Assembly (NCBI GenBank): GCA_964016885.1
Contig: OZ024749.1
Coordinates: forward strand, 47,926,001-47,990,000
Direction: 5' to 3'
DNA: 64,000 bases
Source of the DNA: Eledone cirrhosa
Taxonomy: Eukaryota
This document shows, piece by piece, positions 1-64,000 of this stretch. The notes below the pieces were generated by a model, which worked only from the letters and a program-made list of their open reading frames with translations, was not told the origin of the DNA and searched no databases. The translations under genes were made by a program, and so were the position numbers. Every line of letters starts with the position of its first letter. The stretch's first letter is position 1.

Positions 1-126
1 AAAGAGACATGTTTATAGATATGCTGTATAAATTTCCCCCCACTGTTTTGGAAACACATATTGCACTAAATCCGCCGTTGATTCTTATTCTTTCTCTACT
101 GCTCTTTATCACCCATATATATATAT

Positions 127-328
127 AAAGATTCATGACCCCTGCGGATGAGCTCTGGCCGTTTCGAGAGATAGATCCGAACTATTTCGGATCTAGATGT
201 CGAAAAGACCGGAGCGCAGCAAACGGGTTTCTGATTATTTTCATATTACCCACACCACTACCCTAAGTATCGAATACTCTGGTGGTTTATGGTCCACCTA
301 GCTTTTTACAATACCCTATCTGAAATAC
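127..328 (+). mobile_element. Fold-back element, family B, copy 1 (diverged): hairpin plus 3' tail inserted in (TA)n
   Basis: Imperfect inverted repeat ~135-230 with apex TAGATCCGAA-ctat-TTCGGATCTA; tail CTAAGTATCGAATACTCTGGTGGTTTATGGTCCACC matches the tails at 43270-43330, 55150-55205 and 57245-57300; flanked by TA repeats. Confidence 0.75.
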
Positions 329-692
329 ATATATATTGTATTAAGAGATTTTGCCGTATCTTTGACTAAATAAAATATAAGCAGCATAGGTAAGATATAT
401 CACCAGGACATTCATCTTCAAAATAAATGTTTCCATTCCATATATATAGCGAGATAGAACTATATTATCAATTATCAAGGGAGACTAGAGAATTAAACTT
501 ATCGAATGGAATTGCCATCTATTAAGTGAAGGGAACATCTCAATGCATTCTATATAATATGTATATAGGTTTAAAGAAGAATATATATTAGCGTGGAAGT
601 GTGGTTTTTACCTATAAATGCAGAGCGAATATATATATTAATATATATATAATTGCCTCAAGATAGAAAATCACATTTTGGTTACATGAGAC

Positions 693-846
<154 letters not shown>

Positions 847-1071
847 TTAATAGAAATATTGACGTTTTTCTCATTCTCGAACTAATTTCATTTCTAATAT
901 TCAACACAATTTATTTTTGAGTAGTAGTTACTAATGTACGTGACTGGCGAATACATATTTGAACCACAATTATGTTCAGGAATCATTGGAGATTATAGAG
1001 GTTACCGTATGAAATATATTTACAACATATTTCTTCTTGTTAAAAAGCTAAAAAGGATGGTATTTCAAATC

Positions 1072-1101
1072 ATATATGTATATATACATACATATATATG
1101 T

Positions 1102-1196
<95 letters not shown>

Positions 1197-1202
1197 CATA
1201 TA

Positions 1203-1238
<36 letters not shown>

Positions 1239-1245
1239 CATATAA

Positions 1246-1290
<45 letters not shown>

Positions 1291-1296
1291 CATATA

Positions 1297-1336
<40 letters not shown>

Positions 1337-1351
1337 CATATACATATACAG

Positions 1352-1382
<31 letters not shown>

Positions 1383-1392
1383 AATACATATA

Positions 1393-1462
<70 letters not shown>

Positions 1463-1478
1463 TATATATATAAATATA

Positions 1479-1536
<58 letters not shown>

Positions 1537-1712
1537 TATATATATATATGTATATATATATATGTACATATATATATACATAAATATATGTACATATATA
1601 TAAACATATATATGTACATATATATATATAAATATATGTACATATATATATACATATATATGTACACATATATATATATATATATAAATATATGTACATA
1701 TATATATACATA

Positions 1713-1786
<74 letters not shown>

Positions 1787-1964
1787 TATATATATACATA
1801 TATATATATATATGTACATATATATATACATAAATATATGTACATATATATAAACATATATATGTACATATATATATATAAATATATGTACATATATATA
1901 TACATATATATGTACATATATATATATATATATATATAAATATATGTACATATATATATACATA

Positions 1965-2023
<59 letters not shown>

Positions 2024-2025
2024 TT
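1072..2025. repeat. Compound (TA)n/TGTACA microsatellite with a ~250 bp higher-order duplication
   Basis: Block TATGTACATATATATATACATAAATATATGTACATATATATAAACATATA starts at both 1561 and 1811. Confidence 0.9.
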
Positions 2026-2074
2026 ATATGATGTATGTAAACATACACAAATATATATGATTTATATGCGTAGG

Positions 2075-2132
2075 AAATAAATTGTACTAATACGAAGAAG
2101 ATTCTTTAATAGGTTCGTGTGTTTCATTGTGT

Positions 2133-2198
<66 letters not shown>

Positions 2199-2256
2199 AC
2201 ACAATGAAACACACGTACCTATTAAAGAATCTTCTTCGTATTAGTACAATTTATTT
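2075..2256. repeat. Near-perfect 182 bp palindrome: 66 bp arms around an (AT)25 centre
   Basis: 2075-2140 is the reverse complement of 2191-2256 with one mismatch (AGGTTCGTG vs AGGTACGTG). Confidence 0.95.
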
Positions 2257-2275
2257 GTGTGTATATATATATGTA

Positions 2276-2406
<131 letters not shown>

Positions 2407-2859
2407 ATATACTTTTGTACAAATTGTATGAAATAAGTTTTTCTCAATTGTTATTCAATGTGTAACAGTTTATTACAGATTTGTCTTTGTTGTTGTTGTA
2501 CTTTTTTTAAGAGAACAAGTATTCAAACTGTTTCTGTGTTAGATTATTACTAAAGACGAATCTCATTTAAATATTATTATATATAATGGGATATGTGCCA
2601 ATTTTTATTCATTATACGCACGTAATAATTTTTGTTCAATCCGAATATGCTATTGAAATACAGATAAGCTACGTGCTAATATTTATGATAAATCACTATA
2701 AATCTTCCAGCATCGTATTCTTGGAAATATATCGAAAGTTTCATATATTTTCCTCGTTATTGCCTTCCTGTCAACGTGTCGTATTGTCATAGAATTAGGT
2801 ACCTTGCTTAAAGGAAGGTCTTCTTACTTGTTCTGTTGATTTGAATAATAATATCTTCC

Positions 2860-3110
<251 letters not shown>

Positions 3111-4159
3111 ACATGTAGCCTACGGAATATAATACGTATACCTTCACATTCATTATTTAGAACAAATCCTACTGAACAACTCGCAAATGATTATTTGCGC
3201 ACTTTAGAAACTCTCCGATATGATATATTTTTTATGCACTAAATAAAAATGATTATGAGTAGAACATATACATATAGCAGGAATGTTATCACCGAATATG
3301 ATTTCAGTTAGTTAGTTGAATTTATTTAATGATGTATCTTTATACAGTCTGGTCTCTATGAATTTTTCATAATTTCCCTATCAATCAAGGGCGGTATGCC
3401 GAAGAATTTAATGGGATTCAAACATCAGACATATTAAATTCTAATCCATCTAATCTATCCCCCGACAAGGCTATACCCCATATTTCTGAAATTCTTACAT
3501 GATTACATCGAGAGGTGAAGAGAAATTGAGAGACAATGGGAGAGAGCGAAAAGAAATAAAGATAAAAGAGTTGTGCGGAAGATAGAATAATTGTGGAAGA
3601 AAGAGGTGAGTGTATTTACAGTCTATACGTTCCTTACTACAACAATTAAATCAACTTCATATCTCTCTCAATGTATGAGCGTTTTCGAAAGGTGCATTTG
3701 TGGCACTGGCTGTTTATCACCAACAGAACTATGACGAGGCAGATTTATAGAACACAATTGTTGATCAAACGCTTTGTTCAGTGATGTAGAACGGGCTCGC
3801 ATGGATTTTATGTGGAAGGATGCAATCCGAAATAAAATTAAAAGAAGTAACTTATCCGAAATAAAGTTAAAAGAAGACTGTAATTTATTCTCCGCTTATC
3901 TCTCTTAAGAAGGATAAATTTGTGAAAATGTAGGAGCATTATCCTATCCCTTATATCCTTGAATGCACGCACCTCTTTGGCTGCGAACACAATTAATGTA
4001 AGGAAACTGGAGATATATGATGTTCCCTGCATTAGATCATTCAGTCACTACATTGCAGATATTTAAAAATAATTCAAGAATTAATGATTTCTTGACTTTT
4101 GTGTTATTTGATCAAATTTCCTTGTTTATATTGGATTGGCGGAAATTATGAGCGGTACA

Positions 4160-4275
4160 GCTTGGCTCCAATGACACCTGAAATCATTTCTCCAGCTGGG
4201 TGAAAGGGAGCAATATGAAATATACTAACTACCTCAAGGCCACAACACATTGGCCGGTGCAGGAATTGATTTCAC
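4160..4275 (-). mobile_element. tRNA-derived SINE fragment, same family as 52810-52990
   Basis: CATTTCTCCAGCTGGGTGAAAGGGAGCAATATGAAAT...CTCAAGGCCACAAC aligns with CATTTCTACAGCTGGGTGAACCGGAGCAACGTGAAAT...CTCAAGAACAAATC; GCAGGAATTGA resembles a reverse B-box. Confidence 0.6.
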
Positions 4276-4905
4276 CAGCACACGGCCGGCTTTTAAGTGT
4301 CTGCTGTTTTTTAGAGGCAATAAAAAATTAACTATGTGTGTGTGTATGTGTGTGTGTGTCTACAACGTTAAAATTAAGTTATAGAGACTGAACATTGTTT
4401 AAGTGTGCTCAGTATTTGTCATTCAATTACTAGCCTGGGAATTTTGTTCATCATGTTAATTAATTATATATAACCTAGAGGTCATATATATCTGCATCGT
4501 AATATTCATAATTGAATTAGTTTAATTTTTTTATGTCATTATGATGTCTACCGTTTAGAATTGATTATACATTAAAGTAAGTTCCATTTGTTTGATATAC
4601 GTATGCTTCCATTATTTTCACCAACATCACTTCTACATTTACTGTGTTTCTTATGCCACAATTTACAGCATGGAAACAATGTTGAATACTTAAACTTTCT
4701 GATTTTATTACGTATAATTAGGCTTGCTATGGCGGAACTATGAAGAAAACATTAGAAATGAGATATAAAATCAAATTACTTCGTTGTAACTTATTTTCTG
4801 TATTTGTCAGACTTTGACATTGTTTTTCCAAAATTGAAATTTATCAATCTCGGTTAGATGATTCTAAGGCATGTCAAATTGTGTAAGTGGTTAACAAATA
4901 ATTAC

Positions 4906-5082
4906 CAGGGTTTTCAAACTGTTTGTGCCACCACCCACCACATGGCTACGTAATAGCCTCAGCGCCTCTCAACCCTATTTCAAGAGAGACATTCCTACCG
5001 CAAATTGTAAATGATACAAAATAAATAAAATCGTGAATTTATATTTAATAAATATTATAATATACACCATGTATAAACAAAC

Positions 5083-5144
<62 letters not shown>

Positions 5145-5273
5145 CTATATTTATATATAATATGTATCATTGTATATTTAATATACTGTTATACCATATA
5201 TGCCGCCCCTTGTCCTCAGCGCCCCATGGACTTTCTCAACAGGAGGCTGTAGCGCCAAATTTGAGAACACCAG
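4906..5273. mobile_element. Decayed hAT/Charlie-type MITE
   Basis: Imperfect termini CAGGGTTTTCAAAC ... TTTGAGAACACCAG with GC-rich subterminal GCGCC motifs; target-site duplication not recognisable. Confidence 0.5.
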
Positions 5274-6787
5274 CCTTAGAATAATGGCATTTTCGAAGAT
5301 TGATATTATTATAAACTATGAATGAATTTTTGTCTTACGGAAAATAAATATATCGTTAAGAAAAAATAAATATATGCTACATGAATATCATCCGTGAATG
5401 AGAATATTATTGGATGTAATAACAGGGATATTTTTATTTTCAATTCATGATTTATGCAGAAAAACCAGGGTACCTACCTCCATAGGAATGTGTATTTAGT
5501 AGCAAAATGTGTTGAAGCTGTGAATAGGAGCATAGAGTAATGGGTGATTGATTTTTGTAGTAGACAACACATTGCAACATCAATAATCAATATCATACCA
5601 TCACAGTCACCTAGTAAACCTAGATTTATATATTCATGGCAATTGTGTATTTTGAAAATAAGTAATTATTTAGTGCGCAGTGCAGATATATCTACCTGAT
5701 ATAAAATGTTGAAATTAATTTTGCCTTTCAAGTATAATCTCACAATAACAATTACAAATATGTATCAACCTTTTGAATTTGGTTATATTAAAGAATCCTT
5801 TATTTTAAACTATTTCATGATGTCTTAAAAGGGATTTAATTTTTCAGTAATTACATGTTTCGGCTTAAACCAAGACAAAAGCTGTAAAATATATAATGTG
5901 TTTGTTAAACATGTATTCTTCATATATTCGCTAAATACCTACGAACAATTAAACATATACACATATTTGTAAAAGATCGGATGGAAATCTGCCACGCCTT
6001 CCACACTGGTGTTTCTTTCTAGTCCATTGCAGGCGTTATTTGTGTGACAGTCTATTCAAATTACAAATAAAACAGAAATACATTTGACAAGTGGGTTGTG
6101 TCAAAAGGCATGATAGAGTCTCCAGTTATTCTTTCAAAATACTATTAAATATAATATATATTGTGACAGATGGAACAATGCACAGTGATTAAAATGTCAT
6201 ACATATAATAGTAAGGTGAGTATATGCGATGTGTCAATGTATTCACTCGCCCTATAAATATATAACTACAATTTATAACAATGCTATATTTAATAATGCA
6301 TTTCTTGAAATACGATTTAACAGGATATTAACCACTAGAAAAGTGTTGATGATAGATGAACCAGGCTTAAACACAATCAACAATAACAATAACATTTCAA
6401 TAACATTTATATTATGATCACTCATTCTTTAAAATATTAACGTCTTCCAAATTATTAATATAGAGAGATACAATGAAAATAGGTCATTGATTTTATAATA
6501 TATAGAGATCATGTTTAACATTTTACATTAAGAGATTAGGAATTTAGATTACGAATAAATAAGAGATGTTTAAATTACTCTTAATGTATCTATTAGGTCA
6601 ATTCTTTAAGTAACTATGCTAGAATAATTCCCAGTGCTATGGTAGTACACAGGTATGAGAACATAGAAGTTAAAAGTTTCTCTCTATTGAATTTGGTCGA
6701 AGAACTCTATAACTCATTAGAGTGAATGTAAATCACCAAGACGATAATATCATTCTCTTCTTTACTTTACTATTTAGATACAATTGA

Positions 6788-6823
6788 CAAACAACCATGA
6801 CTTGTACAAACAACCATGACGTG
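6788..6823. repeat. 19 bp tandem duplication
   Basis: ACAAACAACCATGACTTGT / ACAAACAACCATGACGTGT. Confidence 0.85.
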
Positions 6824-7652
6824 TGAAATTCACGAAGCTGTACAAATATACGCAATTCGATAGGACATTATTTTCACCTCATTTATTCTTTAAAATTCTT
6901 AGCATTTAATCATGGTTTATACAAATTCATTCAATCATCTCTTTTAGATGCTTGCCGTGTTCAGTAATGATATTATTTTCAAAGAATTAACGTCTGTATT
7001 ATGTTTTTCGCAACAACGAAAATGTCAAATGGCTGTTTTCCTTCTATTTGTCAGAAAACAAATTTCATGTAATTTCAATAGAATTTTAATCATTGCCACT
7101 AAAATTACGCCTGCAATAACCGTACAAATGTCGCTAGAATCAAAGGCGGGAAAGGTTTACACGTGTGACTAGAGATTAAACTTTTTACTATAGTTCGTTA
7201 CTGCAGGATCTGGTTGTCATGCACTAGAACATTCTTAAGTTCACCTGGCTGACCTCCATCTTCTTTTAGTAACATTGCTAATGAGGTTTTTAAAAGCCAT
7301 AAATACGAACGAACTATGTTAATGATGTAATGTGAACAGTCATCCAAATAGAAACGTAATTATAATCCCTCCCCTTAATGTTTTATGTTTAAACGCTTGT
7401 CATAAAATGAAAAATGTTGTGTTCTTAAAACAGTTTAATAATGCCAATATTGATTTCTTAGAATGGCATAAAGCCACACATTTGTAAAGAACAGAGAAGT
7501 ACATTTAAGTTTCAAATAGTATGTATATGACTGGTATGCATGCTATCTAAAATGTAGAAATTGAAAATAAAACAAAGAATATATATACTAATGTGCTGCA
7601 GAGACTGCGTTTGATAAAAAAAAAAGATTAAGTAGGCACATAAAGTTGTTCA

Positions 7653-7792
7653 AATCTCGCCGAGGTACGTTTTGCCTTTCTTCCTTACGGAGTCGATAAA
7701 ATAAAGTAGCAGTAAAATATTGGAAACGATTTAATCGACTTTCCCTTCTCCCCAAAATTGAAGACCTTGCGTATAACGTAGAAACAATTATT
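7653..7792 (+). mobile_element. tRNA-derived SINE, family A, 5'-truncated
   Basis: Core TTTGCCTTTCTTCCTTACGGAGTCGATAAAATAAAGTAGCAGTA, then GATTTAATCGAC and tail AGAAACAATTATTA. Confidence 0.8.
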
Positions 7793-7934
7793 ACTTATAA
7801 TTTTAACATCCATAGCATTCTTTTTCATTAAATACATGGTGCAAATTGTTCCATCCATGACTATGCGTATTTAAAATACATAGCTTACGTTTTATTACAT
7901 TATCCGAAGTCTAAGACTATTAGGAGTTTGCCAA

Positions 7935-8125
7935 TTGGATTTGCAAAATCGGTAGAGCGCTGGACGCCATGCTTTACAGCATAGATTTACAGCCCTTTAC
8001 AGTTTGAGATCAATTCCCGCCGAGATTAACCTTGCCTTTCATCCTCGCGGGGTCTATAAAATAAAGCACGAGTAATGTATTGGGATAATTGCTGGCCTTG
8101 TACCAAACGTAGAAACAATTATTAT
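7935..8125 (+). mobile_element. tRNA-derived SINE, family A
   Basis: A-box-like TTGCAAAATCGGTAGAGCG, B-box-like GAGATCAATTCCC, core TTGCCTTTCATCCTCGCGGGGTCTATAAAATAAAG, tail AGAAACAATTATTATT. Confidence 0.8.
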
Positions 8126-9734
8126 TTCTTTTTTCGGCATCAGAATGATGAGGAGCAATGTTAAACCATTGGGATTTGAACTCGGACTGCATTGTCCTAG
8201 AAAAATTATTTCAACACTTTAATGATTCTGCCATTATATCAGTGTCCGGTATTATACAAGATTTTGCTATTCATCTGCGCCTTGACATCGAATAACGTAT
8301 TTCCAGCATTGGCAGAATTCCACAAAAAATGCGAATACGGCAAAAGCGACATTTGAACTCAGTGGTAAATGGATGAATCTAATAATAGTTTATTTTTAGA
8401 CAATAGTTTTTTTCTTTCCCAATTACCAGTCTTTTATTTTTGCCCGAACAATGATTTCCCAAATTTGCATTGGCTAGAAATGTTTCTGTGAATGACCGAA
8501 GTCGAATAAGTCGACCTTCTTCATCCCTGCTAATTAGTGTATGAACCTCGAAAGTGTGAATGTCAAAGTCCATCTAAGCATGATTTGCAATGTATATGTT
8601 GTGGGAGGAAAGTAAATAAGTGTGTGATATTCAGCCTAACTTTCTGCAGTTTCTGCCAACTTACAGTTCTTTACGTATATCTAAATAGTTATATTCAAAA
8701 ACTTGATGATGTATATCTGAAAATTCTTGAATGTAATAACTGTCATTATGAGAAAATACCTCTTACAGATAATACAAAAATGATTACGTAATGATTATGT
8801 TATGATAATATTATAGAAGATAATGCTTCAGCATTAATAAACATCATTCTGTTCGCGTGTATCTATAAGCATTTACTATTTTTATTGACTATATAAGAGT
8901 TGAGAAAGTATAATTCTCCAAGAAAACAAATACCAGGGGATATTTCTGGTGTTACTTAATGGATGCACGTTCTCTTATTTTTAGTATATGCAAACAGTTT
9001 TATACGTTAGGTAATACGTTTTGTAGATTTGTCACGTATATTTCTCTTTCTCATTAATCACGTTTAAGAAGTAAACTGCACAAGTTTATAAAGATGCTTG
9101 ACTGCTTCATCAACATATATAGTTACTATATTAATTCTCGTGAGGAAATATTAAGTGCTGACGTAAGTTTCTATGTAAGATTATACCAATTGTATTCATA
9201 GAATAATGTGTTTTCATAGAATTGTCACGGTTTCAATGTCCAGTACCTTCGCCTAAGGATAAAATTTCAAAATGAATGAAATAATAGAAAATGTTGGAGA
9301 AGAATTGTAAAATCCTTTCTACTAAAATGTCTCATTGGTTTTATCTACTCCCCTTTCCGTTCAGTGTTCAAATCACCACATATTCAACGGTGAATTCTAG
9401 AATTATTATTTGTAATGTGTTTCAAGTGGCTTAAAACATATTTGTTTAATATCACAACTTGCTCTCAAATTATTATTCTTAATATTTTACATCATTAAAT
9501 TGTTAATTATTTAGAGTTTTAGCTCGTTGTCTATCAGTAATCATTCATTTTCTTTTACATTCTGAACAATAACCCTTCATAAATGAATGCATTGTCGAAG
9601 TCTTCGTGACATTTTGATAAGGCATATCATAAAAAAATGTATTTGTTCTGTAATCAAGCTTACTCTATGGTACAGGTACTTACAACTTCATTTTTGTTTT
9701 TACATTTAAATATTGGCATATTGTCCAGTAATAA

Positions 9735-9938
9735 AGCAGTATCAGTAGAGCGTCGGGCAACATGTTTTGTGGCACTTAGTTACGGACATTTACGTTCTGA
9801 GATGTAATCCTTACGAGATTAGCTTTGCATTTCTTCCTTACGGCGTTGATAATATAAAGGTCTAGTAATGCACTGGAGCTGATTTAATCGAATTACCCCT
9901 CCCTCAAATTCTTCGATTTGTGCCTAAATCAGAAACAA
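9735..9938 (+). mobile_element. tRNA-derived SINE, family A
   Basis: GCAGTATCAGTAGAGCGTCGGGC head, TTTGCATTTCTTCCTTACGGCGTTGATAATATAAAG core, TGTGCCTAAATCAGAAAC end; very similar to 30461-30690. Confidence 0.8.
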
Positions 9939-10649
9939 TATATGTACACAAAATCTTCGTTTTCGCTTTATTTCATTACACGTATATGCTTATATCTGAT
10001 TGTGTCATATATTGTCCTCATCCAAATCATTATTTTCTAGATGTAACAGACCAAACCCTCCTTGTGGTGATGTATTATATGAATATTAACTGGGAATTTT
10101 TTTTAGAATATTCCTCTAGAATGTGCAGCTCATATATTTCCTACTTTATTCCATTGAATCTGTAAGTTATAACTGAGATAGTCAATATGATTATACATAC
10201 TATCTTATATTTATCATTGAGTGAAGTTTTACAGATTACATTAAATATTCTGTAATATTGTTTCAGAATGTTCTCTTTCATTCCATGGTGAAGCGGTTAT
10301 CATTCTTCTTTATAAGAGAAGATGGACGCATGCGATTTTGAACTACGAAAGTTTTTGAATTAACAACTATGAATTTATTATTTCCTTTTTTCAATTTTCA
10401 AACATTTTTAGGCGTGAAATATTTGATTTTTTTTTTTCTAACGGAATAAAAATATAAATGTCGGTGATTTTGAAAATCTGCACCATCACTTCGCAGAGTT
10501 GTAAAATATAGTGTTTTCCAAAACCTAAATACAAATAAGTAGACAACTCCAATGTAAAATAAAGGATGAGAAAAAAATAGCTTTCAAGAGATGAACATAT
10601 GTTGCAAAAGAAATCAATATAGACTATTTTATTGTCACAAGGCAAACTT

Positions 10650-10915
10650 GGAAAAAACATGGATGGTCTAAGAAAACAATGTTTTATTTCAAATATTTGA
10701 AACTTGCTACAACAAAAATATACAGCATAAACGAGGAAAATCAGCTGATAAAAATTAACGTCATTATATACACGCAAGCACTGTCACATGAAACTTTTAC
10801 TATACTAAACCAACATTTATTGTTTGCAGTTATTAGTTCAAACACAAAATTTCTAGATATGAAGATATTGATAAACAGACAAAAGCTTGACAGAAATATA
10901 TCCATAATAAGAGCT
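10650..10915 (+). pseudogene. Possible highly decayed Penelope-like reverse transcriptase C-terminal fragment
   Basis: ORF segment LNQHLLFAVISSNTKFLDMKILINRQKL resembles the PLE RT 'IKFT.E.S...FLDI.I' motif; no intact YxDD motif. Confidence 0.25.
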
Positions 10916-13435
10916 CATCCTTCTCCATTACGGGAGAGAAAGAATATGATAATGGAGGACAGGAGTTTTGCAAGAGAGAAACATATTTTAAAGGACACTA
11001 CTATGAAATATGAATTAGAAAGTTCCCCAATAGATGGTTGCAGTGTGGCAACACACATAATCTCAAATTCAATATTGATGGATCTTGGTTTTCGCACTAG
11101 AATATAAAATTGTGCAGTTAATTGCTCGGATGCTTTACAGTGATGAAATTGGTCGTATGTGATCTTAAATGTTTCCTAGGGCGGTTCCACGAGATTCAGT
11201 TTGTGAAATCTGAATGAGGATGTCTCTCAATGTAACACTCGCTGATGTTCAAGCTGATCTTCTCGAAGAGTGTATTGCAATATTTTGTGCGCACGACAGT
11301 TGTATTGGAGACATATGACGTTTATATGTATGTATTGGAGATAATATTTCTAGGTTAATCATAACAATTAACATTGAATGTGTACATGGAATACGTGGAC
11401 CAATTCAAATGATGTATGTGGGAAGAGGCATTGAAATATAACTTACATGTTTGTCTCTCCTAGATATAGTAGAAAACTTGCCCTCAAATCACTCTGTATT
11501 AATGTAAATTGAATAATGTAATACATAGTACATTCAACCTTTCCGTCTCTGAACGTTGGAGAAACTAAAGATGGTATGATGCTATCATGTTATTAAATAT
11601 AATCTAAATACCATTTAAAAATCATTTTTAAAACGATTACTTACGTTTGATATTCGTATATAGTGACTAAAGAAACTGCGATCGAGTACTGTTTACACTA
11701 TAATTGCTATGAAAGTACATTCTTTGTGAGCTATTTAAAATCTAAAAAGAGCAAGCAAGATTATTATCTACGATAATATATGTCTGCATATAATGTTTTC
11801 ACATTTTCAGACAATACAAGTTTCAATCGATCTCGATTTCTAGATTTACAGGTGAAAGCATCGGGTTTGTCTTGCTCACATTACGTCTCCATGAGGAGGA
11901 ATATCCTACTCAGTTGGCAAGACAAATATATAATCACAGTATAGAGATATAGAAGGAAATATATAGATATTGTTCCCATTAATAATTCAAGCGGGTTTAT
12001 ACACAAGAGGAGGGCGTTATGCACATTACATAAACACACGCTGGGATCAGATATATGTAACATAAGGAATTGATGATATCCGATAAAAGCGTCTATCATA
12101 TAATTATCTCCAACCCTACTCGCATCTTTCAATATCTAGAAAAATTGGCGCATGTTCAAATACAATCGGCCAGCAGTCATGAAATAACGAGGGGCCTCTA
12201 TTGAAATTGAATTTGTACACTGAACATGAAAATAGAGACAGCCTCGTTTTACTTAATTAATCTCCCTTCAAATATTATAATCAGTATAGAGAATATTAAT
12301 TTGTATCTGAACAGAATTAGCTACCCATGTATATAGGCCTATAAACATTTATTTATGAAAACATGAATCGATTACATATTTAATCGCGATTTACTAACTG
12401 TTTACGCAATGTCTTAAAATGAAATCAAAATATTTTTGCAAACATAAACCATCAAAATCTTGGCAAACTAATGTTTAATTTATATGCTCATATTCGCAAC
12501 AAATACATGTTATACCAATGAGATGCATTTAAGTATATAATACAAATGAATCTAACCATTGTAATGTAGAAACACATTGAATTGGGTTGCGTTCCATCGA
12601 AAAATGTATAACAAAAAGAAACAATACTTAATGTTTTTATTTTGTATTTTTATATTTTGTTCCTCTTGACATCACAAATGTCATGTGAATACATATTCAA
12701 CAACCTCAAAACACTTAGCTGAGAGTCTTCCAGATAACGTCAAGGGATTTAACTGTAACCAAATTCAGCTCTCTAAATAAATTAGAACTCTCGATTCACA
12801 ATCAAGCGTCATGTATTTGCGTCCAAATCATGCTATTAATTCTAAAGCATTTCCTATTTGTATCGATTTAAATAGTCAATACTCAGATTCTATCTCAGCA
12901 TTGGATACATTTTCCATGAGTGTGTGATGTTGTTTAAGGTGTTATTTATATAAATGTGCTGCCTTTAGTGTGGAGATATATGTTTGTTATTTGAAAGAAA
13001 TGTTCCTATCTTTCAGATTTTATTTAGTATATAACGAATGTTAAATATCAATAAGGATAGTGAAGTGTGAACATGTTATTTGATTATCTACTTTAGAATG
13101 TGATCGTTAATTTTATAAGGAAATTTTTTGTATATTTGTTCTCTTGTAGTGAAACGTGGGTGTATTATCTGACGTGTAAATCATTGAGAGTGAAGGTACA
13201 GTTTATTTATTTTTCTCTTGTTCCATTTCAACTGAAACATTCACTTTTTGTTTTATTGTTTATATTGTTTATAATGTGATGATTGTGTGCTGTAATAAAA
13301 TGAAACATGTTATCACATTTAGTTTTTACGGGTAGTTTGTATTAAGTTAAAAAAGCATAAGTCAGTGAATTTAGTTGCATAGCATTGTTTGTTACATAAA
13401 TGTAATGCTATTGCTTACCAAAAACTTTCTCACAG

Positions 13436-13486
13436 TTTCGTGTTACCTTTATATTACGTGGCGACAAGGACGCTGGTATTTCAAAA
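13436..13486 (+). other. Candidate 51 nt internal exon of an unidentified transcript
   Basis: Branch-like GCTTAC, acceptor CTTTCTCACAG|, donor AAA|GTAAGT; length divisible by 3; open in all three frames. Confidence 0.25.
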
Positions 13487-16407
13487 GTAAGTTTGTATTT
13501 TTATGTTGGAAATATAGAACCTAACAATGTAAAGTTTCTGTCTCTTTACATAATCTTTTCAAATACATCCACACTGTGTCTGGGTCTTGGAAGTTATCTG
13601 ATCTCATGCGAATTGTTTTCTACCTGACTCGACTCACATATTTGTCTTCCCTTGTTTGCTCATATATTAATCAACCCCAAATTTCCCACAATGCCAATTG
13701 GCCAGGATCCCCAACCTTTTCTGCAATATGCTGGAATTTGCTGGTTGTATTTCCTGGAGATGCCAAATTTTATTTGTTCAGTAATTTCAAACGCATCAAT
13801 CTCATTGGATGATATATACACGAAGCTTTCCTCCATAACATATTACTCATGGTATATATGTCTTTAAATATTACTGATGATATAAACGAAGACCTGCAAT
13901 TCATAGTTATATACTAATGTAGTAGGCAGAAGTTGTATGAACAAACAAACTATTACATAAGAGTCTATTCGAAAACTGGGAGAACACTAGTACCACACTT
14001 TCATAAATCTAATGTCGTAATAACGTGGTTAAAGCACAAATTTGAAAGAAAAAAGAGTTTTCAGACAAATGTTACTAATATTAATAAAGCAGTTATAAAT
14101 TCTACTGATAACTGCTCTTTTCAATATAAAAATATAAAACCTTGTATTCCTGCAAAATAGAGATGAATGGCTCCTCCAAAACAACGTTATACAACCATTC
14201 AAACAATACAGCTGATACATTATGTATCAAGTCCCTGCATCAATTTCAAAGTAGATGTTGGGGTATAAGAATCAATTTTCTAATAGTTTCTCATGATGCC
14301 TATCTAATACATCTTTACATCTTCACATCTGATTCAGTTGCAGAGATGGTATTTTGCTAACATAAAATTGATATAATCTTAATGAAATTTACCTAACTTC
14401 CATTCGATTAAAATATTTAGACATTTTATGGAACTTTCGCCAATGTTAACATGCAATAAGTTATTTGATACAAACCTGCCATGGCTTGCTGCCAAGGTTT
14501 ACCAGTATACCATTACAGAAATTTCTGACACCGATAATTACTTTGTGAAAAGTATTTATCAATAATTGCAATTTAATTATTTCTTCTAAATGTATTAACA
14601 TTAACATGCCGTTATTTTAGTCCAAAAGCTTATGGAAGAATGGTTCGTTAATAGGGAGGAGGCGGTACTATTCCTAAAATCAGTGTACGATACTACGAGT
14701 AGTCATCAGCACAAATTTAATTACTTTCGTCTGTTACACTGCCAAAAACCGCCAATGGTTTCATTGTAAATTCAATTCAAATACAAATTTCCAGCTCATT
14801 TCTATATTGCCATGTGGTTCATGGACGAATAACAATAGCTTAAGTATTGGTATGATATAATTATTAGATTATCGGAGCATGCAGCAAATATTAATTCGAA
14901 CTCAACCTACTAGAGTATTAATATATAAGCGATATTTAAAATCTTTACTTCACAGGAATGGCTACTACATAAGGGTATAATTTTTCAATGTGGCTCAATG
15001 AGAAGGGGTTTCTGAAATTGTAGCAAGATGTTTGTAGACTGAAGCTGTACAGAATCCCTACATACATATGTATTCCGAATGTATGTGTGGATGCGTCTTT
15101 ACATACACACTTTAATGTAAAATCTTTACCGTTACACATTATCTCACCTTCACTTATTCTCTCTTTGTCTCCATCTATCTCCGTCTTTCTGTACATATAT
15201 ATATGTATGTAAATGGAGAAATAGATATATAGAGATAGGGAGAGAGTGAGAGAGAGAGTGAGTGATATATATAGATGGAGAGAGTGAGGTGTGTACTTAT
15301 GTCTGGTGTTTAAAGTTCGGTAACACGAAATTAAAACTGACAGCAAAACTTGGTTTCATCAAGCGCAGATGATTCTATCATCTCTTAAATAACCGGCCTA
15401 TAACTTTTGTTATAAATGTATATTGCTCGATGATACATTCGTAGTGGATGGAAACAATGGGAATGTTAGGTATACCAGGAATAAATAACGAGTGAGAGGG
15501 AGAAAGTAATAAACACATGTGCGAACGCGGACGAATGAGCATGCAACATATTACAAAGTGAATATCGAAGACAAAGAAAACGCCCTAGAAAAGTGAGATT
15601 GGAGAGTAAACAGGGAGGGCAAATGTGGAGAGGGTTGTGAACATTGTTAATTTAATTGCTTAGCTGATTAACCAAATGATAGATGAATTAATTACCTAAT
15701 TAATAAAAGGATTTTGCGTGAAAATGAATTGGGTGTTTTATTAGACAACATTGCTCTCTCTAAATACAACAATATCTGTTTTAACAAAGGATTTCTCATC
15801 AAATATGTTACAAACCAAATACAATATGAAAGAATATGCAGTATTTGAAGCAAGGTTGGAAACGGAATTGAATTTTGTTGGATGTAGGGACGCAGGATAT
15901 CAGGAAGCAGCTGTCCACTGCGTTTTCTATTTGAAAAGACAAATGTGTTCAATAACTAACAAGGATTTAAGGACTTGGGATGTTGTGTATACATTCGTTT
16001 CCTTTGCGTGGAGTACTCTTGAGCTTTCTAGTTGTATCTATTAGTAAGATAACGAAATGAAATAAAAAATAATCACGCATTTACTTTTTCTCCTAAGAGA
16101 TAATTAACGATAGTATCTGCTATTCTCAAACTTCCAAGCTACCTATCAGCAATCGACCTAATTGACCAAATATAATTAAAGTTTCTTTTCTATTATCTAT
16201 TTTTCGTTGAATCATTTAAATTCCATTTTCGTTGATTAACGTTTCCTTCGCACGGAAATAGATGCGCTCTTATTCACCACGATCCTGATATATATATATA
16301 TAGAGAGAGAGGTAGAACACCCATACGTAAACACTTTCGTAACTAAGCCTAATCAGTTAAAACGACAATGTGAAACCTCGGTTTGTTCTTTTTAATATAT
16401 ATATATA

Positions 16408-16735
16408 AATCCACCAATTAGTGGTAGGGCCCAACCGTATGAAGAACTCAGTGTAATCCGTGTGTAAAAGATGTCGTGATGCAAAGTTTAAAATACAAAA
16501 TTTCAATGATATAATTCATTGGAAGCAGAGTCAAAATAATACAAATAGTGCAACAATGAAATTAAACAAAATACGGGTAATTCATAGTAAAACTCATTAT
16601 TTTACGATCGTTTCTGGGGGGTAGTTATCCGTATGTTCATTCTATTAATGATCTATGTAAAATATATTACAAATTATCAAAGTAAGAAAATATAAATACG
16701 TCTTCCCGTCTTCGCCGTCTTCAGAAATAATTATT
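16408..16735 (-). mobile_element. PLE-type pLTR/tail fragment carrying a hammerhead, ending in (TA)n
   Basis: HHR at 16596-16731 followed on the minus strand by a ~190 nt tail with ACTGAGTTCT...GGGCCCTACCAC, then a TA run. Confidence 0.65.
16596..16731 (-). ncRNA. Type-I hammerhead ribozyme with ~103 nt expanded stem II
   Basis: Minus strand: ATTATTT-CTGAAGA-[103 nt]-GAAA-CGATCG-TA^AAATAAT. Perfect 7 bp stem I, intact core, palindromic stem III, GUA cleavage triplet; base of stem II imperfect. Confidence 0.7.
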
Positions 16736-16796
16736 TATTTACCGAACATTTATCATAATGCTCAGTTTGTCTGTAAACAAACAGCCCGCATTATTA

Positions 16797-16975
16797 GGGC
16801 GGTGAATTGGCAGTATCGGTAGAGGGTCAGATGCCATGCTTTCTACCATAGTTATGTCCCTTTATGATCTGAGTTCAAATCCCGCCAAGGTTAACTTTGC
16901 CTTTCATCTTTACGGAGTCGATAAAATAAAGTACCAGTAATATACCGGGATTATTTTCTGGCCCTGTTATTTTGC
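16797..16975 (+). mobile_element. tRNA-derived SINE, family A (best-preserved copy)
   Basis: GGCGGTGAATTGGCAGTATCGGTAGAG (A box), GAGTTCAAATCCCGCC (B box), core TTTGCCTTTCATCTTTACGGAGTCGATAAAATAAAGTACCAGT. Confidence 0.88.
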
Positions 16976-17568
16976 CTGAGAAAATATATCTATGTGTCCT
17001 TAAACAGTGCGCACATATATTTATTATTTCATATCCAATTGAGTTCTTCGAACGAGGCTTGAATTTTGTCAGAGTTCAATGGCCTGCGTGTATATTATTT
17101 TCGGCGGTAACTACTCTACCCATTTTCGGGACAGTGTGAGCTTTTCTTTAGAACTGCTGGACTTACAACCTAACAGTTCCTTCTAGCACTGACGGTGATT
17201 ATCGCTAAATATTGATATCGATGTATTTATTAATATTAATATGATTGGGCACCCACTGAAGATTTATAAGAGCCCACTTCCGTAAGAATCCATTGATCTT
17301 ACACAATCTTCTACATAACTTGGTATAATGTCACCCACCATGTAGACATCTTATAATGAAAGGATTCGTTTGGGTAATGAGTTATTTAATATATATCATA
17401 TAAAATAATACAGCCAATTATCCACACAATACAGAATAGTTAGTACCCCAAACGTTTAATTGGGAATATACTCCGGCATTTCCTAATGTTTGTGTTGAGT
17501 GAGTTGGAAATTGGTCGGAGTATCGCTAATAGCTTTATCCGTTTATGTAATTATGTATATATATATAT

Positions 17569-17606
17569 AGTAATAATAATAAATGTGAAGACTAAAATCC
17601 AAAGAT
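17569..17606 (-). mobile_element. Short terminal fragment of family C
   Basis: GTAATAATAATAAATGTGAAGACTAAAATCCAAAGA between TA runs; same as 40744, 59940 and, reversed, 43062. Confidence 0.75.
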
Positions 17607-19157
17607 ATATATATATGTACATTCTTGCAGACATACTGCATATATGGCTGTGATTCTGTGAATGTATATGTACGTGTGTACATGTGTACATGTGTATCTT
17701 TTTCTTATTACTTTCGCCCCAACATTTTCGATAGTATTTTTTTTGACGGTCCTAAAATGTTATGATCCCCTTATATTATATCCTTCCAATATGTATTGCT
17801 TTTTGTCTGCGTTTTACTTTACACTTATAATGTGTTTGGTCGTGCGTAAGTGTACGTATTTGTGTTTAAGAGTTTTTGACGGTTACACCTGTGGATATGT
17901 GTGTGTTTGATGGGCGAGTGCGTGTTCGTAACTTCTTGTGCCTGTGTAGTATGTAAATGTCTTCGAAAACAAAACACTCCACATGTGCTTGACAATGACT
18001 AACGTTTCGTTTCTAATCAATACCATTAATTTTTAAAATGAACGTCATATCAAATTAGATATTCTTGTACAGATTTGTTAACTTAGAGTATATAATATAC
18101 AATTAATTAGTAATCACTAAATGCGTATAACGTCTATTTAAAATCGAATGATTACGATTACAAGCATATATTACGAACTGGTTCTTAATTATACTACCGT
18201 TCGAAGAAACTGTAGCGAAAATGTTCTCATAAATTACAGGCTTCCTTGTCATGTTAATGTATACACAATATTGGTTCTACTTGGAGCGGCGGCAACTTTG
18301 CAGACGATGTTAATAAAAAGATATTCGATAAGCACATAATTCTTCATATTTTTAAACTTTTATTTAAATGTAAGACTGTATTTTTCTTTTCATTTTAAAA
18401 AAAATGTGTTTAACATATAAACAATAATGCTGTTTATCTTCTTAAATGTAAACTTTTGGTGTGCCAATATTAATCTATGTAAATGTTGCAAACATTGCAA
18501 ATTATAATCAGATCTTCTGATCAACCGATGGCTTTATGTGGTTTCATTTGTATGCTGAAACAATTTATTAACGCTATTTTGTATGTAAATGATTCATGTT
18601 TACTGCCTTCAACAATGAATATTTCCATACACAATTTCTCGACTCTCCGGCTAGAAACATGTAATTTCCAATATATTTCACCTATTTTGCAATCAATATC
18701 ATAAACAATTCAATAAAATTGTGCTGTTCAACTATCATACATATTATTACCTCCAGTTATCTAGCTTCGGGATATCGGAAGGGTATATACAACATGTGGC
18801 CGCTTATTTAGTAATGGATAGTGAATCATGTAGACGGGTTCTGCTGATGGTATCCACAAAGTTTGAAATTCGAATCAAGATATTAATTTCATTTAACCTA
18901 AAATAGGAGACAATTCAGATTACTACAATTACATAGGTAACACATTTATGTAGCCTATATGCTAAGCGTCTGTCAAAGGTATGTAGGGAGATTGCTGATT
19001 CTAACCTAGCCGATGAACAGTGTGTTTTTTGCACAGAACGCAGCAAAACTGCCATAATATTCATACTGTGAGAGGTCTGTCACAAATCTAAAAGACGGTT
19101 CATTCTAACAGGATCTGCTATAAGATATGTTTGAATGCGTTGCCTCTATCCTTCCAG

Positions 19158-19254
19158 AGGTGGACGAAGCAGAAGGAGAGGGTGAAGAAGAAATCTTTAC
19201 ATATTTAAACAAACGTGATTTTACTTCCTACAACCTGGATTCGGACAAAGTTAG
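19158..19254 (+). other. Candidate coding exon (acidic peptide followed by KR)
   Basis: Acceptor TGCCTCTATCCTTCCAG|; reads VDEAEGEGEEEIFTYLNKRDFTSYNLDSDKV; possible donor AG|GCAAGT or CAA|GTAACA. Confidence 0.2.
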
Positions 19255-19471
19255 GCAAGTAACAAATGCGACATACTTTTCAGGGCTTCTGTTAAAAGCC
19301 TGTATTGTTTCTACAGATATGAATTTATCATATAATATATCTATATATCAATATCTTTATAAATCTCTCCCTCTGTCTCTAGATTTTAAACGAAACCTGG
19401 ACAAGGAAGGAAACACACATTTAATGCTCATACACCCACACACATATATGTGTATATATATATATATATAT

Positions 19472-20680
19472 ATGAATCAAAATGGCGAGCTGTGTTGTTT
19501 CAAATAAGTATAATGAAAAATTAGAAATTAGAAGTTAGGATTATCCATCATCAGTTGTCTACTAGGCGTCATAGGCATTTCTTCGCGTTAAAGACAAGAT
19601 ACCTCAGCCTAGGGCGAAACAATAACTAAAGTAAGTTATTGGGATAAAAAGAAGTGGGTGGAGAAAGAGAAGGACATGTAAACAGACAGGATGGGTGATT
19701 CAACGTAAAGAGAGCAAAAAAAGGAAAACATCAAGTCAATAATTCATTTCGAACATAAGAACGGGCGAACTTTGATGAGGAGAAACTGATTACGTCTTGA
19801 CCATGCGAGTGTGAGCGAGAAGCAAGACCGCGTACAGTGTTGGATGAGGGAGGAAGTGAGAGAGAGGATGAGTAGCAGAGAGTGAGTGAGTGAAATTGCG
19901 ACGAGGAGGCTAGCCGAAATGAATTATTGACTTGATTTTTTTCATTCTTTCCACTCTTTACGTTGCCTTACCCATCGTGTCGGTTTACATGACCTTCTCT
20001 TTCTCCACCCACTTCCTGTTTATCCCAATAACTTACTTTAGTTATTGTTTCACCCTGGGTTGAGGTATCTTGTCTTTAACGGGAAGAAATGCCTATGACG
20101 CCTAGTAAACAACTATGATGGATAATCCTAACTTCTAATTTGTAATGTATCATTATACTTAATTGCAAAAACACAGCTCTCGCTATTTTGATTCATATAT
20201 GCTTCCCCTTCTGCTGTGACCTTTTCTCTTCCCTTGGTGCTAACCTCGCTCTCCCCCTTCTCTCTCGCCTTCTCCCTCTTACTTTTACTCACACCCTCTG
20301 CTAGTCACCCTCTCTCGGCTAGCCTCTTCCTCGCACTTTCACTCATTCACTGTCTGCTACTCACCGCGGTCTTTCTTCTCGCTCACACTTGCACGGTCAA
20401 GACGTAGTCATTTTCTCCTTGTCAAAGTTCGCCCGTTCTAATGTTCGAAATCAATTATTGACTTGATTTTTTTCATTTTTTCCTCTCTTTACGTTGCCTC
20501 GCCCATCCTGTCTGTTTATATGTCCTTCTCTTTCTCCACCCACTTCTTTTTATCCCAATAACTTACTTTAGTTATTGTTTCGCCCTAGGCTGAGGTAGCT
20601 TGTCTTTAACGCGAAGAAATGACGCCTAGTAGACAACTGATGATGGATAATACTAACTTCTAAATTCTAATTTTTCATTA
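19472..20680 (+). mobile_element. Non-coding PLE/retrozyme-like insertion, family D: inverted ~450 bp copy plus ~1.4 head-to-tail copies of a ~530 bp unit, flanked by (TA)n
   Basis: 19472-19919 is the reverse complement of unit sequence in 19920-20680; 19920-20158 repeats at 20451-20680; contains a decayed expanded-stem-II HHR (CTGATGA-T-GGATAA...TTATTT-GAAA). Confidence 0.85.
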
Positions 20681-20696
20681 TATATATATATGTATG

Positions 20697-20728
<32 letters not shown>

Positions 20729-21391
20729 AGAGAGAGAGAGAGTTCCATTACGTAGAATAATTTACACACGTAATCATGCCCGTTGAATTATCAAGAGTTA
20801 TGTTCTGTTTCGTTTGTTTTTTTTTAAATACGTGAAAATATTCTGTAGTACTGATGACTAGAATGCATATCTTGTAATTTCCTTTCCTTACGATGCTCTG
20901 ATCAATCTATTTATACATATATACATACTAACTTACTTTCTTAGAAGCTTCAGAAAATTTGCAATTGTTTACTACATTTCTCTATATATTTCCATTACGA
21001 TGTTCATGTTTTCCTAAGCGATTGTCTTAATAGCATACATTTTATATCAGTCAGCTTAAAAAAATATATATTTTTTTTGTGTCTTGCTGATTGCAGAACA
21101 AAGTATTAGCAATTATTATCGGCGTATTCATCAAAGATATCACTATAATTTCTCCAATATTACTCCACCACGCTATTATCAGCAATATAAGTAACGGACT
21201 TCTAAAAGTTTTGCTTTATTCTTTTTCTCTGTATTGATTGTCGACATCTACTTTTCCTGTTTCTACCCCTTGATTTTTCTTTTTTTCCTTTCTATCAGCA
21301 TATATTTCCAAACACGTTCTTGCCATTTCTTCTTTTGTTTTGAATGGTCTAGGAAATCTCAAAGAAATATTACGCCAATATATTGTAATGG

Positions 21392-21807
<416 letters not shown>

Positions 21808-22739
21808 AAGTAAGCGCAAATGAAGATCTCTTTATTTCATTAGTGGCATTATGCTAATTCGTCATTCGGCATGTATCAACTTAAGTAAGATGCTTTTGAT
21901 TTAGCTTTATAACATAGAATTGAAAGTTACGTTAATATCATATATATACATATATATCTATATATGTTTTACTTTTTATTCGTTCTTGTTATCGCTGCCC
22001 ATCTATTTCATGGACATGAATGATTAACTTTCGGTTTCCTTTTCGTGACAACATGGAAGACTATTAATTTCTCTACGTTTAGAGAAAGAAATGTTGATGT
22101 GAAATTACAGGGAAGGCAACAAATTAGTAATAGAAGAATGCATTCTAAGAAGTATCATTATTTTCAATAGGGAAAAGCAGTCATTGTTAACGCTGTAGAA
22201 AAATGTTGGGTAATATATATTGTGCACTCTCTTTTCTTTTTACCTACTAACTGGTTAGGTACGTTCTCCATTAACGAGGACGGTGTCCGCTGTAATATTT
22301 ACACTGTTGTTGTAATATAATTGGAATTCGATATGGAAACATTTCCTGATTTCAATATGTAAACTTGTTATTTTGTATTGATTTATATGTTCTAAATTCG
22401 ACTAAATTATAAATCGAAGTTATATAGAGTAGATGGATAGAATAATTAAATGAACTATATATTCATTGAAAAATGCACAATATACTGTTTATGCTTAAGG
22501 ATATTGAATATTGTAACTGTAAAAATATGTTAGTGTGAAACTTACATGAACATATTTTGCTGTTGGGGAAGTCAAGTAAACGCTCTAGAGACCCTCCTCA
22601 AATAATATTCTGTAATGGTTTATAAAATCTTGTTGGTTAATGTAATTATTGTTATACAATTGTTATACACAATAAATAAAGCTACTGCTGCGTCTGGAAT
22701 ATATTTATTCCTGTCTTATCAGTTAGTTAAGTGGAAGCT

Positions 22740-22960
22740 GAAAACACACAGATCTATTAATAGCCCCCAGGATAGTTCGCCGTAAGCGAGTTTTGAAGCA
22801 TAACTGGAACGTATGTGGCATCCTGGACCCGGATATAGTTAACCAAGTGACATATGCGACATGGAAACAGAGATCGTTTTCTGTCTAACGGCTGCAAAAC
22901 CTAAGGAGGGGTACATACTAAGAACATGAATTGCAAGAACAAATTTCTATGATCTAGTGA
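22740..22960 (+). mobile_element. Probable RTE-clade LINE 5' UTR/ORF-start fragment
   Basis: GC-richer island with AACGGCTGCAAAACCTAAGGAGGGG...AAGAACATGAATTGCAAGAACAAATT; recognised by resemblance only. Confidence 0.35.
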
Positions 22961-22973
22961 TACTACAAGCGCG

Positions 22974-23009
22974 GCGTTTTATTGTGTAAAACGTTTTATT
23001 GTGTAAAAC
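22974..23009. repeat. 17 bp tandem duplication
   Basis: CGTTTTATTGTGTAAAA x2. Confidence 0.85.
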
Positions 23010-23391
23010 CACTCAGTCGTAATTACACTCATTTCGGTCGGCGATTTAACGTTCCCTTCATATGCCTGCCCAAAGATTTGATGTTAAGAAGAAAATAAAC
23101 TACTGAGAAAATATTTTTAGAAATATCACTTAGTGCCAGCAGACTTATACACATCTCATTCCAACCATAGAAAAGAAATTTTAGTATTAACGACTTAATA
23201 TTTAAGATGACATATTTGATCCCAGCGGGATTTACTTGCATTTATTGTTAGGGTATGATTGAGTTTCTTTCAAAGTCTAAAACAAAATTATTTCAGTCAT
23301 ATTAAATAGATCAGATTAAAACCAATAATTTGTAGTTTCATTTTTCCAAATTATGATCTGGCATAAGTATGTATAGTACATTACAAACGAA

Positions 23392-23540
<149 letters not shown>

Positions 23541-24182
23541 CTGCGCATATAAATATGTGTCCATGTATGTCTCGGTGTGAGTAAACACATTTTAATAAAA
23601 TAAAAGATTAATTATGAGAGATACACGAAAATAAGCAAGATTTTCTTCATAGTTTTTTTATGAAAAAAGATAACACTAAATATTAACGCACAAGTAATGA
23701 AAAATGAATTGATATTACGTACACAATTCTAGACAAAAAGACGAATGCACCTTCATTTTTCCTACCGATAATTATCAATGGAAGGCTCCCAGAAGAGAAC
23801 ATCATACGGTTTCAGGAGAAAAAGTGAGTGTAAAAGTTATGGATATGCATCGCAGGCACCATATATTTACATTAAATGTAGCACTAAAATCTATGTATTG
23901 GTTTTTTAATTATTTAGCGGCGTTATCAATTATAACCAATTGTTTCCAAATGATATTAATTGTTATCTACAAAGAAAGAAAATTGGTAAACCTTGCAAAA
24001 CTATATTTTTTAAGCACATATTTTTCTGAAACCTATACACAAATGATGGAAACACATTTTAATTATTATAGTAATGTCAGTGCTCAACTTATAATGAAAA
24101 GTGTTATAGAAATATACATATTCAAAATAATCCCTCTCTAAAAACCACACACGCACGCAACATACACACATATATATTTGAC

Positions 24183-24281
24183 GGAAATGCTGTAGAAGCC
24201 ATTTCTATGTTAAATATTTACACTCTGCTGTGTATTGAATACCTTACTTACTGCGCTTACTCCCGATTGAACCCAGCTATG
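24183..24281 (+). mobile_element. PLE-type tail fragment, family E, with a decayed 3' half of a hammerhead
   Basis: GAAATGCTGTA (compare GAAACAGCTGTA), then ACTCTGCTGTGTATTGAATACCTTACTTACTG; second copy at 51165-51261; ends in (CA)n(TA)n. Confidence 0.6.
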
Positions 24282-24330
24282 CACACACACACACACACAC
24301 ATACACACACACACATACACACACATACAT

Positions 24331-24467
<137 letters not shown>

Positions 24468-24785
24468 CTAGACCTGAAAAATTCGCAAGCTCACTTAACT
24501 TAACTACACTCTCATTGTGAGACGAGGCGGAAAAGAAAATGCTATGTATTTTTATTCGTAATGCTAAGTTTTCGCATTGCCGGAAATGAGAGAATATCTG
24601 ATATGCAATACGTCCTTGATAATAAACGATACAATCTTATTTGTTTGTATATAAATAGTGTCTTGTACTGTAGTAACTACAACGAAATGAATGTTGACAC
24701 ATGACCACATTACCGAAATATACTAACAGATATACTTCTCAGCTAGAAGTTGAATTTCATTTTAAAAAGTAATACAGAAACACAT

Positions 24786-24838
<53 letters not shown>

Positions 24839-25594
24839 CTGTGTGTGTGTGTGTGTGTATGTGTTTGTGTGTGTGTGTTTTCGGGGGTGAGAGAGAGAGA
24901 GTGCGTGTGTGTGTGTATATACACAGAGAGACAGAGGGAGAGAGAGATACATTCCCACACCCGCATACACACATGTGAATAAATGTGTCTGTGAGTGCGT
25001 TTGTGAGCGTATATGTGTGCATATCACGCTGCGATCGTTTTAATCTGTGTACAATTAGATGCATTTTGTTGGTGTATGTATGATTAAGTGAATGTATTTG
25101 TTATAAATATTTCTATGCTTACTTCTCCACACATTTAGATTGTTTGATTAAATAGTGTACATCTGGCTGTACAGGAATATTGATGAAATTTTACTTTTGT
25201 TTTTGCCCCCATAGTAATGTGTTACATTTAATGTACAGATGTGCATACCGCACTGTAACGTTAAATAATCAAAGCCTAAACTTCAGTATATCACAGCATA
25301 AACTTCTGTATACTTGCCTAATATCAGACTACCTCCGGTGTAAAACGTGACAATACTACTTCGAAAGATAAAGGATAAAATCGAAATCAATTCAAATGTT
25401 TGGTAACAAAAGAATATTATCAAGTAACAGGAAATATTAGTTCCTAAATTATCTTGAACCAACGATAAACGAAATTCAAGTAATATTACGTGCCAATTGA
25501 GCATCTGAGTGTGAGCTACGTTTTAAATGCTTTCAACAGTATTAAACAGATATTCAACATCGTACGAAATCTCAAAGAGAGAATAAAGAAATAA

Positions 25595-25745
25595 TATTGA
25601 TTTCTAATTTCGGCACAGTGCCAACAATTTTAGGGAAGGGAAATACTATTAAATCGATCCCAGTGTGTTACTAGTACTTTATTTATCGACCCCGTAAGGA
25701 TGAAAGGCAAAGCTAACCTCGGCGGTATTTGAAATCAGAAGGAAA
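25595..25745 (-). mobile_element. tRNA-derived SINE, family A
   Basis: Reverse-complement core TACTTTATTTATCGACCCCGTAAGGATGAAAGGCAAAGCTAACCTCGGCGGTATTTGAA. Confidence 0.85.
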
Positions 25746-25791
25746 AAGGGATGCACGTCACAAATCATGTCCGATGCCACACTTATATATA

Positions 25792-25840
25792 TAGGACCCC
25801 GACGGCTGAGCTCCAGCCGTCGGGGTCCTACTCGTTTCTA
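25792..25840 (+). mobile_element. Family B copy 2: collapsed perfect hairpin
   Basis: TAGGACCCCGACGGCTG-agctc-CAGCCGTCGGGGTCCTA between TA runs; centre deleted between the two GAGCTC palindromes. Confidence 0.85.
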
Positions 25841-25865
25841 TATAAATATATATATATTTTTTTTA

Positions 25866-26006
<141 letters not shown>

Positions 26007-26580
26007 TTTATTGTGTATGTTGGTATAGGAATCGAGCAAGAATAGACGAAGGGAATGAAAAAGTCCATTTTGTAGGGCGGCGAAAATTAATAAGTATTTC
26101 AGGAAGGTTGCGACATATGCCTTCAGATATTATTCATTAATTTCAATGCTAAAATATATGCTAGCAACCATATACTATAAGCATAAAAGTAAAAAAAATA
26201 GGTAAATCGCTTAGCTAGCGTGACATAAATCTGTTTCATCGATTATTCATCTGGACAGCCGTTTTTGTACAATATATGGCAGTTGACAAGATGGCAGATA
26301 AAAGAATGGAGTGGTCAGTTTATATATGCATGAGAAATATCAACTGAAGTAAAAAAGCAGTGAAAAATAGTTTCAGCTTTTCTAATGGCGGAATAAGTTG
26401 GAGCATTTGAATATATGCTAATAGGTAAATATTAGATTGACACATATAACCCTAGGAATTGTATATTCTTAGCTCAGCATCCCTGAGAATGCCGTACAAC
26501 ATATCCCCAGTGTTATATTTATATATACATAAGTGTGTGTGTGTATGTGTGTGTGTGTGTGTGCGTGTGTGTGTTTGTGT

Positions 26581-26929
<349 letters not shown>

Positions 26930-29407
26930 ACGTTAAAACTGATAGAACTATGAAATTTTAACTGCTCAACATCCTTTGAATCACCAATACATATTACATG
27001 ATAGATTATGTCAAATTTCACGGATTTCTAGTCATTTGTTAAGTATTCAATTCGAAAATACCATTATTTAAGCAACATTATATGCCACTCTTCAACGGGT
27101 GAACACATCATTTGAAAGTATCAATGTCATATCTAATAACCTATAAACAATTTTTCAGTTAACCATCCCGTATCACTCTTTCTAATGTGCAGATGCATAT
27201 GGTATGTTATTCAAAGTTAGTGAAGAGTTTTAAAAATGATTCAAGTGTTAAAAAGAACACACATTATTAAACAAATAAATAAAGGAGAAAGACATTATAT
27301 GAATATAACAGCTGATATACAGTAACACTCAATAGACAACGGTTTATAATACTATACAGTATACATGAATGGATTAATCGGGAAGTTAAGCTATAAGCAA
27401 TTATGATGATATCAATGTAGATATCGACATATCGACATTAATATTCATAGTTGTTGAACACTTATCTTGATACCTCATTCAAATTTTAAGCAATTACAAA
27501 ATGCTCTGAAATTGATGTTGAAGTATATAAGTTGAATACAGTTAGATCATTTCCACAAATAATTTTCATTTCAATCTTAATGTTGATCCTTCTAAATTGA
27601 TTCCATTGAAATGTATAATGTAAAATCAAATCAGAATTAAAACACCCTCCTCATAATTTAACATATGAATCTGAAGTACATACTAACGATATCTATTTAA
27701 ACATAACATTTACTCTCTCTTTCACTCTCATTATACATTTCATGAGAGAATAAAAACCATAAATTTATAAATGAATTGGTAGATATTAAAAACATAAATT
27801 GCAATTCTTGTTATTACTATAGGTAGTAATAACGTTTAAGGTTACGATTTAATGCGTATTCTACAGGCAATAATCACAATTAATTTTATGTAATTAGTTG
27901 ATATACTTCTGATGTTTCAATGTCATGTAATAAAATATGTTTATGTCATTGGTAGTTAACATACATCTCTAGTTAATTTCATGCTGCTTACTATCTTTCT
28001 AACTCCTCTTTCTCTGTGTACAGATGTGTGTGTACTCATGCGGCACCGTTGAACTTTTTATACAGAAAACTATGAACTTCGAACGGAATGTCGGTTGATA
28101 TATACGATATATTCACCTACCAAATTCACTAGGAAGCTTAAATTATCAAACTGCGAGTGTGATTAACGTAATCCCTTACTGTATCGACATATTGCTGCAG
28201 TATTGATATTTAAGAGTGGAGTTGACGCAATTGTGAAATCAATAATTGATGTATTGTGGAGTTTAAAGTAAGAATGTTACAACAATTATATCGAATGCCA
28301 ATTGCATTAGATACGACACCAATCTTCAGATTGAATCAGCGTATTTAACATTATTTATAGTATCTAGCGATGGTTGGAAATAATTTCCTCTTTACCTGAA
28401 ACAATTTGTTATAGCATCATGTATATGCAGAGCATTGAATGTAGATAAGAGTAACTATTATCTTTTTTAATCCGTCTCTAATTAAGCAAGAATGAATCTT
28501 AAACCTGGTGTGAGATATCGAATAGTGTTGTAAAAGATAAAATGCACATTTAGTATAACGTTACAGTTCAGAGTAGACAATACATTGGAATATATTACAT
28601 TGATAGTGATCACAGTAACATTTGAACAGGATTTACTGGAATATAAAAGTTTACGCTGGAATAGGGTATGAAATATTCAACTTGAATTATATGCTTCTAA
28701 TCAATAAAAAGATTGCGTCAAAATATACCACGTATACATAAATTAATTCTATATTAATCAATACAGATATCAGCAAATTACACCGAATGCATTCTTGGCG
28801 CTCGTTCGGTTAGGAATAGCAGAAATGTCTCCTGTAAATTATAGCTTGCTGTCTTACAAAAGAAAGGTGACTTAGGTAAACAGATACCTAAGATATGGGA
28901 AAATGTGTGATGATGTTAGCGGGGGAGTTTTTCATTATAGGCTTGCTCCATAGAGAGGGACGTGTTTAAACAGCAGCAACATATAATGTGAAAATACATA
29001 CGCCAGAAACACTGCGTATGGTGACAAGGTAACTATACTATAATGTAACTGTTTCTCTTGAAATTGAATCCAAATCTCACCTAAATCACACACTAAACAG
29101 CGAAGCGAGAAAACAATTAATAATATAGATCTATGTACATTATATACGATGGATAATAAGATGAGGCAGACGAAAACATAATTATATTCTTTTTCTTCTT
29201 TCATATGAGTTAATATCAGATTGTTGTCGTTCGGCAGATCGAAATCAGATTTTAGTGATCCGGTTCCTGGGTCCAACGTGAGTAGATCAACAACCCTGGG
29301 CCCCATAATTATGTAAATCATAGCTCTTGAAGACCGGAGCTGATAAAGTGCTGCAATGAACAATGGAAATGTTGTCAAAGGCGTCTGAATAATGAAGCGT
29401 GTTAAAA

Positions 29408-29515
29408 ACAAGTGTAATGTGGGAGAAGGAATGGGTAAGACAGATTGGTGTGGTATTTTAAAACGGGTGTAATGTGGGAGAAGGAAAAGGTGAGATAGAT
29501 TGGTGTGGTATTTAA
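29408..29515. repeat. ~55 bp tandem duplication
   Basis: GTGTAATGTGGGAGAAGGAA...GATTGGTGTGGTATTT x2. Confidence 0.9.
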
Positions 29516-29544
29516 AAAATTATATTTCATAACCTTATGACGGA

Positions 29545-29659
29545 GACGAGGCAGGTCGTTTCGTAATATTGACAAAAACCTAAGAACTGATAATTAATAT
29601 TAGGTGTAAATCACCGAATCCCCCACGCAGTGTGATTATATCTTAAACTGCTTCATCAA
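29545..29659 (-). ncRNA. Decayed hammerhead with ~90 nt expanded stem II
   Basis: Minus strand: TTGATGA-A-GCAGT-[~80 nt]-ATTAC-GAAA-CGA-cctgcc-TCG-TC^; C3 mutated, stem I poorly paired. Confidence 0.5.
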
Positions 29660-29979
29660 TAAATCTTCTTGCTTCATTCTAACAGAAAGACGATGAAAAT
29701 AATCGATACGTCTCATGAGGCTGAAAGTTTACATCTATTTGTCAAAACAATGTTTCATTAACTTGTCTAATCTGTTAGCAAAGTCGTCTACCTTGAAAAC
29801 GTTAAGTGAAGTTGCAACGGATATCGCCTGATGTTCTTGGCCTACCCTTCCACATCATCTTTATCAGCATCAGCATCAGCATTATCACCATCAAAATATT
29901 TAGCATCTCCATCCTCATTACCGCCAAAATCATGAAGCCAACGAAGATATGTTTGTCGAAGTAGTATCCCGTATGTCAG

Positions 29980-30292
29980 TCGGATCTGGCTTTCCAGCTC
30001 TTCGGTCCAAATATTTTTCAGAACCTTCTTTTATAATTCCTTCTCACTGGTCTTGTAAGGGCCTTAAGATGCCATATTTTCTCAATTTTAATTGATAGGT
30101 CTTTATATTTACTGAGCTTTCAGAACACCTTCGAGGAGATGTTACGATCTGATGCAATACTCATGACAATTAAGAAACGTTTCTTTTTATGGTCCTTCAC
30201 AATTATATCATGTCTGTTGACCTTCATTGGTCTGTCAGTATTCACAGGGAAATCACAGAGGATTGATACATTCTCGTCTCCTGTTACTTCAT
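29980..30292 (-). pseudogene. Restriction-like endonuclease (RLE) domain fragment of an R4/Dong-type non-LTR retrotransposon
   Basis: Translation ILCDFPVNTDRPMKVNRHDIIVKDHKKKRFLIVMSIASDRNISSKVF*KLSKYKDLSIKIEKIWHLKA...GIIKEGSEKYLD matches the RLE pattern WDF..TDR...NRPD...K..KY.DL; in-frame stop. Confidence 0.85.
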
Positions 30293-30358
30293 AGTGTATT
30301 GGTAGAGCATCGGCCAACAAGCTTTGCATCATAGAGATCAACATCGCCACTCATAATT

Positions 30359-30460
30359 ACGGGGCCGATAAAATAAACACCAGTAATGTACTGTTGATTT
30401 AATCGACTTTCACCTCCCGTAAAATTGCTGGCCTTGTGTCTAAATCAGAAATAATTATTA
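30359..30460 (+). mobile_element. SINE family A, 3' half
   Basis: ACGGGGCCGATAAAATAAACACCAGTA...GATTTAATCGAC...TGCTGGCCTTGTGTCTAAATCAGAAATAATTATTA. Confidence 0.8.
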
Positions 30461-30690
30461 GGCCAGTGGATTGGCAGCAACAGTAGAGCGTCGGGCAACA
30501 TGATTTGCGGCACAGAGTTACGGCTCTTTACATTCTGGGTTTTAATCCTTCCGAGGATAGATTTGCCTTGAATCCTTACGGCGTTCGGTAAAATAAAGTG
30601 CCGTTAAAGCAATGTGGTCGATTTAATCGACTTTCTCCTCACAGTGAAATTGTTCGCCTTGTGCCTAAATCAGAAACCATTATTTTTATT
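30461..30690 (+). mobile_element. SINE family A, full length, inserted in tandem at the tail of the previous copy
   Basis: GGCCAGTGGATTGGCAGCAACAGTAGAGCGTCGGGC head, core, TGTGCCTAAATCAGAAACCATTATT end. Confidence 0.82.
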
Positions 30691-31169
30691 GCTGTTCTTG
30701 TTGTTTTATTGTCATAGATTTTCATTTTCCTTCCATTTTTCCTATTCCTCCACCATACCTGCCTCAAAATCCCCATCACCACCTTAACTTCCTCCTTTCC
30801 CACTTGATGTGGTTTTGTGGCCATCACAATTGTTGTATTTTATATATGTTATCAAAATCTACTAAACACCATTCTTCTTATTCACTTCGTTGGCCACATT
30901 TGACATATTTTATTACTTTTGTCATCATAAACAGATATTTATTTTCAGAAATATATCTTTATACTACATATTCTAGATCAATCCAACTAACACATTGTAT
31001 CTAGTTGATCAGTTGGCTAGATAGTGGTGCTAATCTCCCTTAATTTTACGTTAAATAAAGAAAGAAAAAGTTTCGGTTATTTTTTAAAGGCAGATGTATA
31101 ATGAAGGGAACTTCAGGGATTATATATACGTTTCGTCTGTCTAAAATGTCTATGTATGTAGAAAAACCG

Positions 31170-31330
31170 AAAGGCAACGAATTGGCACAGTAGGTAAAAC
31201 GTCGGAAAGAATTCTTTATGGTTTTCGTTCCGGCTCTCTGCTCACGGAGTTCAAATTCCGTCAGGGTCAAATTTGCCTTTCATTCTTTGAGGTCGATAAA
31301 AAAGTATCAGTCTAGTATTGGGGTCGATTC
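31170..31330 (+). mobile_element. SINE family A, 3'-truncated
   Basis: GAATTGGCACAGTAGGTAAAACG, GAGTTCAAATTCCG, TTTGCCTTTCATTCTTTGAGGTCGATAAAAAAGTATCAGT. Confidence 0.8.
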
Positions 31331-31437
31331 TTCTTCTATATGTCTTTCTCATTTCCTCTCACTCATTTTCCATCTTTCTCTGGTGGAAATGTGCAGTACT
31401 CAGACCTCTAAATGCCCAAGAAACGCTGTATATGAAT

Positions 31438-31579
31438 ACAGCGCTCCTACGACTCTATCAGGTGTTACGGGACCCTACATACATAGAGAGAACGAAACAA
31501 ATATTAACATTATTCGGCGCACATGATAATGTTTAATCAACGTTCAAAACCGTCATGTGGGAGTATAACATTTGATTTA
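31438..31579 (+). repeat. ~140 bp direct repeat, copy 1
   Basis: ACAGCGCTCCTACGACTCTATCAGG...CATGTGGGAGTATAACATTTGATTT recurs at 32411-32549. Confidence 0.85.
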
Positions 31580-32410
31580 AATTTGATAGTTATGAATTGT
31601 AAATTGTACTTTCGTTTTTCACCGTTAACTATAAAGGTATCGGTTTTTTATCACAATTTAATTAAAGATTAAATGAAAACAAATGATAGTTTATTTACAA
31701 AATTACAATGCCAATTAAATGCTTGATTAAATGCTAATTTATATTTTTTGTTTTTTTTTGTTAACACAGTAACAGTTATATTTGACTAAAGTGGCTTTAG
31801 TCACATTTATAATAAAAGGATATGTGTTATTCATATGCAAGCATGCACATGTGTACATCAATGTTTGCATATATAATTTGTAATTCACGAGTAACATTCC
31901 AGGTCATCATCTCACCAAGGAGCACATTATTGTTGTCTGTATATTTTGTTTTCTTTTTAAAGACGATAGTCGTGTACAAATATGATTCATTGAAAACATA
32001 CCATATCGTATCAAAGATATATTGCATGCAACATGATTCCATTTCAGCTTTGCTGTGATGACATTTTAGGTTAGGGGATATTATAAGATACCGGAAGAAA
32101 TTCATAATTATATCTATATAAGGTTAAATATACAAAGCAATACCCTGTCAATGGTATATTTAACATATTTAAGTAGTATAATGTCATATTTTTGTTGATA
32201 TTTGAAATAAGTAGAGACATCACTGGAATATTTGTAACTAAAATGGCATTGAATAAAATAGCATAGAGATACTTTATGATTCGTAATCTAATATTGATTG
32301 AACCAAGAACAATTTTAATCTATCCAACCAACAATAACACAGCTTCACTGTATTGAACTTTACTGACAGTCAGTAGATTAAGGATATGGTAGTGGATATA
32401 TTATGTGAGA

Positions 32411-32549
32411 CACAGCGCCCATACGGCTCTATCAAGTATTATGGGACCATACATACAGAGAACGAAACAAAAAGTAATATAATTCTGGCGCATGTGAATA
32501 TGTTTAATCAACGTTCAATCAGCCATGTGGGAGTATAATATTTGATTTT
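32411..32549 (+). repeat. ~140 bp direct repeat, copy 2
   Basis: ACAGCGCCCATACGGCTCTATCAAG...CATGTGGGAGTATAATATTTGATTT. Confidence 0.85.
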
Positions 32550-32551
32550 AG

Positions 32552-32832
32552 AGTGGAGTCATGTGACCTAGTCGTAAGGGTGTTGGAGTTACGATCATAA
32601 TGTAGTGGGATCGATTCCTGGGTTGCGCGTTGTTTCCATGACCCAAACAGTTCCCGTTGCTCCAGTATACCCAGCTGAAAAGGAGTACCAGCAATAGGCG
32701 GGTGTTTTACCCTGCGATGGACTGGCGTAAAGTCCAGAGTGGAGTCTTGTACTCTCAGTCGTTTCACGCCCGGCAACTAGGATAAGCACGGGCCAAAAGG
32801 AACCTTCTGGCTTAAGACAGACTTTAGACTTA
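32552..32832 (+). mobile_element. tRNA-derived SINE with a V-SINE-like internal block
   Basis: A box TGACCTAGTCGTAAGG, B box GGATCGATTCC, TTGCTCCAGTATACCCAGCTG, CCCTGCGATGGACTGGCG, short tandem tail AGACTTTAGACTTAGA. Confidence 0.75.
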
Positions 32833-35800
32833 GATAGGATATATATGCAATAGAGGAATTAAACATATTCTCGCAAGTTTAGAAATCAAATTTCTCTTCA
32901 CGTGACTATGTAGCTATTGAAATATTTGAGGATAATCTCGCTCATCTCACAAAATATTTAGTCTGAAATTATTTCGTTTCTTTTTACATGAAATCTCTCT
33001 GATCAATAACAATACATGATGATTTATGCCATAGGAATGTAGATTTATACATGTACAATTCTACTATTGTATTGATTAAATACGCTCGTGTTCATGGAAG
33101 TATTTATTGATGTTAATGTCAGCAACAGACGAATATATATTCATTTTTTTAGATCAATATTAGCCTTGTGTCTAATTAAGGTATATCACTATATTATAAA
33201 CTAATAGATAATAGGAATGTATAAGATAATAAATGTGCTAGGCATTTATAACATAGATGCGTTCACTCCGTCTCCATATGTTATACGTTATTGGAGTGCA
33301 TCCCTATCCATCATACGTCTGCAATAAAAGGAAATTATTTTATGACTCAAACATTTATCTAATCTCATCTAAAACTGTATGCTGTATCATTCGATGAAAC
33401 CGCATAATATTTGTATAGGAAATCGGTATTCCTGACAAGATTTTATAACTGGTTTATAGATTAATTTATAGAATTTTAAGTTAAATATGTCATTTTCAAA
33501 ACTTAAATTTCCCTACTCTCAAGAAGACGCAGTATAATCTCTTTCACACATCAACTCTATAAACCTATGACGAGACATTTCATTTGTCAATGAGATTACG
33601 TGTGCATTGGGCCTAGGAAAATTGTGATATGTCTATGGCTAGCTCATATTTGACCATATATTCTGATCGATTAACTCAAACCATGGGTTGAACATAAAAA
33701 TTAATCCATGGAAATATATGCGTCCATTGAAGTTTATTCCTGACCGGTATGTTAGATGACGTTTGGTTTCCTTCCTCATCAAAGCCTGTGCGAATGACAT
33801 GAATATATGGGTGATCACAAGACCATGTCATGATAGGAAGGTCAGTGTGTTATTTATAAAATGAATCTAGTAGAAGGTATTGTACACAAGATATGTATAA
33901 GTGGAAGAGAGTTAGGATTGTTAATGGGATGCGATAGGAGATAAAACAATATGATGACGAATCAAGAGCTATTCAAGTAGGAGAAGAAATGTTATTAAGA
34001 TGCACCCAACTCTGTTTTAACATTCAAACTGTTATATCGTATAGTATTCTAGTACAAGAGAGATGAATATAACATGGGTTGCAACCGTAAGGGTTGCAAT
34101 GAAACTAGGAAGGACAATTTTAATCGTTTAACATTAGAAATATAGGACGCCGTGATTAAGGTGGAAAAATATCTTAGATATTATATTAATTATATGGTTT
34201 GTGGATGACATAAAACTAAACCTCGTCATATATATATATGTATATATATATAAAGAGAGAGAGAAAAAGAGAGAGGTATGTGTGTGTCTATTAGTATGTG
34301 CGTTTATGTGCAAGTGCATGTGTGTGTTTGTGACCTTCATATTATCCCCCACCCATTGAAGAATACTAAAATATTGCCTATATCATAATGAAACAACGCA
34401 CGATAATATTTCATATTATTCTTTAATATATATATATATATATGTGTGTGTGTGTATGTATATGTATGTGTGTGTGTGTACGTGTGGGTATCTGTGTGTG
34501 TGTGTGCGCGTGCGTGTGTTTATGTAGCTTTAAACATATAGGTGAAGCACTTTATTTACAAGAAATTATGTATTAATTAAATTGCTTCTCTTTCCTGCAA
34601 CCGTATCCACAGGCATTTCCATAACCATATTGTACGCATATATTCTAAAGCTACGTCTATCGTCATCACGTACTACAATAGATCATGCGATTTTGAGAAG
34701 ATTTTAGAACCCAGAGCCTTCCAGCTATTTGCCTACAGCTGTTCGGTTTCTTATGTATAATCCTTGTTAAATAGAAGTAATTAGTAAAGCAAGATAACAT
34801 TATTTATTTCTATAATGCAACGTATCCCATAGGCTAATTATTTTGTCCTGTCTTATATAATATATATAGCATATTCAGTCATATTTACGTAACTTAAATT
34901 TACCGTTGTGTTTTCCATACACATGTGAATTTTGATAACCATCTGATACTGAACTTATGCCACACAATCACCTGGTTATTTAAATAAAATGTTCCTCCTT
35001 TTATTAACAATATCAACATAAGCCACTGAATGAGACTCTATACAATGTAATATGACTTTAACTGCAGAATGTCTTCTTCTTAAAACCTACTTTTGCAATT
35101 TTAGACTAAATAAATACATTTTTTGTTCTAGATAGACCATACCTCATCAACATAAACACTTGGAACGTCCCGTATAACAACATTGGCTCATAACAGATTT
35201 TAGAGCATCCCTGATATTAAAAACTAAGTATGAAATCTGAAATAATATATTGCTGTCCTTTCTAATATATATATATATATATATATAACATACGCGCGCA
35301 TGATTACTTCTCTACTCCTTGTCATCGCCACGTTTAATCCGTCTGTTTTCACACATGTTTCCGCCATGGAACCTTTGGCATACATATATATATTCACATT
35401 AAACGCAACCTACTTGATTGACAAATCTGAATATTTCATTTCTGACATAATCGATGATTTCCGATCTTTTACTCTAGAAAGCCTTGTCTTACATTTCTGA
35501 TGTTTTCTATGTACCATGAACATTATCATGAAATTCCTTACATGTTAACGTTTACAACAGTTTCTTTCCTCTAGCAGTTACGTTGGGCATTTGTTAAATT
35601 CTAAATTTCACACGAACGTTGAAGTATTGCGTGTGAATAGTCATTCATATCTCTTTTAATGAGAAAATAACATAATCTTTTGTCAACCAAATTATAGTGT
35701 ACATGTATGAAACATCTGGTAGTAATTTACAAAATTGTTAACTGATTAGATGTTTCTTATTCTAACTGCTCAGTCTCACACACATTTTCATAAACTGAAT

Positions 35801-36419
35801 CGAGCCGGCTTGACTATGTAATATTTGATTCATGGAGATTGTATAAATTCTGTGTTGTTAAATTATGAAGACAGTGACCATTAACTATTCTGGAGTCTCT
35901 GGCAGTTTTACACATTAAGAGAAAGACAACAAATATTTTCCATATATGTTGTGTGAGAGCTCTTTGTTTAAAGCTAAAATAAAATATGACCAAACATCAT
36001 GTCAATTTGGGTAATACTGTTGAGTGGCACTTTTGGAAATAAAAAAAAATAGTAACTCTGGAATATAAATGATTCATCATCTTAAAGATTTGGTATTTAG
36101 AAGTTAGATGTTGTATATTCCTTTCTATTTTGTTTAGATTCTAATGTATCTTAATTCAATTATACGTTTTCCCATGGAAGTTATTAGGGGAAGAAAAAAA
36201 CAAACAAAACACATGCGTGTTTGAAACACCTAAATTAGTTTTCATTTTAAATATTATAGAAATCGATATCCTGATTATTTTAGAAGATTTACGTACTTAT
36301 TTGAACCACTTGTGTATGGAACATATTTTCTTTATTTCTTGAAATTACTGATTAATTATTTTCGTTCGATTGAATTATTTTTCCTCTCATTAATATTGCA
36401 TGCAATGCAAGAGTAATAT

Positions 36420-36720
<301 letters not shown>

Positions 36721-38891
36721 TTTCTTCTGAGTGTGTATGAGTGTTTGTGATCGTTCATAAGCAGTCGGAAGAAAAATGATATCTAATTAGACGACAGCGT
36801 GTAAACATTTCGTAAATGCTAAGTGCCATCTCGGAAAACGATGGTCTCTCGTCACCATCTTATTGAAATAGAAACATATACGACGTCCTGAACTATAATT
36901 GGATATATTAAGAATAACAATGTAAAAAAAAATAGACTAAATCTGTAAAATAATGAAGGAAATCGTAGCATGAAAAACGAAAATATAAACACAAAGCCAC
37001 AAACATTTCAAAAACAACTAACAAGTAGTGATATAATGATTGCTTTCTTGAACATCGTTAAATAGAATATTTATAACGATTTTACACGAAAACGCTCAAA
37101 TTACATTATACGTGAATTTCTCTGCAAATTGCTATCCCATTATAAGAGATTTAAAATACTATCTTGCGGAAAATTACGAATTATGATCATTATGAAATCA
37201 AACATATCAAAATATGATATATTTTTTGTTTTCCTGATACTAGTAAATATTCAATTTGCCTTTAAATATGGTTTTATAAATATGCTTCCTATATCAGGCC
37301 AAAGCAGAATATTTTCGATGTTCGTATAGATTGCGGCGCTAAATAGAATCAAACTATTTTCCTTCGCAGAATAAGAAAATCAAAAAAATCATCCCATTAC
37401 TATGAGAGTGAAACATCAGCGTCAGAATAAACTAAATTAATGTTGGTATGTGCATCCTTTATATATGATCTCTAGACATCCTCATATAAATATGTCTTCT
37501 GGATGCATGATATACACACTGATGTGGTTCGGTATAATACAGGTTAAAACAAAAGCTACCTAGAACAAAGGGATTCCGGTGAAAATCAATATACAATGAA
37601 TACATGAATGCTATATATATATTGCATTACTGATATCCCTCAATTGGTACTCTGGTTTTCAGGGATTGGCGCTGATCAATTGGAAATTAGGTTTACATAG
37701 AGAAATTACAAACAACTTGTGTATAGCAAATATACTGATAAAGTTTGTGGGGATACATGCTATAATATAAATATATGCTATAATATTAGGAGAACAAAAT
37801 ATATAATTGTCATAGTGCCATGTTTTTCTCACTCACATACATAATGAAAACTCTATTATAACATACCTGATCATAGATTTATACATATAGATTAACATCA
37901 GCTACCAAACCATATGTCGAATTCCACGCGCATATCTATATCTCAGATTCGAATGTTTCATAAATTAAGGTCAACTCATGCATGATTTCTACATATATAC
38001 ATATATACACATATACATAGATTAACGCTAATACTGAATACTGCGATTTCTAGTTATCAGTACACTCATAAGCATACCGTACTAAATAAAGTATCTAATA
38101 GTAAAGTTAAAAATTATACTTTAAGTATATCTCAAGACATTGAGATAAAAGAACGAGACAATAGGCACAAGAATTGTGCATCCCACTATGTCTCAAATTT
38201 TGAATTTTATATTTATAAATATATATATGAATGAAATTGTTATAGTCATGCAGAAATCATTTCTATAATACATTTCGATATTCCGTGATATATATATATA
38301 TATATATAAAAATATAGATCACGTATCGATTTTGCAATAGAGCACAAATCTATAATTCCTAAAGCAGGTCATTGATTCAGCTAGGCGATAATTATGAGTA
38401 CATTTGATAATTAACGGATTCTAATGCAAGCAAGACAATGTCATTATCCTATCGAAGAGGTGTTTTACGTATATATGCACCGCACATTTGCAAACATATA
38501 TAAGGACTGTTATATTACACACATGCAAACACACATATGAGGAGAGGTGAATGCATTTCTGAATTAGGGGTGGGGACAAATTTGGACAATTTACTTGTAG
38601 TGTTTAGTATAGCTGATTGCATCTAATATAGTCAAAAATTGTTGATATGCGATAAACATAACGTTTACATAAATTGTAGCGGATATCCAAATAGATATAT
38701 ATTTTGGTAGTTTGGGGAGAACATAAAAATATTGGAGGGGATACATGCACCCCACCTCCATTTCCAGTGCCACTCTATATCTGTAATTTAAAAAAAACGC
38801 TCTCTGTCTTTTCCTAAGGTGTTAATAGATCGAGCTCCTTCGTATTTGTTAAAGAATCGGTATTATAACTAATTTATTCATCTCTTATATG

Positions 38892-38933
<42 letters not shown>

Positions 38934-39288
38934 TGTGTGTGTGTGTATGTGTGTGTGTGTGTGTTTGTGTGTGTTTATATACTTGTGTGAGTGCCTCAAC
39001 AATCCATCTAGTTGAGTAGTTTTGAGATGCAAATTATACGAAATAATTAGCTTGTTAACCATATCTTAATTGCATTGCCGTGCGACTACAGGCCGAAGGG
39101 TAGTTATTATGAACCATTGAATACATTAAATACTTAGTGATGCCTAAATAGTTGTATGTGACAAAACATTAGAGGGTTAATATACAGCAAGATGAACATA
39201 TATTAATCGCACCCACCTACATTAAAAGTGAACACACTAAAATGTGGAAAGAGTTGAGACAATGTTTTCTCCATGTTCTCCTCTACAT

Positions 39289-39602
39289 CAGAGATCAGAG
39301 AACTACAACCACCGACCCGCAGACCCGTAGTGGTCCGTGGATCATTTGCCTGCGGGTCACAAAGAAATAACCAACTTGTTTAAAATTATATAAATTGAAT
39401 ATTGTATCTTAATTTTAAAAAGATTTGTCTAAATATTCAATATTCATATACTCAATACAGGTTTTCTTCCCTATAATAAATTGTGCTTTCTATATTGCTC
39501 TTTTTATAGAAATGCACCTTATGCATATGTGGACATTTCTGTCCGCCGAAAATTTTCAGGCATGAGGCCGGTCCGTGGTATAAAAAAGGCTGGAGATCTT
39601 TG
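39289..39602. mobile_element. hAT/Charlie-type MITE with 8 bp target-site duplication
   Basis: Termini CAGAGATC ... GATCTTTG; subterminal GGTCCGTGG near both ends; flanks CTCTACAT (39281-39288) and CTCTATAT (39603-39610) fit the NTCTAGAN-like Charlie target. Confidence 0.8.
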
Positions 39603-40004
39603 CTCTATATGACTAAGAACAACCATATGCGCACTGTCATTGACACGTTCTTCCGGTACATCGTGAGGCAATTTTATTATCGGTATAAACATATATATTC
39701 AACCTGTATTGCATAGTATTTATAGCATCGAATATCTTTTTTTTTGTTATATCTTAGATCAACATAAACGTAGGCAGCTTCAATGCTGTGCACCTAGCAA
39801 TTCCCGAGCAGCTGTTAAACTCATATTGTTTGTTCATCCATCAAAACGGAAAGAGCATTGAAGCTCCGGATAGAAATCAATTACTGTGACATAATTCAGA
39901 ATCTACCAAGAGTTGACATAAGAACATTGCTACTGTGATTGATTGCTTTGATATAAACTGCCAACCATTCATTTAAAAAGTTGAGGTATAAAGTATAATG
40001 CGTT

Positions 40005-40130
40005 CTACAAGAGGCACAATGCCAGCAATTTGGGGGATGGGTAAAGTCGATTAAATTGACCCCAATGCATTACTGGTGCTTTATTTGTCAACCCCGTGAG
40101 GATGAAAGGCAAATAAAACCTCGGTGAGTT
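40005..40130 (-). mobile_element. SINE family A, 5'-truncated
   Basis: Reverse-complement core ACTGGTGCTTTATTTGTCAACCCCGTGAGGATGAAAGGCAAA. Confidence 0.82.
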
Positions 40131-40709
40131 GTGAAGTAAGTACGGAATCGGAACCAACTCTATACCGTGAAGGAGAGTGTGAGTTATAATGTCTAATCTT
40201 AGAAGAAACAAACCATGAAGATCTACACAAAGTGAGGAATATATGAGGTGGTAGCAACAGCTAGATACTGTCTAAACTAGAGAGTAGAAATAACGAAAGA
40301 AGAGCCATATCATGCGAAGAGAATCTTCGCGATTAAATGCTGCGTATCATTCTCACACATAGTTTGACCAAAATGTGTTTGTCTTGGCGGAAACAGCGGC
40401 CCCCAATAGATGGAAAGTACAGAGTTATTCAAAAACAATGAACTGATTTCATGAGGCATTGCTTCAGTTCTGAAACATCGTCATGGAATGAGTCAGTGAC
40501 CATTTAAAAGAGGAGTTATCTAACTTTTGAATGGCTGCAGCATAGCTGCTGTAGTCACGTCGTTCCTCCGACAACGTTTAGTTGGAGTCGAAAGTCTGTA
40601 CGACCCATTCGGTGACTGGTACGCACGTAATATTTGACGAAATTTGCAATATTATTAGTGATGCCCGAGTCACATCTGTTTTCTTTTTTGTTATATGTAC
40701 ACACACACG

Positions 40710-40743
<34 letters not shown>

Positions 40744-40968
40744 GTAATAATAATAAAATTGAAGACTAAAATCCAAAGAGGGCTCGATAAGGAAAATATA
40801 TATCAAATATATAAGAACCGTAGAGCAAATATTTATTAAAATAACAGATTAAAGTTTAAGCAAAGAATCGCTGCTTTCACCCTTAACGGGATCTTCTGAA
40901 ACTCTTCAGAAGATCCCGTTACGGGTGAAAGCAGCGATTCTTTGCTTAAACTTTAATCTGTTATTTTA

Positions 40969-40976
<8 letters not shown>
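40744..40976 (-). mobile_element. Family C element: tail plus fold-back with 72 bp arms containing a hammerhead-like motif on both strands
   Basis: 40829-40900 is the reverse complement of 40905-40976 (1 mismatch, loop ACTC); arm reads CAGAAGA-T-CCCG-tta-CGGG-T-GAAA-GCAG-cgattct-TTGC-TT^AAAC; TA runs on both sides. Confidence 0.88.
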
Positions 40977-41349
<373 letters not shown>

Positions 41350-41553
41350 CACAGGTTATTTACACACGCATTTATGTCTGCAGTTAGCAAATTTATTTTC
41401 TTCTAATGTCTCACTCGGACTATTACAAATAATATATTACTACAGCTTTTGAAATAATATAACTTCTCACTACAAAATGATACGCTATTTCGAAGGTGGA
41501 TTGTCGGGAAACTTGATATATTCTCATTTCATTGATTTGATTTAGAATAATAC

Positions 41554-41660
<107 letters not shown>

Positions 41661-41665
41661 TCCTC

Positions 41666-41733
<68 letters not shown>

Positions 41734-41736
41734 TCA

Positions 41737-42126
41737 AGATATCATTTCGGAAGAAGGATCAGGATGGAGAGAGAGGAGCTGCACCCCAGCCGTTTTTATG
41801 AAAGATGGGTGAAAGTGGCGAGAATGGCCCGTGTGAATGGGCTCTTCACTCTACATCAGACTATAGGTGAGGAAGATGAAAGACCAAGGGAGCACCCCTT
41901 CTCTGTGCTCCTGAGGAAAAGGGTTGCACACTTTTTTTCGACCCCCCCCCCCCCCCCAGGCGCCTCCTCTCTATTGAGGGACTTTGTTATAAATTTTATT
42001 TTTTGTTATATTTTATTTTATTTTTATATATTGTTATTGCCTCCTCCTTGTTGAGGACGCCTTGTTTGTAAATTCCCCCATTGTACTTGTCCCGCTTTTG
42101 ATGCCCTTGTGGCAAATAAAAGAAAC
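41737..42126 (+). mobile_element. 3' end of a Tx1/L1-like LINE inserted at a (TATC)n tract
   Basis: Reads RYHFGRRIRMEREELHPSRFYERWVKVARMARVNG (ER...F..RW motif typical of Tx1/L1 ORF2 C-termini), T-rich 3' UTR, AATAAA, then (TATC)n. Confidence 0.6.
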
Positions 42127-42127
42127 A

Positions 42128-42160
<33 letters not shown>

Positions 42161-42355
42161 GTCTATCTATCTATAATATATATATATATATCATAGCACC
42201 TCAACTACATATAGGAAAACAGACGTACTCACACTAGCATATACACACACGAATACACACTCACACACACATACACACACGTACACACACAAGCACATAT
42301 ATCTATATGTGTGTGGGGGAGAGAGAGAGATAGAGAGAGAGATGCAACTAGATAC

Positions 42356-42502
<147 letters not shown>

Positions 42503-43061
42503 TATATATATATCCATATATAGATACGTATATATATATATATATGTACAATATATAGATACGTATATACATATGTACAATATACAATATACACATATAT
42601 GGCAACAAAGGAACATAAAATATCAAATGGGCAGAAAATGACAAATTTGAATGCACAAATTATATGACAAATCAATGAAAAGTAAAGTTATCTAGACATT
42701 ATTTCTTGGTAATTCGATAGGTGTGAGAAAATCGAAAATCTATTTGACACCCCCGTAATAAACATGTCGAGAAAAGAAATTGTCTTCAATACTGTAAGTC
42801 GTTTCATATTGTGAAGGATTTATGATTTCATTATATACTTCTTCGTCAATGAAATACACGTGACGCTGTGTGTAGATTTGTCTGTGCTCTGTGTGAAATG
42901 ATACTCATAACCATATATACATTCTGAAATACACACAGTCCCACATCTTACGTTAACTATTTTTTCCCATTTTGACGCTATAGTCACTTATATATATTAG
43001 GGAATGCTGTTCGCTTTTCGCTGCAGTGTTTTCTATACCTTTCATTTACATATATATATAT

Positions 43062-43099
43062 GTAAATCTTTGGATTTTAGTCTTCAAATTTATTATTAT

Positions 43100-43103
<4 letters not shown>
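43062..43103 (+). mobile_element. Short terminal fragment of family C (opposite orientation)
   Basis: TCTTTGGATTTTAGTCTTCAAATTTATTATTATTAC then (TA)n. Confidence 0.75.
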
Positions 43104-43170
<67 letters not shown>

Positions 43171-43194
43171 CATTTATATAGATATATACATATA

Positions 43195-43352
43195 TAGGAA
43201 AAGAGTCAGGACCCCGGTTTTGAGCTCCGTCCGGAGCTCAGCCGTTGAGGTCTTGATTCTATTCCTATTACCGAATCTACTACATTAAGTATTGAGTACT
43301 ATGGTTTGCTAGGGTCCACCTGGTATTTTACTTACCCCCTTTGTTCTTTAAA
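43195..43352 (+). mobile_element. Family B copy 3: shortened hairpin plus tail
   Basis: TAGGAA...GACCCCGG..TGAGCTCC-gtcc-GGAGCTCA-GCCGTTGAGGTC...TTCCTA, tail CTACTACATTAAGTATTGAGTACT...GGTCCACCTGG. Confidence 0.85.
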
Positions 43353-43794
43353 TATATATAGAACATATATAAATACACATATATATTGATATCTTTATTG
43401 TTTCTATATATGCATATATGTGTGAGCGTGTGCAGGAGTGCGTCAGTTTGTATACGCATGGGTGTGTATGTGTGTGTTTATATGTATGTATACATATATG
43501 TGTGTTCTTGCACCTTTATATAAGCATATGTGTATATATGCGTCCAATGAAATGTGGTAATTTTGGTGCGAGCACACATGTGTATGTTTTCTCTAGTTTC
43601 TCACAGAAAGTGTATTACATATATAGACGAGACCATGACAGCATATCTCTGCATCCCCGCCCCACCGCACACTGCACATGAGGATCATGAAATCATGAAA
43701 CCGGTTGATTTAAATAAAGTATGTATTCTTATTGCTTCCTATGGGGTTCTAACGTTCAGGATAAACATATTTCTTATATACAGACATGAACACA

Positions 43795-43866
<72 letters not shown>

Positions 43867-43910
43867 ATACTTTGGGAGGGTCAGAAACGAAATATATATA
43901 TACATATATA

Positions 43911-46302
<2,392 letters not shown>

Positions 46303-46329
46303 TATATATATATATATATATATATAGAT

Positions 46330-46373
<44 letters not shown>

Positions 46374-46488
46374 ATAATATATACTTATATATATAAATTA
46401 TTTTTCTGGTAGTAAGCCAGATGGAAAAGTAAATAAATGCCGATAGTTATTTATAAGGTTATCCTTCAATAGTTGGTATCTGTTCATT

Positions 46489-46600
46489 AAGCCGAGGTTA
46501 ACTTTGCCTTTCATCCTTACGGGGTCGATAAAATAAAGTACCAGTAATACTACTGGGATAATTGCTGGGCTTGTGCCAAACGTAGAAGCAATTATATTTA
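46489..46600 (+). mobile_element. SINE family A, 5'-truncated
   Basis: GCCGAGGTTAACTTTGCCTTTCATCCTTACGGGGTCGATAAAATAAAGTACCAGTAA...AGAAGCAATTAT. Confidence 0.88.
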
Positions 46601-47121
46601 TGAAACACGGTTTTCGACTATTAAAACTACAAATGATTTACATCTAGGACAATATTTCCCTGCTGTAACATTATTTACGTTCAACTTTTTAATTCTTTAT
46701 GTATTTTGTTTTGAAGAGTAATGTTATATTTGCCAGCATAAGGGCGATAAATATAACTGCTATAACATTTCATTATCTTCATGCAATACGACGGAAACAT
46801 TACTTGAAGATAGAAATTATTTTTATTTAAAAAACTATTGTTAAATATATAAGGGCATATAAAAAGATATATTATTATGCATTATAAAACATATTTTTTT
46901 AATAATATTGAAAGCAATTTCAAAAAATATGTAACAGAAGGAGATGATAATAAAATCGCGTTTCAGTAATGACTCTTATTCTTAAACAATCATATTTTCA
47001 GAATATAACTTATGGTGCAAACACAGGGAGAGGCGTTTACAATTAGAGGAAACAAGAAAAATCAATATCGTAATAAAATTGATTTAATACTAAATTTAAT
47101 GTACATTATTTCACGTATTGC

Positions 47122-47162
47122 ATGTATATACATGCACACACACACACACACATACATATATA

Positions 47163-47221
<59 letters not shown>

Positions 47222-47297
47222 CTATGTATATATATACATATATATATACATATATATATGCATATGTATATATATATATATATATATATACACATAC

Positions 47298-47377
<80 letters not shown>

Positions 47378-47396
47378 TTAAATATATATATATATG

Positions 47397-47490
<94 letters not shown>
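47122..47490. repeat. Compound (CA)n(TA)n(TG)n microsatellite
   Basis: Directly visible. Confidence 0.97.
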
Positions 47491-50130
47491 GTGAGAGATA
47501 GCTAGGAGTGTAAGATCGAATAGATGCATGTATGGAGGGATGTGTGTGTATGTATATATAATATATAAGTGTTTTTTGTGTGTGTGCATCTTCTATTCTA
47601 TTGATATTGTAAATTTGGGAATTACATGTTTGAATGTGTTCCGGATTATGTACGATAAAATAAATATGCTGACTCTTGCATTTACTCTAATTGAATAATA
47701 CACCCAGATTCAAATATCATATGCCACTTGATTATTAACACAATCATATCTGCCTTTCATAACTTAGTGTACAGAAATGTGGCAGTTTCTTGTACCAATT
47801 GCAATCTACTGAACAATAAAGCATCCACTTATTATATTTAGATATATATACAGAACGTGTTATCTGTCTTTTTCTCGAGAATTATTAAGATTTGTCTACC
47901 ATTGAGTTATGTATATTGAGCCAAGTACAAATTATATATTCATATAATTATTTACATGTATGTATATATTTGTAATTTGCAATATATATATATATATATG
48001 GGGGGGGGTATGGGTGGAGGGGGAGTATGCGTGTATGTGTGTGTGTTTGTACTTGTGTGTGTGTGTGTATATTTAACTATATATATATATTCAAATATCA
48101 TATATAATCTATTTCTTAGGTTAAGAGAAACATCTCCATATTAACCGAAACTTTAGCAGTATCGATTCGTCGCTTCGGAATATTTAGTTGTGTGCATTAA
48201 AAGCTATAACGTTATAAGTATGAAATAAAAATTACTGAATCGTTCTTCCTGAACTTTTGTATTTTCTTTATGGTTGTATGAAATTATTCATGCTAAATTC
48301 CTTGTACTGACTGACATATTTGTCCTATTGACAGCCATGTTTTCAATGAGACGTATATCGATGATAAATAAATATAAAATGATAAAAGTAGAAAATTGCA
48401 CGTAGTTTCAAATAAATATGTAGGAATATTTCTTCTCAATATACATAATGACATGAGCTAGGGCCTGCAAACATATTTTCTTACTCTCTGTTTTTTTTTT
48501 GTTTTTTTTTTCATTCCATACTTGTCATTAAGTACAACCGCAATCACCATTGCGTTTGAAATGAGAAATTAGACAGCATTCAAGAGTTTATGTTCAGATA
48601 TCCATTCATATGTTACAATATACTCGTTAGTTCCTAATGACATTAGGAAATGTTTTCTTCTGACATGACGTATTCCATGAATAATTTCCATAAGACTTAT
48701 CGAAAATTATTTCTGCTGTGTAAATCTATGTGTGTTTCCTTCAGTATGTGTATGTGGTTATTTCATAAAAAGCGTCTAACTCTTAATTCAATAATGCATA
48801 TAGAAACAAATTGGCGTTGTTTAATGTTCTCATAAATCAGTTGTAAATGTTGTACAAGTTCTTAGAAACACCACAAATAACAATGGAAACACATACTGCA
48901 ATATATATGTACAATGTATTAATGCTAAAATCAAATGTATACGAATATTGTATTAAGACGATAAATATTTTAAAGTGACAATACATAAAAATTCCACTAA
49001 TCTTCGTGTCACAAAGAAAGCTACTATGCAGCTAAAATGACAAATTAACAGACAAAGGCTGGCTGTGTGTCTTGTAGCCTAAAGCAACCCAGATCGAGTG
49101 AACTTAAAAGCAAAATCTCTCCTACGATTAACACTCACATTTTCACATTATATCTATGCATACGGTATATGATGTACTTTTTTTTATATTTTGTTTACTT
49201 TTATGCTGTTCTATGTATTCGATATGGTTATATTTTCAATCACGTAGACCATACACATAATAGTATCCTGTATTCCGTTATATGATGCTTCGAAAGAAAC
49301 ATTGCAAAAGGAATAACATTAGTTCATATTTCGAATGATATACATCAAAACAATCTATGATTAAGAATTCGCATAACGTGTTCTTTATTAGGCACACATA
49401 AGAACTACGAAGTGACGAAATTAATCGATAAAATAGACTTTACTAATTTTTATTTCATATATCCCTGAAAAATAGCAGTAGGTGTGGGATTCAATATATT
49501 TGGGAATAAAAATTTAAAGAGATGTGGGAAAACTCCCTGACATTTTCATGAGACGTGTTAACGCTTTTGCTAAACAACTACACTAAGAAACCTGAAACAT
49601 TGTGTGTTCTAATTCGCTTTGATCTATTCCACAGAGACCAGCATTTACTGAGGCAGATCTTCAAAATCATTCCAGCTATGCTTATTTCATCCTTTCATAA
49701 TTTCAAAACTATATTGATTAATGTGGCTTTAGTGTTATTGGGTCAGATATGATTGGCTTCTATACAAATATGATCATACGACCGAATAGAAGAATCTATC
49801 TTAGCTTCTAATCTTCTTATATTTGATACTGAGAGATGATCATTCACAAGGTGATAATGACGACAATTATTTATACATATCTTATGTATATCAATATCTT
49901 CTGTTTTTAGACATTAATATATTTTAGAAAACTTTTCTAACTTGTTTCTTGTATAGTGACCAAATATGTAAATCTCTTGCATATAAAGAGATATCCTAAT
50001 GGAAACAAATGGGATATGACATTCACGAGAAAAGCTCTAATATATAATGGCGTTAAAGAAATCTTATTATTTATAGATAACATTTGCTTACAACAACATT
50101 TATAAGCATTATGCAGTTAAACATATCCTT

Positions 50131-50182
<52 letters not shown>

Positions 50183-50978
50183 ACATATATATGTGTGTGT
50201 GTACGTTTTGCATGCATATATACATGTATGTATAGAGAAGGAATAATGCTCGTAACTACCTAGTACATTATTCATATATATTATGAGCATTACTTTTTTT
50301 TATTTTGTGTTAAGTATAATCTATACTTTGGGAAATATCACTAAAAGAAATAATTCATACCACTCGATATGATTAAAGTAAGAATGTTAAAAGTATCATA
50401 TTGCTGTGAAAATTTCAAAAGACAAGCCAGAGAACATAATGTCTCGACGGCATGAAATGGAAGAAAACTAATAATTTAACAATTAGCCATTGCTATAACA
50501 TTGTCTGTCAGACGTTTTATATGAATTTCACTCCTTTAAAAGTTGAAAACACCAAATAAAACTCATATCCTCTACGTGCTTTTACAAACTGAAAGAATTG
50601 CCAGAAACATTTCTGAAATTAAATATTTTTATTTAAAAAATAGGTAATGGGTGTCACATAAGATATATATGAGGCATGAAAGAAGTATATGATTTCCACG
50701 AATAGAGTAGCTTCCCTTGTATGTATGGTAATTCTGTACATCAATGGTAACAACAGGCGTAATTCCAGCACCAAAACCATTAATTTCAGCACAGGGGCAA
50801 TGTAGTGTTTATTCTTATCAAATCAACATCTTTCACATGATCCTTCCATTATATTTTGATATTTTCCTTTAAATTTTACCAATTCACGAAAATACATTAC
50901 CCGGAGCATATATGACGCTTTTATTCCTCCGTATTGCGTATTTAGTACGTTTATTTCCTCTTCTGACCCTTTACTATA

Positions 50979-51031
<53 letters not shown>

Positions 51032-51059
51032 TTATAAAAATACAGATATAAATAATATA

Positions 51060-51082
51060 ACAATATGACCCTCCCCAAGTAT

Positions 51083-51090
<8 letters not shown>
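51060..51090 (+). mobile_element. Terminal fragment of family F
   Basis: AATATGACCCTCCCCAAGTATAACAATATA matches 46277-46305. Confidence 0.7.
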
Positions 51091-51143
<53 letters not shown>

Positions 51144-51164
51144 TTTTAATATAGTTTAATTCTA

Positions 51165-51260
51165 GTCCTGTAGAATCTCATCTATATTAAAACTGTTATA
51201 CTCTGCTATGTATTGAGTACCTTACTTACTGTGGTTACCTCCAATTCAACCCGGAATAAC

Positions 51261-51261
<1 letters not shown>
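51165..51261 (+). mobile_element. Family E tail fragment in (TA)n
   Basis: CTGTAGAA...ACTCTGCTATGTATTGAGTACCTTACTTACTG...AACCC aligns with 24190-24275. Confidence 0.7.
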
Positions 51262-51311
<50 letters not shown>

Positions 51312-52809
51312 TGTGGGGGGGGCTGCGGGTGTGTGTGTGTGTGTGGGGGGGGGTTGTGTTTGCGTATTTTGACTCTCTGAGAAAGCCTCTTTGTGTATGT
51401 GTGAGAAAAATAGAGACAAGGAGAGAACTGGGGAGAAATCATATCTTAGTTACCACCTCTACTTACTTCATTGCGTCCACATCCTTAATACTACCCCAGA
51501 ATAGAAAATATCAAACCCTTATTACTTGAAATTTCGCATATGTAAATCCGATGTTTACAATTTATTGACAATTATTACCTGTTTTTACAAAAGCTTCATT
51601 GAGGTCTAGTTATCTCCCTTTAGTGCGTTACTATCAGCGGGGTATTGATTTTCCAGTGCATAAAATATAATTAGAAATCATAAACATCTTAGTAAAACAT
51701 ATTCACCGTGATGAAGGTCAGTTGGTGCAAACGTTAGCACAATGTACCAGTGTACCAGATAATCTACTGTTTTCATTTCCTTTGATTCTCGTAAAGCTTA
51801 GTCAATCATTTGTCTACAAGTTCGATAATAAACATGCAATGATTTTACTTGCTTTAAACCAATTGATATACTAACAATGAAACATTACCCAAGGCCTCAA
51901 GATTAAGCAAAAAATCAATGTCTACTATAATAAATACTTTACTAGCCTGAATTGCATTTACTTTATTATCAAATAATAATATTACTAAATAGACGAGCGT
52001 ATGATATTAATAAGCATTTTTAATGCAAAACAAAACAAAAACGTATGTGAACCTGAGAAGCATATTTAACTGCAAATGGACTTAGTTGTATGCATTGATG
52101 TTTGGATGAATAGGTTTAAGTTTACGGGTTCGATGACACAACATGGAGACTTAGAATCTGTTTTCCACAATAAGCTAAGGTCAACTAATGTATTACGGTA
52201 GAGTTTACGAAGACATAATGTGTAGTAAACTTTGGTTCGGCATATTTAATCCACCCCTCTTTTATGATTATCACTTCGCTTTCATGATTATCATCTGAGA
52301 GCTCAGAGGAGGGCTTCCTCCTATTCTACACACCGAATTTAGTTGACCGGAAAAGGTTGAAGCATTTCGCTCTTTTCTTTCTCTGGTTATACAACAACAT
52401 ACGATAATAGTATTTCACAAACGTATATAATGCACCAAAGACTCAGATGTTGATTCTGAATCAAGCAAACAACAGCATCTATGAAACAATGGGGCAGATC
52501 CTGATTTTCAATACAGCTAAGTGTTGTAACAAATACTACAATATACCTCTTTCGAAACTCTACCTCACCTTATTGGTAATTTGTTCCATCTATCCCGATT
52601 AAATATACTGCCATATTGACCTGGATCCCAATTGAAATCTAAGCTGGAAATAATATTACGAATCCATTTTGACCAATACACTTATGATTCTATCAATGTA
52701 CTTAGTATTTTAAAAAACCTCCTATCGGTCAGGAAAAAAACCATGTGATTTGCACCGAGACAGGTCCTCTCTGGGGCACAAATTTCCGCAATATTGTCCA
52801 AGGAAAAAG

Positions 52810-52990
52810 CAAATGCTGATACAGTTTGGCACCAGTGACGTTGAAACTCATTTCTACAGCTGGGTGAACCGGAGCAACGTGAAATAAAATGTCTTGCTCA
52901 AGAACAAATCACAAAGCTCGGTCCGAGAACCGAACTTACAAACCTCGTGACTATAGGACCGATACTCTGACCACTAACCCATCCGTCTTT
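52810..52990 (-). mobile_element. tRNA-derived SINE
   Basis: Reverse-complement head GGTTAGTGGTCAGAGTATCGG...GTTCGGTTCTCGG, then TTCTTGAGCAAGACATTTTATTTCACGTTGCTCCGGTTCACCCAGCTG. Confidence 0.78.
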
Positions 52991-53138
52991 ACTGCTAACA
53001 TTTAATCATGAGCATATATATGGGTGTGATGTTACTACATGACACAGATTATGCCTTTCACCAAAGTTTGTCATAGCTTTATTTGAACTCATATAGCAAG
53101 GAGGTCAAAGTTTTTACTGAAGTGTAATAAATGTACTA

Positions 53139-53176
53139 GCTTAAGTGATTGGGAATGGGCTTAAGTGATTGGGAAT
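53139..53176. repeat. 20 bp tandem duplication
   Basis: GCTTAAGTGATTGGGAAT x2. Confidence 0.85.
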
Positions 53177-54374
53177 AGAAAGATAAACAATGAAAGAAAA
53201 AGAGAGATCGACAGGTAAGTGATAGTAAGAGGTTTCAATATTATGTTAGAAAGCGATAGTAGGACTAGTAGGACACAGCAATGTAAATATATATTTATTC
53301 AACAAAAAGGTATAGGAAACAAAGTGACAACTATGCAGAAAAAGTAGAGTAAATATCTGAATATTCATAACGGTAAACATTGTATATGTATGCGTCGAAT
53401 CTTTGCGTGGGTTCTTTCTTTGTGTGTATAGATATATAGAGACATATATATATATATGTATGTGGGAGAGGGGGTATGCTGCCGTGTGTGTGTGTGGGGG
53501 GGGGGGGGGGGTGAATATACAAGTATGCATACATATATTTCCATTAACACAACAAATATTCTCTCACCTCATTTATTAAATTATTCAAGGTAAAACGCGA
53601 TAGAATAATGGAAAACAAAGTTTTATACTATATATATCACTTGCAAGTTATCATTATTCGTGATGATATAGATATGTGTCGTGAATGTAACTATAAGATT
53701 AATATTTATACATAAAATGAATATGACAGAAGCAATTAAATCAATAGCACCTCTCCGACTTGCCAAGTGAATTTTCAGTTGCAATTTTCTTCCCCTTAGT
53801 TTAATTGTCCGGGAATTCTAACTAGCCGTGCATAAATCACTAATGGTATACACTAAAACTTCACCAAATTTAAATAATTCGATTTTCCTTTAATAATAAG
53901 CAATCTTTTATCCAACTACATGTGATATATTAGGTTTGACAAGTGTTAAGGGCATTAGTAAATCGAGTTATTACAATTAGGACGTTTTATGAGCATTTAA
54001 TAAATAGGTGTCCGATGTCCGGCCCATTATACACGAGTGTGTATGTATGCAATTTGAAGTATACACACAGACACATACACAGACACACATACATGTCAAT
54101 GGATGTACGTGCGTGTGTTATTTTGGTTTGTATATAAGAGTATTTGTGAGCCTGAAGCAGTAATATGATTTTATATATTTACTATATATATTATTTTTAG
54201 ATGTAAAATGCCTTTATTGATTGAGTGAATTAATTTACATATAAATTGCATCCGTATCTATCAATTTATACCCACACCACAAACACGAACACGCTCACAT
54301 ACATCCACACCAATACAGACACACACACCACATATATATGTATATATATATATATACATCACACCATTTTTCAT

Positions 54375-54944
54375 TCCTATAATTTTCCCCTTAGCTGTGA
54401 TCTGTATTTCTCTTCCCTTACTGCTATCCTCTTTCTCTCTGCACCTTCTCTCTCATTGTACCTCTTATTTTCATTTACCCCCTCTGCTAGTCACCCTCTC
54501 GCGGCTAGCCTCTTCCTCACACTTTCACTCACTCACTCTCTGCTACTCACCCCTTCTCACTTCCTCCCGTCTGACCCGTGTGCAATTCTTTTCTCGCTCA
54601 CATTTCACTTGGCTTAGATGTGTCTGTAGCCTTCTCCTCAATAATTATCTAGATCTTATGTTCACATGTATCACTGACTTGTTTGTCATTTTTCCACTCT
54701 TTACGTTGCCTCACCATTCTTATTTGTTTACATGTCTCTTTCTCATCTTTCTCCACCCAATTCCTTTTATCCCAATAACTTATTTTAGTTATTGATCGCG
54801 CTGGCCTGCGTTATCTGATCTTTAATGCGAAGTAATACATATGATGTCCAGAAGATCACTGATGATGGATAGTTCTGGCTTCTAGCTCTATTTTTTTAAT
54901 TCATGTGTATCACAATCGCAACAACGCAGCACGTCATGTTTTTC

Positions 54945-54946
<2 letters not shown>
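54375..54946 (+). mobile_element. Diverged single-unit copy of family D with an expanded-stem-II HHR remnant
   Basis: CCTCTGCTAGTCACCCTCTCGCGGCTAGCCTCTTCCTC and TTTATCCCAATAACTTA match 20295-20570; CTGATGA-TGGATAG...GCAA-CAACGCAGCACG-TC near the 3' end, then (TA)n. Confidence 0.8.
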
Positions 54947-55026
<80 letters not shown>

Positions 55027-55218
55027 ATAGGAACAAGTAAGACCCCGACGGCTGAGCTCAAGCCGTTTCGATGTCTAATTCTGGACTGAATTAGCCGTCG
55101 AAAGGGCTTGAGCTCAGCCGTCGGGGTCTTACTTGTTCCTATTACCGACTCTACTACACTAAGTATTGAGTACTTTGGTGCGTTATGGTCCACCTGGTTC
55201 CTTACCACTTTTCCTTCG

Positions 55219-55219
<1 letters not shown>
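55027..55219 (+). mobile_element. Family B copy 4 (best preserved): ~115 nt hairpin plus ~77 nt tail
   Basis: TAGGAACAAGTAAGACCCCGACGGCTGAGCTCAAGCC pairs perfectly with GGCTTGAGCTCAGCCGTCGGGGTCTTACTTGTTCCTA; (TA)n on both sides. Confidence 0.92.
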
Positions 55220-55250
<31 letters not shown>

Positions 55251-55282
55251 TTGTTTGTGCGTACACATATATATATATATAC

Positions 55283-55490
<208 letters not shown>

Positions 55491-55690
55491 TTTTAGTTCT
55501 GGATGGAGTTGTGCCTTATAATCATGGACTTCCACAGCCAGTCGTCGCCTATCAACCGTTATTTACAGCATAGCGGGTCAGGTTTGCAGAGAGTATATAT
55601 AGAGCAACAATAAGGTTTGCAGCGTTTTGTGAAACTTAATTGCATATATAATCTTTCACAAAAAGCTGTAATTCTTATTGTCACACACTA

Positions 55691-57009
<1,319 letters not shown>

Positions 57010-57071
57010 GAGGGGGAAGGGTTTTGGTAGTGTGTGACAATAAGAATTGCAGCTTTATATATACTGCAGCT

Positions 57072-57106
<35 letters not shown>

Positions 57107-57115
57107 TTATATATA

Positions 57116-57429
<314 letters not shown>

Positions 57430-57436
57430 GTATATA

Positions 57437-58031
57437 CTGGTGCTACTGGTAACATGTATCCCAGTACAACCTGTCTCATGGTCGGGTCGTTGGCGACTAA
57501 ACTGGCAACCCCACCAAGGTTTCTTGGTGAGGAGGGTGACTTTGGACATCCTGCAGGACTAAAAACAAAACCTGTCAAAGGGCAAAGGAGCTCTTAAGAG
57601 TCAATGGCCATCCAAAATCACCGGGAGAGATGACCCCTTAGCCTTTGTCAAGGCAGAATTCTAGGAGAAGGAAAACTCTGATATAACACCTGCAACCCTG
57701 ATGGTATCCAATGATGTTGACTTGTTCTTCTTTTTGGTACATATCATCTTGTTTAAGAGAGTGGGACTTGCTTTGTGCAGTGCCTTTGCTCACTATAAAA
57801 GCTTCACGGCACAGGCATTGCTTTATATCTGGAGATCTCTCTGCACTTGTCGTCAGATGGTACCATGGGCCCAGCACTATGTGTCAATAATTGTCAAAAG
57901 TGTAGTGTTTGTACCAGAGTTTTCAAATCGCTGGCTGGACTAAAAAGTCACACTCGTTCAGCGCATCCGTAGGGGTTCTCCTACATGGATATAAAGTAGT
58001 GGCCGTACTCGAAAACGAGTTGGCAGCCACC
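57437..58031 (+). mobile_element. Internally deleted (bipartite) RTE-type retroelement in (TA)n
   Basis: RTE-like 5' UTR block GGCAGAATTCTAGGAGAAGGAAAACTCTGAT; terminal C2H2 finger CSVCTRVFKSLAGLKSHTRSAHP* at 57901-57972; 3' hairpin CTCG-aaaa-CGAG then TA tail. Confidence 0.75.
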
Positions 58032-59159
58032 ATATATATATATATATTTATATATACATATATCATAAATGTTCCTTGAGATGGTTCAAACACTAAAGCA
58101 CCCCTCATCCGATATTTTTAGAATATATTTCAATCCAATATATAAGTTTCTACACGACAAATTTCAGTTGAGACATACAATATAAAAAAGCCTCGCACAC
58201 TTTCAGCTGTGCTACAGCTACGTGAAAAAACATTACTCAACATGAAGGGTTTCAAAATAAACTCCAACTGGATTAAATGAAATAATTTTTACAGGAATAC
58301 ATTAGCCCTTTTTTTCTTCATAGCATTTATTTTCTTAGATTGATTCTACTTCCAACACTAGGTCAGTATATAACATTCAATGATATTTAATTTATTACAA
58401 GATTTTGCCATTTTCATTCAATGGGTTTTTCTGTGCCAAATTCTACACTAACCAACATAACTGCTCATGAGAGAAGGTAAACCGTTTTTTTAATTACTTT
58501 CCTAACAATATCCTTCAGTATACACCTCGATGGAAATCTATAAAGCCAGAGTATCAACTAAATCAAACTATCAGTCTCGGAGTGCTAACTATTGTAACTG
58601 TTGCATTATTTTATCACAAGAAAACCATAGAAATATAATCGTATACGATCAATAATACTCATGGCATCCTAAAGGTATCATAATACGTTCAATGTAATCC
58701 CACACAAGTCGAATTGGCCTTTCATCGACACGGATTCTAGAATAAATACAATAAACTGTGCAGACAATTGCAAATGTGAGGTCACGTGCCAATTGAAACT
58801 AAGCAATCATTATTTTATCAAATAACGGTATAATATGTAAGGCAAGTCTAATTCTCATTCATTGCTTTGCAATTAATTTAGGTTTGAATTTAAGACTGCT
58901 CACGTAGTTTAGTACTAGGAAATAAGATTTTTATTTCTTCTTTTGTATCTAAAGTACATTAACGAACCAACAGTTACTTCTATAAAGACCATTATTGAAA
59001 TGTTTATTTTCTTTGATAATGTACGCAGCTTTATTCCCAATAAATATATACAAATCTACATACACATTTATATGGTCTGTCTAACACCAAAGGATTTAGA
59101 AAATCTTGAAGTTATCAGTGCGATGATCATCATTCTATACTATAATGCGTTTTGTAAAC

Positions 59160-59192
59160 AATAGCGTTACCAGTAGCGTTACCAATAGCGTT
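59160..59192. repeat. 12 bp tandem repeat, ~3 copies
   Basis: ATAGCGTTACCA-GTAGCGTTACCA-ATAGCGTT. Confidence 0.8.
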
Positions 59193-59392
59193 TCTTGAGG
59201 TGTCCTATTTGTAGCAGTTGATAGCAGGTTCTTCATGTTACTGAAACTAAAACGCATTGCTAATACGTCCGAAAATAAAACTAAAAGCCATCATTTTTAA
59301 AATACTTACTCTAATGCTTCTAGAAAACCAAATATTTTACATTTCCAAAAGTTATCTTCTGAGTTTGGAATTCGTATGCATTCAATGTATAT

Positions 59393-59475
<83 letters not shown>

Positions 59476-59875
59476 ACTGTTGTAACTAATTATATATATA
59501 TATTATATGTATTTCGATTCCCCGAGCTGATCGACAGAGAAATATGTAATATGTGAATAAATATGTATATGATACAACACATTCTTTATATACATATGCA
59601 TGTACGTGTGTGTGTGTGCTTTTCTGTATGCGTGTTTGTCACGGCTTCTTCTAACGTTTGTGTACTAGATACAGGTTTCTATTAACAATATATTTTTTAA
59701 CATGATTTTATTGCCGTAGCTTCCATACGGTTTCTTTTTAATAAGGTTGAACGTAGGAATGGGTGGTTTCCAAGCGAAATTCTTTAACACAGCCAGTTCC
59801 TTTTCTATCGGAGCACTACTAATATAGAGGTCTTGAAAGATTAAACGAAAAATAAACGTTCTTTCTCTCCCTCTC

Positions 59876-59939
<64 letters not shown>

Positions 59940-59942
<3 letters not shown>

Positions 59943-60046
59943 ATAATAATAAATTTGAAGACTAAAATCCAAAGAGGGCTCGATAAGGAATAAATATATA
60001 TCAAATATATAAGAACCCTAGAGCAAATACATTATTTTAATAAATA
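59940..60046 (-). mobile_element. Family C copy with the hairpin deleted
   Basis: Matches 40744-40830, then jumps to TTATTTTAATAAATATA, the outer end of the right arm. Confidence 0.85.
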
Positions 60047-61849
60047 TATATATATATATATAAAGAGAGAGGGAGAGAGGGAGAGAGAGACGTACATACA
60101 TGTGTGAGTTTGCGTGAGTGTACATATGTATGTGCATATGACTGTGTAGCTAAGCGCTTATACAGCAGAGTTGATGTTTATTTGATTTGAGGTATGTGTA
60201 TCGGGCAACGATATATTTTATATGAAATGATTTAAAGGAACTATAATTTTCGCCAATTTCACTTCTGCAGAAGCCAAAAGGTTATATTTGTCTCGTATAT
60301 TAAATTCCCTTATGATTTACAATCTTCAAGTTACTTTTCCTGTCAAATTATTTTTCAAAGAAAACATATTATGTAAAGGAGATACATACATACATGCTCG
60401 AGTTAAATTTAGGGCATAATTGGTAATGTTTTATTAACCCCATCATTATACCGAAAGCAAATTTCCGAGAAATTATAGTTATTTTCCGCTCGCTTTCTGT
60501 ATTATACAATCTATCTTCCTGTCTTTAGTCGGTATAAATTGCATGTTAGCTTGTCTATCTAAGTAATGTTTTCTTTTATATCTCTTTCATATTATTCGTC
60601 AAAGTGTGTTGCATTATTATTGCAATCCCTCACACTAAGAGATATTAACGGAAGCAATGCTGACTGGTCATGCAATAATGATTGCTCTATATCCAAAAAA
60701 TAATAACTAAATAATCTCTAAACACATACATGATTGCTCCACATTCTAAAAACAAAAACTAAATGACTCTAAAAGCATTCTAATTTCTTAAATAATCTTG
60801 GGCTCATTTTAGGCAATGATAAATAGTGGAATATATTTGATTATTAAATAGTCTGATCAGTGTTGGCCACGGGCTAACAACATCCATAATTTACTCAGTT
60901 TTTCCTCGAACGACGAAGGGGAACGACAGGGTGGTTTGACCTGAAAATACAACATATCCAGACGAAAGCACAGTATACTGAATTGGTGGAGTTGTTAGCA
61001 CGGATGATTAACAACTACGGTACTGATCATAACTCTGTGTTTTGTGTTCTAGGATCAAGAATTCTAAATATAAGCGACAAAATTTAGTTTACATTTGTTT
61101 TCGAATTGCATTCATCGTGAACACCTCATCAAATGTAGAAATTCTAATTAGATATCTATTATATTGATATATTGGAAAGTAATGTTGGATATATAGTGCA
61201 GTCGAATATAGACCTATAAATTACTGGGAGGTCATAAATATAATATATATCATCCCAAATCTGATTGATCAGAAATTATTTTGTCTATACTGGAACTAAA
61301 TAAATCTTTGTGTAGTATTGTTTATTTTCGACATAATTAGACCATATCAATTCTAGAAGTAGCACAATATATATCTTGGCTAGCGAGATATGAACACTGG
61401 AACTATATGGTTGATAGCTCAATACTATTTTCTTTATATAAATCGAAAGATGAAATAACATTTTATTATCTAGACTATAAACAAACAAAGCCGAATATTA
61501 ATACATGAATAATGATGGTTAGTTGATATAAAATTTAAAGTTTATATACATACTCACGCAACCTAAAATAATTAATGATCTGAAGTTAACTGAACATCAG
61601 AAGGAAACTTTCAAAAAGAAAATAATCCTATTAAAAAATGTAATCGATAGGTGCAGAAAGAAAGAGACACCCACGCACAAACAAACATAAACACACAATT
61701 CTTCATAGCTCCACTAGTGTTTATGTGTTAATGTATATTTATATGCATACACAGACATTCATATTCATAAATACACCTATAGACACAGGAATACGCGTAA
61801 GTTCGTGAACACAGGCACACAATCATATATATTTATATATATATATATG

Positions 61850-61892
<43 letters not shown>

Positions 61893-61999
61893 CCCATTAT
61901 TATACATATGTATATATGGGTGTCTGTATTGTATATGTATATATATATATTATATGTATATAATTATATTTATATATAAAATATATATACATAAATAAC

Positions 62000-62014
62000 T
62001 CTGTGTGTGTGTAT

Positions 62015-62075
<61 letters not shown>

Positions 62076-62128
62076 TGTGTGTGTGTGTGTGTGCGTGTGT
62101 GTGTGAGTGAATGTGTGAATGGGTGTGT
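62000..62128. repeat. (TG)n/(TGCG)n microsatellite
   Basis: Directly visible. Confidence 0.95.
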
Positions 62129-62699
62129 TTCTCAGTGTCAATATAATCGATACACAATCAGGTGTAGTCTTTGTTGGTGATAATTTATAGTTTTTCCTGT
62201 TCACATTCAGGTTTGGAAGGTATTATTAAATATTAGATCATAAGTGATATGCAATTATGTATATATATGTAAAAATACTCGAAGTTACTGAACTATATGT
62301 GAACATTATTTGCAACAATTAGTGGTATTGAGATTTTGATTTTAACCTATATATACAAAACCAAGTTAATGATGCTCACACCTTTTGTTGATGTGTTCAC
62401 AAGATTACAGAATTTGATGAAGCGATTGTGCGAATGTGAAACGGCTAAATCAAGTAATGGCACGTATGAAATGTCTGTATCACAATAGTCAATAGTTTTG
62501 CTAGAGTTATTCTAGCGTTAACAAATAAACATTAACAAAATATTATTCGCCTGTTAGTAAAGGATTCAATACAGTTAGTGCAAATTGTACAAAACATCAA
62601 ATTTGTTAAGAAACGATATCTATTTGCTCGAAAACCTACTTTTCTCTTCTCTCTTCCTCACTATCTTCACTTCGCTTTCTCTCAATCACACTCACTCGT

Positions 62700-63150
<451 letters not shown>

Positions 63151-64000
63151 GTTGCGTTTCTATATTACTTTTCTTCGGATGGGGAGCCTAACAAGTTTCA
63201 AATATCGAATCAATTTTAATTTACTTTTTTGTTTTCTTTACAGACCATACTTATATGTCTATTCAATATAAAATGTATATATTTACATTACTGTATGTAT
63301 AGAAATTTAACTTGTTCACGTTCGTCACTTATCCTCCAGGGCAATATAAAGTCGTTCATAATATTGAGCCCAGATTGATGCCATATAGGCGTGTATGTGA
63401 AAAGAAAACTTAGAGATAGGTGCCTGCAAGTAGGATAGTATAAGTTGCAGACAAGTGTTGCAAATTGTTAGGTCAAAAAGAGGGAAATATGTTTACAATT
63501 TCTGCAAAACAGGAGAAACAAATTTAATACGTGTATATCTGTGTGAAATTGGTAGATAAATAGAGACAGAGAGTTACAAAGATTTGCTGCTAGTAAATGT
63601 GTGAGAGTGTGTTTCTGTGTGTAAGATAGATAGATAGAGAGGGAGGGAGGGTGAGAGAAAAAGGGAGTTGTCGCTAATAAATAAACAATTAGTTAATTGC
63701 AGAATGAGTACGAAGTATTAGATTAGTAATAGCAAAGTCGCACACAACAATATGAAAAAAAAAATACTAAATAGGAGAAAAAATTAAGTATATATTGATT
63801 ATATCTTGCTTATTCCACTCATAGTTTGGTTGATATTTTTGAAGATATTTAAAAGAAACACATGAAACAATCACAGGGGATAATGTGTAAAGTGTGTAAT
63901 CACACATATTTATGTAGGTAAGTAATTAGAGTTTAACTAGAGCATCAAATATTACCTTTTAAAAAATGATTAATCCTCCTTGTATATATTTCATTAAATA

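Follow-up and report, generated by a model that had tools for sequence, protein, structure and literature searches.

The 64,000-nucleotide stretch of Eledone cirrhosa DNA analysed here, hereafter the window, holds a repeat array at 19472..20682 which is almost certainly a non-autonomous Penelope-like element (PLE), carrying what is probably a hammerhead of new topology related to type SGC. In its fuller form, held with fair confidence, this reading describes a retrozyme-type element with a unit of ~575 nt, whose 3' region bears every part of the hammerhead core, arranged as cut site - GAAA - CUGANGA, is predicted to adopt a self-cleaving fold and likely derives from Naiad. The non-circular permutation of the hammerhead is the main feature of the array and was overlooked in an earlier note on this DNA. 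As far as the accessible parts of the published reports go, this scrambled (SGC) order has so far been reported only outside animals, and a literature search with limited coverage of subscription journals found no SGC hammerhead in an animal element.

Architecture of the array and its family

The array is composed of an inverted and a forward arm between two microsatellites, and a further insertion of the same family lies elsewhere in the window:

19441..19473, no strand: left target microsatellite, (CA)/(TA)n (read from the sequence)
19472..19917, minus strand: inverted arm of 0.79 unit, consensus u399 to u277, ending at the distal TA site and bearing the tail (self-BLAST, alignment)
19472..19508, minus strand: tail of ~37 nt, only at the outer end of the inverted arm (sequence, alignment, family pattern)
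19915..19917, no strand: CGA microhomology joining the 5' ends of both arms (sequence, alignment, joint in a short-read contig)
19915..20682, plus strand: forward arm, in which 1.43 units follow one another head to tail with a period of 531, ending at the proximal TA site, without the tail (self-BLAST, alignment)
20364..20365, plus strand: site of a private 35-nt deletion, which shortens the period to 531 (alignment)
20678..20744, no strand: right microsatellite, (TA)n then (AG)n (read from the sequence)
54360..54950, plus strand: independent insertion belonging to this family, with greater divergence and a little longer than one unit, ending at the distal TA site, with GAAA changed to GUAA (self-BLAST, alignment)

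Much of this arrangement had been recognised in the earlier note and is borne out: (TA)n is present on both sides, self-BLAST of the window and alignment recover the inverted copy of ~450 bp, the CGA at the junction is common to both arms, the ~1.4 head-to-tail units correspond to the 1.43 units of the forward arm, and both outer ends are TA words internal to the unit. The array was also correctly described as lacking an ORF, as none of at least 100 aa is found inside it, and the longest Met-ORF of the family consensus is 51 aa. The unit size of ~530 nt must be revised to ~565-580 nt, since the period of 531 in the forward arm results from the private deletion, which is not present in the inverted arm; both this arm and the insertion at ~54360-54950 keep the 35-nt segment, and the unit here is ~566 nt. 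That insertion had been placed at 54375-54946 and described as a solitary unit retaining the segment absent at ~20364; the segment is indeed retained, but the ends overlap and the insertion measures 1.09 units, a figure taken from BLAST in which the alignment runs into the TA flank. Short-read contigs agree with parts of the locus with zero differences, and one spans the inversion joint 19917/20316 in one of three runs, which are possibly from the assembly's own sample; the kind of contig in the runs is unrecorded, but they behave as genomic DNA would and reveal no ends.

The family consensus unit is 576 nt, and direct repeats occur with a period of 543-650, with one exception of 440. A first look at the 3.0-Gb genome gave 2,347 candidates for the unit. 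A family 20-mer has 901 exact matches genome-wide, compared to 0 for its reversed control, and as it is exact in 24 of 54 BLAST-picked copies, the genome is estimated to hold roughly 2,000 ribozyme copies. The median divergence between units of one insertion is 6.7%, from which it follows that the family is not very young.

Insertion architecture was examined in 85 loci taken in order along contig C1, comprising 96 pieces bearing the 20-mer; the overlapping loci L086, L110 and L111 were dropped before this count, and L102 was also dropped from the 82-copy core count and the 53-copy BLAST-picked set described below. The 3' ends fall at u222-248 in 56 pieces, at u269-277 in 32 and elsewhere in 8, the two sites (88/96) being TA words ~37 nt apart, while the 5' ends are variable; a TA-rich flank follows 61 of the 96. 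Pieces longer than one unit number 28, reaching up to 1.81 units with 6 exceeding 1.3, and the other 68 are one unit or less; the longest insertion in another BLAST set of this family is 2.16 units. The permuted, greater-than-unit insertions that a genome-wide survey had been proposed to reveal are therefore found as regards their length, but are not freely permuted, as their 3' ends lie at two fixed sites. No coding partner was seen in the loci read for the family, which together with the over-unit pieces runs against the condition named as refuting the earlier proposal, namely that the unit is always just the pLTR of a coding PLE with no multimers.

Head-to-head arrangements are present at 29 of the 85 loci. 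In 9 of these pairs an arm ends outside both TA sites, and in all 20 classifiable pairs the tail is on exactly one arm, with one of each TA site (p ~1e-7), a rule to which the insertion in the window conforms. Marks of a non-autonomous PLE present in the family are a constant 3' end with a 5' end that varies, partial tandems, an inverted copy of the 5' part and a one-sided tail of 30-40 bp, and it is almost certainly a PLE-type element. As the 3' end is fixed, the pyrimidine-rich strand (70% C+U) is taken to be the RNA strand. The family architecture likewise supports the earlier proposal of a non-coding, ribozyme-bearing element of PLE type inserted at (TA)n from multimeric or re-copied RNA. 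The mark of the retrozyme type, non-coding tandem units with a hammerhead motif in each, is present as well. In the parts of the reports available, metazoan non-LTR retrozymes (PMC7229834; 10.64898/2026.07.22.740005) are similarly non-coding, below 50% GC and dispersed, with tandem units each holding a hammerhead and a proposed dependence on PLEs; they are, however, defined with type I hammerheads, whereas the Eledone unit has the SGC order, is 575 nt long, is mostly partial and rarely exceeds 2 units.

Several individual loci deserve mention. At L176 (G000:C1:179573557-179575789) both arms of the insertion start at u144, 5 nt from the predicted cut. L185 and L186, which lie 331 kb apart on opposite strands of C1, hold the same 5' junction and flank, and probably represent a segmental inverted duplication of one insertion that has been counted twice. 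Within the window, 55017-55232, 57072-57436, 115-336, 43106-43360 and 25792-25857 belong to another non-coding family inserted at (TA)n, which forms palindromes; by eye it has GAAA, a stem III hairpin and GUC, corresponding to the G and S blocks of a hammerhead, and CUGANGA is not seen in the part present. Other two-armed insertions are probably represented by the long palindromes or inverted-plus-tandem structures at 1884-2424, 40829-40976 and 55719-56915. A repeat with 305-bp spacing at L066 and L067 (contig C286) has no relation to the ribozyme motif.

Proposed insertion route and form of the RNA template

In the proposed route, a multi-unit RNA would be transcribed and part of it cut at the ribozyme, while a PLE enzyme acting in trans would nick (TA)n on both strands. 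On each strand reverse transcription would then be primed at one of the two TA words, which lie downstream of the cut by ~100 and ~140 nt, and both cDNAs would truncate at variable points before joining 5' to 5' by microhomology, giving the inverted-plus-tandem array. Fold-back copying of one arm from the other was considered and rejected, as in 6 of 20 pairs, and likewise in the window, the arm without the tail exceeds its partner in length.

The positions of the 5' ends bear on the state of the template. Truncations at u127-150, a stretch containing the predicted cut at u138/139, make up 12 of 96 in the first lap against 6.6 expected (p 0.03), where the bin adjoins the search pattern, and 6 of 14 in the second lap against 1.0 expected (p 0.0002; 0.009 against the local rate). 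This excess suggests that some templates may have begun at the cut. The stops are spread across the stretch instead of concentrating on u139, and the stretch is TA-rich; TA microhomology or RT pausing could be an alternative source of them.

The earlier note had the reverse transcriptase running around a ligated circular monomer, a route that is possible though on balance doubtful. It would account for insertions as long as 2.16 units, and metazoan retrozymes form circles according to the part of that report available (PMC7229834). Across 30 multi-unit loci, divergence is the same in upstream as in downstream units (247 and 240 non-consensus sites) and shows no recurrent polarity; such equality is just as compatible with template jumps or a uniform tandem source as with a circle, and the absence of polarity led to the rejection of a master with two diverged units. 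Against a circle, 68 of the 96 pieces are one unit or less and only 6 surpass 1.3, the excess of stops near the cut fits linear cut RNAs, and coding PLEs also make partial tandems, as stated in the portion of Craig 2021 (PMC8557442) at hand. The insertion in the window points in the same direction, as its upstream unit holds ~14 private changes by hand count, compared to 5 and 6 in the other two copies, a difference of borderline significance. This unit is 8.6-9.3% diverged from the other two copies, which are themselves 4.8% apart, hinting that its template may have been non-uniform. Copying from multi-unit RNA, partly cut at the ribozyme, is kept as the working route.

The hammerhead motif and its predicted fold

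The motif occurs in the window as one intact and several damaged copies:

19533..19634, minus strand: the only intact SGC-order hammerhead motif of the window (sequence, descriptor, alignment, pair counts)
19619-19614, minus strand: upstream arm of the intact motif (alignment)
between 19598 and 19597, minus strand: predicted cut of the intact motif, after AUC (descriptor)
19597-19592 with 19560-19555, minus strand: stem I of the intact motif (alignment, pair counts)
19581-19578, minus strand: GAAA of the intact motif (sequence)
19554-19548, minus strand: CUGAUGA of the intact motif (sequence)
20033..20133, plus strand: second ribozyme copy, damaged by deletion of G5 of CUGAUGA and by substitutions in the upstream arm, pre-GAAA strand and stem I
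20563..20660, plus strand: third ribozyme copy, damaged by U16.1 to G at 20598 and by a 6-nt deletion removing the post-GAAA strand of stem III
19772..19796, plus strand: antisense hammerhead look-alike with GUC, a chance occurrence without conservation (1 of 35 copies)

A canonical hammerhead at the GUC, as the HHR of the earlier note would imply, is not supported: an Rfam search of the window element at gathering and E-value thresholds returned no hammerhead or other ribozyme, and the only GUC-type look-alike is the antisense one, which has no stem I by eye. The note gave no location, and this look-alike is probably the GUC that was meant; it was rejected, being private to the window copy. 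Nor is a GUC junction of the unit supported: the conserved motif is on the opposite strand with a predicted cut after AUC or AUA. A hairpin-ribozyme reading of the sense motif was considered and dropped because the would-be G+1 varies among subfamilies.

On the sense strand all parts of the hammerhead core are conserved, in the non-circular order cut site, GAAA, CUGANGA that defines type SGC. A descriptor covering all six orders finds in the consensus SGC alone and on the sense strand alone, neither the circular order of types I-III nor the type I hammerhead of non-LTR retrozymes being present, and on the window element it finds one instance, in the inverted arm; two weak SCG matches on the plus strand of that element have stems of 4 bp and 2 bp. 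The SGC descriptor gave 107 matches in 1.45 Mb of examined DNA and 0 in the reversed sequence, and in a set of 0.95 Mb it gave 50 compared to 0 reversed and 0, 0, 0 block-shuffled. Among 82 family copies, U16.1 is kept in 79, H17 as A or C in 79, GAAA in 71 and CUGA(U/A)GA in 68, and the core is intact in 81 of 92 pattern-picked copies, 32 of 53 BLAST-picked copies and 1 of the 4 in the window. From this pattern, there is good reason to expect that the motif worked as a hammerhead in the source copies, and the element likely cut its own RNA.

Stems I and III flank the core and show covariation, as in a hammerhead. In the 53 copies, chosen by BLAST and not by structure, pairs are swapped between subfamilies both in stem I (140-180, UA 24 and GC 20) and in the outer helix (128-170, CG 30 and GC 10). 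Across 25 rows from four families, both sides change in 6 of 6 pairs of stem I and 6 of 6 of the outer helix, matched by 0 of 500 shuffles; as stems I and III guided the choice of rows, independence there is limited to the outer helix and the upstream arm, and family C is misaligned at both.

The strand before GAAA forms 4.3-5.6 bp with sequence upstream of the cut site and 0.7-1.6 bp with that directly after CUGANGA, where the upstream values are to be read against control windows which reach ~3 bp by chance and are wider than the 2-position test after the core. Stem II is thus rather likely to be formed from the upstream arm, its 5' strand being detached from CUGANGA and placed upstream of the cut site. 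It is irregular in family A, where 10.1-11.1 frequently has A facing A and hence no pair, and where the upstream helix extends over just 4-6 bp; covariation of this helix inside families A and B is small, at 1 of 4 pairs.

The outer helix comes after the upstream arm and before the 3' strand of stem I, which is the connectivity of Eckert's stem I-II helix. With the upstream arm, this would make the whole a type SGC hammerhead whose two ends are joined and which is opened again after A9. A bulge of 3 nt with tandem GA steps separates stem III from the outer helix, and the steps are kept in 47 and 51 of the 53 copies. In the kink-turn consensus, two helices are separated by a 3-nt bulge and then by tandem G.A and A.G pairs. 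Set against this consensus, a kink-turn-like sequence pattern is present in families A and B and in octopus Naiads, and is not clear in family C. The outer helix would close stems I and II, with the kink-turn folding it back from stem III.

Published SGC ribozymes have been shown to cleave and, in the part of Eckert 2023 (PMC10085705) available, were found only in metatranscriptomes. HRIMA-1 and its variants share with the Eledone motif the full core in the order cut site - GAAA - CUGANGA, the short link between stems I and II and an extra helix at the other ends of both; that helix, which in type SGC joins stems I and II, corresponds to the Eledone outer helix (6 of 6 pairs, and also in unselected copies), the role of which is putative. 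The two differ in that published SGC ribozymes were assumed to have CUGANGA joined to its stem II strand, stem II being formed from the strand directly after it, whereas the Eledone motif pairs upstream, and a kink-turn-like loop joins its stem III to the outer helix. Because CUGANGA is not joined to the stem II strand, the activity of Eckert's ribozymes cannot be transferred to the Eledone motif.

A fold within one molecule is considered somewhat the more probable over a dimer. RNAfold, which cannot show pseudoknots, omits stem I from the monomer fold of the window copy, and circular folding of the whole unit is not clearly unusual (z -1.84 sense, 0.02 antisense, 40 shuffles). It is unlikely that the ribozyme is active only as a domain-swapped dimer, in which the long hairpin of one unit would give the cut site and GAAA, the tails of its neighbour the stem II arm and CUGANGA, and only tandem transcripts would be cut. 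Such a dimer is suggested by the linkers of a mere 2-5 nt between outer helix and stem III, by the distance of the base of the outer helix from the loop, by cofolded pairs, which come out 7-10 kcal/mol lower than two monomers but do not take up the active fold, and by the axolotl retrozyme hammerheads, which cut much better as dimers in the part of the report seen (PMC7229834). In families A and B and in octopus Naiads, however, the internal loop has a pattern that suits a kink-turn and would permit fold-back within one molecule, and the same two helices have an unexplained 0-nt link in some SGC ribozymes (Eckert 2023, PMC10085705, available in part). Still more improbable is that the motif is a hammerhead-derived, non-catalytic RNA handle, such as a recognition or folding signal for a PLE protein. 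The irregular stem II of family A would agree with this, as would the insertion of a Poseidon PLE in vitro without need for ribozyme cleavage (PMC11167929, consulted in part), but in families with different stems every catalytic position is kept, as are the H rule at 17 and the freedom of position 7. The monomeric, self-cleaving hammerhead is the preferred reading.

The SGC descriptor also revealed sister non-coding families B and C and a single copy of D, with the same ribozyme layout and other stems (L005:357-1108, L078:309-410, L081:1692-1793, L114-L133, L084:1260-1361). Family B forms a 650-nt tandem. In family C, with 1,247 candidates, the cut site is GUC, the upstream arm contributes a G10.1-C11.1 pair and the stems are entirely different; it is the cleanest assay candidate among the sister families.

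Relation to Naiad elements and significance

In the part of Craig 2021 (PMC8557442) available, Naiad and other PLE insertions show partial tandems, inverted 5' copies and a 30-40 bp tail at one end, with a (TA)n bias in Naiads, which are reported without canonical hammerheads. The Eledone repeat shares with Naiads the (TA)n targets, 5' truncation, partial tandems, inverted 5' copy and one-sided 30-40 bp tail, but Naiads have an ORF and the repeat does not, and no intact Naiad was found in the Eledone genome.

By eye, the same ribozyme layout is present in the octopus Naiad 3' ends seen in the accessible part of the published material, one of which is labelled HHR_half_core. Octopus Naiads, including Naiad_Obim, have a 10-nt motif in common at an equal distance upstream of the arm, again by eye. 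Judged in this way and with no tool, mostly on the last 330-400 nt, 8 of 42 published Naiad 3' ends hold the layout: Obim, Ovul, Amil, Aacu, Anas, 3_Chem, 2_Movir and Bfor, the last with a stem I of just 2 bp. These represent five independent lineages, and the names are presumed to stand for corals, a hydrozoan, a box jellyfish and a ctenophore in addition to octopuses. The remaining 34, in the part examined by eye, have other motifs or none. The ribozyme-like motifs of other Naiads seem to be type I hammerheads with a long stem II in nematodes, a type II-like order in spiders and an ostracod, a twister-like motif in 1_Movir and an HDV-like motif in bivalves, 1_Chem and 2_Chem. The hammerhead motif was likely inherited from Naiad elements.

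In the Eledone genome, Naiad coding relics are heavily broken, with 90 matches, a longest open frame of 321 aa and stops inside the match; no ribozyme was found within ~1.5 kb downstream of Naiad RT relics in the 15 loci read, and a protein database search with a relic as query, a weak search, returned nothing. An octopus Naiad 14-mer has 7 matches compared to 11 for the control, and 2 of the 7 plus one further locus are old relics of the motif. In the old relics L062, L065 and L073 (central motif), the GAAA-block sequence is that of the published octopus Naiad and the outer helices are compensatory; one old relic of the octopus-Naiad type belongs to no family.

The best candidate seen for the mobilising enzyme, and a candidate only, is a Neptune-like family with a 784-aa protein of RT plus C-terminal GIY-YIG, a CX4CX2C linker and 13,605 candidates. 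The linker would be of Neptune/Nematis type by Craig's description, as far as the available part goes (PMC8557442). Copies are 0.3-4.4% from the majority line, which overlaps the age of the repeat, and the 3' end of the family has no similarity to the repeat unit. Intact 784-aa frames are numerous in this abundant family, L076 (period 3869) is one of its tandem arrays, and a GIY-YIG end, broken by a microsatellite, is present in the window at 45112-45570 on the minus strand.

That the unit is just the pLTR or 3' end of a coding PLE, a DNA-level satellite or an assembly artefact is extremely improbable and largely refuted: many copies consist of a short 3' fragment, the form expected of 5'-truncated coding PLEs, but the head-to-tail junctions are spaced ~575 nt apart and so leave no space for an ORF, and the dispersed copies, fixed 3' ends, tail rule and short-read contigs, which agree with the locus and include one spanning the inversion joint, argue against a satellite or artefact.

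The widest form of the preferred reading, to which an even chance is given, is that the motif represents a topology beyond Eckert's six: a non-circular permutation with stem II split from CUGANGA, in which a kink-turn would fold the closing helix over the core. It would occur widely among Naiad PLEs, from ctenophores to octopuses, with thousands of their non-coding derivatives also carrying it, and would cut the RNA which is then copied by PLE reverse transcriptases from the two sides of a (TA)n break.

Should the motif cleave, ribozymes with a non-circular permutation would be common in animal genomes and not confined to environmental RNA, and would have been missed both by Rfam and by the descriptors of retrozyme and PLE surveys. 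The claim of hammerhead-less Naiads would then need revision, the HHR_half_core label would be partly explained, and the kink-turn would be a structural answer to Eckert's puzzle of a direct link from stem III to the stem I-II helix. The one-sided tail rule, for its part, constrains how PLE enzymes prime on both strands.
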